Origin: Nitrospirota bacterium
GTDB taxonomy: Bacteria; Nitrospirota; Thermodesulfovibrionia; Thermodesulfovibrionales; Dissulfurispiraceae
Reading direction: 5' to 3'
DNA: 64,000 nucleotides
NCBI GenBank assembly: GCA_963790025.1
Contig: CAWBMP010000004.1
Coordinates: 1,344,001-1,408,000, forward strand
Shown piece after piece: positions 1 through 64,000 of this stretch. The notes beneath the pieces were generated by a model, which was not told where the DNA came from, did not search any database, and saw only the letters and a program-made list of their open reading frames with translations. Position numbers and translations under genes: made by a program. Every line of letters begins with the position of its first letter. The stretch's first letter is position 1.

Positions 1-43
1 AGATATGTTTACCGGCAACATGAAGGGGTCCGATAAGCATTAA

Positions 44-571
44 ATGGAGAATAGCGGAGGAAGGATTGTTCTTATTCTCGGGGGCGCCAGGAGCGGTAAG
101 AGCGGTTTCGCCCTGAAAACAGCATCCGGCATTCCGGGCAGGAAGGCATTTATTGCCACGGCACAGGCCCTGGATGCCGAGATGGAGCAAAGGATAGCAC
201 GGCATAAGGCGGCTCGTCCCGATGAGTGGCAAGTATATGAGGAGCCGGTAAACATACGGGACCTGATTGCAAGAATTCACGGAAGCTACGATGTGCTTCT
301 TGTTGACTGTCTTACCCTCTGGATTTCCAACCTCATGCTTGGAAACGACGATGTTGAAGACAGAGCACGGTCGTTCATCGATACCCTTTCCGCCTGCCGG
401 TCATCGGTCTTTATAGTGTCAAACGAGGTTGGTCTGGGAATTGTCCCTGATAACAGGCTGGCACGTGAATTCAGGGATGCTGCAGGCACGTTGAACCGGA
501 TGCTTGGTGAAGTGGCGGATGAGGTATATTTCGTGGTAGCAGGATTGCCGATCAGGATGAAACCGAGGTAA
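44..571 (+). CDS. cobU: bifunctional adenosylcobinamide kinase / cobinamide-phosphate guanylyltransferase
   Basis: GGARSGKS P-loop, RIARHK, VDCLTLW, SNEVGLG motifs; first complete gene of the cob operon. Confidence 0.95.
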   Translation: MENSGGRIVLILGGARSGKSGFALKTASGIPGRKAFIATAQALDAEMEQRIARHKAARPDEWQVYEEPVNIRDLIARIHGSYDVLLVDCLTLWISNLMLGNDDVEDRARSFIDTLSACRSSVFIVSNEVGLGIVPDNRLAREFRDAAGTLNRMLGEVADEVYFVVAGLPIRMKPR

Positions 572-631
572 AACCAAGGTATAAGCATAGGCAAAGGTAA
601 AGGTAAAGACTAACCTCTACCTCTACCTTGT
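565..631. repeat. intergenic hexamer-repeat hairpin (AGGTAA/AGGTA tract facing ACCTCT/ACCTTG tract)
   Basis: aggcaaaggtaaaggtaaagactaacctctacctctaccttg between cobU and cobT. Confidence 0.6.
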
Positions 632-649
632 ATTTATGGGAGGTCGTGT

Positions 650-1711
650 ATGGATATGCTGAGCAGTACTGTCAGTAAGATTGCAGAGATTAACGAGGAG
701 TTGTATGAGGTCGCGCAGAAACGCCTCGACAACCTAACAAAGCCTCCAGGCAGCCTCGGCAGGCTGGAAGAATTTGCACGAAGGCTTGTGGCTATAACCG
801 AAAGCAATAGCCCCATGCTGGACAAGAAGGTGATTTTCACCTTTGCCGGGGACCACGGCATCACCGAAGAAGGGGTATCTGCCTATCCGAAAGAAGTTAC
901 CCAGCAAATGGTGCTGAACTTTATCAGAGGCGGGGCGGGCATCAATGTGCTTGCACGCCACGCGGGGTCGGAAGTGGTTGTGGTGGATATCGGCGTTGAT
1001 TATGACTTCAAAGAGCTTGAGGGACTTATGCAGATGAAGGTTGTAAGAGGAACAAGAAATTTTGTCAAGGGCCCTGCGATGACAAAAGAAGATGCTGTTA
1101 AATGTATCGAAACCGGCATTACGCTTGCACAGGGATATGCGATAAAAGGATATAAGATATTCGGTACCGGAGACATGGGAATCGGCAATACCACTCCTTC
1201 AAGTGCCATTGCTGCGGTACTTACGGGCAAAACGGTAGCGGCAGTCACAGGCAAAGGCACCGGTATCAGCGATGCTTCGCTCAGGCAGAAGATCAAGGCA
1301 ATTGAAAAAGGCATCAAGGTAAATACGCCCGATCCGAAAAACGCTGTTGACGTGCTTTCAAAGGTCGGCGGGGCTGAGATTGGGGGTATTGCCGGGTTGA
1401 TACTTGGCGCCGCGGCAAACAGGATCCCTGTAATAATTGACGGGTTGATCTCGACTGCCGGCGCCATGATTGCGTATACCATCGAACCGAAGGTAAAAGG
1501 TTACCTGTTCGCAGCCCATAACTCGGTGGAAATAGGCCATAAGGCGATGCTCGATGCAATAGGACTACAGCCTATTCTCGACCTGAATCTCAGGCTCGGT
1601 GAAGGCACGGGGGCAGCGCTTGCCATGTTTATGATTGAGGCGGGACTCAAAATATACAGGGAAATGGCGACCTTCGGGGAGGCCGGGGTGAGTGACGAGA
1701 TAGTCAATTAG
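650..1711 (+). CDS. cobT: nicotinate-nucleotide--dimethylbenzimidazole phosphoribosyltransferase
   Basis: [30 protein letters not shown] motifs; GGAGG RBS. Confidence 0.96.
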
Positions 1712-2524
1712 ATGAAACAGATGCTGCTTGCGATTCAATTTCTTACCATCATACCGGTAAAGGTAAAGGGCACTTGCTCCGAGGAGGAGTTAGCGCGTTG
1801 CACCTCTTTTTTCCCCATTGCAGGCGCTCTGCAGGGCATTTTTATGGCGCTTACCGCTTTTGCCGTAATGCGCATATTCCCCGTCGAGATAACAAGCAGT
1901 TTTGTGATCCTTGTTCTTTTGCTGTCTAACGGCGGGTTCGACCTGGACGGGCTGATTGATACCTTTGATGCACTGGCTGTCAAGTCAACTGGAGACAGGG
2001 AACGTGACCGGGAAAAGCGGCTTTCGGTTATGAAGGAAAGTTCAATAGGAGCGGTCGGGGCAATTGCATTGGTTATGACAGTGCTTTTGAAATTTGTGCT
2101 GCTTAATCATCTGTTCCGTGTCCTTACGCATGTGGCGGTGCTTTCATTCCTTTTCATCATCCCGGTCTTCTCGAAGTGGGTAACGGTAATTGCCATGCTT
2201 CACGGCCGCCCTGCGCGTCAAGACGGTCTCGGACGCATCTTTATCGGCAGAGTGCGCAATAGACAGGTGATTTTTTCTTCAATAATTGTGTTCCTTCTGT
2301 ATGCGGTTGTTGCCGGACTGTATCTTTATCCACTGTACGGTATGCGGATAATAGTCCTGTTTGATTTACTGTTCATAATGCTCTACCTGCTGGCCGTCAT
2401 AGCAGTACGCTTTGCTATCAGGAAGTTCGGCGGCCTCACCGGAGATCATTTCGGGGCACTCAGTGAAATTGCAGAAATACTTTTATTGGCGGCTATACCT
2501 GTATGGTTACAACACTCTACCTGA
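1712..2524 (+). CDS. cobS: adenosylcobinamide-GDP ribazoletransferase (cobalamin synthase)
   Basis: QFLTIIP, LDGLIDTFD, GGLTGDHFGA motifs; multiple TM segments. Confidence 0.93.
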   Translation: MKQMLLAIQFLTIIPVKVKGTCSEEELARCTSFFPIAGALQGIFMALTAFAVMRIFPVEITSSFVILVLLLSNGGFDLDGLIDTFDALAVKSTGDRERDREKRLSVMKESSIGAVGAIALVMTVLLKFVLLNHLFRVLTHVAVLSFLFIIPVFSKWVTVIAMLHGRPARQDGLGRIFIGRVRNRQVIFSSIIVFLLYAVVAGLYLYPLYGMRIIVLFDLLFIMLYLLAVIAVRFAIRKFGGLTGDHFGALSEIAEILLLAAIPVWLQHST

Positions 2525-3138
2525 TAAGACATGGAGAAACAATAGGGAGCGATGCAAAACGCTACAAGGGTAGCATCGATGTACCACTCTCCGAGCGGGG
2601 CATTGCGCAGATAAAAAAAGTATCGGTCTTTATCGCTGAAAAGCTGAAGCTCTCTGCGGTATACTGCTCCGGGCTGAGCAGGGCGGCGAAGAGCGCAGAG
2701 ATAATAGCCGAACCACATGGCCTGAAGCCGATGGTCATCCACGAGTTCCGCGAAAGAAACTTCGGTCTATGGGAAGGAATGACGTTCAGTGAAATAAAGG
2801 AGATGTACCCTGCCGAGTTCGAAGGTTGGGCGTCCGATCCTCTAAGGCACAGTCCGATAAACGGCGAGAGCACAATCGAGGTATATGAAAGGGTAATCGG
2901 GACACTCGACAGCATTGTGAGCAAACATACAGCGGAAAGCGATGATCAGAATCCAGTGGCCGACAACATTGCTGTTGTTGCCCACGGTGGCGTGAACAGA
3001 ATAATCCTTTGCCATCTTATGGGGGTTCCCCTTGAAAATTTCTTCAGGATCGAACAGGACCACGCTGGAGTCAATATCATTGAATTCTGGGAACGCTACC
3101 CCGTAATAAAATTACTGAACGGAGGACCTGTTGGCTAA
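2503..3138 (+). CDS. cobC: alpha-ribazole phosphatase (histidine phosphatase family)
   Basis: RHGET, ERNFGLWEG, AHGGV motifs; follows cobS. Confidence 0.85.
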   Translation: MVTTLYLIRHGETIGSDAKRYKGSIDVPLSERGIAQIKKVSVFIAEKLKLSAVYCSGLSRAAKSAEIIAEPHGLKPMVIHEFRERNFGLWEGMTFSEIKEMYPAEFEGWASDPLRHSPINGESTIEVYERVIGTLDSIVSKHTAESDDQNPVADNIAVVAHGGVNRIILCHLMGVPLENFFRIEQDHAGVNIIEFWERYPVIKLLNGGPVG

Positions 3139-4642
3139 GGCATTGATGGTGCAGGGAACAGGCTCCGGGGCAGGCAAGAGCCTCATTGCCGCTGCCCTGT
3201 GCAGGATTTTCAGGGACAAGGGGGTGAATGTCGCACCATTCAAGGCGCAGAACATGGCGCTAAACTCCGCAATAACACGGGACGGCGGGGAGATGGGAAG
3301 GGCGCAGATACTGCAGGCAGAGGCCGCAAGGGTGGAGCCCACCGTCGATATGAACCCCATATTACTGAAGGCATCGGGCGAGATGGGCTCGCAGGTCATC
3401 ATTCAGGGTAAAGTCCATTCATGTATGAAAGCCCGGGAATACTATGGCTTTAAGAAGACAGCCTGGGAGGCAGTCAAACAATCTTTCGACCATCTGTCAC
3501 GGCAGTACGAACTTATTGTGCTGGAAGGCGCCGGAAGTCCTGCGGAAATAAATCTCATGAATGTGGATATCGTAAATATGGCTGCTGCAAGATATGCGAA
3601 AGCCCCCGTGCTCCTGGTCGGTGATATCGACAAGGGTGGCGTTTTCGCTTCACTTTACGGCACTGTCAAACTCCTCGGCAATCAGAGCAGGCTTGTAAAA
3701 GGGTTTATCATAAATAAATTCCGTGGAGACCCGGCAATTCTCGCTCCGGGGCTCGACATGATACAGGACAAGACGGGAAAACCCGTTGTCGGGGTGCTGC
3801 CGTATATTTACGACATTGGTCTTCCGGAAGAGGACGGTCTCTCACTCCAGAAAATTTCAAATTTCAAGCCTCGAATCTCAAATATCGAAATGATTAAAGT
3901 TGTTGTGGTCAGGCTAAAATACATATCTAATTTCACGGATTTCGATCCGCTCCAGCACGAGCCCGATGTAGAACTCATTTACTCCTTAAATCCTGCCGAC
4001 ATAGAAAACGCCGACCTCGTTATCATTCCGGGTTCAAAAAATACAGTCAAAGATCTCCTGTCCCTGAAAGAACACGATCTTGATGCCAGCATAAAGCGGG
4101 CGCATGCAAAGGGCATCCAGATTATAGGTATTTGCGGCGGATACCAGATGTCAGGCAAAAAGATTTTTGACCCTTACAGCGTTGAAAGCAGCAATAAAGC
4201 TGTTGACGGACTCGGATTGCTGAACATAGAGACCACGTTCGGGAAAAAGAAAACGACATGCCAGGCAGAGGCGGAATTAATTGATGCTGCTGTGACAGGG
4301 AATTCATTGTTTTCACATCTACGCGGTTATGAAATTCATATGGGAGAAAGCACAGGGGACATCGGTGTATTTAAACTAAAAAGATTTTCCTCAAACGACG
4401 AAAGCCTGGCGCTGGAAGGCTCAAGGAATAATAACTGTTGGGGAACATATCTTCACGGCATTTTCGAGAACGATTTATTCAGAAGAAGCCTTCTCAACAT
4501 GGTCCGGACTCAAAAAGGGCTGCCTCCGTTAACCGATGCCCGCTCATATGGCGCAATAAAAGAAAAAGCACTTAACGCACTTGCCGACATCGTCAGGGAG
4601 CACCTTGACATGAAATTTATTGAGAGACTGGCCGGCCTATGA
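3131..4642 (+). CDS. cbiP: cobyric acid synthase
   Basis: QGTGSGAGKS, PFKAQNM, EGAGSPAEIN, GICGGYQM, GYEIHMG, GTYLHG; TTG start. Confidence 0.95.
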   Translation: MAKALMVQGTGSGAGKSLIAAALCRIFRDKGVNVAPFKAQNMALNSAITRDGGEMGRAQILQAEAARVEPTVDMNPILLKASGEMGSQVIIQGKVHSCMKAREYYGFKKTAWEAVKQSFDHLSRQYELIVLEGAGSPAEINLMNVDIVNMAAARYAKAPVLLVGDIDKGGVFASLYGTVKLLGNQSRLVKGFIINKFRGDPAILAPGLDMIQDKTGKPVVGVLPYIYDIGLPEEDGLSLQKISNFKPRISNIEMIKVVVVRLKYISNFTDFDPLQHEPDVELIYSLNPADIENADLVIIPGSKNTVKDLLSLKEHDLDASIKRAHAKGIQIIGICGGYQMSGKKIFDPYSVESSNKAVDGLGLLNIETTFGKKKTTCQAEAELIDAAVTGNSLFSHLRGYEIHMGESTGDIGVFKLKRFSSNDESLALEGSRNNNCWGTYLHGIFENDLFRRSLLNMVRTQKGLPPLTDARSYGAIKEKALNALADIVREHLDMKFIERLAGL

Positions 4643-5676
4643 CAATGATGCCAGTGATGCCAATGATGATAGCACCGCTGCAGCTTCTACTTGCATTTTC
4701 CCTGGACCTGCTGATCGGAGACCCCTTGTGGCTCCCTCATCCTGTAAGGACCATCGGCAAGTGCGTCAGCAGGCTGGAACGTTTTTTAAGGGCCCGCGCC
4801 ACCTCTCCGTCGGACGAAAGGAGGGCTGGAATCCTCCTCGTGCTGCTGATTGCTATACCGGCATTCCTGATAACATTTTTCATCCTTGCAATTATAAGGT
4901 TGTTGCCCGGTACTGCCGGATCATTAGCAGGGATGGCTGTAGTTATCTATCTTACCGCAACAACACTGGCAATCCGCGAGCTTGTCACATCCTCACAGGC
5001 TGTCATCCATCGGGTAAAGGAGGGAGACATTGAAAAGGCCAGGCACAACCTCAGCATGATCGTGGGACGGGACACACAGGACCTCTCCGGGAAGGATATT
5101 CTGAAAGCGACTATGGAGACTCTTGCCGAAAACCTTTCCGACGGATTCATCGCCCCTCTCTTTTATCTGGTAATTGGAGGTCTGCCACTCGCCATTACCT
5201 ATAAGGCAATCAATACGCTGGACTCTATGGTAGGATATAAGAACGACACATACCGGTATTTCGGCTGGGCAGCAGCCCGCTCCGACGATATTGCAAATTA
5301 TCTGCCTGCCAGGTTCACCGGCATATTGATAGTTTTTGCGGCATTTCTTGTTTCGCTGTTTAAAAACACCGCCCGGGCGTTCGCCTCTGCATGTTGTTCC
5401 TTCACTACTATGCGCCGCGATGGTAATAAACATCTTAGTCCCAATAGCGGCATACCCGAGGCTGCCATGGCAGGCGCACTTGGTATCATGATGGGAGGGC
5501 CATCAAGTTATGGGGGGGTTATAGTTGAGAAACCCTGGATCGGAGAAGCCGGGACAACGGTGGCTGTAGAAGATTATATTACTGCCTCTGAAAAAGCAAT
5601 CGGCATAGCTAAAATCACCTCTTTGCTCGGCATTGGTATCTCGGTGTTGATTTTAGCTGCGAGGAGGGTACCTTAA
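4639..5676 (+). CDS. cbiB: adenosylcobinamide-phosphate synthase
   Basis: GDP..PHPV, IVGRDT, AENLSDG, NTLDSMVGY, SPNSG motifs. Confidence 0.94.
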   Translation: MTMMPVMPMMIAPLQLLLAFSLDLLIGDPLWLPHPVRTIGKCVSRLERFLRARATSPSDERRAGILLVLLIAIPAFLITFFILAIIRLLPGTAGSLAGMAVVIYLTATTLAIRELVTSSQAVIHRVKEGDIEKARHNLSMIVGRDTQDLSGKDILKATMETLAENLSDGFIAPLFYLVIGGLPLAITYKAINTLDSMVGYKNDTYRYFGWAAARSDDIANYLPARFTGILIVFAAFLVSLFKNTARAFASACCSFTTMRRDGNKHLSPNSGIPEAAMAGALGIMMGGPSSYGGVIVEKPWIGEAGTTVAVEDYITASEKAIGIAKITSLLGIGISVLILAARRVP

Positions 5677-6764
5677 TGCAAGGGTCGCATGGCGGAAATA
5701 TTTACCGGGCTGCCGAAAAGCTGGGAGTAAACGAGTACGAAATAATTGATTTCAGTGCTTCCATCAACCCTCTCGGCGTTCCTAAAAGTGTGTTATCCGG
5801 CATAAAGGATTCGATGAGATACCTCTATAACTATCCCGACCCCGATGCAAAGCAATTCACGCGCGCCCTTGCCGGGCACTTTGCAATCAACCCGGAATCC
5901 ATCCTTTGCGGAAACGGCAGCACAGAACTCATTTACCTCGTCATTAGGGCCCTAAAACCGGAAAGAATACTCATCCCGGCTCCCACATTCTCGGAATACG
6001 AGCAGGCGGCGGGCGATGGCAGGGAAATCGTCCATTACGCGCTCAACGCAAGGGACAACTTTGCAGTAAACCCGGACTCATTCATCGCCGCGATGGCCGG
6101 AGGCTCTGACTCAACGTCTTACAAGACTTCGCTCACAACTTCTGTCGATATGACATTTTTATGTAATCCGAACAATCCTACCGGGGGCATAACAAGAAAG
6201 ACCGATATGCTGAAAATAGCCGAGGCCGCGCGGGAACTTAAATGTCACCTCGTTATTGATGAAGCATTTATTGATTTTACACCTGATGAGTCACTGATAA
6301 ACGAGGTTGAGGACAACCCCTACCTTATTGTTCTCAGGTCCCTGACAAAGTTCTATGCCCTTTCAGGCTTGAGGGTCGGATACGGTGTTTTCCCGCTGAC
6401 GCTGATAGATACAATAAGAAAGCACAAGGAACCGTGGACAGTGAATACGCTTGCACAAGTGGCGGGGATTGCCGCACTCAAAGACGAGACATATAAAGAA
6501 GACGCATTCAAAATCATAAAAAACGAGAGAAAAACCCTCGAAGACGGATTCAGGCTATTGAAGATACCTTATTTCCCGTCGGCTGCCAATTTTTATCTCA
6601 TACAATTCGATAAGACCCGGGACGTTATCAACGCCCTCAGTGAAAAGGGTATTCTTTTAAGAGATTGCTCGAATTTCAGAAACCTTGACGGATCGTATGC
6701 CAGGGTAGCGGTAAAATCGAACCGCGATAACATGCGACTGCTGAAGGAAATGGCAAACATATGA
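5676..6764 (+). CDS. cobD: threonine-phosphate decarboxylase
   Basis: HGGN, DFSASINP, CNPNNPTG, DEAF, RSLTKFYALSGLRVGY (PLP lysine). Confidence 0.93.
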   Translation: MQGSHGGNIYRAAEKLGVNEYEIIDFSASINPLGVPKSVLSGIKDSMRYLYNYPDPDAKQFTRALAGHFAINPESILCGNGSTELIYLVIRALKPERILIPAPTFSEYEQAAGDGREIVHYALNARDNFAVNPDSFIAAMAGGSDSTSYKTSLTTSVDMTFLCNPNNPTGGITRKTDMLKIAEAARELKCHLVIDEAFIDFTPDESLINEVEDNPYLIVLRSLTKFYALSGLRVGYGVFPLTLIDTIRKHKEPWTVNTLAQVAGIAALKDETYKEDAFKIIKNERKTLEDGFRLLKIPYFPSAANFYLIQFDKTRDVINALSEKGILLRDCSNFRNLDGSYARVAVKSNRDNMRLLKEMANI

Positions 6765-8227
6765 ACAGCCTAGTAATAGCGGGCACACATAGCGGCTGCG
6801 GCAAAACAACCGTAACCCTTGGGCTTCTCGCTGCACTCAAAAAAAAGGGGTTGGAGGTCCAGCCGTTCAAGGCAGGGCCTGATTTCATAGATACAGGGCT
6901 TCACCGCCTCATTACCGGCAGGCCTTCAAGAAACCTGGACCTGTGGATGTGTGGGGAAAAAGCCGTGTTTGAGTGCTTCAAAACGCACACGGCCCATGCT
7001 GACATAGCTGTTATCGAAGGAGTCATGGGGATGTATGACGGAGATTTCAGCACCGCAGATCTGGCGTCCATTCTAGGTCTGCCTACAGTCCTTGTTGTCG
7101 ACGCATACGGAATGGCGGAAAGTGCCGGGGCGATTGTCAGAGGCTTTGCCTCTTCCGCGCTGCTTGCCGGCGTTATTTTCAACCGCGTGGCGTCGGATAC
7201 CCACTATGAAAGACTTAAAAGCAGTGTCCGCGATGTCCCAGTTTTAGGATATCTGCCAAGGGACCTGGATTTCGAGATGCCGCATCGTCATCTTGGTCTC
7301 GTCGTTGCCGAGGAAATACCCATCGGCGCGGATCGTATCGACAAGCTTGCAGATACTGTATTAAGTCATATCGATATCAATGCAGTTGTTTCGCTATGTC
7401 AGCAGTGTAATGAAGGATGTGTCTCTGTAGCGAATCGCGGAGTCTTGCAAACAGTTCTCGGCGAAGAGAGCGTTAAACAGTCGCAATGTTTGAGCTCGCA
7501 GAGCGAGTTTTGCGACTGTAGCGAACGAGCCGTTAGAACTGTCAAGACGGAGCGTCTGAGCGTAAGAGACATATCCTTCATTACACCACCGCACGTTCTA
7601 AAACTGGCGGTTGCTTATGACAAGGCGTTCTGTTTTTATTATGTAGATAATCTGGACCTCCTCAGGGAGGCCGGAGCCGAAATTGTTTTCTTCAGCCCTC
7701 TTTCCGACCATCAGGTCCCTGCAGACTCGGATGCCCTCTATATAGGGGGCGGATATCCGGAATTATACGCTGAAGCTCTTTCCGGCAACTCCTCTATGCT
7801 TGCTTCCGTAAATGCCTGGGCCAGTTCAGGCAAGCCGGTCTATGCCGAATGCGGCGGCCTCATGTATCTTTCAAAAGGCATCCATGATTTCGATGATAAC
7901 TTTTTTAGAATGGCAGGAGTATTCCCTTTTAAGACACAAATGAGGAAAGGGAGGTCACATCTGGGATACAGGGAAATAATGCTCGAAAAAGACTGTATTC
8001 TTGGTAAAAAAGGGGACAGGCTCAGGGGACATGAATTCCACTATTCGGAGATCGTTGATAGCGCTTTAGCCCTTAATCGTATATATTCAGTCTGCGACAA
8101 GTTCGGCCAGGAGCTTCCGGACGAAGGCTACCTGTTTAAAAATACTCTTGCAAGTTATGTTCACCTTCACTTTGCAGGCAACAGGCCAGTTGCAGAAAGT
8201 TTTATAACACACTTAAAGGAGAAATAA
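6761..8227 (+). CDS. cbiA: cobyrinate a,c-diamide synthase with a ~60-aa in-frame repeat-derived insertion
   Basis: SGCGKTT, FKAGPDFID, EGVMG, RHLGL, AECGGLMYL, GHEFHYS; insertion lies between synthetase and glutaminase domains. Confidence 0.94.
   Translation: MNSLVIAGTHSGCGKTTVTLGLLAALKKKGLEVQPFKAGPDFIDTGLHRLITGRPSRNLDLWMCGEKAVFECFKTHTAHADIAVIEGVMGMYDGDFSTADLASILGLPTVLVVDAYGMAESAGAIVRGFASSALLAGVIFNRVASDTHYERLKSSVRDVPVLGYLPRDLDFEMPHRHLGLVVAEEIPIGADRIDKLADTVLSHIDINAVVSLCQQCNEGCVSVANRGVLQTVLGEESVKQSQCLSSQSEFCDCSERAVRTVKTERLSVRDISFITPPHVLKLAVAYDKAFCFYYVDNLDLLREAGAEIVFFSPLSDHQVPADSDALYIGGGYPELYAEALSGNSSMLASVNAWASSGKPVYAECGGLMYLSKGIHDFDDNFFRMAGVFPFKTQMRKGRSHLGYREIMLEKDCILGKKGDRLRGHEFHYSEIVDSALALNRIYSVCDKFGQELPDEGYLFKNTLASYVHLHFAGNRPVAESFITHLKEK
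7405..7586. mobile_element. 182-bp palindromic MITE-like element, copy 1, in frame inside cbiA
   Basis: 22-bp terminal inverted repeats 7405-7426 / 7565-7586 (21/22 match); inverted second copy at 9348-9535. Confidence 0.85.
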
Positions 8228-8234
8228 CCCCGGT

Positions 8235-9299
8235 ATGGATGAGAGCATTATACTTATAGGCCATGGCAGCCCGAGAAAAGACGCAAACAACCTCGAACTA
8301 ATAGCGACAATGCTGCACAGCATGCTTCACCCAGGATGCAGCAGCGAGTGCGTAACGTCTTCCTATCTTCAATTCGCAGAGCCCGATATTATGAAGACCA
8401 TTAAGGGCAGCATAGAGAGCGGCGCAAAGAGGATTATCCTTCACCCCTTCTTTCTGAATGCCGGGATGCACGTTACCAAAGATATTCCCGAATTGATCAA
8501 AGAGGCCGGGGAGTTGTTCCCAGGCGTGGAATTTATTTACACGGAGCCGCTCGGCATACACGAAAAACTGGTCCAGATAGTTATGGAGCGCATCAGCTCA
8601 GCATCGGTCTGTTCCCGAAAAGGCACAGACTTTTCAGCGTTAGACAGCAAATTGGCCCCTGAAGAGATAGAAAGAAAGAGTTTTGAAATACTCTCGGAGG
8701 AACACGACTTGAGCAGTGTTCCGTACGATCAGCTTCCGATAATCCAGCGGGTCATCCATGCTACTGCCGATTTCGAATTCAAAGAAACACTTGTCTTTCA
8801 TCCTGATGCGGTTGCTGCCGGTATCAAGGCGATAAGAGAAGGTAAAAACATTCTTACTGATGTCGAGATGGTCAGGACCGGTATCAACAAACGGCTTCTT
8901 GACCGATGGGGGGGCAAGGTTGTTTGCGCCATTGCGGATGAACACGTGGCCCGTGAATCAAAAGAAACAGGCAGAACGCGTGCTGAAATTGCCATTGAGA
9001 AAAGAATCGGTGAGAACGTCGGAATCATCGCTGTCGGCAATGCTCCGACCGCCCTTTTGCGTGTTATAGAACTCCTCAGGGACACTTGCTGCTCATCGAC
9101 GGCCCCTTATAATTGCCATGGGGCGCCTCTGGTAATCGGCGTGCCGGTGGGTTTTGTGAAGGCGTTCGAGTCAAAAGCCATACTTGCAGGACAGGAGTTC
9201 CCGTTTATAACAAATCTGAGCAGAAAAGGCGGGACACCCGTTGCTGTAGCGATTGTGAATGCACTGCTCAAGATGGCTTCGGAGGGGAGTACAGAATGA
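8235..9299 (+). CDS. cbiXC: fusion: short CbiX cobaltochelatase domain + cobalt-precorrin-8 methylmutase (CbiC)
   Basis: N-term IGHGS...LQFAEP...PFFL..GMHV..DIP; C-term RVIHATAD, GNAPTAL, PVGFV, RKGGT. Confidence 0.9.
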   Translation: MDESIILIGHGSPRKDANNLELIATMLHSMLHPGCSSECVTSSYLQFAEPDIMKTIKGSIESGAKRIILHPFFLNAGMHVTKDIPELIKEAGELFPGVEFIYTEPLGIHEKLVQIVMERISSASVCSRKGTDFSALDSKLAPEEIERKSFEILSEEHDLSSVPYDQLPIIQRVIHATADFEFKETLVFHPDAVAAGIKAIREGKNILTDVEMVRTGINKRLLDRWGGKVVCAIADEHVARESKETGRTRAEIAIEKRIGENVGIIAVGNAPTALLRVIELLRDTCCSSTAPYNCHGAPLVIGVPVGFVKAFESKAILAGQEFPFITNLSRKGGTPVAVAIVNALLKMASEGSTE

Positions 9300-9838
9300 T
9301 ACGGAGAAACGGCGACACTGGAACACGGCAAATCTGCAAATCATACAGTGTAATGAAGGCTGTGTCCCTTCCGCTCAGGCGCTCCGTCTTGACAGTTCTA
9401 ACGGCTCATTCGCTACAGTCGCAAAACTCAACTACTACCGCAAAAAATCTTCGATATTTTCGGGGACCCCTGACTTCGCCGAGAACTATTTGCATGACTC
9501 CTCGATTCGCTCCAGAGAAACATCCTTCATTACACTTATTGTGTTGCAGTTTGCTGTTTCTTTTACTGCTTACTTATTACTGTTTACTGCCTGCTCCTGT
9601 TTCTGCCTCCGATAAATGGCAAGGGGTTGATGAATCGGTTGTCGAGAAATACGCCAAAGAGCATGGCAGAGAAGCGGTTAAACCATTGATCAACATTGAA
9701 CAGGGAGACCTCCCCCTCTTTTTGTTTCTCCTTGCAGGGACCGCTGGAGGATTTGCAGCAGGATATTACTGGAGAAAACTTACTGAACCAGGTGACGGGA
9801 ATAAAACAAAAGGGGCAAAGGAGGGTCCCCAAAAGTAA
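9296..9838 (+). CDS. CbiN-like small cobalt ECF transporter component; N-terminal ~80 aa are repeat-derived and the true start is uncertain
   Basis: GGAGGG RBS and ATGA overlap with cbiC stop; signal-like hydrophobic stretch, WQGVDESVVEK, C-terminal TM (LFLFLLAGTAGGFAAGYYWR); directly upstream of cbiQ. Confidence 0.7.
   Translation: MIRRNGDTGTRQICKSYSVMKAVSLPLRRSVLTVLTAHSLQSQNSTTTAKNLRYFRGPLTSPRTICMTPRFAPEKHPSLHLLCCSLLFLLLLTYYCLLPAPVSASDKWQGVDESVVEKYAKEHGREAVKPLINIEQGDLPLFLFLLAGTAGGFAAGYYWRKLTEPGDGNKTKGAKEGPQK
9348..9535. mobile_element. 188-bp palindromic MITE-like element, copy 2 (opposite orientation)
   Basis: GTGTAATGAAGG...CCTTCATTACAC ends; arms match the reverse complement of copy 1 (76/82 and 57/62); different 44-bp core. 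Confidence 0.85.
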
Positions 9839-10599
9839 TGGGAATGGAACATTTCTCCGAACATTTCAAGAAGCTTCACCTATTGACCGGTATCGATGCA
9901 CGGGTAAAATTTATCGTTGCCATTGCTGTTTTGATAATGATTATAAGCTATAATGGATTTGTTTTCCCTTTGATAGTAGTGGGTTTGAATATTGGACTGT
10001 GCATGAAAATGAGAGTGCCTTTCAAGGCCTTCATGCTCAGGTTGTCGGAGCCCCTCGTTATCATCTTAGTTCTCACACTGCTCAAATGTCTGTTCTCCGG
10101 GAAGGAGGCGCTTTTTTCTCTTTCGCTCTTTGGTTTGTCCGTAACCGGACATAAAGACGGACTCATTGATGGACTTATGATTGCAGTAAGGGTCCTCGGT
10201 TCGGTTTCAGTAATTGCAGTGCTCGGCTTCTCCACGCCTTTTACTGAGCTGATGTCGGGACTTTCATGGATGAGGATGCCGAAGGGGTTTATCGAGATAT
10301 TGATGTTCGCATACCGGTATATCTTTGTGCTTCTGGAGGATGCGATGGTGATCTATGATGCGCAAAAGAACCGCCTCGGCTATTGCAGCGTCCGGCGTGG
10401 CTTGAGCTCGTTCGGCACGCTTGCCGGTTCCCTTATGCTCAAGGCATTCGATCACAGCCAGAATACCACGACCGCAATGGTACAGAGGGGATATGACGGC
10501 AATATCCCGATGCTGAAGCATAAGCCGTTCAAGCCCTCGGAGGTCATAGCCTCGGCTATTTTCATCATCGCCATGGGATGCATATGGACCATCAGGTAA
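9838..10599 (+). CDS. cbiQ: cobalt ECF transporter T component
   Basis: IDARVK, STPFTEL, YRYIFVL, AQKNRLG, AMVQRGY. Confidence 0.92.
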   Translation: MGMEHFSEHFKKLHLLTGIDARVKFIVAIAVLIMIISYNGFVFPLIVVGLNIGLCMKMRVPFKAFMLRLSEPLVIILVLTLLKCLFSGKEALFSLSLFGLSVTGHKDGLIDGLMIAVRVLGSVSVIAVLGFSTPFTELMSGLSWMRMPKGFIEILMFAYRYIFVLLEDAMVIYDAQKNRLGYCSVRRGLSSFGTLAGSLMLKAFDHSQNTTTAMVQRGYDGNIPMLKHKPFKPSEVIASAIFIIAMGCIWTIR

Positions 10600-11444
10600 G
10601 ACTCGCTGTCAATGTAAGATCCTTTCATTATCCTGACCGCACGCAGGCAATGCACGATATCAGCCTTAAAGTGGAAAGAGGGGAATTCACGGGCATACTC
10701 GGGTCAAACGGTTCAGGAAAGACTACTCTGCTCAAGATTATGGATGGCCTTTTAAAGGATTTCGACGGATCGGTACACCTCGACGGCAGAAACATCGGGA
10801 AATTATCGCCGAAAGATATCTATAAGAAAGTAGGTCTTTTTTTCCAGAATCCGGATGACCAGCTCTTTGCTCCTACTGTTTACGAGGATGTTGCCTTCGG
10901 TCCTGTCAATATGGGATTCCCCGAACATGAAGTAGCCGCCAGAATCAGCGCCGCCCTGCATGACGTGGAAATGGAGGGGTACGCTAAAAAATCCATTCAC
11001 GCGTTGAGTTTCGGACAGAAAAAACGCATATGCATTGCCGGGCTGCTTGCAATGGGACACGAAGTGTTGCTGCTTGATGAGCCGACAGCCGGACTCGATC
11101 CGATGGGAGAATACAAGATGATGAATCTCCTGACAAGGCTGAACAAAGACAGGGGAGTTACTATTGTCATGGCAACGCACAGCGTTGATTTGGTGCCTCT
11201 CTTCCTTCACACGCTTTATATTTTGAGCAGTGGAACTATTATAAGGGGCGGTGTTCCCGAGGAGGTTTTCAATACCCCCGAGGACATGGCTAAAATCAAG
11301 CTCAGGCTGCCTCAGGTTGCTGAGCTAATTTACCGCCTGAAGCACGAAGATAAGGTCCCGTTCGGGAAGGTCCCTCTAACCATAGGCGAGGCACGGAGAG
11401 AAATAATAAAAACAAGCAAGAACTGGGAAGCAGGAAATGCGTAA
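10578..11444 (+). CDS. cbiO: cobalt ECF transporter ATPase
   Basis: GSNGSGKTT, FQNPDDQLF, LSFGQKKR, DEPTAGLDP; start could be 10584. Confidence 0.92.
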   Translation: MHMDHQVRLAVNVRSFHYPDRTQAMHDISLKVERGEFTGILGSNGSGKTTLLKIMDGLLKDFDGSVHLDGRNIGKLSPKDIYKKVGLFFQNPDDQLFAPTVYEDVAFGPVNMGFPEHEVAARISAALHDVEMEGYAKKSIHALSFGQKKRICIAGLLAMGHEVLLLDEPTAGLDPMGEYKMMNLLTRLNKDRGVTIVMATHSVDLVPLFLHTLYILSSGTIIRGGVPEEVFNTPEDMAKIKLRLPQVAELIYRLKHEDKVPFGKVPLTIGEARREIIKTSKNWEAGNA

Positions 11445-11958
11445 GGGGTACATCCAGGTATATACAGGTAACAGCAAAGGCAAGACCACTGCTGCATTGG
11501 GTCTGGCCTTGAGGGCTGCAGGCGCCGGCCACAGAGTATTTATAGCTCAATTCATAAAACAGCGCCGCTGCAGCGAACATAAGGCACTGGAGGACCGGTT
11601 CAGCGACATCATTACTTTCGAGCAATACGGCAAAGGCTTTATACGGGGGGCGCAGCCTGGAAAATCCGATATCGAAGCTGCCGAAAAAGGAGTCAAAGAG
11701 GTAAAGAATATTATTGCGTCGAAACAGTATGATGTCGTCATACTCGATGAAATCAATATCGCCGTCCACTACGGACTTGTAAGCATTGACGAACTCATCG
11801 AAATAATGGAAAAAAAACCTGTGGAAGTCGAGTTGGTACTGACAGGAAGGTATGCCGACAGCAGGATTATTGAGAAGGCGGACCTTGTCACGGAAATGAA
11901 GGAGATCAAGCATTATTCCAGCCGTGGGGTGAAGGCGAGAGCAGGCATAGAATGCTGA
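11437..11958 (+). CDS. cobO: cob(I)yrinic acid a,c-diamide adenosyltransferase (CobO/BtuR)
   Basis: YTGNSKGKTTAALG, ILDEI, LTGR, ADLVTEM, ARAGIE. Confidence 0.93.
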   Translation: MRKGYIQVYTGNSKGKTTAALGLALRAAGAGHRVFIAQFIKQRRCSEHKALEDRFSDIITFEQYGKGFIRGAQPGKSDIEAAEKGVKEVKNIIASKQYDVVILDEINIAVHYGLVSIDELIEIMEKKPVEVELVLTGRYADSRIIEKADLVTEMKEIKHYSSRGVKARAGIEC

Positions 11959-13115
11959 GGAAAAGACTCCGTTCCGGATACACGACTGGCGCCTGCGCCG
12001 CTGCCGCCGCAAAAGCCGCAACTTTACTCATAATGCGCAATGCGTTTAGCGTGAAGAATGAGGCCCCTATCACGGCCATTGAGATTCCCTTCCCTGACGG
12101 CAGCAGAGTGAGTTTTGAAATCCATGGATCAGGGCTGAGAAATGACGGGCAGATTGCGTGGTCATCTGTAATTAAGGATGCCGGCGACGACCCCGATGTG
12201 ACAAACGGCGCCGAAATAATAGCGGAAGCACGCTTCATTTCTTTTTCTCCGTGTTCCCGTGTCCCCGCCTCATCGCGTCTTATGATAACGGGCGGCAAAG
12301 GCGTCGGCGTTATTACCAAGCCCGGCCTTCCTGTTGGGATAGGGGAACCTGCCATCAATCCCGTGCCGAGGAGGATGATAGGTGAGGCAGTGATGGAAGC
12401 CTTATCTTCAGGAGGGGAATCCCCGGGGCTTGAAATAACCATCTCCGTTACTCGTGGGGAAGAACTCGCAAAAAAAACTCTGAATTCCAGGCTGGGCATT
12501 ACCGGCGGTATTTCGATCCTCGGCACTACGGGTATTGTACGCCCGATATCCGCAGACGCATGGACAGCCACGATATCCGCATCAATGGATGTTGCAAAGG
12601 CTATGGGTTGCGGCAGTATCGTGCTTTCCTCAGGCAGGGCGTCCGAGAAGGCGCATATGAAAAAATTTGCCTTTCCGGAAGAATCATACGTTATGATGGG
12701 CGACTACCTTGAATTTGCCCTGCTCGATGCGGTACGGCACGGCTTCGACTCTATTCACCTGTGTGCCCAGTGGGCTAAAATGCTCAAGATCGCTATGGCT
12801 AAGCCCCGCAAAGTTGCCGACTTTGTGGGATATACAACCCATGTGCGGCACGGCGCGATTGCAATGAAAGAGGCCGTGGAGTTGCTGCGGTCTATGGGGG
12901 CCGAAATTCCTGCCAAGACCCCGGATGGACGAGAATTCAATACCGCCAGAGAGATTTTCGACTTTATAGCCTCATCGTGCATCACCCGTCATCCATCATT
13001 GTTATCGGATGTCTGCGCCGGGGCAAAAAAATACTCTGAAACAATTTCATCGGGAATCCCGGTGACAGCCCACCTTGTGTCTTATGGGGGTGATATAATT
13101 GCAAACAGTGAATAA
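11952..13115 (+). CDS. cbiD: cobalt-precorrin-5B C1-methyltransferase
   Basis: LRSGYTTGACAAAA, KDAGDDPDVT, AINPVPR, GGISILGTTG. Confidence 0.95.
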   Translation: MLRKRLRSGYTTGACAAAAAKAATLLIMRNAFSVKNEAPITAIEIPFPDGSRVSFEIHGSGLRNDGQIAWSSVIKDAGDDPDVTNGAEIIAEARFISFSPCSRVPASSRLMITGGKGVGVITKPGLPVGIGEPAINPVPRRMIGEAVMEALSSGGESPGLEITISVTRGEELAKKTLNSRLGITGGISILGTTGIVRPISADAWTATISASMDVAKAMGCGSIVLSSGRASEKAHMKKFAFPEESYVMMGDYLEFALLDAVRHGFDSIHLCAQWAKMLKIAMAKPRKVADFVGYTTHVRHGAIAMKEAVELLRSMGAEIPAKTPDGREFNTAREIFDFIASSCITRHPSLLSDVCAGAKKYSETISSGIPVTAHLVSYGGDIIANSE

Positions 13116-14394
13116 ATTCTACGTTATAGGCATCGGCTATAAGCCCTTTGATAAAAAGACACATGAGCTTATTTTAAGCTCCGACGTAATTCTTACGTCC
13201 AAGAGGCTTTTTGAAGTCTTTCAGAGATATGAAGAGTTCCACGCTGTAGAAGATAAGGTCATCGTGCTGAACAAAATAAATGACACAATTGAGTTCATCC
13301 GCAACAACTTTAAGACGAAAAAAGTGGTCCTGATGGCCTCTGGAGACCCGCTGTTTTCGGGTATCGGCAGAAGGGCTGTTGACGAGTTCGGGGAAAATGC
13401 CGTAGAGATAATTCCGGATTTATCAAGCATTCAGATCGCGTTCTCACGGATAAAAGAGCCGTGGGATGACGCATTTTTTATTAGCCTGCACGGAGGGCCA
13501 GATCCGACAAAGAGGAGACGTTTGCCTTATGAGATGCAAGACATTCCTTTTTTACTTGAGCGGCATAATAAAATCGCCGTCCTGACGGACATAGAAAACA
13601 ATCCGACAGAGATAGCCAAAGTCCTCAGCCTCTCGCCTATTTCTTGTAGCCTCTTGCCAATACTTTACGTCTGCGAAAGGCTCGGCTATGAAGATGAAAA
13701 AATCACACAAGGGTCACCTGAAGAGATTGCAGCTATATCATTTTCCGGCCCTAATGTCGTTATCATTCTAAGTTCGCAATCAACGGCTCCCGGCCTTATG
13801 CCTTCAAACACAACTTTCGGATTGATAGAAGATGAAATATCACATTCACGAGGGCTTATTACAAAAGATGAGGTCCGGGCAGTTACCATCCACAAATTAA
13901 AGCTGCCGGGAAAAGGCGTATTGTGGGACATAGGTGCAGGCTCGGGCTCCGTATCGATAGAAGCAGCACGGCTGTTTCCGGGATTAAAGGTATTTGCCAT
14001 CGAGAAGAACAAAGAGCAGATAGCCAATATAAGAAAAAACAAGATCATGTTTGAAGCTTCAAATATTGAGATTATAGAGGGCGTTGCGCCGGATGCCTTA
14101 AAAGAGCTCCCTATTCCTGACAGGGTGTTTATAGGAGGCAGCGGCGGCTCACTCCAGGACATAATACGCCATATAAGCGGAACAAATATCTCCGGGACCT
14201 GTGGAATTATTGTGCTGAATATTACTAAAATAGATGCTTTACACTTTGCATCCGGGACGCTAAAGACAGAGGGATATGTTACAGATATCTCCCAGATATC
14301 GGTCGCAAGGGCGCGGGCCATCGGGGAGGGGACGTACCTGTCAGCCCTGAACCCGGTCTTCATAATAAGAGGTGAAATGAGGCATAACGAATAA
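13099..14394 (+). CDS. cbiET: fused cobalt-precorrin-7 C5-methyltransferase / precorrin-6B C15-methyltransferase
   Basis: ASGDPLFSGIG, SLHG in N-half; ITKDEVR, WDIGAGSGSVSIE, FIGGSGG in C-half. Confidence 0.92.
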   Translation: MQTVNKFYVIGIGYKPFDKKTHELILSSDVILTSKRLFEVFQRYEEFHAVEDKVIVLNKINDTIEFIRNNFKTKKVVLMASGDPLFSGIGRRAVDEFGENAVEIIPDLSSIQIAFSRIKEPWDDAFFISLHGGPDPTKRRRLPYEMQDIPFLLERHNKIAVLTDIENNPTEIAKVLSLSPISCSLLPILYVCERLGYEDEKITQGSPEEIAAISFSGPNVVIILSSQSTAPGLMPSNTTFGLIEDEISHSRGLITKDEVRAVTIHKLKLPGKGVLWDIGAGSGSVSIEAARLFPGLKVFAIEKNKEQIANIRKNKIMFEASNIEIIEGVAPDALKELPIPDRVFIGGSGGSLQDIIRHISGTNISGTCGIIVLNITKIDALHFASGTLKTEGYVTDISQISVARARAIGEGTYLSALNPVFIIRGEMRHNE

Positions 14395-15110
14395 TGACCG
14401 GCACTCTTTTTGTCATAGGAGTGGGACCCGGGGACCCGGAACTACTGACGCTGAAGGCGGTCAGGATACTGCGTACCGTAAATTGCATCTGCGTTCCCAA
14501 GGGCAGGGAAGAGGGCAGCAGCATGGCATTGGATATTGTAAAAAAAGTCATTGACATAGACAACAAGGAGATAATCGAGGCGCACTTCCCGATGCGGAAA
14601 ACAAAGGCCTCAGGCTACGCCGGCGAGCTGGATACAAAGTGGAATGAGACTGTGAAAACCGTTCTGGGCATCCTCAACAAAGGGACTGATATGGCATTCA
14701 TTACTATAGGGGACCCCTCGATTTACAGCACTTTTTTCTATCTCTATGACCGTCTGCTTGAACTTAATCCTTCACTTCCTGTCGAGACGATTCCCGGCAT
14801 ATCGTCGATTACGGCTTCAGCGGCAAGGGCAAAGATATCCCTTGGGCTGGCTGATGAAAAAATCGCCATACTCCCTGCAACCTATGCACACGATATGAGC
14901 ACGGTGCTCGATCACTTTGATACTGTAATACTCATGAAGGTCCATAAAGTATTTGACAAGGTCCTTGCCGAGCTGGATGCGGCAGGGCTTACAAATAAAT
15001 CTTTTTTCATCTCGAGGGCCGGAATGACTGACGAAATGGTGGTGCGCGATATCGGCTCTTTGAGGGGCAAAGAACTTAACTATTTTTCGATGGTAATTGT
15101 TAAAAAATGA
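14394..15110 (+). CDS. cbiL: cobalt-precorrin-2 C20-methyltransferase
   Basis: GVGPGDPELLTLKA, FPM, TIGDPSIYSTF, YFSM. Confidence 0.92.
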   Translation: MTGTLFVIGVGPGDPELLTLKAVRILRTVNCICVPKGREEGSSMALDIVKKVIDIDNKEIIEAHFPMRKTKASGYAGELDTKWNETVKTVLGILNKGTDMAFITIGDPSIYSTFFYLYDRLLELNPSLPVETIPGISSITASAARAKISLGLADEKIAILPATYAHDMSTVLDHFDTVILMKVHKVFDKVLAELDAAGLTNKSFFISRAGMTDEMVVRDIGSLRGKELNYFSMVIVKK

Positions 15111-15907
15111 ACAGTAATGATATGCGGCTATTGAAACAATGGTTTTACGGTTATTGCGCCTCTTTCCATACATCCGATGATAAAGAGACGCAGAACTTCA
15201 TACTTAAAGAGAAGCACACTGAAAAAGTCTGCGCATATATTATTGAAATAGCCCGGGATGAATCGCTCGACCCAGCTGATGTAAAGCTTGCAGAAGCAGT
15301 TGCGCTTTTTCACGATGTCGGGAGGTTCCCGCAGTATGCAAAATACAAGACATTCAGGGACCGTGATTCTATAAACCATGGGGAACTTGGGGCCTCTGTG
15401 CTTTCAGATTCGGGAATTCTTAAAAACATACCGGTGCGGGAGCGGGAAATAATTACTTCGTCGGTCAAATTCCATAACGCCTTTAGGATGCCCGATTTGG
15501 GACACAGCGACAGTCTCTTCTTTTTGAGACTGGTCCGCGATGCCGATAAGCTGGACATATGGCGTATTTTTTTTGAATATTTCACTCAGCAAGCCTTTGA
15601 GGAAAGACCATCTGCCGTAACACTCGGCTTTGCAGATACACCCGAATATTCAAAGAAAGTGGTTGACTGCATCCTTAACAGGCATCTGGTTTCGCTCGCA
15701 ATGCTCGATACGCTCAATGATTTGAAACTTACTCTGTTATCATGGGTGTACGATCTCAATTTCAGTTCCTCTTTCAGGTTAGCCGTTGAAGGTAACTATG
15801 TAGACAGGATTGCAGCGACTTTGCCGCAGACGGACGAGATCAAACATGCAGTCGCCTCTATGCATGAATATATCCGACTCAGACTGGAAGAGGGAAACAA
15901 TGGCTAA
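15107..15907 (+). CDS. HD-domain metal-dependent phosphohydrolase
   Basis: HTEKV...LFHDVGRF...HN...DADKLD; overlaps the stop of cbiL and the start of cbiF. Confidence 0.85.
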   Translation: MNSNDMRLLKQWFYGYCASFHTSDDKETQNFILKEKHTEKVCAYIIEIARDESLDPADVKLAEAVALFHDVGRFPQYAKYKTFRDRDSINHGELGASVLSDSGILKNIPVREREIITSSVKFHNAFRMPDLGHSDSLFFLRLVRDADKLDIWRIFFEYFTQQAFEERPSAVTLGFADTPEYSKKVVDCILNRHLVSLAMLDTLNDLKLTLLSWVYDLNFSSSFRLAVEGNYVDRIAATLPQTDEIKHAVASMHEYIRLRLEEGNNG

Positions 15908-16655
15908 AGTGTATTTCATAGGGGCTGGACCGGGGGACCCTGAATTGATAACGCTCAAGGGCAGAAGGCTGCTGGACCAGGCTGATACGGTAATTTATGC
16001 CGGGAGCCTGGTAAATCCCTCTCTTCTGGACGGTGTAAACGCGGAGATCCACAATTCCGCGTCAATGACGCTTGAGGATACAATAGCGGTTATCGAACGG
16101 GCCGTAAAGGCAGGCAAGGTGGTTGTGCGGCTACATACAGGAGATACGGCTTTATACAGCGCCATATCCGAACAAATCGAGCGGCTCAGGAAATCGGGCA
16201 TCGAGTACGAAGTCATACCAGGCGTCTCTTCCGCCATGGCCGGGGCAGCGCTGCTCGGGCAGGAACTCACCATCCCAGAAATAAGCCAGACCGTCATATT
16301 CACGCGCATTGAAGGAAGAACACCGGTCCCGCAGACCGAACGACTCCGCTCTCTGGCAAAGCACCGGGCAACAATGGTAATTTTCCTGAGTGTCGGAATG
16401 ATCGCAAAAGTAAAAGCTGAACTCATGGCAGGATATCCCGGGGATACGCCTGTAGCCATAGTCGAGAAAGCCTCCTGGCCTCAGCAGAAGGTTGTCAGGG
16501 GATTGCTAAAAGATATTGTTGAGCTTGTGGAAAGTGAGGGCATCAAAAAAACCGCCCTCATCTTTGTCGGGGAATCCCTGAAAGCTGCAACTTGCTCTAT
16601 GGGCAAAGAGTCAAAACTATACAGCAGGGACTTCACGCATGAATACAGGAAATAA
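15900..16655 (+). CDS. cbiF: cobalt-precorrin-4 C11-methyltransferase
   Basis: MAKVYFIGAGPGDPELIT, YAGSLV, RLHTGD, SKLYS..F.H; start reassigned to ATG 15900. Confidence 0.94.
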   Translation: MAKVYFIGAGPGDPELITLKGRRLLDQADTVIYAGSLVNPSLLDGVNAEIHNSASMTLEDTIAVIERAVKAGKVVVRLHTGDTALYSAISEQIERLRKSGIEYEVIPGVSSAMAGAALLGQELTIPEISQTVIFTRIEGRTPVPQTERLRSLAKHRATMVIFLSVGMIAKVKAELMAGYPGDTPVAIVEKASWPQQKVVRGLLKDIVELVESEGIKKTALIFVGESLKAATCSMGKESKLYSRDFTHEYRK

Positions 16656-18390
16656 GGCTGTATTCTACATAACGGACACCGGACTTGCATTGTCGGCAAG
16701 GCTCAAGGACCTCTATCCCGGCCTCAACATTATCAAATACAGCGCCGGGGCAGTGCGCGATTTCTGGGGTACTGATAAGAGTCTAATTTTTATTATGGCT
16801 GCAGGGATCGTTGTGAGGACAATAGCTCCTCTGGTCACAGATAAACGCACAGATCCGGGCGTTGTCGTGGTGGATGAAAAAGGACAGTTCGCTGTCAGCC
16901 TTCTGAGCGGACACCTTGGCGGCGCCAACAGGCTGGCAACCGAGATTGCCCAATTTCTGCGCGGCAGGGCGGTCATTACCACAGCGTCAGATGTTAATAA
17001 TGTGCCATCGCTGGACTTGTGGGCAAAAGAAAAGGGCCTTGTAATTGAGGAATGGGGGCTTCTGCCCTTTGCTGGGACACAACTGCTCAATAACGGGGTC
17101 CTCAAGATATATACTGAGATACCTGTTGAACTACCGCCTGTTTTTTTAGAGACTGATGACCCCGGCATTGCCGATTTGTGTATTACAAACAAAAAACTAA
17201 TCCATTCGCCACAAAAGAAACAACTTTATTTGAGGCCGCAAAATCTTGTTGTGGGCATAGGATGCAATAGCGGGACTACGGCATACGAAATCCAAAGTGC
17301 GGTAATAAAGGTATTCGATGAGCATAATCTATCATTCCAGTCTGTCCGCGTTCTTGCTACCATTGATCTAAAGGCTGAGGAGCCGGGGCTTGTGGATTTT
17401 GCCGGGAAACACAAGGTCAAGATCGTTACTTTCACCCCCCACGAACTGAACAATGCTCCTGGTATGGATAATTTTATAGAAAAGTCAGAGGCTGTATTTA
17501 AAGCAACAGGGGCTTATTCGGTTGCAGAGGCGGCAGCCCTTATTTGTTCAGGAAGCAATACGCTCATCGTGCGGAAGCAGAAGGTCGGAAACTTGACACT
17601 TGCCGTAGCTGAAGAAAAGAGTACTCGCGGTAAAATATACATCGTAGGCACAGGACCTGGAGGAGTTGAGCACATTACGCCCTATGCGCAAAAGGCGATA
17701 AAGGAATCCGAAGCCGTTGTAGGGTACGGCACATATCTAGATTTAATAACGGAGCTGATAAAAGATAAAGATGTCGTCTCAACGGGCATGACGCAGGAAA
17801 TAGACCGCTGCCGAACAGCAGTAGAACTGGCCCTCAGCGGAAAAACCGTTGCAGTTGTGAGCGGTGGTGACCCGGGGATTTACGCGATGGCCGGCCTGGT
17901 GCTCGAAATACTCAGCGCTGAGGATCGAAAACGAGAAACGCCGTTTCCCCGTGTACCCGTCGAGGTCATTCCTGGCATATCGGCATTGAATGCCGGCGCC
18001 TCCAGGCTCGGAGCGCCGCTCATGCACGACTTTGCGGTCATAAGCTTATCAGACAGGCTCACTCCCTGGGAACTAATAGAAAAAAGGCTCGACGCCGCTG
18101 CAATGGCCGACTTTGTTATAGTCCTTTATAATCCTAGAAGCAAGGGAAGACCCAGCCATATTGACAGGGCACAGGAGATATGCCTCAGATACCGGGGTGC
18201 TGAAACCCCTGTAGGCATAGTAAAAGCTGCCATGAGAGAAAATGAGAAGGTGATTGTTACAAGTCTTTCTGATATGCTCGATCATGACATCGATATGCAG
18301 ACGACGGTTATTGTAGGCAATTCCGCTACTTTCACATGGAACAATTTCATGATCACGCCCAGAGGATATACAGCTTCGAAGAGACTGTAA
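16639..18390 (+). CDS. cbiGH: fused cobalt-precorrin-5A hydrolase / precorrin-3B C17-methyltransferase
   Basis: DKRTDPGV, LLSGHLGGAN, GIGC, SVAEAAA then VGTGPG, SGGDPGIYAMA, HDF..ISLSD, TPRGY. Confidence 0.93.
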   Translation: MNTGNKAVFYITDTGLALSARLKDLYPGLNIIKYSAGAVRDFWGTDKSLIFIMAAGIVVRTIAPLVTDKRTDPGVVVVDEKGQFAVSLLSGHLGGANRLATEIAQFLRGRAVITTASDVNNVPSLDLWAKEKGLVIEEWGLLPFAGTQLLNNGVLKIYTEIPVELPPVFLETDDPGIADLCITNKKLIHSPQKKQLYLRPQNLVVGIGCNSGTTAYEIQSAVIKVFDEHNLSFQSVRVLATIDLKAEEPGLVDFAGKHKVKIVTFTPHELNNAPGMDNFIEKSEAVFKATGAYSVAEAAALICSGSNTLIVRKQKVGNLTLAVAEEKSTRGKIYIVGTGPGGVEHITPYAQKAIKESEAVVGYGTYLDLITELIKDKDVVSTGMTQEIDRCRTAVELALSGKTVAVVSGGDPGIYAMAGLVLEILSAEDRKRETPFPRVPVEVIPGISALNAGASRLGAPLMHDFAVISLSDRLTPWELIEKRLDAAAMADFVIVLYNPRSKGRPSHIDRAQEICLRYRGAETPVGIVKAAMRENEKVIVTSLSDMLDHDIDMQTTVIVGNSATFTWNNFMITPRGYTASKRL

Positions 18391-18492
18391 CAATCCGGAT
18401 TTCAGCCCGCATTATTCATAACATTAGCACTATGGTCAGCCTGCCCTTGGGTTTGAATTTATGACTGATGTGGGTTAGTATAAAATTGAGGT

Positions 18493-20409
18493 GTGACCTT
18501 GAAAAAATCAATAGCGAGAATACTCCTCATTGAAGATGATGATGGAGATGTGGAGTTAATCCGGGAAATGCTGTACAGTTGTAAAAGTAAATTTATTCTT
18601 GAGAGCTCCAATCGGCTCTCGTCTGGATTAAAGCTCCTCGAAGAAGATTACTTCGATGTGGTCCTTTTGGATCTCGGATTGCCTGATAGCAGCGGAATTG
18701 ATACTTTGCTCAAGGTCCAGGAAAAAGAGCAGGTGCCGCCTATTATCGTCTTGACAGGTTTGTCGGATGAAGAACTGGCCGAAGAAGCGATCTGGGTTGG
18801 GGCGCAGGATTACCTGGTAAAAGGGAAAATCGATGACGATGTGCTTTATCGTTCAATCACATATTCAATTAACCGAAGACAAGCTGAGAACGCGGTCCAT
18901 GCTGCCGAAAAGAAATTCAGGGATTTTCTGGAAACCATACAACTGGTGGCAGTTATGCTCGATCTTGACGGCAATATTACCTTCTGTAATAATTACCTTC
19001 TAAGCCTGACCGGGTGGTCCAAAGATGAAGTACTCTATAAAAACTGGTTTGATCTGTTTATACCTGAAAAAGATAGAGACAATACCAAATCAGTTTTCAA
19101 GGCAGTCATTAAAGACGGACCCATGCTGCTCTGTGATTACCAAATCCTCACACGCAAGGGAGACTTGAGGGAACTTGAATGGGACAACACGCTTTTGCAT
19201 TCTCCTGAAGGCAGTGTAATAGGAACTGCAAGCATCGGCATTGACATTACGGCGCACAGGCAGATGGAAGCGCAGTTGAGACAGGCGCAAAAAATGGAAG
19301 CCATTGGTCAGATTTCAGGTGGGATAGCCCACGACTTTAACAATATTTTGAGTGGGATGATGGGCTATGTGACACTGCTTCAGATGAAATCAAAAGAAGG
19401 CGACCCTGCAAGGCAATATTTGAACCAACTGCTTTCGCTTACGGAAAGAGCGGCAGCCCTTACCAGGAGTCTCCTGGCGTTCAGCAGGAAGCAGATACTG
19501 GACATAAGGCCGACAAATCTTAATGATATAGTCGGCATGGTTGGGAAACTCCTGTCCAGAGTGATAGGTGAGGACATAGAGTTAAACCTGAAGCCTTCAG
19601 ATAAGGATGTAGTGGTAAATGCTGATGCAGGGCAGATAGAGCAGGCCTTGATGAACCTTGCAACGAATGCCAGGGATGCCATGCCTGAAGGAGGCACATT
19701 GACCGTAAGCACGGGACCTTTTGAAATGGATAATCACTTCATAAACATGCATGGATATGGGAAGCCGGGTAAATATGCCCTTTTGATAGTACAGGACACC
19801 GGGATGGGAATAGATGAGGAGACAAGGAAAAAGATATTCGAACCCTTTTTTACCACCAAGGGAGCAGACAAAGGCACAGGACTTGGACTTGCGATGGTAT
19901 ACGGGACAATAAAGCAGCATGATGGATATATAAACGTTTATAGTGAAGAGGGCAAAGGGACAACATTCACAATTTATTTGCCGGCGATTGAGGCTGAAGC
20001 GGCGGAAGAAAAGACCGTGGACAACATCCCCCGGAGGGGCGGTACAGAGACAATACTATTGGTTGAAGATGAAGCATCATTGAGACAGGCGACAAGGAGC
20101 ATACTGGAAGAATTCGGATATAGGGTAATAGAGGCGGAAGACGGGAATGACGCGGTGAACAAGTTCGCGGAACACAAGGCAGAGATCAAGCTTGTGTTAA
20201 TGGATGTGATAATGCCGGGGAAAAGCGGCAAAGAGGCATATCAGGAGATGCAGAAAATACAGCCTGACGCGAAGGTCATATTCACCAGTGGGCATACAGG
20301 GGACATGCTGACAAGCAAGAAAATAGCTGAAGAAGGTTTACATTTTATTTCAAAGCCTGTTTCACCAAGAGAGCTTTTCGAAAAAATCAGGGACGTGCTG
20401 GACAATTGA
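18493..20409 (+). CDS. hybrid sensor histidine kinase (REC-PAS-HisKA-HATPase-REC)
   Basis: N-term REC (LLDLGLPD), [33 protein letters not shown]-term REC. Confidence 0.92.
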
Positions 20410-20445
20410 ATAGAGAATAAAGACCCTTAAACTCAACCTCGCTTA

Positions 20446-20979
20446 TCACTCCCTCAATCTGTTGTTCAATAGATATTCTACCTCACCTAGAATCAAATCC
20501 GGCAATAAATCCCTGTTGGTTAAGGTCACTTCACATATCTCAATATCTCTCCTGCCCTTTATGTTTTGGATAAAGTCATCGCCACCCAGCGTAATGGTGC
20601 CGATCACAATATTAGGGGAATCGAGTGCTGCCAGCACAGACTTCCTGAAGGCCTCTGAAAAACACTCCATCTTGCCGATTTCATCAAGAATGATAATATT
20701 GGTGTTACGGGGAATGAGGGAAGGGACGGCAATAGACTCAATATTTTCGATACTGACCCCGTACCTTCTGATATGGACAGGGGACTTGATATCCTGATGA
20801 GCAAGGTAGCCCTTTGTACCCTCAAGGGTTTTCATTAGAAAGCCGGTCCTGTTGCCTTTTGCTCTCTCCTCTTCAGTGTAAAATCCGTTGGCAGGGGCCG
20901 CCAGGGCCGCAATTATTTTTTTGATGACCGTTGTCTTTCCTGATGAGGGTGCACCTGTCAGGAATATATTCTTCTTCAT
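20446..20979 (-). CDS. nucleoside-triphosphatase (THEP1/NTPase_1 family)
   Basis: LTGAPSSGKTT, GFYTEE, DEIGKME. Confidence 0.85.
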   Translation of the reverse strand: MKKNIFLTGAPSSGKTTVIKKIIAALAAPANGFYTEEERAKGNRTGFLMKTLEGTKGYLAHQDIKSPVHIRRYGVSIENIESIAVPSLIPRNTNIIILDEIGKMECFSEAFRKSVLAALDSPNIVIGTITLGGDDFIQNIKGRRDIEICEVTLTNRDLLPDLILGEVEYLLNNRLRE

Positions 20980-21076
20980 ACCAATAATCGTACCCTACGG
21001 GAGAGAGAAAAAGGAAGAAGAAAAGGCAAACAAAATGGAGTAAAATAAAATATGCTGAATAGGAGTTGTAGAACAA

Positions 21077-22387
21077 TTGACAAAGCCTGATTGTAATATT
21101 GCCCTCTTCTGGGATGAGTCCTTTCTCTGGGGATTAATGGCTTATAAGGCGTTAAAGGCCGCATGCCTTCCTTTCAAGCTGATTTGTGCAGAAGATATCA
21201 AAAAGGGTGTCCTTGGGGAATACAGACTTCTTTTCGTTCCCGGCGGGTGGGCCTCAAACAAAATCAAGACGCTCGGTACCGATGGGATTATTAAAATAAA
21301 AGCATTTGTCGGCAACGGCGGCAATTACCTCGGCTTTTGCGGCGGTGCAGGGCTTGCGACACTCGACGGCATAGGACTGCTGAATATCAGAAGAAAACCT
21401 ACAAAAGAGCGGGTCCCGAGCTTCAGCGGGAGGATACGCCTTAACCTGTCTGAACACAGTATATGGCACGGTATCACAGAGCCTGTGTTCCACGCGTGGT
21501 GGCCCTCGCAGCTTGTCCTGGAAGATAAGTCTATAAGAATTCTGGCGACCTATGGAGACGCCTTGCCCGACTCATTTAGTTCAGACTTAAACGTCGGCGA
21601 TATTGGGACCGGCGGCAACTGGGTGGAGATGGAAAAAACCTACAAGATTAACCTTGATCCCCTGCGGCTGAATAATGAGCCTGCTGTTGTCGAGGGCGGC
21701 TATGGCAAGGGAAAAGTCTTGCTCTCGTTGGTCCATTTTGATACACCCGGTGATGCAAACGGCACTGTCGTGCTGAAAAATATATGGCACTATCTTGCTC
21801 CGTGTTTTCCTGTCTCCGTGTCCCAGAGTCGGAGTCCCCGAGAAGTCCTTCGACTTTTTGGCGCAGGTCTCCGTGTCGGGGTCCCAGCGTCGGGGTCCCC
21901 GAAAAGTCCTTCGACTTTTTGGCGCAGGTCTCCGTGTCGGGGTTCACAGACTTCCAGGCTGTTTTCTGAATTCGAATCGGCAGTCGATGATCTGATTGCT
22001 CTTGGCGAGCTGAATTTTATCTGGTTCCGGAGAAACGATATGCTTTTACAATGGCGGAGGGGAGTAAGGGGGCTCGAATACTGTACCTTGAATATATTAA
22101 TAAAAGAAATATCGCAAATTATAAAAAACCGGGGTATTGACCCTTCAGGCATTGCCGATTGCGCATTAAGGATTAATGAATTGCTCGTCCCTTTTGTCGA
22201 AAAGGCAAAGCATCTTCTTATTCTGGAAAGAAATGCTTTGCATAATGGGCATATCACCTATGAAAAGTGTGACGACCCCGAAATCCGGAAAATAAGAAGC
22301 GAGCTTTTTTCCAACTCGAAAAGCTATGGAGGATTATTTAAAGAGCTGATAGATGAGGTTGATGCGCTTTTGTACTCGCTCCTTTAA
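21077..22387 (+). CDS. BPL_N/GATase1-like domain protein with in-frame repeat insertion
   Basis: VPGG, GGNYLGFCGGA, YGKGKVLL..VHFD; helical C-terminal domain; TTG start. Confidence 0.7.
   Translation: MTKPDCNIALFWDESFLWGLMAYKALKAACLPFKLICAEDIKKGVLGEYRLLFVPGGWASNKIKTLGTDGIIKIKAFVGNGGNYLGFCGGAGLATLDGIGLLNIRRKPTKERVPSFSGRIRLNLSEHSIWHGITEPVFHAWWPSQLVLEDKSIRILATYGDALPDSFSSDLNVGDIGTGGNWVEMEKTYKINLDPLRLNNEPAVVEGGYGKGKVLLSLVHFDTPGDANGTVVLKNIWHYLAPCFPVSVSQSRSPREVLRLFGAGLRVGVPASGSPKSPSTFWRRSPCRGSQTSRLFSEFESAVDDLIALGELNFIWFRRNDMLLQWRRGVRGLEYCTLNILIKEISQIIKNRGIDPSGIADCALRINELLVPFVEKAKHLLILERNALHNGHITYEKCDDPEIRKIRSELFSNSKSYGGLFKELIDEVDALLYSLL
21812..21943. repeat. 61-bp tandem duplication (two copies, 21820-21880 / 21881-21941) inside a CDS
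   Basis: GTCCCAG.GTCGG.GTCCCCGA.AAGTCCTTCGACTTTTTGGCGCAGGTCTCCGTGTCGGG repeated with period 61. Confidence 0.9.
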
Positions 22388-23259
22388 ATAGTTCCTATAA
22401 GCTTAATACAATAATCCTGCGCGGCTTTATTGAATAGGAGCGACAGATGGTTAGAATTAAAATTACGATGTTCATCGGCAAAGGGAAGCACTGCGCTAGC
22501 TGCTGAAACAAGACCATCCCCATGTCCTTTTTTCATTTCTTCAGGTAAGGACTTGCCGGGCAGCAGGCGCCGGGCAACCTCGGACAGTGAAAGGTCTCCT
22601 ATTCTGAAAAGTTCGGCATTTGTACCCCCGGCGGACGCATATAGGATGTGTTTATGCTTCCTGTCTTTGAGCCCAGCATAAAACGGCGATTCAGGAAGCA
22701 ATTCCTTCAACCCCGTGCTGGTAAAAAACAGGAGAATTCTCTGAAAGGCGGATTTGGCAGAATTTTTTTTATGCATTTCGAGTGCCTGTAAGGCAAAAGA
22801 GGCCAGCGGCGACAGGGAGGAGGCCCATTTGGCCATTGTAGTTCCCTGATGCGGAGTGGCAAGAGTGAAGAGACCTCTGACCAAAGGACGGCCCCCCTGA
22901 AGATATTTTCTGGCGATCAACCCACCTCTGCTGTGTCCTATGAGCACCACACCGTTCCCTGTGTGCCGTCCAAATGCTGCAATAAGTGAGTGCAATTCGT
23001 CCACGGCTGACATCATCGGCCCCACAGGCCTGCGCTGGCTCCACGTAAGCACCGAAAAGCCGCGGTCAGCAAGCTCAATAAATAAGCTTTTCATTTCACT
23101 GTCGCCTTTGCGCAGCAGTATCTGAAGACTGTACTTGCCGCCCATAACGCGTGCTTGCAGAGGATTGCTCCAGACTTTCACGTCCATTCCCATGCCGTGA
23201 ATAAATACGGCAAGCGGTTTATCGGCGCTGCCCTCGTAAAATACTGTTTCATTCACCAT
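22384..23259 (-). CDS. alpha/beta hydrolase (lipase/esterase-like)
   Basis: FIHGMG, GHSRGG nucleophile elbow, ATPHQGT, GDGLVS, NHLSLL. Confidence 0.85.
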   Translation of the reverse strand: MVNETVFYEGSADKPLAVFIHGMGMDVKVWSNPLQARVMGGKYSLQILLRKGDSEMKSLFIELADRGFSVLTWSQRRPVGPMMSAVDELHSLIAAFGRHTGNGVVLIGHSRGGLIARKYLQGGRPLVRGLFTLATPHQGTTMAKWASSLSPLASFALQALEMHKKNSAKSAFQRILLFFTSTGLKELLPESPFYAGLKDRKHKHILYASAGGTNAELFRIGDLSLSEVARRLLPGKSLPEEMKKGHGDGLVSAASAVLPFADEHRNFNSNHLSLLFNKAAQDYCIKLIGTI

Positions 23260-23325
23260 TTGCGTCCCCTATTGGTATTACTATACAGGATATCACTATT
23301 CCTGGCGACTTTCTCCCTTAAAAGT

Positions 23326-23505
23326 GAAGAGGCAGTGGGTCAGTTTGTTTTTTCTCTGGCTCAAATAGTCTTTTCTATCCAATCACAGGCATGTACTGAA
23401 GATTATCTGACAGCCACTTCTTAATATGTGGGCTGGGCGGTTACCAGCCCACTGTTGAGAACCCGGGTGATCCAGAGCAAAAACAAACTGACCCACTGCG
23501 TCTTC
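23326..23505. mobile_element. 180-bp intergenic element with 38-bp terminal inverted repeats (MITE-like)
   Basis: 23326-23363 vs 23468-23505, 35/38 complementary; internal hairpin GTGGGCTGG..CCAGCCCAC. Confidence 0.7.
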
Positions 23506-23508
23506 CTA

Positions 23509-23538
23509 TTGACAATTCGATAGCCTTACTGTTATAAA
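23509..23538 (+). promoter_or_regulatory. sigma70-type promoter of the dsrH/E/F-like-tusA operon
   Basis: TTGACA, 18-nt spacer ending in TGn, TATAAA. Confidence 0.6.
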
Positions 23539-23637
23539 TTATGTTGCGTATATCGACATCTTTTTTTCATATTATTCACCTGATATTATAATAAAAGTCT
23601 GTATGCCAGACTAAAAAACGATAGAGGAGGTGTGAGC

Positions 23638-23934
23638 GTGAAACTGGGCGTTTTATTGAGTGAATATCGTAACGGAGCTGATGTCCTCGATAGATTGACT
23701 GCCGATAAGCTCGGCGTAATTCTTGTTGGTAATGGCGTATACAATGCTGCCGTTAAAGAAAAAGGCAAGGCATCCTCAGTCCTCGAAAAACCTGCAACCT
23801 TTTATGTACTTTCTGAGGACCTTGAAAGCAGAGGGTTCACTGCTGCGGACGTCGACAGCCGGGTAAAGGTGGTGACCTACAGCGATCTTGTCGACCTCAT
23901 TTTTAATGACTACGAAAAAACAATATGGATATAA
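23638..23934 (+). CDS. DsrH/TusB-family sulfur relay protein
   Basis: GNGVY, FYVLSEDLESRGF, VTYSDLVDL; GTG start downstream of AGGAGG (alternative start 23632). Confidence 0.75.
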   Translation: MKLGVLLSEYRNGADVLDRLTADKLGVILVGNGVYNAAVKEKGKASSVLEKPATFYVLSEDLESRGFTAADVDSRVKVVTYSDLVDLIFNDYEKTIWI

Positions 23935-23953
23935 TTTTTAAAAGGAGACGAGC

Positions 23954-24316
23954 ATGGGAAAATTAACAATAGGCTGCTTTTCATCGCTGGTCGGCTCGCT
24001 GTCCCTCGATTTCGCCGTCAAACTTTCTGATGCGGCCATACAAAAGGGGCACAAGGTTGATCTGTGGATATCCGGAAACGCCACGATGCTTTCCAAAAAA
24101 GGCCAGAAGGCATTTAAGGATTACTCTGCCCTTGCAAAAAAAGTCCAGGAACTCGTTGCTGCCGGCAATCTGCAGGTAACAGCGTGTGAGGCATGCGCTG
24201 AGGCAAGAGGCTATCACAAAGAGGACACAATGGAAGGTGTTAAAAGATTCAGCATGGACTGGTATCTTGCAAGCACTTTCACAGCTGACAGGGTCCTTCA
24301 TATAGGAGGCGATTAA
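23954..24316 (+). CDS. DsrE/TusD-family sulfur relay protein
   Basis: A..KGHKV.LW..GNA, ACEACAEARG with Cys at the DsrE active-site position, ADRVL. Confidence 0.8.
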   Translation: MGKLTIGCFSSLVGSLSLDFAVKLSDAAIQKGHKVDLWISGNATMLSKKGQKAFKDYSALAKKVQELVAAGNLQVTACEACAEARGYHKEDTMEGVKRFSMDWYLASTFTADRVLHIGGD

Positions 24317-24317
24317 T

Positions 24318-24731
24318 ATGGCGACAAAAAAACTGGGATTTGTTATCAGGACTCTGCCTTATAAAATTGAAGGCTCAAGGCTTGCAATGACCCACGCGAT
24401 TTCGAGCCAGACCGTTGAAATATATCTGGAAGACGGAGATATGGTTGAACCAGTGGTATGCTTTATCGGCGATGGCGTACTCAATTGCCTCAAAAACCAG
24501 CAGGCAATGAAACATTACGGCATCACCAGTCTCGAACAGCATATAAAAAATTCCCTTTTACTTGATCTGAACGTATTGATATGCAAAGAGGACATCGACA
24601 AACTCGGCATTAAGGAAGACGCACTGATAATGGATGCTGAGGACATCGGGGGGGAGACTGTAGCAAAGATTGTTCCCTACAGTGAAATTCAGAAGGCGAT
24701 GGAATCGGTAGACCATCTTCTCTTCTGCTAA
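24318..24731 (+). CDS. DsrF/TusC-like (DsrE superfamily) protein
   Basis: RTLPY, FIGDGV..LKNQ, ICKEDIDKLGI. Confidence 0.72.
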   Translation: MATKKLGFVIRTLPYKIEGSRLAMTHAISSQTVEIYLEDGDMVEPVVCFIGDGVLNCLKNQQAMKHYGITSLEQHIKNSLLLDLNVLICKEDIDKLGIKEDALIMDAEDIGGETVAKIVPYSEIQKAMESVDHLLFC

Positions 24732-24756
24732 TAACCGCAACAGGAGGATTTTTAAA

Positions 24757-25008
24757 ATGGCAGATTTAAAGTCACAAGCACCGACAGAAACATTGGATGT
24801 TTTAGGAAGGGTCTGTCCCTATCCGTTGGTATTGACCAAGAAACAGTTGGAGAAAATGGGTGGAGGCACACTCCTCAAAATTCTGTGCGATGCCCCGGCC
24901 TCTGCCGAGGATTCCATACCACGGTATGCCGAAAAGCAGGGATTCCCGATCGAAGTGGTAAAGCTGGAAGATAAAGGCTACTGGGAGATTTACATCCAGA
25001 AGAAATAG
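24757..25008 (+). CDS. tusA: sulfurtransferase TusA family protein
   Basis: LDVLGRVCPYPLVLTKK (CPxP), D.P.S..SIP. Confidence 0.88.
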   Translation: MADLKSQAPTETLDVLGRVCPYPLVLTKKQLEKMGGGTLLKILCDAPASAEDSIPRYAEKQGFPIEVVKLEDKGYWEIYIQKK

Positions 25009-25024
25009 AACAGCCCCGGCAGAA

Positions 25025-25066
25025 AATAAAAAGGAGCCGAGTTGAATGCTCGGCTCCTTTTTTATT
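25025..25066. terminator. bidirectional rho-independent terminator
   Basis: AAAAAGGAGCCGAG-loop-CTCGGCTCCTTTTTT between convergent tusA and ferredoxin. Confidence 0.88.
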
Positions 25067-25090
25067 GCGGTCCGGGAATAGGGGAAATGC

Positions 25091-25276
25091 CTATATCTCG
25101 GTTATGGTAATTGCGGATGACGGACATACGCCGGTGCAGCTCTCGCAAAAAACGCATTCGCCTGTCTGGTAGGGATCAGACTTGCCGTCTACCATTCTGA
25201 AGACTTCGTTCGGGCATACATTCACGCACTCTTCACAGCCTTCGCATTTGGCTGCATCAATAGAAACGTTATACAT
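25091..25276 (-). CDS. 2[4Fe-4S] ferredoxin (61 aa)
   Basis: CEGCEECVNVCP and CVFCESCTGVCP; AGGAGGT RBS before ATG 25276. Confidence 0.92.
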   Translation of the reverse strand: MYNVSIDAAKCEGCEECVNVCPNEVFRMVDGKSDPYQTGECVFCESCTGVCPSSAITITEI

Positions 25277-25384
25277 TATGATAACACCTCCTGTTTTTCC
25301 TAATATTTTAAAATTTATCGGCACTAAAAATCAAATGTGCTGACCCCTGTGTTTATGACTATATTTTATATGGCTATAATTAGC

Positions 25385-25413
25385 TTGACGCCAATCCATC
25401 TAAGGGATAAACT
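25385..25413 (+). promoter_or_regulatory. sigma70-type promoter of FNOR-cooF-cooS
   Basis: TTGACG-17nt-TAAACT. Confidence 0.55.
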
Positions 25414-25514
25414 TGAGGAAAATGGAGCGGGCAACAGAAATGAGAGGCTATATAGAGCTAATCCTTAAGGGTCTACGCACAAATAGACTTTAAATTAAAA
25501 AGGAGGTTTGCAGC

Positions 25515-26732
25515 GTGAATGCCGTCATTATCGGCTTAAGTGCCGCGGGGCTGTCCTGTCTCGACACACTTTTGAGGTTCTCTCCCGAAGTTAATATAAC
25601 CGCAATATCTGAAGAAAAACACATGCCATACTGCAGATGTATGCTTACGCACTATCTTGGCAGGGTTGTCCGGGAAGACCAGATGATCATAAAAGACATA
25701 TCCGCCTGCCCTGCCAATGTCAATTTCATCTTCGGCGAAAAGGTGGAATCAATTGATGTACACAAAAGGTCTCTGACCTTATCCAGCGGGAAAGAAATAA
25801 GCTATGACAGGCTCCTGGTCGCCACCGGCGCCAACGCCGTCAAACCATTGTATTGTGATGAAGGTAAAAAGACTTTTACTCTGCGCTACATGGATGATGC
25901 AAGAAAACTCGAACAACATGTGAAAGACAGAGCGGTGGTCCTGGGCGGCGGTTTTGTAGGAATAAAAGCCGCGTATGGATTAATTGAGCGAAACGTTAAC
26001 GTTGAAATGATCGTTTCATCTCCTTATCTTCTATCTCTGGTTTTGGATGAAAAGACCTCACGCTTTTTGGAAAAAGACCTTCGTGGATTGGGCATTGGTA
26101 TAAGGACAAAGGACGACATTGCGGAGATAAACATGGAAAAAGACAGTGTTGCCGTTTCACTCAGATCCGGCGTCGAGCTATGCAGCGATGTTGTGGTAGT
26201 TGGAAAGGGTGTAAAACCAAGGGTTGACGTTGCCAGAAAATCGGGACTAACGATCGATCTGGGAATCATGGTAAATCAATTCCTTGAAACATCAGCAGAA
26301 GGTGTTTACGCTGCCGGAGATTGTTGTGAGACCATGGATATAAGCAGAAAAATTCCGTGGATCAATGCGATATGGCCTGTTGCAGTTGAGCAGGGCTATT
26401 TTGCCGGCCTGAATATGTTGGGGTTTAATGCCTCATATCCTGGAAGCATCGGAATGAACAGCCTCAAGACCCATGCCTTCCACCTTATTTCCGGGGGGGT
26501 GCTGAAGGAAGAGGACGGTGTTACCATTTATGAGAAGCACTTCCCGCAAAGAAAACAATTCCGCAAGTTGGCAGTAAGAGACAACGTCCCCGTGGGCATG
26601 GCTTTTTATAACTGCCCGGAGGATGCGGGAACTTATATCAACCTTATCAAAAAAGGTATGCCGCTCAATGCCGACCCCGCTAAGATTGTTAATGCCGAGG
26701 TAAGCATAGCGGACATCCTTAAACCTGTATGA
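25515..26732 (+). CDS. FAD/NAD(P)-dependent oxidoreductase (FNOR, CODH-associated)
   Basis: IIGLSAAG, LLVATGA, LGGGFVG, YAAGDC; AGGAGG RBS. Confidence 0.88.
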   Translation: MNAVIIGLSAAGLSCLDTLLRFSPEVNITAISEEKHMPYCRCMLTHYLGRVVREDQMIIKDISACPANVNFIFGEKVESIDVHKRSLTLSSGKEISYDRLLVATGANAVKPLYCDEGKKTFTLRYMDDARKLEQHVKDRAVVLGGGFVGIKAAYGLIERNVNVEMIVSSPYLLSLVLDEKTSRFLEKDLRGLGIGIRTKDDIAEINMEKDSVAVSLRSGVELCSDVVVVGKGVKPRVDVARKSGLTIDLGIMVNQFLETSAEGVYAAGDCCETMDISRKIPWINAIWPVAVEQGYFAGLNMLGFNASYPGSIGMNSLKTHAFHLISGGVLKEEDGVTIYEKHFPQRKQFRKLAVRDNVPVGMAFYNCPEDAGTYINLIKKGMPLNADPAKIVNAEVSIADILKPV

Positions 26733-26743
26733 CGGAGGTGTAT

Positions 26744-27343
26744 ATGAATGTGGTCGTCGTCAAACCCGAGCGCTGTGTAGGATGTCTTCAATGCCGCTTT
26801 GCCTGCGCCGTAGCCCACTCGATCAGCGATTCACCTTATGCGGCACCCTATGAAACGGTCCTTTCCAAGCCCCGGATACATATCGGTTTATCAAAAAACA
26901 AAGATCCCTTCCCAAATAAATGCAGGCACTGCGACCCTGCGCCCTGCGAGATGGCATGTCTCCCGAAAGCCATATTCAGGGATTCCGCGACCGGCATGGT
27001 GCTTATCAACCCTGACCGGTGCATAAACTGCGGCATGTGCGCAATGGCTTGTCCTTTCGGCGTTGTAAGGTATCATGTCCATATTAACAATAAGACTGCC
27101 GCTCATAAATGCGACCAATGCATCGCGCGGCAGAAGGAAGGCAGGGTCCCCGCCTGTGTCGAGGTCTGCAAGGTTGGCGCTCTTCTCTTCGAAGACTACA
27201 ATAAAGTAATGGACAGGGATACCGACGAAATTTCTTCCCTCGTCTATCTTGGAATAAGATCAAAGGAACAGTCACAAGGACCATACCAGTCCCTGACGGC
27301 ATATAAACACGGATTGGAAGAATTAAGGAGGAAGCAGTCATGA
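26744..27343 (+). CDS. cooF: 4x[4Fe-4S] electron-transfer subunit CooF
   Basis: CVGCLQC, CRHCDPAPC, CINCGMC, KCDQC..PACV; GGAGGT RBS; precedes cooS. Confidence 0.88.
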   Translation: MNVVVVKPERCVGCLQCRFACAVAHSISDSPYAAPYETVLSKPRIHIGLSKNKDPFPNKCRHCDPAPCEMACLPKAIFRDSATGMVLINPDRCINCGMCAMACPFGVVRYHVHINNKTAAHKCDQCIARQKEGRVPACVEVCKVGALLFEDYNKVMDRDTDEISSLVYLGIRSKEQSQGPYQSLTAYKHGLEELRRKQS

Positions 27344-29214
27344 GTGAATACGATAAGCTTTCGATATGCAAAGACGCCCAACTCACACTCAGAAAGGCCC
27401 ATGAAGATGGGGTTGAAACCGTCTGGGACAGATTCAAGAAACAGGAGCCTCAGTGTGGATATTGTGAATTGGGGGTGTCATGCCGCATATGCGTTATGGG
27501 ACCATGCCGTATTGATCCTTTTGGCGAAGGACCCCAATACGGGGTCTGTGGTGCGGACGCAGACATCATGGTGGCAAGAAACCTCGCGCGAATGATCGCT
27601 GCCGGGGCCGCATCCCACTCTGACCATGGCCGCGATCTGGTCGAGGTCTTGCACAAAATAGGCGAAGGGACTGCTCCAGGATACACGATAAGAGACGTCG
27701 ATAAGCTTAAGAGGGTGGCTGCTGAATATGGCATTGATCCCGCAGGACTCAGTAATGAGGCTATTGCTAAACAGCTGGCTGAGGCCATGATGGAAGATTA
27801 TGGGATGAAAAAGAAACAGATTACTCTTATTAACAGAGCACCCAAACAGCGGATCGAGTTATGGGAAAAGCTGAAAGTGATACCGCGGGGCATAGACATG
27901 GAGACCTCCGAGACCATGCATCGCACCCACATGGGGGTTGATAATGAATATGTCTCTATATTGCTGCATGCGGTAAGAAACAGCCTTGCCGACGGTTATG
28001 GGGGATCGATGATAGGCACGGAGCTGTCTGACATCATCTTCGGAACACCCAAACCCGCTTTTTCCGAAGTCAACCTGGGAGTACTGAAAGAGGATTATGT
28101 CAATATTCTGGTCCATGGTCATAGCCCTGTGGTTTCCGAAATGGTCGGACTGGCGGTTGATGACAAAGAGATGGTCGCCCTCGCAAAATCAAAAGGTGCA
28201 AAGGGCATCAACCTCGCAGGACTCTGTTGTACGGGCAACGAGCTGATGATGCGAAAAAAGATCCCCATGGCCGGAAACCACCTTATGACCGAACTGACTA
28301 TGGTAACCGGGGTTGTGGAATCCATGATCGTTGACTACCAATGCATAATGCCGTCGTTGGGACAGGTGGCACAGTGTTATCATACCAGAATGTACACGAC
28401 ATCGGACAAGGCCAAGTTCCCTTTTATGGAGCATGTTGAATTTACTCCTGTGAATGCCAAAGAACAGGCATTCCGAATAGTGAAGGAATCCGTGGACAAT
28501 TTTGACCGCAGGAATAAGGACAAAGTATACATTCCCGATACTCCGGTCAAAAACATGACGGGATTTTCTGTTGAAGCAATAGTTGGAGCGCTCGGCGGGA
28601 GCCTGACGCCATTAATCGACGCTATCAAGGCCGGCAAAATAAAAGGGGCTGTCGGCGTAGTGGGTTGTAACAACCCAAAGATAAAGCAGGATTATGGCCA
28701 TGTTGAACTTATCAAGCGTCTCATCGCAAACGATATCCTGGTACTCACGACGGGATGCGTAAATGTTGCGGCAGGCAAGGCAGGACTTCAGGTGCCGGAG
28801 GCAAAAGAGCTGGCCGGGCCTGGACTCAAAGAGATATGCGGGCTTCTGAATATTCCGCCTTCACTGCATGTCGGCTCGTGCGTGGACAATTCCCGGATAG
28901 TCGCCATTGCTTGCGCACTGGCAAATGCCATAGGAGTAGATATTGACAAATTGCCGCTTGCAGGGGCCGCCCCTGAATGGTATTCCGAGAAGGCGGCAAC
29001 CATTGCCTTTTATGCCATGGCCAGCGGAATATATACTGTGCTGGGGGTGATGCCTCCCATCCTGGGGAGCAAGAACGTCACGGAACTTGCCACATCGGGA
29101 TTGAATGGCGTGTTCGGCGCCTGCTTTGCAGTGGAGCCTGATCCTGTAAAAGCGGCCCAACTCATAACGAATCATATCATGGAGAAAAGGAAAGGATTGG
29201 GACTGGACGCTTAA
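27340..29214 (+). CDS. cooS: anaerobic Ni,Fe carbon-monoxide dehydrogenase catalytic subunit
   Basis: CGYC..GVSCRICVMGPC, HSDH, HGH, LCCTGNE, DYQC, GCNN, TGC, GSCVDN, SEKA all present. Confidence 0.96.
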   Translation: MSEYDKLSICKDAQLTLRKAHEDGVETVWDRFKKQEPQCGYCELGVSCRICVMGPCRIDPFGEGPQYGVCGADADIMVARNLARMIAAGAASHSDHGRDLVEVLHKIGEGTAPGYTIRDVDKLKRVAAEYGIDPAGLSNEAIAKQLAEAMMEDYGMKKKQITLINRAPKQRIELWEKLKVIPRGIDMETSETMHRTHMGVDNEYVSILLHAVRNSLADGYGGSMIGTELSDIIFGTPKPAFSEVNLGVLKEDYVNILVHGHSPVVSEMVGLAVDDKEMVALAKSKGAKGINLAGLCCTGNELMMRKKIPMAGNHLMTELTMVTGVVESMIVDYQCIMPSLGQVAQCYHTRMYTTSDKAKFPFMEHVEFTPVNAKEQAFRIVKESVDNFDRRNKDKVYIPDTPVKNMTGFSVEAIVGALGGSLTPLIDAIKAGKIKGAVGVVGCNNPKIKQDYGHVELIKRLIANDILVLTTGCVNVAAGKAGLQVPEAKELAGPGLKEICGLLNIPPSLHVGSCVDNSRIVAIACALANAIGVDIDKLPLAGAAPEWYSEKAATIAFYAMASGIYTVLGVMPPILGSKNVTELATSGLNGVFGACFAVEPDPVKAAQLITNHIMEKRKGLGLDA

Positions 29215-29241
29215 TAGGCGTTTAATATTTATTTTGTGAAA

Positions 29242-29281
29242 GGGGCACTCTGCCGATAAAGACAGAGTGCCCCGGTTTTTT
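29242..29281 (+). terminator. rho-independent terminator (cooS / dsrP convergence)
   Basis: GGGGCACTCTG-loop-CAGAGTGCCCC then T tract. Confidence 0.85.
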
Positions 29282-29315
29282 ATGAACTGAATTTATGAAC
29301 TGAACAGGGCAATAC

Positions 29316-30509
29316 TTAATGCCCGCTGCCGTGCCACCCCTCCTGGATATCTCCGGCCTCTGATTCCACCCTGACAGAAACGGCCACCTTATAAAGAACG
29401 GTGAGGGCGAGAGCGCCTATCCCATAAACCCCCAGGGTAATAAGGAGTTCGGGCACTGTTGGGGTATACTCTACAACCCTCTCAAAGGGGTTGGGGACAA
29501 ATCCGCCGACAACAAGGCCCATACCTTTATCTATCCAGCAGGCAATAAAAACGGCGACAAGTGAAAAAGATAGAATGCTCTCGTTCTTCCGCGTATTCGG
29601 ATAGACCAGCAAGGCAATGCCGGCAATCGCAAGCACCGCAGCGGTCCGCATAAATGGGACCAGTCTTGTGTGGCCTTCGAGTCCTACAAACAGATACTTG
29701 ATTGGGGCCATTTCGCCCGGTATCTTGCTGTAGAAGGCTGTAAAAACTTCGAGCAGTAGGAAAAACACATTTACGCACATCGCATAAGTTACTATTTTTG
29801 CAAGCGACTGGATCGCCTCTTTACCCGGGTCGAACTTGCTGACCTTCCTTACGATCATAGCGAGCAGGATAAGGAGCGCGGGGCCTGCCGCAAAGGCCGA
29901 AGAAAGGAATCGTGCCGCCATTATAGCAGTAAGCCAGAGGTGCCTTCCAGGGAGACCGGCGTAAAGAAAAGCCGTTACAGTGTGAATGCTGACCGCCCAT
30001 GGGACTGACAGGTAAATGAGGGGTTTCACCCACGCCGGCGGAGGGAGTTCTTTCCTGTCTGCGCCGAGTGTGGTCCAGCCGATGATCAGGTTGAGCATGA
30101 GATAACCGGACAAAACCAGCATGTCCCAGAACATGACCGAGTTCGGAGTGGGGTGCAGTATAACATTCATAACTCTCGTCGGCTGTCCCATATCGCAAAA
30201 AATGAACAGCATGCACATTATGACCGAAGCGATCGCCAGAAATTCCCCCAGTATAACGATCCTTCCGAATGTCTTATAATCGTGCAGGTAATATGGTATG
30301 ACCATCATAACTGCAGATGCTGCCACGCCGACAAGAAAAGTGAACTGGGCGATATAGAAGCCCCAGCTTACATCCCTGCTCATGCCGGTAATGCCTAAAC
30401 CATAGTTGAACTGCATTAGATAGCAGAAGAAACCGGTGCCGATTATCGCAAGCAACAGAAATATCCATGCCCAGTATCCTTTTCCACCGGTAAGCGCTTT
30501 CTCAAGCAT
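29316..30509 (-). CDS. dsrP: DsrMKJOP complex membrane subunit DsrP (NrfD family)
   Basis: TGMSRDVSWGFYIAQFTFLVGVAAS, WAVSIHTVTAF; ~10 TMs. Confidence 0.93.
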   Translation of the reverse strand: MLEKALTGGKGYWAWIFLLLAIIGTGFFCYLMQFNYGLGITGMSRDVSWGFYIAQFTFLVGVAASAVMMVIPYYLHDYKTFGRIVILGEFLAIASVIMCMLFIFCDMGQPTRVMNVILHPTPNSVMFWDMLVLSGYLMLNLIIGWTTLGADRKELPPPAWVKPLIYLSVPWAVSIHTVTAFLYAGLPGRHLWLTAIMAARFLSSAFAAGPALLILLAMIVRKVSKFDPGKEAIQSLAKIVTYAMCVNVFFLLLEVFTAFYSKIPGEMAPIKYLFVGLEGHTRLVPFMRTAAVLAIAGIALLVYPNTRKNESILSFSLVAVFIACWIDKGMGLVVGGFVPNPFERVVEYTPTVPELLITLGVYGIGALALTVLYKVAVSVRVESEAGDIQEGWHGSGH

Positions 30510-31299
30510 TTTCGTTACCTCCTACGATGTAGTAAACACTGGGCTCTGTCCCGAGTTCCACCTTTCTCCTGATAGTGTAATGTTTGCTGATGAGCTTTCT
30601 TACCTCCGACTGCGGGTCTTCAAGATCACCAAACATTATTCCACCCTGCGATGCGTCAACGCACGCCGGGTTAAGCCCCTTGGCAAGACGCTCATAACAG
30701 AAGGTGCACTTTTCCACTACACCCTTTGTACGTGTCGGGAATTCGGGATTCTCCTCTTTTATAAAAGGTCGCGGGTCCCTGAAATTAAAACTCCGCGCGC
30801 CGAACGGACAGGCCGCCATGCAGAACCTGCAGCCGATGCAGCGGTGCATATCCATCATTACAATGCCGTCTGCTCTTTTGAATGTGGCTTTGGTAGGGCA
30901 CACTCTGACGCATGGCGGGTTGTCACAGTGGTTGCATAAAACCTCGAAAGGCATGTCCTTCATTCCCTCGGCCATGTACTTGCTTTCCTGTCCTGGGAAT
31001 ACGTGTTCATACGTGTCCTTCCATATCCACTTGATCTCTTCCTTGGGGTTGCCGATATCAGGCACATTATGGATACTGTGGCAGGCATGCATGACCCTCT
31101 TATAATCGTCATCAGTCTTGAATTTGCTCATATCGACAACAAAGCCCCAACGCTTTGCTTTCAGTGCGTCAGTACTGGGCTCAAACTGAGAGGCTTGCAC
31201 CGGACCTTGGCAGAGACTGTTCACCCCTGTAATGGCCCCCATCCCGAGTATTGTCGAAACTCCAGTTAATTTTAGAAATTGCCTTCTGTCCATGCTCAT
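30502..31299 (-). CDS. dsrO: periplasmic Fe-S protein DsrO
   Basis: Tat signal DRRQFLK; CNHCDNPPCVRVCP, CIGCRFCMAACP, KCTFC. Confidence 0.93.
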   Translation of the reverse strand: MSMDRRQFLKLTGVSTILGMGAITGVNSLCQGPVQASQFEPSTDALKAKRWGFVVDMSKFKTDDDYKRVMHACHSIHNVPDIGNPKEEIKWIWKDTYEHVFPGQESKYMAEGMKDMPFEVLCNHCDNPPCVRVCPTKATFKRADGIVMMDMHRCIGCRFCMAACPFGARSFNFRDPRPFIKEENPEFPTRTKGVVEKCTFCYERLAKGLNPACVDASQGGIMFGDLEDPQSEVRKLISKHYTIRRKVELGTEPSVYYIVGGNENA

Positions 31300-31694
31300 A
31301 ACTTGTTCTCCTTGGGTGCGATATGACAATCCCAGCAATAAGGCTTCACCGACATAAAATTATGGCAGCTGTCGCAAAACTCTTTCTTGTTCGAGTGGCA
31401 ATGCATGCAGGTGTTCTGGAGGCTCATGTTGTAATGTTTTCCCCCGAAACCTACATACACCCGGTTGCCGTCCCGGACTACCGCATCCCTCCAGTCGTTA
31501 AGCAACTGCATATGCTCGGACCTCATGAAGGCCCTGGGCTCAACACACTGTTTTACCGCCATCTGCTGAATAACAGGGGTATCGATTTTAGGTTCAGGTT
31601 TCACAATAGGCGTCCCCGCACTATATACAAAGGGGAAAGCGATTATTGCTGCAAAGACAAGAAGTCCCGCTATTATTTTTCCGCTGTCATACAT
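31296..31694 (-). CDS. dsrJ: triheme cytochrome c DsrJ
   Basis: three CxxCH motifs, HMQLLNDWRD, N-terminal TM. Confidence 0.94.
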   Translation of the reverse strand: MYDSGKIIAGLLVFAAIIAFPFVYSAGTPIVKPEPKIDTPVIQQMAVKQCVEPRAFMRSEHMQLLNDWRDAVVRDGNRVYVGFGGKHYNMSLQNTCMHCHSNKKEFCDSCHNFMSVKPYCWDCHIAPKENKL

Positions 31695-31695
31695 G

Positions 31696-33318
31696 TTAGC
31701 TTACCTCCTCGCTGCCTTCTTTTCCAGGAAGGGGCTCAAGTCGCATATCGAGCGTCCTCTCCTTCTCCCCCTTCATCACCATGGCGTTTGCTACAAGCTC
31801 TGTTACCCCGGCGACACCGACTTGAGGCACCCAATATTCCACTCCAGCCGAAAGGGTGGCCCTGTCGATCGCACAGACACAGGCAAGCATATTCACTCCA
31901 TATTTTTCGTGTACGAATTTAACCGCGTTCGCCCTTGGGAGAATGCCCCTCATGCGCAGTTCCATATTCTCCGAGGCATTAAGCCCTGAGCCGCTACCGC
32001 AGCAGAACGTCTTCTCCCGGATCGTGTTTTCGGGCATCTCGTAAAAATTATTGCAGACACTGTTGATCACATAACGCGGCTCATCAAGCAGACCCATTCC
32101 GCGCGCCGGATTGCAAGAATCGTGATAGGTCACCTTCAGGTGGTCATTTCTGCTCTTGTCGAGTTTGAGCTTGCCGTTGTGGATGAGGTCGGCTGTGAAT
32201 TCCGAAATATGGACCATCTTTGTTGATTTTGCATTCTCGAATCTTGTCCCCGTTATGGGGGAAACCGGCTCCTCCATAAAATCTGCCGGGCCGTTCCACG
32301 TGTCCATGTACTGGTGCAGGACCCTCCACATATGGCCGCACTCTCCGCCCAGTATCCACTTCACTCCCAGCCTTTTTGCTTCGGCATATATCTTGGCGTT
32401 GAGCCTCTTTGCCATCTCGTTGGACGTGAAAAACCCGAAGTTGCCTCCTTCCGAGGCATAGGTGCTCCAGGTATAGTCAAGACCCAGTTCGTGAAAGAGC
32501 ATCAGATAGCCCATCGCTGTATACGTGCCGGGATTTGCAAAGAGGTCACCCGAAGGGGTGACGAACAATATTTCAGCACCTTTCCGGTTGAAACTCGGAT
32601 TGATTCTAATACCGGTAATCGATTCTATATCATCGACAAAGAGATCGATACTCTGCTTTATTGTGTGAGGCTCGAGGCCGAGATGGTTGCCTTTCATATA
32701 GCAGGCTGCGATAGGGCCGCCTGTCCATCCGATTTGAAGCCCAAGCAGGTTGGTGAGTTCCCTGCCCATCATTGTAATTTCAGCCTGGTCAATGCCATAG
32801 GGACAGAAAACCGAGCAGCGTCTGCACTCTGTGCACTGGTAAAAATAGTACCACCACTCTTTAAGGACGTTCACTGTCAGCTCGCGTGCACCGGCAATCT
32901 TCTTGAGTATCTTCCCTGCCAAAGTGAAATTGCCGCGGTACACCGATCTCAGCAGTTCGGCCCTGAGCACCGGCATATTTTTGGGGTCCCCGGTACCGAT
33001 GAAAAAGTGGCACTTGTCCGCACACGCGCCGCAGCGTACACAGATATCCATGAACAGGCTGAAGGAGCGATACCGTTTCAGAAGCGTCTGCATCCCTTCA
33101 AGGACAGTCTGCTCCCAGTTGGCAGGGAGCTTCCAGTCTTCGTCAGCGACCCGCCAATCTCTTCCGTTAGGCATCTCGACAGTATCAAGGTCCTTCTTTT
33201 TCGTCGGATGGCAATACATATGCTCCCTTATTTCGACGGGTGTATCCATCCACTCCTTCTGAGGTGGTATCATGTTTATTTTTAACAGATCGTTTGGTTT
33301 TGTAGTAAATTTCGCCAT
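31696..33318 (-). CDS. dsrK: DsrK (HdrD-like Fe-S oxidoreductase)
   Basis: CVRCGACADKC, CTECRRC, GECGH, HDSC, CCGSG. Confidence 0.95.
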   Translation of the reverse strand: MAKFTTKPNDLLKINMIPPQKEWMDTPVEIREHMYCHPTKKKDLDTVEMPNGRDWRVADEDWKLPANWEQTVLEGMQTLLKRYRSFSLFMDICVRCGACADKCHFFIGTGDPKNMPVLRAELLRSVYRGNFTLAGKILKKIAGARELTVNVLKEWWYYFYQCTECRRCSVFCPYGIDQAEITMMGRELTNLLGLQIGWTGGPIAACYMKGNHLGLEPHTIKQSIDLFVDDIESITGIRINPSFNRKGAEILFVTPSGDLFANPGTYTAMGYLMLFHELGLDYTWSTYASEGGNFGFFTSNEMAKRLNAKIYAEAKRLGVKWILGGECGHMWRVLHQYMDTWNGPADFMEEPVSPITGTRFENAKSTKMVHISEFTADLIHNGKLKLDKSRNDHLKVTYHDSCNPARGMGLLDEPRYVINSVCNNFYEMPENTIREKTFCCGSGSGLNASENMELRMRGILPRANAVKFVHEKYGVNMLACVCAIDRATLSAGVEYWVPQVGVAGVTELVANAMVMKGEKERTLDMRLEPLPGKEGSEEVS

Positions 33319-33320
33319 GT

Positions 33321-34316
33321 CTACTCCTTCTCGACCGGAATATCAGCCATTTTCATTTTTTCTCTGAAATCATTTTCGTATTCCTCATAAGTATGGACAT
33401 GAACAGGGTAATTCCATGGGTTTATGTGCCTGACCATGCGGTTATTATTCGCCATGTTTCTTGTCGGGCTAAGGAATACCCCTGCCATATGCACCAGTTT
33501 GCTGAATGGGAAATAGGCAAACAGGATACTGATAAGGAACAAGTGTACATAAAACATTATTCCTATCCCTTGCGGGACAACCGGCCTGAAGGTGATAAGA
33601 CCCATAGTCAACTGCTTCACGCTGACGATATCGACCTTGGTGAAGTACCGCATCAGAATTCCCGTAGCGGCAATGGCCAGGATGAGCAAAAGAGGGAAAT
33701 AATCGGCAGGAAGTGAAATATAGCGCACCAGCGGATTGGTAACTCTTCTTATAAAAAGATATGTAACAGCGGCCAAAATTATTACGTCGGTGATATACAG
33801 CAGCGGGACCCCGATCTGAAGAAAGCTGTCAAGAGTTTCCACGATATGTATGGGATACGGCAACTGAAGCGAGAAAAATCTGAAATGCCTGATGAGGATT
33901 ATCAGAAACGACCAGTGGAAAGCCATACCCGCCAGCCAGAGCCACTTGTCGGAACCGTATGCGATCCTGCCTTCTTCTTCTCTCATGTCGACCTTGATAT
34001 TCCTGAAGAGGGAGCGGAAAAGCAACACTTCCAACGCCATTCTGCCGATTACGCCAAACGTGCCGGATGGATTATCCAGTTTGTCCTGCTTGATCCACGG
34101 CAATGACTTCTCCTGCCCGCAGGTCGTGGGGATCCGAAACGGCACAGGAGAGCTTGCCCACTTCACCACGCGGCAGATTATCCCCACGGCGAAAGTGGCC
34201 ACGGCTGCGTATGGGATAATGACACCAAACAGGAAATTCATATTTGCAAATTGTACCCCTGCCACAACCAGCAAAATCAGTGTTATTACTGCGAATAAAG
34301 GGAATAGGGTTTTCAT
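33321..34316 (-). CDS. dsrM: DsrM (NarI-like cytochrome b)
   Basis: PVPFRIPTTCGQ, FHWS, PFSKLVH, SPTRN. Confidence 0.95.
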   Translation of the reverse strand: MKTLFPLFAVITLILLVVAGVQFANMNFLFGVIIPYAAVATFAVGIICRVVKWASSPVPFRIPTTCGQEKSLPWIKQDKLDNPSGTFGVIGRMALEVLLFRSLFRNIKVDMREEEGRIAYGSDKWLWLAGMAFHWSFLIILIRHFRFFSLQLPYPIHIVETLDSFLQIGVPLLYITDVIILAAVTYLFIRRVTNPLVRYISLPADYFPLLLILAIAATGILMRYFTKVDIVSVKQLTMGLITFRPVVPQGIGIMFYVHLFLISILFAYFPFSKLVHMAGVFLSPTRNMANNNRMVRHINPWNYPVHVHTYEEYENDFREKMKMADIPVEKE

Positions 34317-34888
34317 TTTGCTACCTCTTTTGGTTTTGGTTTATTGCTTCTATTTTCTCCGGGACCTGCTGGCTCCTCTCCCGGGACTTCGCATATCATC
34401 TGGGCCTTCTGCAGGAGCCTGTAAGTCATATTTCTGGTTTCATTCGTTTTCACTTCATATATCTTTTCCCGGCATTTCATAAAGCTGTCGAAGGCATAGA
34501 GGGCAACAGCATCAATCCTGGCTTCAAGTGCTACCAGCTCCCCGGATAATGATCGCTCCTGCACGGCCTCTCCAAGTATTTCTCTTATTATGCTTTTTAA
34601 CAGAAGGATAAAAACGATGGCGCGGGATGGGGGACCCTCCTGAACCGCCCTGATTCGTATAATGCCGTCGAGAGAAGGGGCCGCTTTTTCGGCATCTGCT
34701 CCACTAAGCAGCTCGTCGAAAAATACCTCTGTTCCCTGTTTAAGCGTATGTCCTACAGGATTTGCGAATCGGTCTTTTTGTTTTCTAAGAAAAATAGTAG
34801 TATCGGCAGGGTACGACTCAACAACAATATCAAACCATCTCTTCAGAATGTCGGGTCTCTTTTCAGACAAGAGATCTATAAGCTTCAT
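34313..34888 (-). CDS. dsrT: DsrT (RsbRD N-terminal-like)
   Basis: DRFANPVG, IRIRAVQ, CREKIYE; immediately upstream of dsrM. Confidence 0.9.
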   Translation of the reverse strand: MKLIDLLSEKRPDILKRWFDIVVESYPADTTIFLRKQKDRFANPVGHTLKQGTEVFFDELLSGADAEKAAPSLDGIIRIRAVQEGPPSRAIVFILLLKSIIREILGEAVQERSLSGELVALEARIDAVALYAFDSFMKCREKIYEVKTNETRNMTYRLLQKAQMICEVPGEEPAGPGENRSNKPKPKEVAK

Positions 34889-34915
34889 TTCCTCCCCATA
34901 AGGTAAACAACATAA

Positions 34916-34942
34916 GTAGGAGGCAGAACCTCTGCCTCCTAC
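34916..34942 (-). terminator. hairpin/terminator downstream of dsrC
   Basis: GTAGGAGGCAGA-ACC-TCTGCCTCCTAC with T-rich tail on the minus strand. Confidence 0.75.
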
Positions 34943-34972
34943 CCGTTTTCAATTTTTAAGCTAAGCTGTGGT

Positions 34973-35308
34973 TTATACGCAACCTGTCGGCTTTGGCAGT
35001 CCTGCGTATCTGCAAGCCTGCTTTGCAGGGCCGTCCGGGAACAACTCGTAAAGATATTTTGTATTGCCCTTGGCAGCTCCCATTACCTTGCCGATTTCTT
35101 TCACAAGGATCTTTATCATGGGCGCTATTTGATATTTCTGATAATAATCTCTAAGGAAGTTTATAATCTCCCAGTGCTCCTCTGAGAGTTCGACTCCGTC
35201 CCCTTTGGCCATGGTGATTGCTATATCTTTGTTCCATGCTTCCAGATCAACCATGTAACCATCCTCGTCAACTTCAACCTGCTTACCGCCAATTTCCATA
35301 TTAGGCAT
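34973..35308 (-). CDS. dsrC: sulfur carrier DsrC
   Basis: VDEDGY, YELFPDGPAKQAC, C-terminal Cys-x10-Cys (CRYAGLPKPTGCV). Confidence 0.97.
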   Translation of the reverse strand: MPNMEIGGKQVEVDEDGYMVDLEAWNKDIAITMAKGDGVELSEEHWEIINFLRDYYQKYQIAPMIKILVKEIGKVMGAAKGNTKYLYELFPDGPAKQACRYAGLPKPTGCV

Positions 35309-35372
35309 ACCGCTTTCCTCCTTGCGTAACGCAATTTATTAACTACTTATGGATTATTCTGCTATAACTAAC

Positions 35373-35432
35373 TTAAAGTAGATAGTTAGACTTATCACGA
35401 TAATATAGAACCTGTCGTCAGGTCAAATAAAA
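35373..35432 (-). promoter_or_regulatory. putative dsrC promoter/operator; motif shared with dsrA upstream region
   Basis: minus strand TTTATTTGACC-N13-TATATTATCGT..AGTCTAA..TACTTTAA. Confidence 0.6.
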
Positions 35433-35445
35433 TAATATTATAAAT

Positions 35446-36519
35446 TCATTTGGGCGATTTATGCAAGACCTCGCCGGCGATTTCACCGACAGTCCTTATT
35501 AGCAAGTCTTCCCCCTTATAAAATGGCACTGGACCGTCGTCGTCTAAAAGTCCGGATATTTGCCCTATAGCGCCTTTTCCGCCATCCAGTATGCCCATTG
35601 CCCATATTGCATAGCCCCTGACATCAGGTTTTTTGTCTGCCAGCATCTGCGTCAGTTCCGGCACAATAAATCCGACCAGGCCGGGGCTTTCCATGGCAAT
35701 GCGTCCCATCGCCCAGACAATGCCTGCCCGGAACATCTCTTCATCCCTGAAAGACCAGAGAATAGGAACAATGTCATTAAACGAATCAGGGTTACCGGCA
35801 ATGATCTCCCCTACTATTTCCGCTGCGCTCCATCCGATGCCTCCGGACTCTTCACCCATGGACCATAAAAGCCGCCTTATGGTGTCGCGCATGTTACCCA
35901 TCCTCTCCTCAGAATCTTTAGAAAAAGTCCTCGAAACAACACCTATTGCCTCAATGGCCCTCCAGCCCAGCACATCCTCTTTATCATATGTCAACGATAT
36001 GAGCACCCTTATAACGCCTTTGTCCTGCATCGCCATGTCAGCCACTTCATCGTAGGCCCGCAATTCAAGTAAACTCCTGAGCCTGTCCTTCCTGTCCATT
36101 TTGCTCCCTCCGGTGATTGCCCGGGTCGTCGTCATCCCGGACTGGGGAACAGCAGCCTGTGTGCACTGCGGCGGACAACAACTTTCCACCTGTGGCGACT
36201 TCAGTTTTACAAAGACAAGTCTTCCGGCCGCATTGCTCCGGCCTTTTGAGTATACTCTCTGGTGGGTCTTCATATCGTAGTCCATGTCGCTTGTCTCATA
36301 ATCAACATCTTCACTGATGCTGTTGATCTGCCAGTCACCCTTTGCCAGAGCAAGGGCCTCCATATAGGCTTCACCGGTATTGCGGCCTGTCGGGTCGCAT
36401 ACGTAAACCGTGCCGCATTCGCATGAGCCTCCTGTCACATTACCGAACTCAGTAATCATTTCGGTTGTCCGATTTATAATACGTCCGCAGAAAGGGCATT
36501 CAGGGGGGTATTTAATCAT
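35446..36519 (-). CDS. uncharacterised HEAT/PBS-lyase repeat protein with Cys-rich N-terminal domain
   Basis: CPFC, CECG...C N-terminus; WRAIEAIG, EESGGIGW, DVRGYAIWAMG helical repeats; coupled to dsrN. Confidence 0.75.
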   Translation of the reverse strand: MIKYPPECPFCGRIINRTTEMITEFGNVTGGSCECGTVYVCDPTGRNTGEAYMEALALAKGDWQINSISEDVDYETSDMDYDMKTHQRVYSKGRSNAAGRLVFVKLKSPQVESCCPPQCTQAAVPQSGMTTTRAITGGSKMDRKDRLRSLLELRAYDEVADMAMQDKGVIRVLISLTYDKEDVLGWRAIEAIGVVSRTFSKDSEERMGNMRDTIRRLLWSMGEESGGIGWSAAEIVGEIIAGNPDSFNDIVPILWSFRDEEMFRAGIVWAMGRIAMESPGLVGFIVPELTQMLADKKPDVRGYAIWAMGILDGGKGAIGQISGLLDDDGPVPFYKGEDLLIRTVGEIAGEVLHKSPK

Positions 36520-37946
36520 TATTGTTGCACGACCTTTTTAGTTGTTCTGTACTTATCTGCACAACCGATAAGCCCGACTGCCCATGCAGGAGTCCCTAAA
36601 GCATGTATATGCGTATAGGTGGCGAGCACATTTTTATAACAAATTCCGTCCCTTTTGTCCTTTATTCCTTTGCCCCGGAGCATGGCAAATGCTGAATATT
36701 GTAAAACGCTTTCAGAAAGCCCTGCAACCGCGGAGTAATGGAATTCATGTCCGTGCAGCATTGTTCCGACCGGATAAAAGGGGTTCTCCCTGTCGACTTC
36801 GACAACAGTATACCCATGCGCCTGCGGTTTCCTTTTCATGTCGAAAACAATGGGAAATACGCCGGTCATCGGGTATTGCCCGCCCTCTGATATAATACTT
36901 TCACCCAAAAACATCAGCCCCCCGCACTCTGCATAGATGGGCAATCCCCTGTCAGCCTTGTATCGTATGGAATCTCTGAAAGCGGCGTTGCCGGCCAACT
37001 GCAGTGCGTTAGTCTCAGGGAAACCTCCGCCGATATAAAGGCCATCTATCTCGGGAAGCCCGGCATCGGCCAAGGCATTTATATCTATAATCTCAGCACC
37101 ATTTTTTTCAAGCTCCTCAAGATTTTCAGGGTAATAAAACTGAAACGCCGCATCACGGATCACGCCAATCCTGACTCTCGAATGGGAAGTTCGGATGGTT
37201 GGTTGAGAAATGTCGGAAACCACTGATCTATTTAACTCCGCATCCGGCAGAGGTCCCGCCGCCATTGCGATTTGCACTATTGCATCCATGTCGAGATACT
37301 TAGCTGAAATTTCCTCAGCAAGTGCAATCACCTTTGCCGTATCGGGATGCTCCTGGTAGGGAGTGAGCCCCATATGTCGCTCGGGGAGTTCGTCATCATG
37401 CAGCCTGGGGATTACGCCAAGCACCGGCAGCAAACAGTATTTGTTTATCGATTCCCTTACAACCGATTCATGCCTATGGCCTGCTACCTGGTTAAGCACT
37501 ACTCCTTTTATTGCAACTTCGCTGTCCAGATGCATGCACCCCAGCAACACTGCCGCAGAGGTCCTCGTCATCTTGGTACAATCGAGGACCAGTACAACAG
37601 GCGCACGCAACACTTTGGCAAGCTCCGCGGTACTGTATGCCCCTTCAGCGTCCATTCCGTCATGCAGCCCCCTATTGCCCTCAATAACAGCAATGTCACT
37701 GCAGGCATGGCAGGCAAATGAAGTTATTATCATCTCTCCCGAAAGGAAAAAAGGATCAAGATTATAGCAGGGCCTTTGGGCCGCAATCGAAAGCCACCCG
37801 GCATCAATATAGTCGGGGCCTTTTTTAAAAGGGGTCACCTGCAGCCCCTTTAGCGACCTCAGTCCGGCGATAATTGCAAGCGAGAGGATAGTTTTGCCGC
37901 TGCCTCCCCGTACTCCTGCAATAACCAGTCTTGGGTATGCACGCAT
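36519..37946 (-). CDS. dsrN: siroheme a-amidase DsrN (CbiA paralogue)
   Basis: GGSGKT, FKKGPDYID, EGNRGL, ERHMGL, AECGG; within the dsr cluster. Confidence 0.9.
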   Translation of the reverse strand: MRAYPRLVIAGVRGGSGKTILSLAIIAGLRSLKGLQVTPFKKGPDYIDAGWLSIAAQRPCYNLDPFFLSGEMIITSFACHACSDIAVIEGNRGLHDGMDAEGAYSTAELAKVLRAPVVLVLDCTKMTRTSAAVLLGCMHLDSEVAIKGVVLNQVAGHRHESVVRESINKYCLLPVLGVIPRLHDDELPERHMGLTPYQEHPDTAKVIALAEEISAKYLDMDAIVQIAMAAGPLPDAELNRSVVSDISQPTIRTSHSRVRIGVIRDAAFQFYYPENLEELEKNGAEIIDINALADAGLPEIDGLYIGGGFPETNALQLAGNAAFRDSIRYKADRGLPIYAECGGLMFLGESIISEGGQYPMTGVFPIVFDMKRKPQAHGYTVVEVDRENPFYPVGTMLHGHEFHYSAVAGLSESVLQYSAFAMLRGKGIKDKRDGICYKNVLATYTHIHALGTPAWAVGLIGCADKYRTTKKVVQQ

Positions 37947-37986
37947 CGTTTTATATTATAACTTAAATACAATGACTGACCATAGA

Positions 37987-38047
37987 AAAAAGGCAGAACC
38001 CATCTCTCGCTTTTGCGGCCCTGTTCGAGAGAGCAGTCTGCCTTTCC
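37987..38047 (-). terminator. hairpin/terminator downstream of dsrD
   Basis: AAAGGCAGA...CTCTCG..CGAGAG...TCTGCCTTT with T tract on the minus strand. Confidence 0.6.
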
Positions 38048-38072
38048 TGGTCCCTGATGTATTGAAGTCTAA

Positions 38073-38300
38073 TTACTGCTTTGGAGGTATCTCTACAAAG
38101 CTTCCGCCGAAATATGTGTAAATAAGTTTCCCTTCATCCACGAGATCTTTCAGGGCGGCCTTTACCTCATCCCTGGTAATGCCGGCTTCTGCCGAAATCG
38201 TCTTTTGGATATCGCTTGACTTCAACTTCTTTTTTCCAATGGACTTTTCTACCAGGGCATATATTTTCTGTGCTACCTCTTCTTTTTCCATGAATGGCAC
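38073..38300 (-). CDS. dsrD: DsrD
   Basis: ~75-aa Lys-rich winged-helix-like protein (KKKLK..D, LVDEGKLIY..GGS) directly after dsrB; start may be 38291. Confidence 0.85.
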   Translation of the reverse strand: MPFMEKEEVAQKIYALVEKSIGKKKLKSSDIQKTISAEAGITRDEVKAALKDLVDEGKLIYTYFGGSFVEIPPKQ

Positions 38301-38396
38301 CTTTCCTTCGCGCCCCGCCGAGCACTTAAATGGCCATAAGCAGCGTGTTAAGTGCTAGTCGTGACCCTTGCTTTAACGGTTTTTATTGCTAAAGTC

Positions 38397-38437
38397 TCAT
38401 CAGAGGGGGTCGCACGGTTGCGGGCCCCCCCTGATGA
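38397..38437 (-). other. strong GC hairpin after dsrB without a U tail
   Basis: TCATCAGAGGGGG..CGCA/TGCG..CCCCCCCTGATGA. Confidence 0.6.
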
Positions 38438-38450
38438 ATCCACGGTATTC

Positions 38451-39521
38451 TTACCACTTAAATGAAGCAGAATTCCTGTATGTCTCTTTTGCAATGGTGA
38501 AGTCGTCAATATGCTGGAAGGTAAACGGTATTTTGGTAATACTGAAGAATGACTCCCAGCCTATCCTTTCTACCCATTCGCCCACTCTCTCGTGCTTCCT
38601 GGCGCCGGCGATGTATGCTTCAAGAATCGTCTTTACGGCTGCAGTGACTTCAGGCCATCTCGGGGGGTTGTTCGGGATGTAAGGAATAGCCAGTTTGGAA
38701 AACTTCGGATCGCTCCTCAGGTTTCCAACCTTTCCGCCCACAACGATAGCGATTCCGTCATTCACAGGATCTGCAATAGGAAGAGCCGGACATACTGAGA
38801 AACAGTTTCCGCAGTACATGCACTTCTCTTCTTTGATCTTAACGCTCTTGTTTGCCGGGTCCGGGCTGATAGCGCCTGTAGGGCATGCGGCTATTGTTGA
38901 AGGCACCTCGCACATGTTCTTGACTTTATCAGTCTCGACGACAGGAATTTTCCTGTGGATACCGACCAGAGCGATATCTGAGCAGTGAACAGCGCCGCAC
39001 ATATTCGTGCAGCATGCAACTGCAATCCTTACCTTGTTAGGCGTTTCCTTCGTGGTAAAATAGTCGGCAAACTCGTCCATAAGTACCTTGACGAGACCAG
39101 ACGCATCGCATGCAGCAGAATGACAATGCACCCAGCCCTGTGTATGGACAATGTTGCTTATCCTGGGTCCGATTCCCCCTATCATATAATTCTTCGACTT
39201 GAGGTCTTTCATGAGAGGCTCGACGTTCTTTTCATCCGACACAAGGAATTCCACGTTGTGCCTGGTTGTATAGCGGATATATCCGCCGCAATATTTTTCG
39301 GCAAGAGCGGCATGCTCTCTTATGGTGTCTGTGCTGAGGAGTCTTGGGGAAGCGACCCTTACCGTCCATAATTTGTCTCCGCTATTGGAAACATGGACCA
39401 TCAATCCGGGATTTATGACCTCATGGTACTTCCAGTCTCCGTAGTTTTTCTGGATTACCGGCGGCAAATATTCCTTAAAGTGAGGCGGTCCTATGTCTGT
39501 TCTTCTCTGTGGTAAAGCCAT
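38451..39521 (-). CDS. dsrB: dissimilatory sulfite reductase beta subunit
   Basis: [46 protein letters not shown]. Confidence 0.98.
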
Positions 39522-39559
39522 AATTTTCCTCCTTCTTGAGTTATATAAATTATATATTG

Positions 39560-40744
39560 TTATTTCTGCAAATCTGCTTCAGTCCAGAAATAGAAAGGGT
39601 CCCTTCTCGGCTCTTTCACCATCTGAGGAATCGGATCAACTCCAATGAACTCCAGGAACTCCCTCATGCCCCTTCTGATGATCAGTTCGCCTATTCTTTC
39701 CCTGTTCTTTCCATGCTCGTCCCACCACTCCCACATCTTCCTGACGATGTCTTTCAATTCGTCATATGGCGGCTCCATCTTCATGAATGGCACGATAACA
39801 TGAGAGAGCGTTGCGCCGATAACAAATGGGGCCTTGCTGCCGATAAGTATGGTGGCTCCCTTTTCTCCTGTAGGTTTCAGTGCCTTTGTCATCTTGGCAA
39901 TGCAGTGCATGCAGCGTACACAGTTGGCATCGTCGATCTTCATCTCTTTGCCATCATAACTGATGCACGTTGTGGGGCACATGTCGACAATTTCTTCCTT
40001 TATCTTCATGCCGTTCTTGGCATAAGCGGCTACTTCCTTCTGATCGACTGCGATTTTACCTTTCCAGGTGCCGATGATGGAACAGTCGGCGCGGGCAATT
40101 GAAGCAATACAATCAACTGCACAACCAGCTGTTTTAAATTTGAATTTATATGGGAATGCAGGCCTGTGCATTTCATCCTGGAATTCCTGGGTAACAGCGT
40201 AGTTGATGTCCAGGGTATCGATGTTGGACCATTCGCATCTTGCTGGTCCCACACAGCAGCTCGGTGTCCTCATAGCGGAGCCGGAACCGCCCAAATCCCA
40301 CCCGCGAGATGAGAATTCAGCAAAGATCGGCTCAAGATTTTCGGTGTTGGTCCCAAGAAGCACCAAATCGCCGGTCGATCCGTGCAGATTGGTAAGGCCG
40401 CTTCCGTATTTGTCCCAGATGTCGCACATTTCATTCAAAAACTTCGATGTGTAAAAGAAGGCGGATGTTGAATTGATTCTGATGGTATGGAAATTGGCAA
40501 CATTAGGAAATTCTTCGGCCAATGATGAATACCTGCCGATAACGCCGCCTCCGTATCCCCTGACGCCGACGATCCCGCCGTGCTTCCAGTAACCTCGTTT
40601 TGTTTTGTAAGACTTTTCGAGCAGTCCGAGCTCATCGGCAGCCATGTCGTTCTTGGCAGCCGCCTTCTTGATTTCTGTCACGAAGCTTGGAAATGGACCT
40701 TTTTCAAGCTCGTCCAATAGTGGAGTCTGGTACTTTTTCGGCAT
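39560..40744 (-). CDS. dsrA: dissimilatory sulfite reductase alpha subunit
   Basis: [51 protein letters not shown]...C; start set to ATG 40744 with GGGAGG RBS. Confidence 0.98.
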
Positions 40745-40827
40745 AGAAACCTCCCTTGTTTGAGTTTTACGCAACTTAGATTGAATTAAACATTGTAGCC
40801 GTTATTATTCTTCTTTAATATTCTTCT

Positions 40828-40888
40828 TTAAAGTAAGCAACTTAGACTATACAGGCTAATATACCAATGTGTCAATCGTCAAATAAAA
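40828..40888 (-). promoter_or_regulatory. putative dsrA promoter/operator; motif shared with dsrC upstream region
   Basis: minus strand TTTATTTGACG-N13-TATATTAGCCT..AGTCTAA..TACTTTAA; also TTGACA-18-TATAGT. Confidence 0.6.
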
Positions 40889-40959
40889 AAATTTAATTCA
40901 AATATTAGGGATTTTTTTGACTTGACCCTTTTATTAAGACCGCCGTACAATTAAAGGTT

Positions 40960-43900
40960 ATGAGAGTTAAACAAATAGAGCTTACCGGCTTCAAATCCTT
41001 TTCAGATAAGACGGTGCTCAGGCTGCACGATGGTGTTACTTGCATTGTAGGACCAAACGGATGCGGCAAAAGCAATGTGGTTGATGCGTTTAAGTGGGTA
41101 CTGGGTGAGCAAAGCGTCAAAAGTCTGCGCGGCGAAAAAATGGAAGAAGTCATTTTCCAGGGTTCGGCTACAATAAAGCAGAAAGGCATGGCGGAAGTTA
41201 CCCTCCAAATCTCTTTTTCCCCGCAACTCAAAAAGTCTGACGATAACGGAAACAAGACGGACAGCGCAGCCGCCCAGGACGGCTCTTCTGTTTCTCGCAG
41301 GCTTTACCGTTCGGGCGAAAGCGAGTACCTGCTCAATAAGAGTCAGTGCAGGCTCCGGGATGTTAAGGATATTTTCCTCGACACAGGACTTGACGTAAAA
41401 AGTTATTCGATACTGGACCAGGGAAGAGTTGCGGAATTAATCAATACAAAGCCCCTTGACAGAAGATTTCTAATAGAAGAGGTCGCAGGGGTGATGAAAT
41501 ACAAAGTGAGAAAGACCGAGGCGCTGTCAAAGCTTGAATCTTCCAAACAAAACTTGCTGCGCATCAATGACATCGTTCATGAAGTCAGACGGCAGATAAA
41601 CAGCCTTGACCGGCAGGTAAAAAAAGCGGAGCGCTACAAACGACTTAACGCCGAACTCAAATGCATTGAACTGCGGATCGCCAAAAGGGAATATTTGCGA
41701 CTAAGCGGCATCCTGCAGGAACTTTCGGCTGAAATAGAAAGGCTAAGAGAAGCAGATTCCTTAAAGAGGAGTACGCTCTCGACCCTTGAAAATCAGATCG
41801 AGGCAAAGAGACTGGAACTGGCGGACCGGGAAAAGACGCTTACCGACCTGGAAAATTCCCTTTACAGCAAAGAGAAAGAGATTTCCGAATCAGAGAAGCA
41901 CGTTGCTATCTTAAAGTCTGCTATAGAGAACAGAAGGGCCGATATATTGCGGCTTTCTTCCCAGCAGAGAGATTTTGAAAATAAAAAGGAAGACCTTATA
42001 AAGAAGCTCGGCACTATTGACGCAAACGCAAGTGCTCTTTCATCCGAAATGTCAGGCCTGACTGACGAGCTCGACGAGAAAAGGGAACTCCTGTCGTCTA
42101 TCGAATTATCTATAGGAGACAAAGAGTCCGGGGTGGAGGAAAAAAGAAAGGAGCTTTTCAGGGTCTCAGAAATTGTCAGCCAGCACAGGAATAATCTGCA
42201 CAAGCTCCAGTCATCCTTTGAAACATTACAGTACCGCGAATCGACATCGTCAAAGGATATGGAAACAGTCAAAAGCGGCATTTCTGCTGCGGAAGAGTCA
42301 ATAAGGACTGCCGTCGAAAATATCGCCGCCCTTAAGGACAGGCTTGCGGCAATGCAGTCGGAAAAGGAAGCTCTCAAGTCTGAAACAGAAAAGCTGAAAA
42401 TCGACATTGAAACTAAAAAAAGTCTCCTGGGAACAGAACGGGAGGCCCTGGCTTCAAATATGGCACGCATCGGCTCGTTAAAAGAGCTTGCCTTTGACAA
42501 GTCTCTCATGGATGTCTTGTCAGAAGCTGTGCCTGCTGCCCGGCAGGCTGCCACGGGTACGGGAGACGCCAGAAAAACACCATCGGGTCTGTCGACCGAT
42601 TGTCTGGTGCTTTCCGATGTCATAAGTACTGAACGGGAGTATGAAAAAGCTATAGAGGCTGCACTTTCCGAGAGGATAAACTCGATCCTCTTAAAAAACA
42701 TTGAGGATATACTGACGGCAGCAGCGGTAATTAAAGAAAAAAATCTTGGCCGGACATCCATCCTCTACACAGGGTTCAGTGATAAGCGTCATGCCTCCGG
42801 CTATAAAGCCGGTGCGTCCGGCACTCAGCAGCCGAAGTTTGACGGCGTCATCGGCAGGGCTTCTGATTTTATCACCCTTGAGAACAGCCAGATGCAGGGT
42901 CCGGCAGAGATGGTCCTTCAAAATACTCTTATCGTAAGGGACCTTCAGGCTGCCATTGCGTTCAGAGATCATGAGGCTTCCTGCACTTTTACCCTTGTTA
43001 CGCTTGATGGTGAAGTCATTGACAGGGATGGAGTAATCCTCGCCGGTCAGGGAAAGGATATTCTGAAGAGGAAGAGGGAAATAAAGGAACTCCATGCAGC
43101 GGTCCTGGACCAGCAATCGCTTGTTCATGGTTACGAGAACGATTTGTCCATTGCAGCCGACGTATTGTCTGATAGAAAGAAATCGCTGACAACTATGGAA
43201 AGCACCCTCGTCACCCTCGAAAAGGAGCTATCTGTTGCCGACCATTCCCTGAAGGGCCTTTATGAAGAAACTGAAAGAAAGCAAAGGAAACTTGCTTTTC
43301 TTAATTCGGAAATTGCCGCTGTCACGGGAGAAAAAGAATCACTTAAGACCCTGATAACGTCAAAATCGGAGGAGATCGGCTTATATGAAAAAGAGAGGGA
43401 CAATATTAATGAAGGCATAACTGTACTGCAAGGCTCCATCGGATCGGTAAGAACACAATATGAGTCGGCGAGGTCCGAGGTGACCGATCTGCAGCTTGCA
43501 ATTACTTCACACCGGGAGAAGATGGAGTCCCTGCGACGAGAGAAAGCGAATATTGCCGGTGCCTTAAGGGAGCTTGAGAAGAGCAGGGAGGCAGCTGTCC
43601 GGGAAGCCGAAGAAGCGGCGAAGAGACTTTCCGAATCATCTTCCGGGCTGGAGCGGTATGAAGAAGCTATAAAACTTCTGGTTGTCGAGGCTGACACGAT
43701 GCGCCGTGAGAAAACATCACAAAAAGAAGCAATCGATGCCGAAAGCCAAGCACTTGTTGCAGAGGGCAGTTCACTCAAGAATATGCGTATTGAGATCGAT
43801 GCCTTATCACAGCAACTATCGGATGCAAACACAAAGGCCCTTGAAAACAGGCTCAGAGCAGAGAACATAGAAAGCTCTATTTCCAATAAATACGGCTTTG

Positions 43901-44601
43901 AAATAAAGCACGGGGAAATTGCAACAGAGGAATTTGACCTTGCCGAAGACGAGGAGCTGGCAAATCAGCTCAACGAGAAAATACGTGACCTTGGTCCGGT
44001 AAACCTCGGCACGATTGAGGAATATGAAGAACTGAAAAAACGTTATGACTTCCTGACTCAGCAGCAGCAGGATTTAACCCTGTCGATAGCAGAACTGGAA
44101 GAGGCGATAAGCAGGATAAATGCCTCGACAAGAAGAAAGCTGCGTGAGGCATACGATGCGCTCAGGACGAAATTCTCTGAAGTCTTTATAACACTTTTCG
44201 GAGGGGGCAGGGCAGATATCATACTCACTGATGAGGAAAATATGTTGGAATCAGGTATCGAGGTCATAGCCCAGCCACCAGGCAAAAAGCTCCAGAACCT
44301 GAACCTGCTTTCAGGAGGAGAAAAAGCCCTCACCTCTCTGTCGCTTCTCTTTGCAGGTTTCCTGATAAAACCGAGTCCGCTCTGTATTCTTGACGAGGTA
44401 GACGCGCCTCTCGATGAATCAAACACTCTGAGGTTTGCGCAGATGATCAAGGGGCTTTCAAAAGACACGCAGTTTATTGTTGTTACCCATAACCGGTCAA
44501 CCATGGAAGTTGCCGACTACCTGTATGGCATAACCATGGAAGAGCCCGGCGTGTCTAAAGCTATCTCTTTGCAGTTTACTGAAGTCGGGAACGCTCAATA
44601 A
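40960..44601 (+). CDS. smc: chromosome segregation protein SMC
   Basis: GFKSF, GPNGCGKSN, long coiled coils, hinge VTLDGE, LSGGEK, LDEVDAPLD. Confidence 0.97.
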   Translation: MRVKQIELTGFKSFSDKTVLRLHDGVTCIVGPNGCGKSNVVDAFKWVLGEQSVKSLRGEKMEEVIFQGSATIKQKGMAEVTLQISFSPQLKKSDDNGNKTDSAAAQDGSSVSRRLYRSGESEYLLNKSQCRLRDVKDIFLDTGLDVKSYSILDQGRVAELINTKPLDRRFLIEEVAGVMKYKVRKTEALSKLESSKQNLLRINDIVHEVRRQINSLDRQVKKAERYKRLNAELKCIELRIAKREYLRLSGILQELSAEIERLREADSLKRSTLSTLENQIEAKRLELADREKTLTDLENSLYSKEKEISESEKHVAILKSAIENRRADILRLSSQQRDFENKKEDLIKKLGTIDANASALSSEMSGLTDELDEKRELLSSIELSIGDKESGVEEKRKELFRVSEIVSQHRNNLHKLQSSFETLQYRESTSSKDMETVKSGISAAEESIRTAVENIAALKDRLAAMQSEKEALKSETEKLKIDIETKKSLLGTEREALASNMARIGSLKELAFDKSLMDVLSEAVPAARQAATGTGDARKTPSGLSTDCLVLSDVISTEREYEKAIEAALSERINSILLKNIEDILTAAAVIKEKNLGRTSILYTGFSDKRHASGYKAGASGTQQPKFDGVIGRASDFITLENSQMQGPAEMVLQNTLIVRDLQAAIAFRDHEASCTFTLVTLDGEVIDRDGVILAGQGKDILKRKREIKELHAAVLDQQSLVHGYENDLSIAADVLSDRKKSLTTMESTLVTLEKELSVADHSLKGLYEETERKQRKLAFLNSEIAAVTGEKESLKTLITSKSEEIGLYEKERDNINEGITVLQGSIGSVRTQYESARSEVTDLQLAITSHREKMESLRREKANIAGALRELEKSREAAVREAEEAAKRLSESSSGLERYEEAIKLLVVEADTMRREKTSQKEAIDAESQALVAEGSSLKNMRIEIDALSQQLSDANTKALENRLRAENIESSISNKYGFEIKHGEIATEEFDLAEDEELANQLNEKIRDLGPVNLGTIEEYEELKKRYDFLTQQQQDLTLSIAELEEAISRINASTRRKLREAYDALRTKFSEVFITLFGGGRADIILTDEENMLESGIEVIAQPPGKKLQNLNLLSGGEKALTSLSLLFAGFLIKPSPLCILDEVDAPLDESNTLRFAQMIKGLSKDTQFIVVTHNRSTMEVADYLYGITMEEPGVSKAISLQFTEVGNAQ

Positions 44602-44623
44602 ATACGCATTTGTTAAATATGTG

Positions 44624-44652
44624 TTTACAATAGGCCTGTTATAGGCTATACT
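44624..44652 (+). promoter_or_regulatory. sigma70-type promoter of RRM-rpsU
   Basis: TTTACA-17nt-TATACT. Confidence 0.6.
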
Positions 44653-44753
44653 TTAGTGAGGCTTATAAAAGACTTTTAAAGTTAAGAAAAAACCCGGAGA
44701 CTTTAAAAGAAAGCATTCGGGTTTTTTTATTTTTGTCGGAAAGGAGACAGAAA

Positions 44754-45101
44754 ATGGCAAAAAAACTTTATGTTGGAAATATTTCTTTCAAGACAACACA
44801 AGATGAACTTAAAGCGCATTTCGAGACTGTAGGAGAGGTTGAATCAGCCACTATCATAACCGATTTTCATACGGGACGGTCCAAAGGTTTTGGGTTTGTA
44901 GAGATGGCAACTGAGGAAGATGCAAAAAAGGCGATCGAGACAATCAACGGCACCATATTTATGGAAAAAACGCTCTCAGTAGCCGAGGCAAAACCTCAGA
45001 CGCCAAAAGGGGACAGAGGTGGTTTCGGCGCCAGAAGAAGCGGAGGCGGAGGCGGCTTTGGTGGTGGAGGCGGCAGGGGTCAGGGAAGAGGAAGGAGGTA
45101 A
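44754..45101 (+). CDS. RRM RNA-binding protein with Gly-rich tail
   Basis: KLYVGNI (RNP2), SKGFGFVEM (RNP1); AAGGAG RBS. Confidence 0.93.
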   Translation: MAKKLYVGNISFKTTQDELKAHFETVGEVESATIITDFHTGRSKGFGFVEMATEEDAKKAIETINGTIFMEKTLSVAEAKPQTPKGDRGGFGARRSGGGGGFGGGGGRGQGRGRR

Positions 45102-45102
45102 C

Positions 45103-45315
45103 TTGCAGGTAAATGTTAGTGGAAATGATGTTGAAAAGGCACTCAAAGATCTGAAGCGGAGGCTGCAAAGAGACGGCCTTTTCAAAGAAATAAAAAAAAG
45201 AACCTTCTATTTGAAGCCATCAAAAAAAGAGAAGGCGAAACAGAGAGAAGCCAGGAGGAAACGCCAAAAGTCGATGCGGTTCAAAGCCCCGGCCAAACCC
45301 AGAGTAAGGGAATAG
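45103..45315 (+). CDS. rpsU: 30S ribosomal protein S21
   Basis: VEKALKDLKR...KEIKKRTFYLKPS; TTG start after AAGGAGG. Confidence 0.88.
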   Translation: MQVNVSGNDVEKALKDLKRRLQRDGLFKEIKKRTFYLKPSKKEKAKQREARRKRQKSMRFKAPAKPRVRE

Positions 45316-45373
45316 TGGGGGACGGGCCGGCGAAATTTACATAACAACGGCATTATCAGTATAATTTTCATAT

Positions 45374-46729
45374 ATGAGAGACGCCTCGCTTATTTCCGGC
45401 ATAGAAATCTCGACAGAAAAAGAAGATCGTTTATGTTACAGTTTCGATGCATCAAATTCAGAAGCAGTGCTGCCGCACGCTGTTGCATGGCCTAGAAATA
45501 CCGATCAGATTATTAAGATCGTAAAATTTGCCGCTGCAAACGACTATTCCATCATAGCCAGAGGCGCCGGTACCGGCATGGCGGGCGCATCAGTTCCAGC
45601 CTCAAACAGCATTGTCATAAGCTTTGAAAAGATGCGGAAAATGCTCGATGTCGATACGAAGAATATGACGGTCACCGTCGAGCCCGGCATCATAAACGGA
45701 AAGCTGCAGAAAGAACTTGAGTGTTTGGGTTATTTTTACCCGCCTGACCCTGCCAGCCTTAATAACTGCACCATTGGTGGTAATGTGGCAACCAATGCGG
45801 GAGGACCCAGGGCGATTAAATATGGCGTAACCCGTGATTATGTGATGGGTATCGAAGCAGTTATGCCTGATGGCAGCTTAATCGTAACAGGGGGTAAAAC
45901 GCATAAAAGGGTAGTCGGCTACGATCTCAAAAATCTGCTCATAGGCTCTGAAGGCACTCTGGCATTGGCCACAAAAATACGGCTTAGGATGCTCCCGCTT
46001 CCCGAGGACATAATGACACTTCTTGTTCTTTTCCCCAACCTTGAGTCTTCAGGCGTTGCCGTTTCAAAAATCATTACCGCTAAAATCATCCCCCGCACTA
46101 TGGAATTGCTTGACAAATCCGCTATCGAAGCAATTGAAAGCTATAAACCTATCGGCCTGCCGACGGATGTCGATGCATTGATTCTTGTTGAAGTCGACGG
46201 CTATCCCGCTACCATCAATAAAGAGGCCGGGCGCATTGTCGATATTTGCCGGGGACTGGGGGCGGAAGTCATAGTTGCAGAGGACTCTGTAGCAAGGGAA
46301 AGGCTCTGGGAGGCAAGGAGATCGATTTCACCGGCACTCTACCATATAAAGCCTACAAAAATTAACGAAGACATCGTAGTACCCAGAGATAAGGTTCCAC
46401 TGATGCTAATTGAGTTGAGGAGGATATCTGAAAGCAGCGGGATAAAAATAATAAGCTTCGGCCACGCCGGGGATGGGAATCTGCATGTTAATATAATGGT
46501 TGACAAGAATAATGAGGAGGAATATGCCAGGGGCGCCGAGCTCGTGTCTAAAATATTCGAGATTACTCTAAAGCTGGGCGGCTCTTTGTCCGGGGAGCAC
46601 GGCATAGGCCTTACAAAGGCGCCTTATTTGGTCATGGAAGTAAAGAAACGTGAAATAGAACTCATGAAAGGTGTAAAAGCCGTGTTTGACCCGAAGGGCC
46701 TTATGAATCCTGGGAAGATCTTCGTCTGA
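45374..46729 (+). CDS. FAD-linked oxidase (GlcD / D-lactate dehydrogenase family)
   Basis: RGAGTG, YPPDPAS, GSEGTL, EDIVVP, GHAGDGNLH, SGEHGIG, NPGKIF. Confidence 0.9.
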   Translation: MRDASLISGIEISTEKEDRLCYSFDASNSEAVLPHAVAWPRNTDQIIKIVKFAAANDYSIIARGAGTGMAGASVPASNSIVISFEKMRKMLDVDTKNMTVTVEPGIINGKLQKELECLGYFYPPDPASLNNCTIGGNVATNAGGPRAIKYGVTRDYVMGIEAVMPDGSLIVTGGKTHKRVVGYDLKNLLIGSEGTLALATKIRLRMLPLPEDIMTLLVLFPNLESSGVAVSKIITAKIIPRTMELLDKSAIEAIESYKPIGLPTDVDALILVEVDGYPATINKEAGRIVDICRGLGAEVIVAEDSVARERLWEARRSISPALYHIKPTKINEDIVVPRDKVPLMLIELRRISESSGIKIISFGHAGDGNLHVNIMVDKNNEEEYARGAELVSKIFEITLKLGGSLSGEHGIGLTKAPYLVMEVKKREIELMKGVKAVFDPKGLMNPGKIFV

Positions 46730-46868
46730 TAATATTTATATTAGCAGTTTCTGTAAACACAATGCTTGTCCAGTGCCCTGTCCCACAGTTCCTTCAGCTT
46801 CGCAATACTTTTAATACAAATTTTGATATACTGATATGTCTACGAATTCTTTTTAAAAGGTTTGAAAA

Positions 46869-48701
46869 ATGAAGGAAACAGTGTCTCCTGTCGGCTTTCG
46901 CAAACTGCTGATAATAGGAGTGCTACTGATCAACGTTGCCATCATTGTATTGGTTGGCCTTTCCATCCGTCAAAGCCGTCTTCAGTATGAGGAACAGGCT
47001 GCTATTACAACCCAAAACCTCTCTCATGCACTGGAAGAGTATATCAATGGGGTCATCACTAAGGCTGATGTGGCACTGCTGTCAGTCGCGGATGAAGCGG
47101 AAAGACAACTTGCCAGTGGTCGCATAAATAGTCGGGCTATTAATGCATATATTCTTAGACAGCATGGACGTATCCCTGAAATTGACGGTTTGCGGATGAC
47201 TAATGCAAAGGGTGACATCTTGTACGGGACGGATGTGGCACCGGGGGTAAACGTTTCCGACCGTGATTACTTTATTAACACGCGGAACGAATTGAAGCCT
47301 GGACTTTTCATATCTAAACCTATAGTTAGTCGTACCACTAGGAATTGGGCCATTATCATTGCCCGTCGTTATAATCACCCGAACGGTTCTTTTGCCGGCG
47401 AGGCACACGGGGTGGTTTCGCTTGATAATTTTTCAAAGATGTTTTCCAAAATAAATGTCGGCAAACATGGGATTATCGTATTATTAGACAATGATCGCAG
47501 CATTATTTGTCGTTATACGGAAACGCATGGAACCGATAGTAGTATAGGCAAGAGGTATACATCGGCAGAAATTCAAGAATTATTTAGAAGGGGGGAAACC
47601 TCAGCAACGTATAGAACACGTTCCGGTATTGACGGCGTTTATCGTACACATTCCTATAGGAAGATTTCCTTTTATCCTATGTACATGGTTGTGGGCTTAG
47701 CCCAGGACGAATATCTTACCGAGTGGCGGAAAGAAACGACCAAAATGTTGGCGCTGGTAGCACTGTTTTTACTGGTTGTGCTCTTTTTGGCATGGTTGCT
47801 CTACCGTGACGTCACCGAGCGGAAGAAAATGGAAGAGGATCTCTTAAGAACCAAGAAACTTGAATCCATCGCTATACTTTCAAAAGGCATAGCCCATGAT
47901 TTTAACAACATGTTGACGTCAGTTTTAGGATTCATATCTCTTGCCAAGACTCTGATTCCACCCTCAGATCAGGCGCATAAGTATCTGACAGTTGCTGAAA
48001 GTTCCTGTGAGAAAGCAAAGGAGCTGACTCAACAATTAGATAAATATGCCTCAGGCGTCACATTAGAAAAAAAGATAGCATCACTTACACGCCTATTGCA
48101 GGATTCATCTGAATTATTATCGAAACATGAAAACATCAAGGTTAATAAATCGATTCCGGATAATTTATGGTCTGCTGACATGGATGAAAGACAGATTTCC
48201 CACGTAATGCATGAACTGCTTGAAAATGCCGGTGAAGCAATGCCCAACGGCGGGGTTATTGATATTTCTGCAAAAAACACAGTTGTCAGCAGCAGCGACC
48301 TGCTCCCTTTGCAGGAAGGAAACTATATAAAAATATCAGTGAAAGACCAAGGAGTGGGTATATCAAAAGAAAATCTCTCAAATATCTTTGAGCCGTATTT
48401 TACGACGAAACAAATGGATTACAGGAGTGGTGTCGGACTTGGTCTTGCACTTTGCTATTCCATAATAAGAGGACACAAAGGCTATATTGTAGTCGAATCT
48501 GAACCTGGGAAAGGGACAGCTGTTGATTTCTATCTTCCAGCTGAGCATTCCGGACCATGTCGACCAGTCATTCCAGGGCAAGGTGACCACTTATTACGGA
48601 GCATCCCGATCAATGATTCCGGTCTTAAGCCGACCACTTTTGGGTCTTTTCCGGAAGGGGTGGTTGAGATCAAACGGAATCAGCCAGACAAACCCACCTG
48701 A
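46869..48701 (+). CDS. membrane sensor histidine kinase (Cache-HisKA-HATPase); last ~52 aa are read-through into an IS end
   Basis: two TMs, periplasmic Cache-like domain, AHDFNN, FEPYFTTK, GLGLA, FYLPA. Confidence 0.88.
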   Translation: MKETVSPVGFRKLLIIGVLLINVAIIVLVGLSIRQSRLQYEEQAAITTQNLSHALEEYINGVITKADVALLSVADEAERQLASGRINSRAINAYILRQHGRIPEIDGLRMTNAKGDILYGTDVAPGVNVSDRDYFINTRNELKPGLFISKPIVSRTTRNWAIIIARRYNHPNGSFAGEAHGVVSLDNFSKMFSKINVGKHGIIVLLDNDRSIICRYTETHGTDSSIGKRYTSAEIQELFRRGETSATYRTRSGIDGVYRTHSYRKISFYPMYMVVGLAQDEYLTEWRKETTKMLALVALFLLVVLFLAWLLYRDVTERKKMEEDLLRTKKLESIAILSKGIAHDFNNMLTSVLGFISLAKTLIPPSDQAHKYLTVAESSCEKAKELTQQLDKYASGVTLEKKIASLTRLLQDSSELLSKHENIKVNKSIPDNLWSADMDERQISHVMHELLENAGEAMPNGGVIDISAKNTVVSSSDLLPLQEGNYIKISVKDQGVGISKENLSNIFEPYFTTKQMDYRSGVGLGLALCYSIIRGHKGYIVVESEPGKGTAVDFYLPAEHSGPCRPVIPGQGDHLLRSIPINDSGLKPTTFGSFPEGVVEIKRNQPDKPT

Positions 48702-48787
48702 TTGAACGTATAGCGTAAGCATCAAAGGGAAGACGATTTCTGGAATAATCCTTGAGGACAGGAGATGATGCGAAGCAGAAAGCTTTG
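48542..48787 (+). mobile_element. IS21-family-like terminal remnant (no transposase)
   Basis: starts TG; four ~23-bp direct repeats (48546-48638, ATTCC...GACCAC-like) plus an inverted copy at 48659-48681. Confidence 0.65.
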
Positions 48788-49759
48788 CTACCCGTTCAGA
48801 ATCTTTGCCGCTTCTTTCGCAAAATAGGTGATTATAAGGTCCGCGCCTGCCCTCTTTATCGACAGCAGCATTTCCATCATGGCCTTTTGTTCATCGATCC
48901 AGCCAAGCCGTCCTGCAGCTTTCACAATCGAGTACTCTCCGCTTACATTATATGCTGCAAGCGGCAGGACGAATGACGACTTCATAGCTGCAATGACATC
49001 AAGGTATGCCAGCGCTGGTTTTACCATTATGATATCTGCGCCTTCTTCTATATCAAGCATAGTTTCTTTCAGCGCTTCACGTTTGTTTGCCGGGTCCATC
49101 TGATAGGAGCGCCTGTCCCCGAACATTGGCGTTGATTCCGCCGCTTCTCTAAAGGGTCCGTAAAAAGCAGAGGCATATTTGGCAGCATACGACATTATGG
49201 GAATGGTGTTAAATCCTTCCCTGTCAAGTGCGGTCCTGATGGCAGCGACTCTTCCATCCATCATGTCGGAAGGGGCGACCATGTCAGCACCCGCTTTTGC
49301 ATGGGACACCGCTTCCATCGCAAGCAAACCAAGAGTCTTATCGTTATCGACGTCGCCCTTCTCTATGATCCCGCAGTGCCCGTGGCTGGTGTATTCGCAC
49401 ATGCACACATCGGTTATCACATAAAGTTCCGGCACAACATCTTTTATGGCCTTAATGGCATCCTGCACTACGCCATTTTCATCATAAGCGGAAGTGCCGA
49501 GCTCGTCTTTGGTTTCAGGAATGCCAAAGAGCAGTATTGCCGGGACGCCGAGAGAATGCACTTCCTTAGCAGTGTTGACCAAGATATCTACGGATTCCTG
49601 GTAGCAGCCGGGCATCGATGAAATCTCCTTTTTGACACCTCTGCCGCAGGTAACAAATAATGGATAAATAAAACAATCAGGAGAGATAGCAGTTTCTCTC
49701 ACCATCCTCCTGATCGCTTCGTTTTTTCGTAATCGTCTTAAACGGTGTACAGGGAACAT
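48788..49759 (-). CDS. hemB: porphobilinogen synthase
   Basis: [39 protein letters not shown]. Confidence 0.97.
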
Positions 49760-49769
49760 AAATAAAGAA

Positions 49770-49853
49770 TGGCTATAGGCAATAGGCTATAGGCACTGGG
49801 GAAAGAATAGTTTTTTTCTCTCTCCTTGACCTATTACCCATAGCCTATTACCT
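49770..49853. repeat. heptamer-repeat hairpin (TAGGCTA/TAGGCAA facing CCTATTA/CCCATAG)
   Basis: intergenic between HesB gene and hemB. Confidence 0.7.
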
Positions 49854-49857
49854 TTGT

Positions 49858-50199
49858 TTAATGTCCGCAACTGCTGCAGCCGCCCGAGCCGGACTGGCTG
49901 GAGCCGCATGAAGGAGCAGCGCCTCCGGAAAGTGTAAATCCTTCCCGCTCTCCATCACTAATATAGTCGAGCCGCATCCCTGTAAGAGTGACTATTGTAC
50001 TCTTATCCACAAAGACCCTCAACCCGTCTTTCTCGATCACCTCGTCATCAGCAAGCGGTCTTTCATCTAAATCAAGACCGAATGATGGCCCGCAACATCC
50101 TCCGCCGGAACTATAGATTCTAAGTCCCCAGCTATCTTTGCCCTCTGAAGCCAATATGGCCTTAGCCTTCTCTGCAGCCTGTTCAGTAATGGTAACCAC
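49858..50199 (-). CDS. HesB/IscA-family Fe-S carrier
   Basis: ITEQAA, GLRI..GGGCCG, D.VI..DG.RVFVD, C-terminal SCG..CSSC; GTG start after GGAGG. Confidence 0.87.
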   Translation of the reverse strand: MVTITEQAAEKAKAILASEGKDSWGLRIYSSGGGCCGPSFGLDLDERPLADDEVIEKDGLRVFVDKSTIVTLTGMRLDYISDGEREGFTLSGGAAPSCGSSQSGSGGCSSCGH

Positions 50200-50316
50200 A
50201 CTCGTACCTCCAATATTTGATACTTTTAGCATAAAAGAAATTGGGCCAAAAAGCAAATAGACACTGAACCACCACCTCTTCTTTGACCTTTTAGCCGAAT
50301 ATAGGATATTTTATAG

Positions 50317-51384
50317 ATGGCTATGTTATTAATTCATCGTTCTATATTGAAAGAACTGCTTTCTTCTTTCTTCCTGTCCATCCTTTTTCTGAATTTCACG
50401 CTCATGATGGAAAAGTTGTTGCGCTTGAGCAGACTGCTTGCAGGAGTGGGCGCCTCGGGGTCCGACATCGCAAAGATAGTCTTTTACCTTCAGCCACAGA
50501 TTCTTATACTCACCATCCCCATGGCCATGCTGCTGTCCGTTCTTCTTGTTTACGGAAGGATGGGCACCGACAACGAACTGACCATACTGAAGGGCAGCGG
50601 CATGCCGTTCAGGTCCATAGCACTTCCAGTTTTCTATTTGGGACTGGCGTGCTTTTTCGTCGGCAGTTCAATGAGCTTTTATCTGAGTCCTAAAGGCAGC
50701 AAGAACCTTCGAACGGGGCTGCAGGACATACTGACCAGACGGGCGCCGATGACTATTGAAGAGGGCATTTTTAATACGGCGTTCAAAAATATTATGATAC
50801 TGATCAAAGCAAAACCAACCCCCACCACCTTGTCAGGGGTTTTCATTGTGGATGAACGAAAAAAGGATGAACAGAAAATAATAGTAGCAAGGGATGGCGA
50901 AATAATACCTGAACACGATTCATTGAGCTTTTCTCTCTCCGACGGCCACGTATATATAGCAAAAAAAGCACTTATTACGGAAATACAGTTCGGAAATTAT
51001 CATTTAAGACTGGCGCCGTCAATTGAACCTGGGGACCGCAAAAACAGCGAAATGACGCCGAGTGAACTTTTGAGGGAGGCCGGGACGGATTCTGCTAAAA
51101 GAGTCTCTTATCTGCTTGAATTTTACCGCAGGATTTCCATGCCCGCCATATGCTTTATACTAATCCTCCTGGGTCCGTCGCTGTCTCTTATGGCTGGAAA
51201 GTCCGGGAAGCTGGGAGGGCTGACTGTGGGGTTGTCAGTATTTGCTTTCTATTACACATTGCTCATTTATGGCGAGAATCTGGCCCGATCAGGCAAATTG
51301 CCGCTCATCGCCGGCGCCTGGCTGTCCTTCACAATCCTGTCGGCGCTCGCGATAGCGGTATTCGACAGGGTGAACAGAAGATGA
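50317..51384 (+). CDS. lptF: LPS export permease LptF-like
   Basis: YjgP/YjgQ topology, GRM..DNELTILKGSG; paired with the next gene. Confidence 0.82.
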   Translation: MAMLLIHRSILKELLSSFFLSILFLNFTLMMEKLLRLSRLLAGVGASGSDIAKIVFYLQPQILILTIPMAMLLSVLLVYGRMGTDNELTILKGSGMPFRSIALPVFYLGLACFFVGSSMSFYLSPKGSKNLRTGLQDILTRRAPMTIEEGIFNTAFKNIMILIKAKPTPTTLSGVFIVDERKKDEQKIIVARDGEIIPEHDSLSFSLSDGHVYIAKKALITEIQFGNYHLRLAPSIEPGDRKNSEMTPSELLREAGTDSAKRVSYLLEFYRRISMPAICFILILLGPSLSLMAGKSGKLGGLTVGLSVFAFYYTLLIYGENLARSGKLPLIAGAWLSFTILSALAIAVFDRVNRR

Positions 51385-51414
51385 ACCCCGAATTCACCAT
51401 CAAAAACCGTAAAC

Positions 51415-51557
51415 AACAGAGCACACAGAGATTTTTCTCTGTGCTCAAAAAATTTCAGCAGGGAATAAATAATACTTTTTTCACAAAAGAGTGCACAGAG
51501 TTTAAAAAGTGTTTTGAATTATTTAAATTAATGATTTTCTCTGTGTTCTCTGTGGTT
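51415..51557. repeat. CACAGAG / CTCTGTG inverted short-repeat element between lptF and lptG
   Basis: gagcacacagag..ctctgtgctc and cacagag...ctctgtgttctctgtgg around an AT-rich spacer. Confidence 0.65.
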
Positions 51558-51566
51558 TGATTTGAT

Positions 51567-52673
51567 ATGTTAATTGTTCAGAAACTTTATATTAAGGAAT
51601 TTTTGAAATCGCTTATCGTGGTGGGGCTCGGCATATCGCTCGTTTTCAGCATCATCGGTCTCGTAGACAAAATTGACGAGTTCATGCCGCATAAGCCTCC
51701 GCTAAAATTGCTCGTTGAGTATATTTTGCTGACGATCCCGAAATATTTTCATTACCTTATGGCAATGTCAACACTGCTTACCAGTTTGTTTATATTCTCC
51801 ATTGCGATAAAAAGAAAGGAAATCGTCATTATAAAGGCCGCTTCCGGCAGAATGAAGCGCATTCTTATGCCTTTTCTGGGCATCGGACTGGCGCTCACAA
51901 TGCTTGGATTTGCCCTTGAGGAAATAGTAATTCCGACCACGTCGAAACGGATCAGGTCAATAAGAAACCAGATAACGGAAAAAAAGAAAGAGGTGACCTT
52001 TAAGGACGGTACGCTCTACATGCGGGGGAAGGACGGCTCTATTGTGCGTATCGCATTATATCTGCCCGATCAGAATCTCTCTAAGGACGTCAGCATTTTT
52101 ATATTTGACGGTGGGGTCTTGAAAGAACGTATTGATGCGGCCACTGCAGAATGGTCCGGTTCAGCATGGAAACTCAAAAACGTTACGGAGTACGACATGT
52201 CGAACGGCAAGATATCCAGCCGGCCGGAAATGCCATACCCGAACATTGAATCCCCAAATATATTCAAGGAGGACCTGTGGGCAGTTGAAGAAATGAACAT
52301 GATTGAGCTGATAAAATACCAGCAAAGGCTTGCTGAGGCCGGATTCAAGAACATCAAGCTCATTGTCGATATAAGTTCAAGGCTGTCATACCCTCTTATT
52401 AACCTTTTCATGCTGCTTCTCGGCATATCGTTATCGGTAGGCGGTGAACACAAGGTGTTGCAGAAAATCCTCCATGCAAAATCCTCTTCTTCGCACAGCG
52501 GCGTTATTGCGGCGGGGCTTGGCCTGCTGATAAGCCTTGTTTACTGGCTGGGATACTCCGTATTTCTGTCCCTGGGCTACACCGGGGCAATATCCCCGGC
52601 TGCTGCACCGTGGGTTATGCCGCTGTTGTTTGCCGCAATTTCCCTTTATCTTTACTGGCAAATACCGGAATAA
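51567..52673 (+). CDS. lptG: LPS export permease LptG-like
   Basis: KEIVIIKAASG, beta-jellyroll middle, LSYP, AAPW.P. Confidence 0.82.
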   Translation: MLIVQKLYIKEFLKSLIVVGLGISLVFSIIGLVDKIDEFMPHKPPLKLLVEYILLTIPKYFHYLMAMSTLLTSLFIFSIAIKRKEIVIIKAASGRMKRILMPFLGIGLALTMLGFALEEIVIPTTSKRIRSIRNQITEKKKEVTFKDGTLYMRGKDGSIVRIALYLPDQNLSKDVSIFIFDGGVLKERIDAATAEWSGSAWKLKNVTEYDMSNGKISSRPEMPYPNIESPNIFKEDLWAVEEMNMIELIKYQQRLAEAGFKNIKLIVDISSRLSYPLINLFMLLLGISLSVGGEHKVLQKILHAKSSSSHSGVIAAGLGLLISLVYWLGYSVFLSLGYTGAISPAAAPWVMPLLFAAISLYLYWQIPE

Positions 52674-52683
52674 AAATAGCAAA

Positions 52684-52756
52684 CAGTAGGAAGCAGACAG
52701 TAAGCAGCAAAAGATAAAAGAAACTGAAAGATCTGCTTACTGCCTACTGCTTACTT
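52684..52756. repeat. heptamer-repeat hairpin (CAGTAGG/CAGTAAG facing CTTACTG/CCTACTG) at the lptG/deoC convergence
   Basis: cagtaggaagcagacagtaagcag...ctgcttactgcctactgcttact; supplies the deoC stop codon. Confidence 0.72.
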
Positions 52757-53457
52757 TTTGCTTCTTTTATTATTGCCTCTCCAGCGCTTGTTCCAATCCG
52801 GGCGGCCCCTGCCCGGATAAAGCGCAGCGTCTGCGACAACGTTTTAATACCACCGGCCGCCTTGACTTCAGCCCTGTCTTTTACAATGCTTTTGATCAGT
52901 TTAACGTCTTTTGTCGTTGCGCCCTTTGCCCCAAACCCGGTCGATGTCTTTATAAAACGTGCCCCGCAACTCACCGCAATTTCCGTGACAGCATGCTTCT
53001 CTCTCTCGGTCAGATAGCATGTTTCGATAATGGCTTTGTGGACGACCTGCCTGGATGCGGACACTATTTCTGAAAGCTCTTCTCCTGCAAAATCGAAGTT
53101 CCCGGACTTGACCGCTCCTATATTTATTACAATATCAAGCTCCTGTGCACCGTATAGCACCGCTTGCATCGCCTCATAGACCTTAATGTTCTTCATGGTC
53201 ATTCCCAGAGGAAAACCTATTACAGTTGTTACTTTGATATCATATCCACTCAGAATAGCCTTGCAAAGCGGAACATAATAGGGGTGAACGCAAACCGAAT
53301 GAAAATTATTCCGCATCGCTCCTTTACAGAGTTTTATTATGTCGGCCTCTGTAGCATGCGGGGTCAAGAGCGTTTGATCAATGTATCGTGCCAACTCTTC
53401 CGGAGAAGGCCGTTTACTCCCATAATGAGGGACCTTCTCCTTTTTTTTCTCTGACAT
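52744..53457 (-). CDS. deoC: deoxyribose-phosphate aldolase
   Basis: IDQTLL, VIGFPLG, KAIIET, KTSTGF, KAAGGI, RIGTS; true start may be downstream. Confidence 0.93.
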   Translation of the reverse strand: MSEKKKEKVPHYGSKRPSPEELARYIDQTLLTPHATEADIIKLCKGAMRNNFHSVCVHPYYVPLCKAILSGYDIKVTTVIGFPLGMTMKNIKVYEAMQAVLYGAQELDIVINIGAVKSGNFDFAGEELSEIVSASRQVVHKAIIETCYLTEREKHAVTEIAVSCGARFIKTSTGFGAKGATTKDVKLIKSIVKDRAEVKAAGGIKTLSQTLRFIRAGAARIGTSAGEAIIKEAKSKQ

Positions 53458-54298
53458 ATCCTTTCACCTCTTGCCTGTATTTTGCCTGGAGGAGAGCGGA
53501 GGTCTCCCCTATGTTGAAGTGCGCTTCGTCAACCCTGCTCACCGGCATAATCTCCATAGTCGAATTAGTTATGAACACTTCTGAGGCCTTGTACAGGTCT
53601 TCAGGTCTGAATTCGCCTTCGCTTATGCGAATAGCATTTTTCACAGCCAGATCAATCACCAGGTCCCGCGTAATGCCGTCAAGGATACCGCACTTGATTG
53701 AGGGGGTGCATAGCACCTGGTCTATTACAAAAAAAATATTGCTCACCGTACCTTCTGCAAGATACCCCGAGGCATTGAGCATGATCGCTTCGTTTGCATC
53801 TGCCTTCTTAGCCTCAATTTTTGCAAGTATGTTATTGAGAAAGTTAAGTGATTTTATCTGCGGATTAAGCGCTTCTTTCAGGTTTCGTCTGACTTTGGCG
53901 ATATTCAGTCGAATCCCTCCTTCATAATACGATCGGGGATAGGGTTTGAACTTCTCGGCAATTATTATATATGTAGGCTCTTTGCAGAGGTCAGGGTCAA
54001 GGCCGATATCACCGTACCCCCTAGAGACTGTCAACCGGACATATGCATCGCTTAAACCGTTTGCCAGGAGTGTGTCATAAACAGTACCTTTGATATCTGC
54101 ATCACTTTTAGGAATATCAAGCCCTATAAGCGAGGCGGAGCGGCGTAACCGTTTCAGATGCTCATCGATCAAGAAAACCACGCCATCATAGACGCGCACC
54201 GTTTCATATATGCCATCACCATATAAAAAGCCGTGGTCAAATACTGAAACCTTTGCCTCTGCCGCAGGGACGATCTTGTCATTCAGATAAACAAACAT
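53414..54298 (-). CDS. class IV PLP aminotransferase (IlvE/Dat/PabC family)
   Basis: DHGFLYGDGIYET, IKSLN, EGTVSN, LDGITR, EVFITNS. Confidence 0.92.
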   Translation of the reverse strand: MFVYLNDKIVPAAEAKVSVFDHGFLYGDGIYETVRVYDGVVFLIDEHLKRLRRSASLIGLDIPKSDADIKGTVYDTLLANGLSDAYVRLTVSRGYGDIGLDPDLCKEPTYIIIAEKFKPYPRSYYEGGIRLNIAKVRRNLKEALNPQIKSLNFLNNILAKIEAKKADANEAIMLNASGYLAEGTVSNIFFVIDQVLCTPSIKCGILDGITRDLVIDLAVKNAIRISEGEFRPEDLYKASEVFITNSTMEIMPVSRVDEAHFNIGETSALLQAKYRQEVKGYVREKKGEGPSLWE

Positions 54299-54312
54299 TA
54301 AACCCTCGTTTT

Positions 54313-54657
54313 TTAAAATGCTTCCATTATATGTTTTATCTCATCTTTTCCATTTCTGGAAATAATACTTACTACGTCAAACCTGACCGGTCTTTCCGAC
54401 TTGTGGACCTTGAGATAATAGAGCGCTATTTTTTTCAGCTTGCCCTGCTTCCGGAAGTCCACTGCTTCAAAAGGCTCTCCAAAGGCATTACCTGTCCTTG
54501 CCTTTACCTCTACAAATATAAGAATATCGTTATCACAGATAATTATGTCGGCCTCGCCCAGCGGTGTCCTGTAATTGCGGTGCAGGATCTTATAGCCCTT
54601 TCCTTTAAGAAAGTTCGCAGCAATATCCTCGCCCTTTTGCCCAAAACGTTTAAGCAT
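54313..54657 (-). CDS. yraN: YraN family nuclease-like protein
   Basis: G..GE, RNYR...GEADII, FVEVKAR, RFDV. Confidence 0.92.
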   Translation of the reverse strand: MLKRFGQKGEDIAANFLKGKGYKILHRNYRTPLGEADIIICDNDILIFVEVKARTGNAFGEPFEAVDFRKQGKLKKIALYYLKVHKSERPVRFDVVSIISRNGKDEIKHIMEAF

Positions 54658-55130
54658 TATATATCACCCAGGAAGCCTTCTGCCTCCTCAGTCTCCCCCA
54701 CAGTAACTTCTGTCCCGGCCAGCCGTTGGAGAAGCAGGGGGACTCCCTCTATGTCCTTTATGTCCTTCTGACAAAGCACTTTTATTATCTCCCTGAAAGG
54801 TGAGAATTCCTCCCATAGGCCCCCCAGATGGGACGACACCGATTTGTAGAGATGCTCTCCTTTGTTGTCCCAGTCCATAAGAAGGATAACACGGTGATAA
54901 TGGTCCGCCATATCCTCACAGAATTCGTATATGCCCCTGCCTCCATGGAGAGTGATGACTTCACCCACCATGCCTATTTTCCTCAGCGCCGAGACATCCT
55001 TTCTGCCCTCGACAATAATGGGTATCCTTTTATTGACTTCGTATAGGGCCTGAAAAACCACTCTGAGCCTTTCAGCCCTTTCCAGATCAGCCTGACCGGT
55101 CAAGGTGCGTTCACCGTTTTTTATTCCCAT
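54657..55130 (-). CDS. small stand-alone TOPRIM domain protein
   Basis: IIVEGRKD, LMDWDNKG. Confidence 0.8.
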   Translation of the reverse strand: MGIKNGERTLTGQADLERAERLRVVFQALYEVNKRIPIIVEGRKDVSALRKIGMVGEVITLHGGRGIYEFCEDMADHYHRVILLMDWDNKGEHLYKSVSSHLGGLWEEFSPFREIIKVLCQKDIKDIEGVPLLLQRLAGTEVTVGETEEAEGFLGDI

Positions 55131-55492
55131 ACAATCACCTTTGCGCTCCAGATTGCGCCTATGTCCCCGAAAATGAACCACCCGCCTGTAGGCATTGCCA
55201 CACCTTTCGGCAAGCCCTGAACAAGATCGAACAATGCGTCTCCACCCATCTCCCTGGCTTCGGCCTGCAAATGGTCGACTGCGTCCTGAAAGTGGTGAAA
55301 CGGCCCGGTGCTGGCGATTGCAACGCCTATGATCCTGTAAGGACGCTGGACACCTGCTGAAGAAAAGATTTCTTCATTATACGCCGCCGGCTTAGGGGAC
55401 CTTTCCGATTTATCGTAAAGGATATTTCTTGTTGTGGCACACCCACATAAGAGTAGTGCAGATAAAAGAATTAGAAAAGCCGACCTGCTCAT
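55121..55492 (-). CDS. lipoprotein, YbjQ-like fold
   Basis: lipobox LCGC, RPYRIIG, EAREMGGDA. Confidence 0.7.
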   Translation of the reverse strand: MSRSAFLILLSALLLCGCATTRNILYDKSERSPKPAAYNEEIFSSAGVQRPYRIIGVAIASTGPFHHFQDAVDHLQAEAREMGGDALFDLVQGLPKGVAMPTGGWFIFGDIGAIWSAKVIVWE

Positions 55493-55506
55493 TTATCCGT
55501 TCTGGA

Positions 55507-56760
55507 TCAGGAGATAAGGTATCCGAACCTGCCGACAAACTCGGCTGGACTCATATTCGCAGTGCTTGCTAGGCGCTCCAGGCGCTTTCCTTCGAAATCC
55601 TCGGGGGTTAATCGTATCATATACTTCAGTCCCACCTCATACGTTTCAGATGTAATATCCACCTTCCTGACCTTTACCCTGCCTGTCGGATAGTCCACAA
55701 GATCGGCAAAAGGAATTGCCCTAAGATGCCCCTCACTATGTACTATCATTGCACCCGTTCCTCCCTTAAGGAGATACCGGATAGCGCCGTATCCAAGGTC
55801 TCTTGTATATTCGAGATCAAAAGGTATAGGACCGGCAGCCCGCAATTCATACCCGATGTTCTTGTCCACTATAGTGACGCGTATGCCCAGATCATCAAGG
55901 GTGTTCACGACAAAATTTTTCAGCACCCGCCCAAGCTGAATTTCGGAAAGCCTGGTCCTGCCGGTTTCATCTTTTTCCATCTGCTCATAACTGGTGAGTT
56001 CCTCATAGTCGAATTTCTCCGAAATGCCTTCGGCAAGGATGGCAACACCGTGGTCTATGCCATAGGCGAGTCTTTTTATTATAGAGCCTGCAAGCACATC
56101 GGTGACCTTCTTGAAGGACAGTTTTTCCTCCCTGAATTCTTCTGCAATGAGTGTTATTGTTGCGCCGGCAGCCTTTCCGATCCCGAGCGCAAGATGCCCG
56201 GCATGCCTGCCCATGGTGGTGATGAAATACCACCTGCCCGTGGTCTTTGCATCTTCCATTATATTTGAGACAATTTCTACTCCATAGTGCCGCGCAGTCT
56301 GATAGCCGAAAGTAGAAAGCCCCCCCGGCAGGGGGATATCGTTATCAATAGTTTTTGGCACATGAACAACTTGCATGGAACCCCTCGATTCCCGCTCAAT
56401 CCAGTTGGTCATAAAAAGTGTGCCCTCACCGCCGATACCAATAAGATACTTGATGCCAAGCTGTTTGAATGTTGACATCAATACCTTGAATTTCTCCTTA
56501 ACTTTATCAGGAAAGTCCCTGGAAGTCCTTAAAATAGAGCCGCCCTGCGTATGTATCCTGGAGACGTCATTGATAGTGAGTGGCACAGCGCAGTCGGTAT
56601 TGCCATCAAAAAGGGGTTTGAAGCCGCCCTTTATCCCGATGACCGTTTTGCCTTGATTAACAGCCTCGATAGTGGCCGAACTGATGACGGCGTTGATGCC
56701 GGGGGCCGGGCCTCCGCCTACAATGATTCCGACTATTTCGTGGCTTTTTTTATGTGTCAT
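55507..56760 (-). CDS. 6-phosphofructokinase, Pfp short-chain-like (GGGPAPG)
   Basis: GGGPAPGIN, GGSILRTSR, GGEGT, PKTIDND, MGRHAG, GYELR. Confidence 0.9.
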   Translation of the reverse strand: MTHKKSHEIVGIIVGGGPAPGINAVISSATIEAVNQGKTVIGIKGGFKPLFDGNTDCAVPLTINDVSRIHTQGGSILRTSRDFPDKVKEKFKVLMSTFKQLGIKYLIGIGGEGTLFMTNWIERESRGSMQVVHVPKTIDNDIPLPGGLSTFGYQTARHYGVEIVSNIMEDAKTTGRWYFITTMGRHAGHLALGIGKAAGATITLIAEEFREEKLSFKKVTDVLAGSIIKRLAYGIDHGVAILAEGISEKFDYEELTSYEQMEKDETGRTRLSEIQLGRVLKNFVVNTLDDLGIRVTIVDKNIGYELRAAGPIPFDLEYTRDLGYGAIRYLLKGGTGAMIVHSEGHLRAIPFADLVDYPTGRVKVRKVDITSETYEVGLKYMIRLTPEDFEGKRLERLASTANMSPAEFVGRFGYLIS

Positions 56761-56761
56761 A

Positions 56762-57979
56762 TTAAATATGCCTTCTAACAGGCGGTTTTTTCAAAAAGAG
56801 GTCGAAAGTATATTTTTCAGGTTTCCGTCCGAAACAGGTACCCAGGCTCTCAAAAAGGGCGATTTCACATATATCAACCTCTTTCCGTTTTATGGCCTCA
56901 GGAGTCGGCATATAGCGGATCTCTTTACCTTCAACATCGACAATGGTGTTGCCTGTCTTTCCCTCCAGCAACAGAAGCACTGCTCCGGCGCCCGCCTTGT
57001 AACCGAAATTCACATCATAGGCGGAAGACCCTCCGGCACGCACGATATGACCGAGCATGACTTCCCGCACCTCGGGAAATTCATAAACCCCCGGAGCATA
57101 CATTCCTGTCTTTATCATAAACTCCTTCATCCCGGGATCGACCTTCAGGCGTTTCTCAAGCTGCTGCCTCACATATTTCCCCGCACCCGCAAGCTTCCTG
57201 TGTCCGAAAGCGTCCATTCCTGCCGATTCGTCATAAAGTATTTCACCACTGGCATTCTTCATGCCCTCGGAAATCACCATTATATAAGTTCCCGACTTCA
57301 CATCACTGCGCAACACTCTGTTGCAATAGGTGGCCTTCATATGGTCGTAAACGACATCAAAGTCCACGGGTATTTCAGGTATCAATATACAGTCGGCCTC
57401 GGCGCCGATCCCACCGTGCAGGGCGGTGTGTCCTACATATCTGCCGAATACTTCGATTGCCAGAATACGGTTATGGCTGAGGCCGGTAGTCTTCAGTTCC
57501 CGTGTGAATTGGGCGATTCTGTTGATAGACGAATCGCCGCCCACACTGTAAGGCTGAAGGTCCAGGTCCATAGTCTTGGGTACATGAATGCAGGGTATGC
57601 CCTGGGAACTGAGGTCAACAACAACGCTTCCTGTGTCATCGCCCCCGCTTATTATCAGGGCATCTATACCGAATTTTTTGAGTCCCTCTTTAATCCGCTC
57701 ATATTTATTGGGGTCTGCAATTTTACTGATCTTCACCCTGGAATGGCCAGCCTCGCTCCCTGCAAGAGAGGCCTCGATACGGCTGACCCTCTCCGCGTTA
57801 AGCAAAACCACAGATTCGAGTCCTACAAGGTTGTAGAGCCCTGCGTAGCCGTTGGGAATGACAACAGACTCGATACCCAGATGATACGCCTCACGCGCCA
57901 CTCCTTTAATGACCGCATTCAGACCGCCGCAATCACCGCCGCTTGTAATGATACCTATCCTTTTAATATCAGACATCAA
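56762..57979 (-). CDS. 6-phosphofructokinase family (group III-like)
   Basis: TSGGDCGGLN, GGDDT, PKTMDLD, EVFGR, LGHIVRAG. Confidence 0.9.
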   Translation of the reverse strand: MMSDIKRIGIITSGGDCGGLNAVIKGVAREAYHLGIESVVIPNGYAGLYNLVGLESVVLLNAERVSRIEASLAGSEAGHSRVKISKIADPNKYERIKEGLKKFGIDALIISGGDDTGSVVVDLSSQGIPCIHVPKTMDLDLQPYSVGGDSSINRIAQFTRELKTTGLSHNRILAIEVFGRYVGHTALHGGIGAEADCILIPEIPVDFDVVYDHMKATYCNRVLRSDVKSGTYIMVISEGMKNASGEILYDESAGMDAFGHRKLAGAGKYVRQQLEKRLKVDPGMKEFMIKTGMYAPGVYEFPEVREVMLGHIVRAGGSSAYDVNFGYKAGAGAVLLLLEGKTGNTIVDVEGKEIRYMPTPEAIKRKEVDICEIALFESLGTCFGRKPEKYTFDLFLKKPPVRRHI

Positions 57980-58060
57980 ACCTTCCTCCCCTGTAGAAAT
58001 GTTGCCGGGAACTCAAAGAGCCTCCGAGCAGCGCATTGAGCGCCCCGCAGCATTCAAAAT

Positions 58061-59380
58061 TTAACATTTGTTTTTCAAGGAATCTTTATTTTCCATCAGA
58101 GCCTGAACAGGTTTGAGTCCGTAAGGGCTCCCCTGTTCTATCGCAGTGAGGACCGTACCCCCGCCGGTAAAAAAGTAGTATTGCGTGTTATCCAGCACCG
58201 AAAGATAAAGGCCGGGACACAAACTCTTAAATTCCTGCAGGGTGTCTCCGCCTCCGTACATTTTAATAGCGGCCCTGTTATGGTCGATCGTGCTGTCCAG
58301 CGCTGCCGAGCCCTCGGTAAAATGCGGTGTATATCCCATTACCGCATTGACAAAAATAGTCCTTGCATTGAGGATGCTTCCGACAACTGCCTCGTCCTCA
58401 AAGGAGCGCGCATCGATGTCCAGAATATATTTGTATTGTTTACCCTGGCTGAAATCCTTTATAGAAAGCGGCCTGTATTTACCCTCAACTTTCCCTTCAA
58501 GTGTATCTGATTCAACGAGGTAGGGCAGCTCGACAATCTTATGGTTGGCCCGGTCTTTTTCAACGAGGTCTTTTGCTGTCGTCACATCTTTATCCGACAC
58601 GCCTTCGATCCTTATTCCGTATTTGGCACAAAGGAAGGCATTATAAATCACTCCCCCGAGAATCAGCTTGTCAACTTTATCATAGATGGCGTAAAGCGGC
58701 CCGATTTTCGTATCATACTTCGCACCCGCAACTACAGCGATAAAAGGGCGTTCGGGATTAATCACCGAATTCAAATTGGATATTTCCTGCTGCATCAGAA
58801 ATCCGGCATAGGACGGAAGGTACTTTGTCACATCGTAGGTTGAGGCGTGGGGCTGCCAGGAGCCGAAGGCGTCGTTAATAAAAATGTCTGCAAGGCCCGC
58901 AAGCTGGAGGGCCAGGTTCTGCCGTTCCTGCCCCTTTGATTCCTCACCCTGAAACCATCGCGCATTGGGAAGATATATCCCGCCGACCTTTCTTTCACGC
59001 AGGCTGCGGATGGCCAGATTTATAGAAGTATCTATCCCGGTTATCCCCAGTTTGGGGTCAATATTAAACCTCGGAATATGGAAGGTAGTATGCAACTTGT
59101 GTTCAAGATATTCGGCAATAGGTTCAACCGAGTCGCTCGGCCTGCAGGTGATTTCCTCAGTCTTCTTATCTTTCGGCCTTCCTATATGGGTCATAAGTAT
59201 CGGCCTGCCCCCGCGCTCCACAATGTTGTAAAGCGTTCCGAAGGTCCTGTCTATCCTGTAAGGATCTTTGATCTCGCCGCCCTTTACTACATTATGGTCA
59301 AATCTGACAAGAACAGTTTTGCCGGCAAGGTCTGCCTCCTGAATTAACGGCAGTCGGGGATCCATTTCCAGTTTGTCCAT
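58061..59380 (-). CDS. pgk: phosphoglycerate kinase (divergent)
   Basis: VLVRFDHNV, THIGRP, INDAFG, GAKYDTKI, GGGDT, TGGG. Confidence 0.88.
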   Translation of the reverse strand: MDKLEMDPRLPLIQEADLAGKTVLVRFDHNVVKGGEIKDPYRIDRTFGTLYNIVERGGRPILMTHIGRPKDKKTEEITCRPSDSVEPIAEYLEHKLHTTFHIPRFNIDPKLGITGIDTSINLAIRSLRERKVGGIYLPNARWFQGEESKGQERQNLALQLAGLADIFINDAFGSWQPHASTYDVTKYLPSYAGFLMQQEISNLNSVINPERPFIAVVAGAKYDTKIGPLYAIYDKVDKLILGGVIYNAFLCAKYGIRIEGVSDKDVTTAKDLVEKDRANHKIVELPYLVESDTLEGKVEGKYRPLSIKDFSQGKQYKYILDIDARSFEDEAVVGSILNARTIFVNAVMGYTPHFTEGSAALDSTIDHNRAAIKMYGGGDTLQEFKSLCPGLYLSVLDNTQYYFFTGGGTVLTAIEQGSPYGLKPVQALMENKDSLKNKC

Positions 59381-59392
59381 ACTATACCCTCC

Positions 59393-60754
59393 CTATAGTC
59401 CCAATAAATCCATATTGATTTCTTTTTTGACCACTACAGGCGTCACGGTCCTAGTCAGGATATCCTGTGTACCGGGAATCCTGAGCTTCTCAAACAACAA
59501 TCCGAACTTGTCCTCCAATTCCTTCATTATAGGGTCTTTTACGTCAGACGGCAAATCCCACCATTGCTTTTTTATAGGGCCAAATCCCTTCTTCCGCGTA
59601 CTATAGATAAACTGCTCCTCGGTCTGGCCTTCCTTTCTTTCTTTTGCGAATTCCTTGGATATCAAGTCATAGGCATCTTTTCTGAACTCACCGGGAAGAC
59701 GGGGACTGTCATACACAATATTCTGGAAGCCGGTGGCGAGATGCACCTCTGAAGTAGTGGTCTCGGGGAACATATGGAATGCCTCTTCCGGGAGCGTAGA
59801 GGCGCCATGCTGCACGCACCCTGAAAGACCGTAGTCTTTACGCGCCAGTCCCGACAGTATCTTCAAAGTTTCGAAGTCTATTTTCACCGTTGCCAGTGTG
59901 CCGTCCGGCAGCACTACACCGCCGTGGGTCGTGCCTGTCTGGACACTGAGTTTGCTCAGCCCTTTGCCGCCCTTAAAGCTATCCATGAACCCGTCGAGAT
60001 ATGCCTTTAATTCCTCAGGGGTGCTGTTCTTGGTGCCTATTTCCCCAATTTCTCCGCCGATCGAAATATCAATCCCCGCAGGCTGCAATTGTCTTATGTA
60101 CTCCGCCAACTCAGCTGTCCGCTCGAAGTTGGGTCGCTGCTGTTCTTTTACCGTAGGCTTTGAAAGATCAACAAGTGTTGAAGTATCAATATCTATATTG
60201 TAGAATTCCGCATCGATCGCCTCGGCGATCAGGCCTTTTACATAGTTTGTCTCAAGAGCGGGGTCGCTAAGGTAGTTTTTTCTAACCAGCTGAAAATGGT
60301 CCCCCTGGATAAAAACAGGGCCCTCATGCCCTTCACTGACAGCTGCCGCCAGAACAACCGCCGAATATTCAAGAGGCCGCTGCATTGTATAGCCGATTTC
60401 TGACCTCGCGATCTCGAAGATCATGGGACCGGCTTTCAGTTCGTGTGCCTTTCTGAAAGCTGCCCTGGCAGTATCGTAAGTAAGTCCCCTTATATTCATG
60501 GCAGGGACGGTAAACCCAGGATAGCTTCTCCCCATTTCTTCATATAGGCCCTGGATGGAGGCGGGAACAGCGCCGTATGCCTTCGCGATCTCTTTGACGA
60601 GGAGAAAGATCGCTTTTTTCTTATCAGCATCCTGCTCAAAAACGGCAGCGTAAATCAGACCGTCCATCATAGAGCGGACAGCGCCTTTATCTTTTACCCT
60701 AACAGAGCCATTCTTAATGTCTATAGCGTCCATCATGCCTCGAACAGCCATCAT
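59393..60754 (-). CDS. class II fructose-bisphosphate aldolase family
   Basis: TVPAMN, QGDH, EIGEIG, GTTHGG, VQHGAS; AGGAGG RBS. Confidence 0.87.
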   Translation of the reverse strand: MMAVRGMMDAIDIKNGSVRVKDKGAVRSMMDGLIYAAVFEQDADKKKAIFLLVKEIAKAYGAVPASIQGLYEEMGRSYPGFTVPAMNIRGLTYDTARAAFRKAHELKAGPMIFEIARSEIGYTMQRPLEYSAVVLAAAVSEGHEGPVFIQGDHFQLVRKNYLSDPALETNYVKGLIAEAIDAEFYNIDIDTSTLVDLSKPTVKEQQRPNFERTAELAEYIRQLQPAGIDISIGGEIGEIGTKNSTPEELKAYLDGFMDSFKGGKGLSKLSVQTGTTHGGVVLPDGTLATVKIDFETLKILSGLARKDYGLSGCVQHGASTLPEEAFHMFPETTTSEVHLATGFQNIVYDSPRLPGEFRKDAYDLISKEFAKERKEGQTEEQFIYSTRKKGFGPIKKQWWDLPSDVKDPIMKELEDKFGLLFEKLRIPGTQDILTRTVTPVVVKKEINMDLLGL

Positions 60755-60865
60755 ATACCTCCTGCCGAAAAGTTTGCCCATATTATAGCAGATAATCATT
60801 TATCTTAAAATGACGGTTGTGTTAAAATAAACGCGGTAAAATATTGAACATGGAGTAATGTTTTT

Positions 60866-61417
60866 TTGAAGACCAATCTATGTCATTCTCTCAGCGCTGC
60901 GGCGAGAAGGAGGTCGTCCATCTTCCTCAAGCTTTTGCCGCTTTTTTTACCCTGCTGCATCGTCTTTTATTATGGTGTCGCCTTATCTTCGTTCGTTCAG
61001 GCCGACAAGGTAGTGGTCATTAAAAGCAAACGTATCTTAATGCTCCTTCAGAACGGTTCCGTCGTAAAAAAATATAAAGTTTGTCTTGGCAGGCATCCCG
61101 TGGGACAAAAAACCAGAGCAGGTGACAACAGAACTCCCGAGGGGACATATACACTCGACAGAAGGAACCCCAAAAGTAAATTTCACAGGTCCCTCCATGT
61201 GTCTTATCCAAGCCAGTCAGACAGTTTGAATGCAAGACAACTTGGAGTCTCTCCGGGCAAAGATATAATGATTCACGGGTTTCCGGACGGCTTCTCGATG
61301 GATGACCTCGGCGCGCACCCGGATTGGACAAAGGGATGCATTGCAGTCGCAAATGCCGCTATTGAAGAAATCTGGCAGTTAGTTCCCAACGGAACCCCCA
61401 TCGAAATTCTACCTTAG
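60866..61417 (+). CDS. L,D-transpeptidase (YkuD) family protein
   Basis: GDNRTPEG.Y, SYP, IMIHG...WTKGCIA; start uncertain. Confidence 0.85.
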   Translation: MKTNLCHSLSAAARRRSSIFLKLLPLFLPCCIVFYYGVALSSFVQADKVVVIKSKRILMLLQNGSVVKKYKVCLGRHPVGQKTRAGDNRTPEGTYTLDRRNPKSKFHRSLHVSYPSQSDSLNARQLGVSPGKDIMIHGFPDGFSMDDLGAHPDWTKGCIAVANAAIEEIWQLVPNGTPIEILP

Positions 61418-61453
61418 TTTGACAATCCAACTGGTAAAGCTGAATAATTAAGT

Positions 61454-62377
61454 ATGTCTGCAAGATACAATGCATTTGGGCCTTATCTCAAAAAGAAATT
61501 CGGCGCCATCGTATACAAGGTAAATGTGGATGCAGGGTTTACCTGCCCGAACAGGGACGGCACACTCGGCATAACAGGGTGCATTTACTGCAATAACAGC
61601 AGTTTCAGGCCTTCTGAATGCAAGTCCGACATACCTATCTCAAAACAGATCAAGGACGGCATCGCCTATCTTTCACACCGCTATAAGGCTGAAAAGTTCC
61701 TCGTTTATTTTCAGCCTTATACCAACACCTACGCGCCCCTGCCTGAACTCGAAAGTGCTTACAGGGAGGCCCTTGACGGACCGTCGGTGATCGGTCTCGC
61801 AATAGGCACACGACCGGACTGCATTGACAGCGATAAAATTGAACTGCTTCGCTCACTTGCCAGGGATTATTTCATCCTTGTCGAGTACGGGTTGCAATCA
61901 ATATATGACAAGTCCCTTGACTATATACAGAGGGGGCATGATTACCCGACTTTCCTTGATGCTCTGGCTTTGACCAGGGACAAAGGTATCCACATAGGCG
62001 CCCATATCATTGTGGGACTGCCCACGGAAACCAGGGAAGAGACAGTTGCCATGTCGGACGAACTGTCAGGCCTTCCTATCGGTTTTTTGAAAATTCACCA
62101 GCTTCAAGTGGTAAGGGACACCCCTCTGGCAGAGGCATATCTGAATAACCCTTTCCAAACCTTCGACTATAAAGAATACCTCGATTTTCTAGTTGACTTC
62201 ATCGAAAGGCTTTCACCAGACATTATTTTGCAGCGACTTTTCGCAACAGCGCCGGACTCTATACTGATCGCTCCAAACTGGGGCAAAAGCAGGCAGGAAA
62301 TAATCCGCGATATAGAAAAGAGGTTTACTGAAAGAAATGCTTTCCAAGGTTCTAAGTGCGCATGTTATAGGCATTGA
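61454..62377 (+). CDS. radical SAM protein, YhcC/TIGR01212 family
   Basis: [33 protein letters not shown]. Confidence 0.92.
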
Positions 62378-63395
62378 TGCACATCTTGTTGATGTCGAAG
62401 TAGATATAACGTCAAAAGGTCTTCCCCACTTCTCGATCGTGGGGCTCCCTGATGCTGCCGTTAAGGAGAGCCGGGACAGGATAAAGGCCGCCCTGAAGAA
62501 TATCGGATTCAATTTCCCCTTAAAGCAGATAACCGTCAATTTGGCCCCTGCACACCTTAAAAAAGAGGGTTCATCCTTTGATCTGCCTATTGCCGTGGGA
62601 ATCATCGCAGCAGAAGGCGTCATTACGTCCGATTCCCTGAATAGTTTCATAGTTGCCGGGGAGCTTTCTCTTGACGGCAAAATAAAACCGATCAGGGGAG
62701 CGCTCTCCATTGCCCTTGAAGCGAAAAGGCGCGGATTAAAAGGCGTGCTTCTGCCCGGTGAAAACGCTGCTGAAGCCGCAGTTGTGGAAGGCGTCGGCAT
62801 TTATGACATGGAAAGCCTGCCCGAGGCAGCTGAGTTTCTGGGCGGCGTTTCTGAGCGGGAACCTTTTACCATCGACATATCGACCGCGATGACCGAAAGC
62901 TCCATTTATGAGGATGATTTCTCCGATGTCAAGGGCCAGGAATACGCTAAGCGGGCACTGGAAGTAGCTGCGGCCGGCTCCCATAATATCCTTATGATCG
63001 GACCTCCCGGCAGCGGCAAGACAATGCTTGCAAAACGTCTTCCCTCGATATTGCCTCCCATGACATTTGACGAGGCGCTCGAAGTCACGAAAATACACAG
63101 TATTTCAGGTCTCTTAAAAAACGGCCAATCTCTCCTCGCAACGAGAACATTCAGGGCCCCACATCATACAATTTCTGATATTGCACTAATCGGCGGCGGA
63201 CAAACCCCTCATCCCGGAGAAGTATCGCTCGCTCACCACGGTATATTATTTCTGGACGAGTTGCCGGAATTTAAAAGGAATGTGCTGGAAGTGCTGCGCC
63301 AGCCGCTCGAAAACGGTGTTGTTTCCGTGTCGAGAGTTATGGCTTCCGTGACTTATCCAGCGCAATTCGTGCTTGTTGCCGCAATGAATCCCTGA
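62337..63395 (+). pseudogene. comM: 5' part of comM (YifB Mg-chelatase-like ATPase) interrupted by an integrated element
   Basis: [33 protein letters not shown]; stops at AAMNP*, where homologues continue CPCG for ~150 aa. Confidence 0.9.
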
Positions 63396-64000
63396 ACGTT
63401 TGGACAGTTTTACAACTTTCAGATTCTAAAAGGTAATAAAAATCATAGTGTAAGGTATTTTCTGTCTGATTGTAAGTTACGCTGTATAGAATATCCCTGA
63501 TTATACTGGCTTTGGTTTTATAATCCATCTCGTCAAACAGTTTATTTAGTGTTGTCGCCTGTTTAAGAACGTATTCTCTTCCGATGTATGACATTTTCAA
63601 GTAATCCAAGTCACCTTCCAACCGTGGGATTTCTTCTTCAACCTGTTCTTTCCGAGAGTTTAAAATTTCATATTTCCCTGTAAATCCTTTTTTATCTATT
63701 GCTTTATCTGAATACAATTCGAGCAGGGTGTCTATTTTCTTATCTATTACACGCAATTCGGTTTTCAAAAGTTTCAAAGCATTCTGCTTTTGTTCTAATA
63801 CCGCACTGTCGTTCTCTCCTACTTCTTCTAATTGTTCCGGAGATATGACTATTGTTTCCAATGCGTCTTTCATTTGAAGAAGCAGGACATCTTCGTTTAT
63901 TTTGGCTTTACACTTCGAACAGCGATACCGCTGAGTTTTGGCAGATGGATAGGGCATTACATACATCTTCTGCTTACATACACCACAATTAAGAGTTCCC
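63337..64000 (-). CDS. C-terminal part of a large serine recombinase (zinc ribbon + coiled coil), runs off the window
   Basis: frame open to the window end: [12 protein letters not shown]...RYRCSKC, coiled coil with LLELY, K..II...V tail; AT-rich. Confidence 0.8.
63393..64000. mobile_element. end of an integrated genomic island/prophage (att junction near 63390-63395)
   Basis: abrupt GC drop, comM truncation, recombinase gene pointing into the junction. Confidence 0.8.

Follow-up and report, generated by a model that had tools for sequence, protein, structure and literature searches.

Results

Two copies of a fold-back repeat in two coding regions

The analysed window is a 64,000-nt stretch of a Nitrospirota genome (contig CAWBMP010000004.1, positions 1,344,001 to 1,408,000) that contains two copies of a palindromic repeat, hereafter the rod, one in cbiA and one in the small gene preceding cbiQ. 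The features, in window coordinates, are:

6761..8227, + strand: cbiA/cobB gene with CbiA and GATase_3 domains; linker hypervariable, with other repeats there in relatives
7405..7586, + strand: copy 1, a complete 182-nt rod in frame within cbiA (residues 216–276)
7405..7426, + strand: left arm of the inner 22-nt inverted repeat of copy 1 (the terminal inverted repeat of the first-pass annotation)
7477..7519, + strand: apical stem-loop of copy 1, tip GCTC-GCA-GAGC
7565..7586, + strand: right arm of the inner inverted repeat of copy 1
8235..9299, + strand: cbiX-cbiC fusion gene, its stop overlapping the ATG at 9296
9296..9838, + strand: small membrane-protein gene preceding cbiQ, 'CbiN-like' by position; likely start ATG 9296
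9334..9349, + strand: remnant of an outer IS-type terminal repeat, 14/16 to CTGCAATTCAGACAGT
9348..9535, − strand: copy 2, 188 nt, original tip gone and a nested module in its place
9435..9470 (boundaries approximate), − strand: nested GGGGTCCCCGAAAA...TTTT hairpin module, a separate small repeat
9534..9549, − strand: degenerate partner of the outer repeat, 11/16, without visible target duplication
21812..21933, + strand: two tandem 61-nt units with the same GGGGTCCCC module, here outside the rod

The coordinates, inverted orientation and arm identities (57/62 and 76/82) reported for this pair by the first-pass annotation are all exact, and the observation itself is confirmed; its interpretation is partly supported. 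Copy 1 lies between the CbiA and GATase_3 domains, in the inter-domain linker as proposed, and the low-confidence stretch of the predicted CbiA model (residues 219–275) coincides exactly with the insert. Residues 196–285 contain no invariant column among 22 orthologues, and the segment is not universal, with unrelated repeats occupying the same place in relatives. The rod-like fold suggested for copy 1 is borne out by folding (−96.2 kcal/mol, z = −10; equalled by 0 of 200 shuffles), and the open frames listed for both copies, three in copy 1 and two in copy 2, exceed those of 1000 dinucleotide shuffles (P = 0.004 and P = 0.046, respectively).

Copy 2, with inner 22-nt inverted repeats at 9348–9369 and 9514–9535, has a weak fold when read on the + strand (z = −2.1); its own strand gives the more stable structure (−60 vs −44 kcal/mol). 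It had been taken to form the N-terminus of the CbiN-like reading frame; we find instead that it spans codons 18–81, ahead of a hydrophobic segment and behind a likely ATG at 9296 that is preceded by GGAGG. The name 'CbiN-like' is sustained by gene order only, the protein returning no Pfam or NCBIfam match. The central 44 bp, previously read as unrelated cargo in a swappable core, are a separate hairpin repeat of ~36–42 nt with 19 motif matches in the genome, which recurs in six other rod loci (L085, L089, L090, L124, L125 and L022); exchange of interiors does occur, but what looked like modular cargo in copy 2 is a nested second repeat accompanied by loss of the tip.

Copy number, placement and reading frame

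The element is a ~180-base fold-back repeat that lies mostly between genes in two bacterial phyla. Its own genome holds 11 full copies (178–188 nt) without a transposase gene, of which seven are intergenic, one is just upstream of a gene, two lie in N-terminal leaders and one, the only copy internal to a conserved coding region, is in the cbiA linker. Copies sit in tight gaps beside start and stop codons. Relatives carry it as well (13 of 41 genomes by blastn), in keeping with the non-autonomous, multicopy family spread in this lineage that had been proposed, and a covariance model detects the rod in 47 of 150 genomes of the order, 27 of 150 of the phylum and 15 of 150 of another phylum, that of a Syntrophus genome. 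The ~150-nt inner rods found by this model are mostly without the outer repeat, or shell, described below. All genomes are assemblies in which repeat interiors may be mis-joined, and copies share descent, so that counts of copies are not independent. Orthologous sites in relatives are empty or occupied by unrelated repeats.

Rfam 15 models match neither the window's copies of the element nor 10 distant loci, and no plasmid match was found for the element or for the insertion sequence discussed below. No description of the family was found in the literature searched, which included few subscription papers; the family is apparently undescribed, while in-frame insertion itself is a known kind of event.

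Such insertion is familiar from the Rickettsia palindromic elements (RPEs), stem-loops of 100–190 nt that can insert in frame and be near neutral for the protein (PMC2229807), nearly half of them being described as located within ORFs (PMC10969869). That the rod is likewise shaped for in-frame insertion with modular peptide cargo, as the first-pass annotation held, we consider very unlikely. Open frames do exceed those of shuffles, the reverse strand is stop-free in 55 of 91 copies, and in-frame copies occur in cbiA of three species and in the leaders of CbiN-like, DUF3108 and UPF0261 genes, so the analogy stands to the extent that in-frame insertions occur. Coding tolerance is not, however, a defining trait: only 3 of 11 own-genome copies are coding (one internal, two N-terminal), against the frequent residence of RPEs in conserved genes, and 7 of 11 are intergenic. 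The forward strand is stop-free in only 7 of 91 copies, core lengths cover all three classes modulo 3, and at the cbiA site the element is present in opposite orientations among species, so that the encoded peptides are unrelated. Present counts point toward coding insertions being no commoner than chance open frames allow, and the protein insertion is best read as tolerated rather than as the purpose of the element.

The fold is maintained on one strand

In a plain MAFFT alignment of 38 copies, both sides change in 24 of 39 pairs, a value reached by 0 of 500 shuffles. Pairing is strand-biased, with 76 G·T cells vs 7 A·C (26 vs 7 as pair-types), and one of the two strands folds better than the other in all 91 copies as RNA and in 88 of them as DNA. 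The purine-rich loops and the tip are conserved in sequence, stems vary and stay paired, a G-N-A triloop pattern marks the tip in 69 of 91 copies, and the interior is better conserved than the ends. These data show that the fold of the rod matters on one strand. One copy shared by two species shows 5 differences over 178 sites, compared with 37 over 114 four-fold sites, a disparity poorly accounted for by a selfish repeat.

This disparity, together with tight-gap placement beside start and stop codons and the influence of MITE hairpins on mRNA in other bacteria (PMC2229807), would be expected of a domesticated cis-acting RNA, an mRNA stabiliser or RNase III site kept by the host in operon gaps and mobile only in the past. 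We nonetheless think this quite unlikely, as the conserved copy is flipped between its two species, at 33 of the 49 loci classed the strand that folds better runs antisense to its co-directional neighbours, and relatives have either nothing or unrelated repeats at the corresponding positions.

An outer shell shared with an insertion sequence

A 16-bp outer repeat, CTGCAATTCAGACAGT, encloses the element on both sides in 40 of 91 copies. Duplication-like flanks are found at 20 of these 40 vs 0.3% of cross-paired flanks; the target duplications are 8–11 bp, only 6 of 40 being perfect. Several own-genome copies retain outer-repeat remnants, among them copy 2; copy 1 does not (8/16 and 6/16), and neither window copy has a target duplication. 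The inner repeat, which had been taken for the transposon end, is instead an inner stem: exact or one-mismatch paired copies in five relatives are all 182–223 nt apart, with no long element bounded by them. A/T bases beside the inner repeat were considered as a target duplication and rejected, since they are part of the outer repeat, and the 21 viral matches to the 16-nt outer repeat appeared to be fortuitous.

Elsewhere in the phylum, full-length insertion sequences with DUF6788 and DDE genes have this same outer repeat at their ends. Seven elements of 2.2–2.5 kb carry the shell end and a DDE_Tnp_1-type transposase; their ends begin with C and their duplications are 9–10 bp, with three of the seven full-length copies lacking a duplication. 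In its DDE_Tnp_1 domain, C-starting ends and duplication length this insertion sequence resembles the IS4 superfamily (IS4, IS701, IS982, IS1380, IS1182); it differs in carrying a DUF6788 gene and in scoring far below the cut-offs of all NCBIfam IS-family models (best 33 bits vs 115). 'DUF6788' is not mentioned in the literature searched. The shell-family transposase is present in 9 of 401 phylum genomes and was found neither in the own genome nor in 41 relatives or 34 family genomes, where incomplete assemblies may hide it; among 13 DDE_Tnp_1 matches in five genomes, tblastn revealed no relative of the shell transposase. The partner is therefore proposed from shared ends, and DUF6788 + DDE is an identified, unclassified candidate transposase for the shell. 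Judged as a MITE, the element is short, multicopy and non-coding, and 40 of 91 copies share terminal inverted repeats with an IS through the outer repeat; no cognate transposase was found in its own genome, the 41 relatives or the 34 family genomes.

The shell and the rod are separable. The shell also surrounds cores unrelated to the rod; outside the genus it is present in 6 of 76 rod loci, outer stems differ, and a perfect duplication of at least 6 bp is seen in 0 of 26 rods, while one rod (L468) is enclosed by a different repeat shell. It is accordingly unlikely that the element is a plain MITE of the DUF6788–DDE insertion sequence, whose interior pairing arose as a side effect of palindrome-templated mutation and whose shell-less copies are old and eroded. 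The exact 16-bp ends, the duplications, the remnants at several own copies and the empty orthologous sites all fit such a MITE, but the unrelated outer stems of duplication-free rods in other families and the other phylum, and the different shell of L468, do not; templated mutation would produce Watson-Crick pairing on either strand alike and gives no reason to expect the G·T excess over A·C, and an interior kept better than its ends is the opposite of a decaying MITE.

Searches for a partner of the rod itself

The own genome has 11 Y1_Tnp matches; the element is not within 350 nt of any of these genes, which are flanked by other repeats. No Y1 gene adjoins a rod in 76 loci, the one locus with such a gene having it ~870 nt off with another gene between, and no partner was found among these genes. 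A 10–12 nt likeness of the inner repeat to one Y1 end (GGGACACATCCC, 7 matches) is only a lead. No gene-carrying long rod was detected, 20 regions around partial model matches being other rod variants between ordinary genes, as judged by eye from N-terminal sequences. Neither the inner repeat nor half-rod patterns match viral sequences (0 matches each), and the four metagenome matches to the inner repeat include no long element (three short elements, one at a contig end).

Remodelling at shared sites

Both orientations of the element occur at 6 of 10 shared sites. At one (C5:266715/L111) a single copy has been reversed while its flanks stay unchanged, and other outcomes seen among copies are collapse to 59–61 nt, gain of a second hairpin and overwriting by another subtype. 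We give very little credence to the view that such flips and subtype swaps are assembly artefacts of metagenome-bin repeats and only the repeat family is real. Every source is an assembly, and one copy (L344) does bear the flanks of two different sites of one genome (G002); yet the two genomes with the flipped pair consist of 5 and about 60 contigs, and the pair has private indels in common (best other sampled copy 92%). A public contig, which may come from the source sample, is identical across the cbiA junction and over the first 48 nt of copy 1.

Discussion

We consider it probable, though by no means certain, that this is a two-layer element: an old rod, partly captured as a MITE, that is flipped and replaced in place. 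The first layer would be the ~150–190-nt rod common to Nitrospirota and the Syntrophus phylum, its stems kept paired by compensatory change, which most likely first spread through a single-stranded intermediate; we infer an HUH/Y1-type enzyme as the most likely agent. In the second layer, many rods of the genus became enclosed by the 16-bp ends of the IS4-superfamily-like DUF6788 + DDE insertion sequence and, judging from these ends and the 8–11 bp duplications, presumably moved as MITEs mobilised in trans. After landing, the outer ends would erode, and the hairpin, as the copies show, is flipped between its 22-nt inner repeats, collapses to 59–61 nt, gains a second small hairpin or is overwritten by another subtype, with template switching and break repair off paralogues a plausible route. 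Copies would survive in the narrow spaces between operon genes and, in rare cases, as in-frame inserts in flexible linkers or leaders; the two window copies are probably such survivors.

A further reading, possible but doubtful, makes the inner rod a cross-phylum single-strand mobile unit whose own mobiliser would recognise, on a single strand, the conserved loops and the G-N-A tip. That enzyme would target hairpins already present, be they IS ends, terminators or earlier rods, in either orientation, and the rod would thereby ride on several unrelated transposase systems. If true, this reading would account for fixed-site replacement, the unrelated outer stems and conservation far above that of synonymous sites; it would also offer a way into the question of how RPE-like palindromes move.

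The two-layer element that we favour is compared here with known systems as portrayed in the cited accounts. Fold-back MITEs (Chunjie, Correia/NEMIS, YPAL, RUP) are alike in size and long fold-back structure. Chunjie of Geobacter uraniireducens, compared with the rod by published description rather than by sequence, measures 178–235 bp, with 21-bp TIRs, 9-bp direct repeats, stable folds and some gene overlap (PMC3184786); RUP has TIRs in common with an IS (PMC2229807), and inversion is on record for Correia (PMC10969869). In contrast to these, the rod interior is a conserved unit in two phyla, with and without a TIR shell, and its pairing is strand-biased. RPEs, again compared by description, share the long stem-loop with terminal inverted repeats and occasional in-frame position, whereas the rod is mostly intergenic and has a candidate transposase end for part of the family. 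REP/REPIN/TIR sequences with RAYT or TIRYT (Y1 HUH) are strand-specific imperfect hairpins, intergenic, multicopy and without duplications in most lineages (PMC6006769, PMC3733652); the rod is much longer, lacks a GTAG or CGTC foot and does not flank the 11 Y1 genes. The 'multicopy nucleotide sequences' of G. bemidjiensis and G. metallireducens include palindromic families clustered in the same intergenic gaps, and one family inserts into genes in either strand orientation with no shift of frame (PMC2996986). Six rod motifs are absent from the supplement files searched, 12 of 15 (PMC2996986) and 12 of 19 (PMC2700814), in which alignments given as pictures would escape.

In-frame insertion of palindromic repeats being already known, the present case is a new example and not a new principle. 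What the anatomy of this family adds is a separation of a structure-conserved, two-phylum interior from a transposon shell with a candidate transposase, and from shared sites at which flips, collapses and replacements can be traced; because these parts are separable, mobilisation of RPE-like palindromes becomes directly testable. For annotation, rods are a source of spurious N-terminal extensions and of long linkers in proteins of Nitrospirota.

A structured repeat family with a conserved, strand-biased interior

We find that the ~180-nt fold-back element (the rod) is a real and apparently undescribed repeat family, in which insertion into proteins is the ordinary part and a conserved, strand-biased interior riding in different shells is the notable one. 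The source genome (G000) contains 11 full copies of 178–188 nt, bearing out the claim of a multicopy family, plus several partial copies and four or five collapsed forms of 58–61 nt; a covariance model returns 14 matches. By ORF inspection, seven of the full copies are intergenic, one immediately precedes a gene (its orthologues begin downstream of the rod), two sit in N-terminal leaders (of a small membrane-protein gene and a DUF3108 gene), and one is internal to a coding region (cbiA).

With blastn the rod is seen in 13 of the 41 relatives searched; in the phylum sample its matches stay within its own family. The covariance model reaches further, with rods in 47 of the 150 genomes sampled from the order (9 of 13 families, at most 19 scored copies per genome) and in 27 of the 150 sampled from the phylum. 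It also matches 18 times in a Syntrophus genome record, and 15 of the 150 genomes sampled from the Syntrophus phylum are positive. Rod structure is conserved: 24 of the 39 pairs have changed on both sides in a plain alignment (38 copies), a value reached by no shuffle, and in 76 loci aligned to the model, and so biased towards it, 33 of 33 have done so. Outer stems are wholly unlike between lineages. Wobbles on one strand are strongly biased (76 G.T versus 7 A.C), and the G.T-rich strand is the better-folding strand in 91 of 91 copies. This strand is mostly antisense to co-directional neighbours (33 of 49 loci that a crude ORF rule could class, out of 76), and host mRNA therefore does not account for the bias; the antisense orientation is open in 55 of 91 copies, versus 7 of 91 for the other strand.

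Rods also occur in larger arrangements. At L092, L095, L096, L099, L100, L103 and L084, the rod is within a repeated ~600-nt non-coding unit of one relative (G004; once G002) together with a second type of hairpin repeat and AT-rich stretches that look like promoters, with no transposase seen near these units. Two variants stand head to head in a ~300-nt composite repeat in another class of the phylum (L437–L445, L452–L454), and in two genomes (L399 in G308, L408 in G132) rods lie on both sides of a gene that we take to be argH.

Window copies and their host genes

The two window copies, 7405–7586 (+) and 9348–9535 (−), have the positions, opposite orientations and arm identities (57/62 and 76/82) reported by the first-pass annotation. 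As also proposed there, copy 1 folds as a single long rod (z = −10 versus shuffles), is stop-free in three frames (shuffle mean 0.36), and falls within the inter-domain linker of CbiA, at residues 216–276 between the CbiA and GATase_3 domains. In an AlphaFold model of CbiA (22 orthologues), both domains are predicted with confidence, and residues 219–275 fall below 50 pLDDT. The segment is not common to all orthologues: between two anchor motifs the linker measures 69–129 residues at the 22 loci, out of 25, that could be parsed, and longer linkers are filled by unrelated tandem or palindromic repeats, as judged by eye. In cbiA of G005 and G007 the rod is at the identical place but reversed, so that the peptides differ. 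In-frame residence is tolerated, and the linker, judged from these sequences, is permissive.

Copy 2 had been assigned to the N-terminus of a CbiN-like ORF; it instead covers codons 18–81 of a 180-aa frame whose ATG (9296) overlaps the stop of the cbiX-cbiC fusion gene. Orthologues have the same kind of start, with short, variable leaders ahead of a hydrophobic segment, and for this reason copy 2 is likely translated as part of the predicted small membrane protein. This gene directly follows cbiX-cbiC in the window, versus a gene in relatives that is presumably cbiM; the genome's two CbiM matches are elsewhere (C4:438107, C3:66471). One further repeat touches it:

Window 9823–9836: half of a GGGTCCCC module, within the final codons of the gene

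Nesting, flipping and collapse

The centre of copy 2 does differ from that of copy 1, as expected for a swappable core, but on sequence comparison it is a nested second repeat, the GGGGTCCCCGAAAA hairpin, with the native tip lost, rather than unrelated cargo. This hairpin has 19 motif matches in the genome, some as tandem arrays, is found within 5 of 80 rod copies of relatives and within the G005 cbiA copy, and at one shared site is present in one assembly and absent in the other (L345 versus L076). The GGGGTCCCC module forms two 61-nt units (window 21812–21933) and five 42-nt units (G000 C4:712340–712508) in tandem, and is inserted into several other repeats.

Ten sites are occupied in at least two genomes, with both orientations at six, in comparisons that rest on assemblies, one metagenome contig bearing the flanks of two sites. 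At the clearest, G000 and G005 share one private variant (5 of 178 bases differ) that is inverted while the asymmetric flanks stay unchanged; the adjoining genes, which by their motifs we take to be lexA-like and dinB-like, differ at 37 of 114 four-fold sites. Elsewhere, one subtype has been replaced by another or the rod has collapsed to 59–61 nt. Such remodelling may proceed via template switching and break repair, both established behaviours of palindromes. In relatives, many rod sites are either empty or filled by a different palindrome or by heptamer fold-backs. At L369–L373, L360 and L356–L359, G000 rod sites are filled by a different heptamer fold-back or palindrome in each relative, which suggests that unrelated small repeats share these places as hot spots.

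An outer shell with the ends of an insertion sequence

Across 91 rods (80 from eight relatives with stronger blastn matches, and the 11 own copies), a 16-bp outer repeat, CTGCAATTCAGACA(GT), is present at both ends in 40, at one end in 11 and at neither in 40. It is this repeat, and not the 22-nt inner stem put forward at first pass, that forms the transposon end. Duplication-like flanks of 8–11 bp accompany 20 of the 40 double-ended copies versus 0.3% of cross-paired flanks, and six of the 40 have a perfect target duplication. A 14/16 remnant persists at copy 2, and none at copy 1.

Scanning GTDB contigs with the 16-mer gives at least 125 loci; Nitrospirota and Dissulfurispiraceae bins are among the named shell-bearing records in the matches listed. 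The same ends bound 2.2–2.5 kb elements with genes for a DUF6788 protein and for a DDE_Tnp_1 transposase, and the shell also wraps at least three unrelated cores. Elements with the DUF6788 gene upstream of a 520–590 aa DDE transposase, and internally deleted derivatives, are:

L222:2501–4744: insertion sequence
L330:1246–3670: insertion sequence
L332:128–2518: insertion sequence
L256:2501–3226: 726-bp derivative, retaining the DUF6788 gene only
L340:995–1831: 837-bp derivative

In the seven full-length elements the duplication is perfect over 9 bp in two, matches at 9/10 in another two and is absent from three; one of the seven has a split transposase frame. A profile search finds the transposase in 9 of 401 phylum genomes, with both ends within the locus in four of those nine; the protein scores below every NCBIfam IS cut-off and has no match in the source genome, in any of 41 relatives or in the 34 family genomes. 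Shelled rods would be moved in trans by the DUF6788-DDE enzyme. The inner rod is the older and more widespread part. None of 26 distant rods has a perfect duplication, and at L468 a rod sits inside a different repeat shell, putatively the end of another insertion sequence, with a duplication-like flank (7/9).

The 16-bp end of this group is almost unchanged across several phyla, and no NCBIfam IS family fits. In a Microcoleus record (L281), 126-nt units stand in tandem, each starting with the IS end. A separate 180-nt hairpin at window 23326–23505 (38-nt inverted ends, −96.8 kcal/mol) has a tip resembling a second core found in the same shell in relatives (L152, L155, L157).

Relation to known elements

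The rod works like the fold-back MITE Chunjie (PMC3184786) and like Correia, of which inversions are also a feature (PMC10969869), and is similar to Geobacter multicopy sequences (PMC2996986, PMC2700814). The proposed analogy with Rickettsia palindromic elements holds for behaviour but not for frequent residence in coding sequence (PMC10969869, PMC2229807). We found no description of the family in the literature searched, the comparison with Chunjie being one of described features. Unlike REP sequences (PMC6006769, PMC3733652), the rod does not flank a Y1 HUH transposase gene; no partner enzyme for the shell-less rod was found in the flanks of the genome's Y1 genes, at 76 rod loci or around partial model matches. 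Shell-less rods may have spread by a single-strand route.

G000 carries eleven Y1 genes (C2:336999, C5:249450, C4:1215216, C4:751959 and others), several of them near-identical copies, with short inverted repeats on either side (GGGGTCAG.., GGGACACATCCC, GGGACGG..); they resemble TIRYT elements (PMC3733652).
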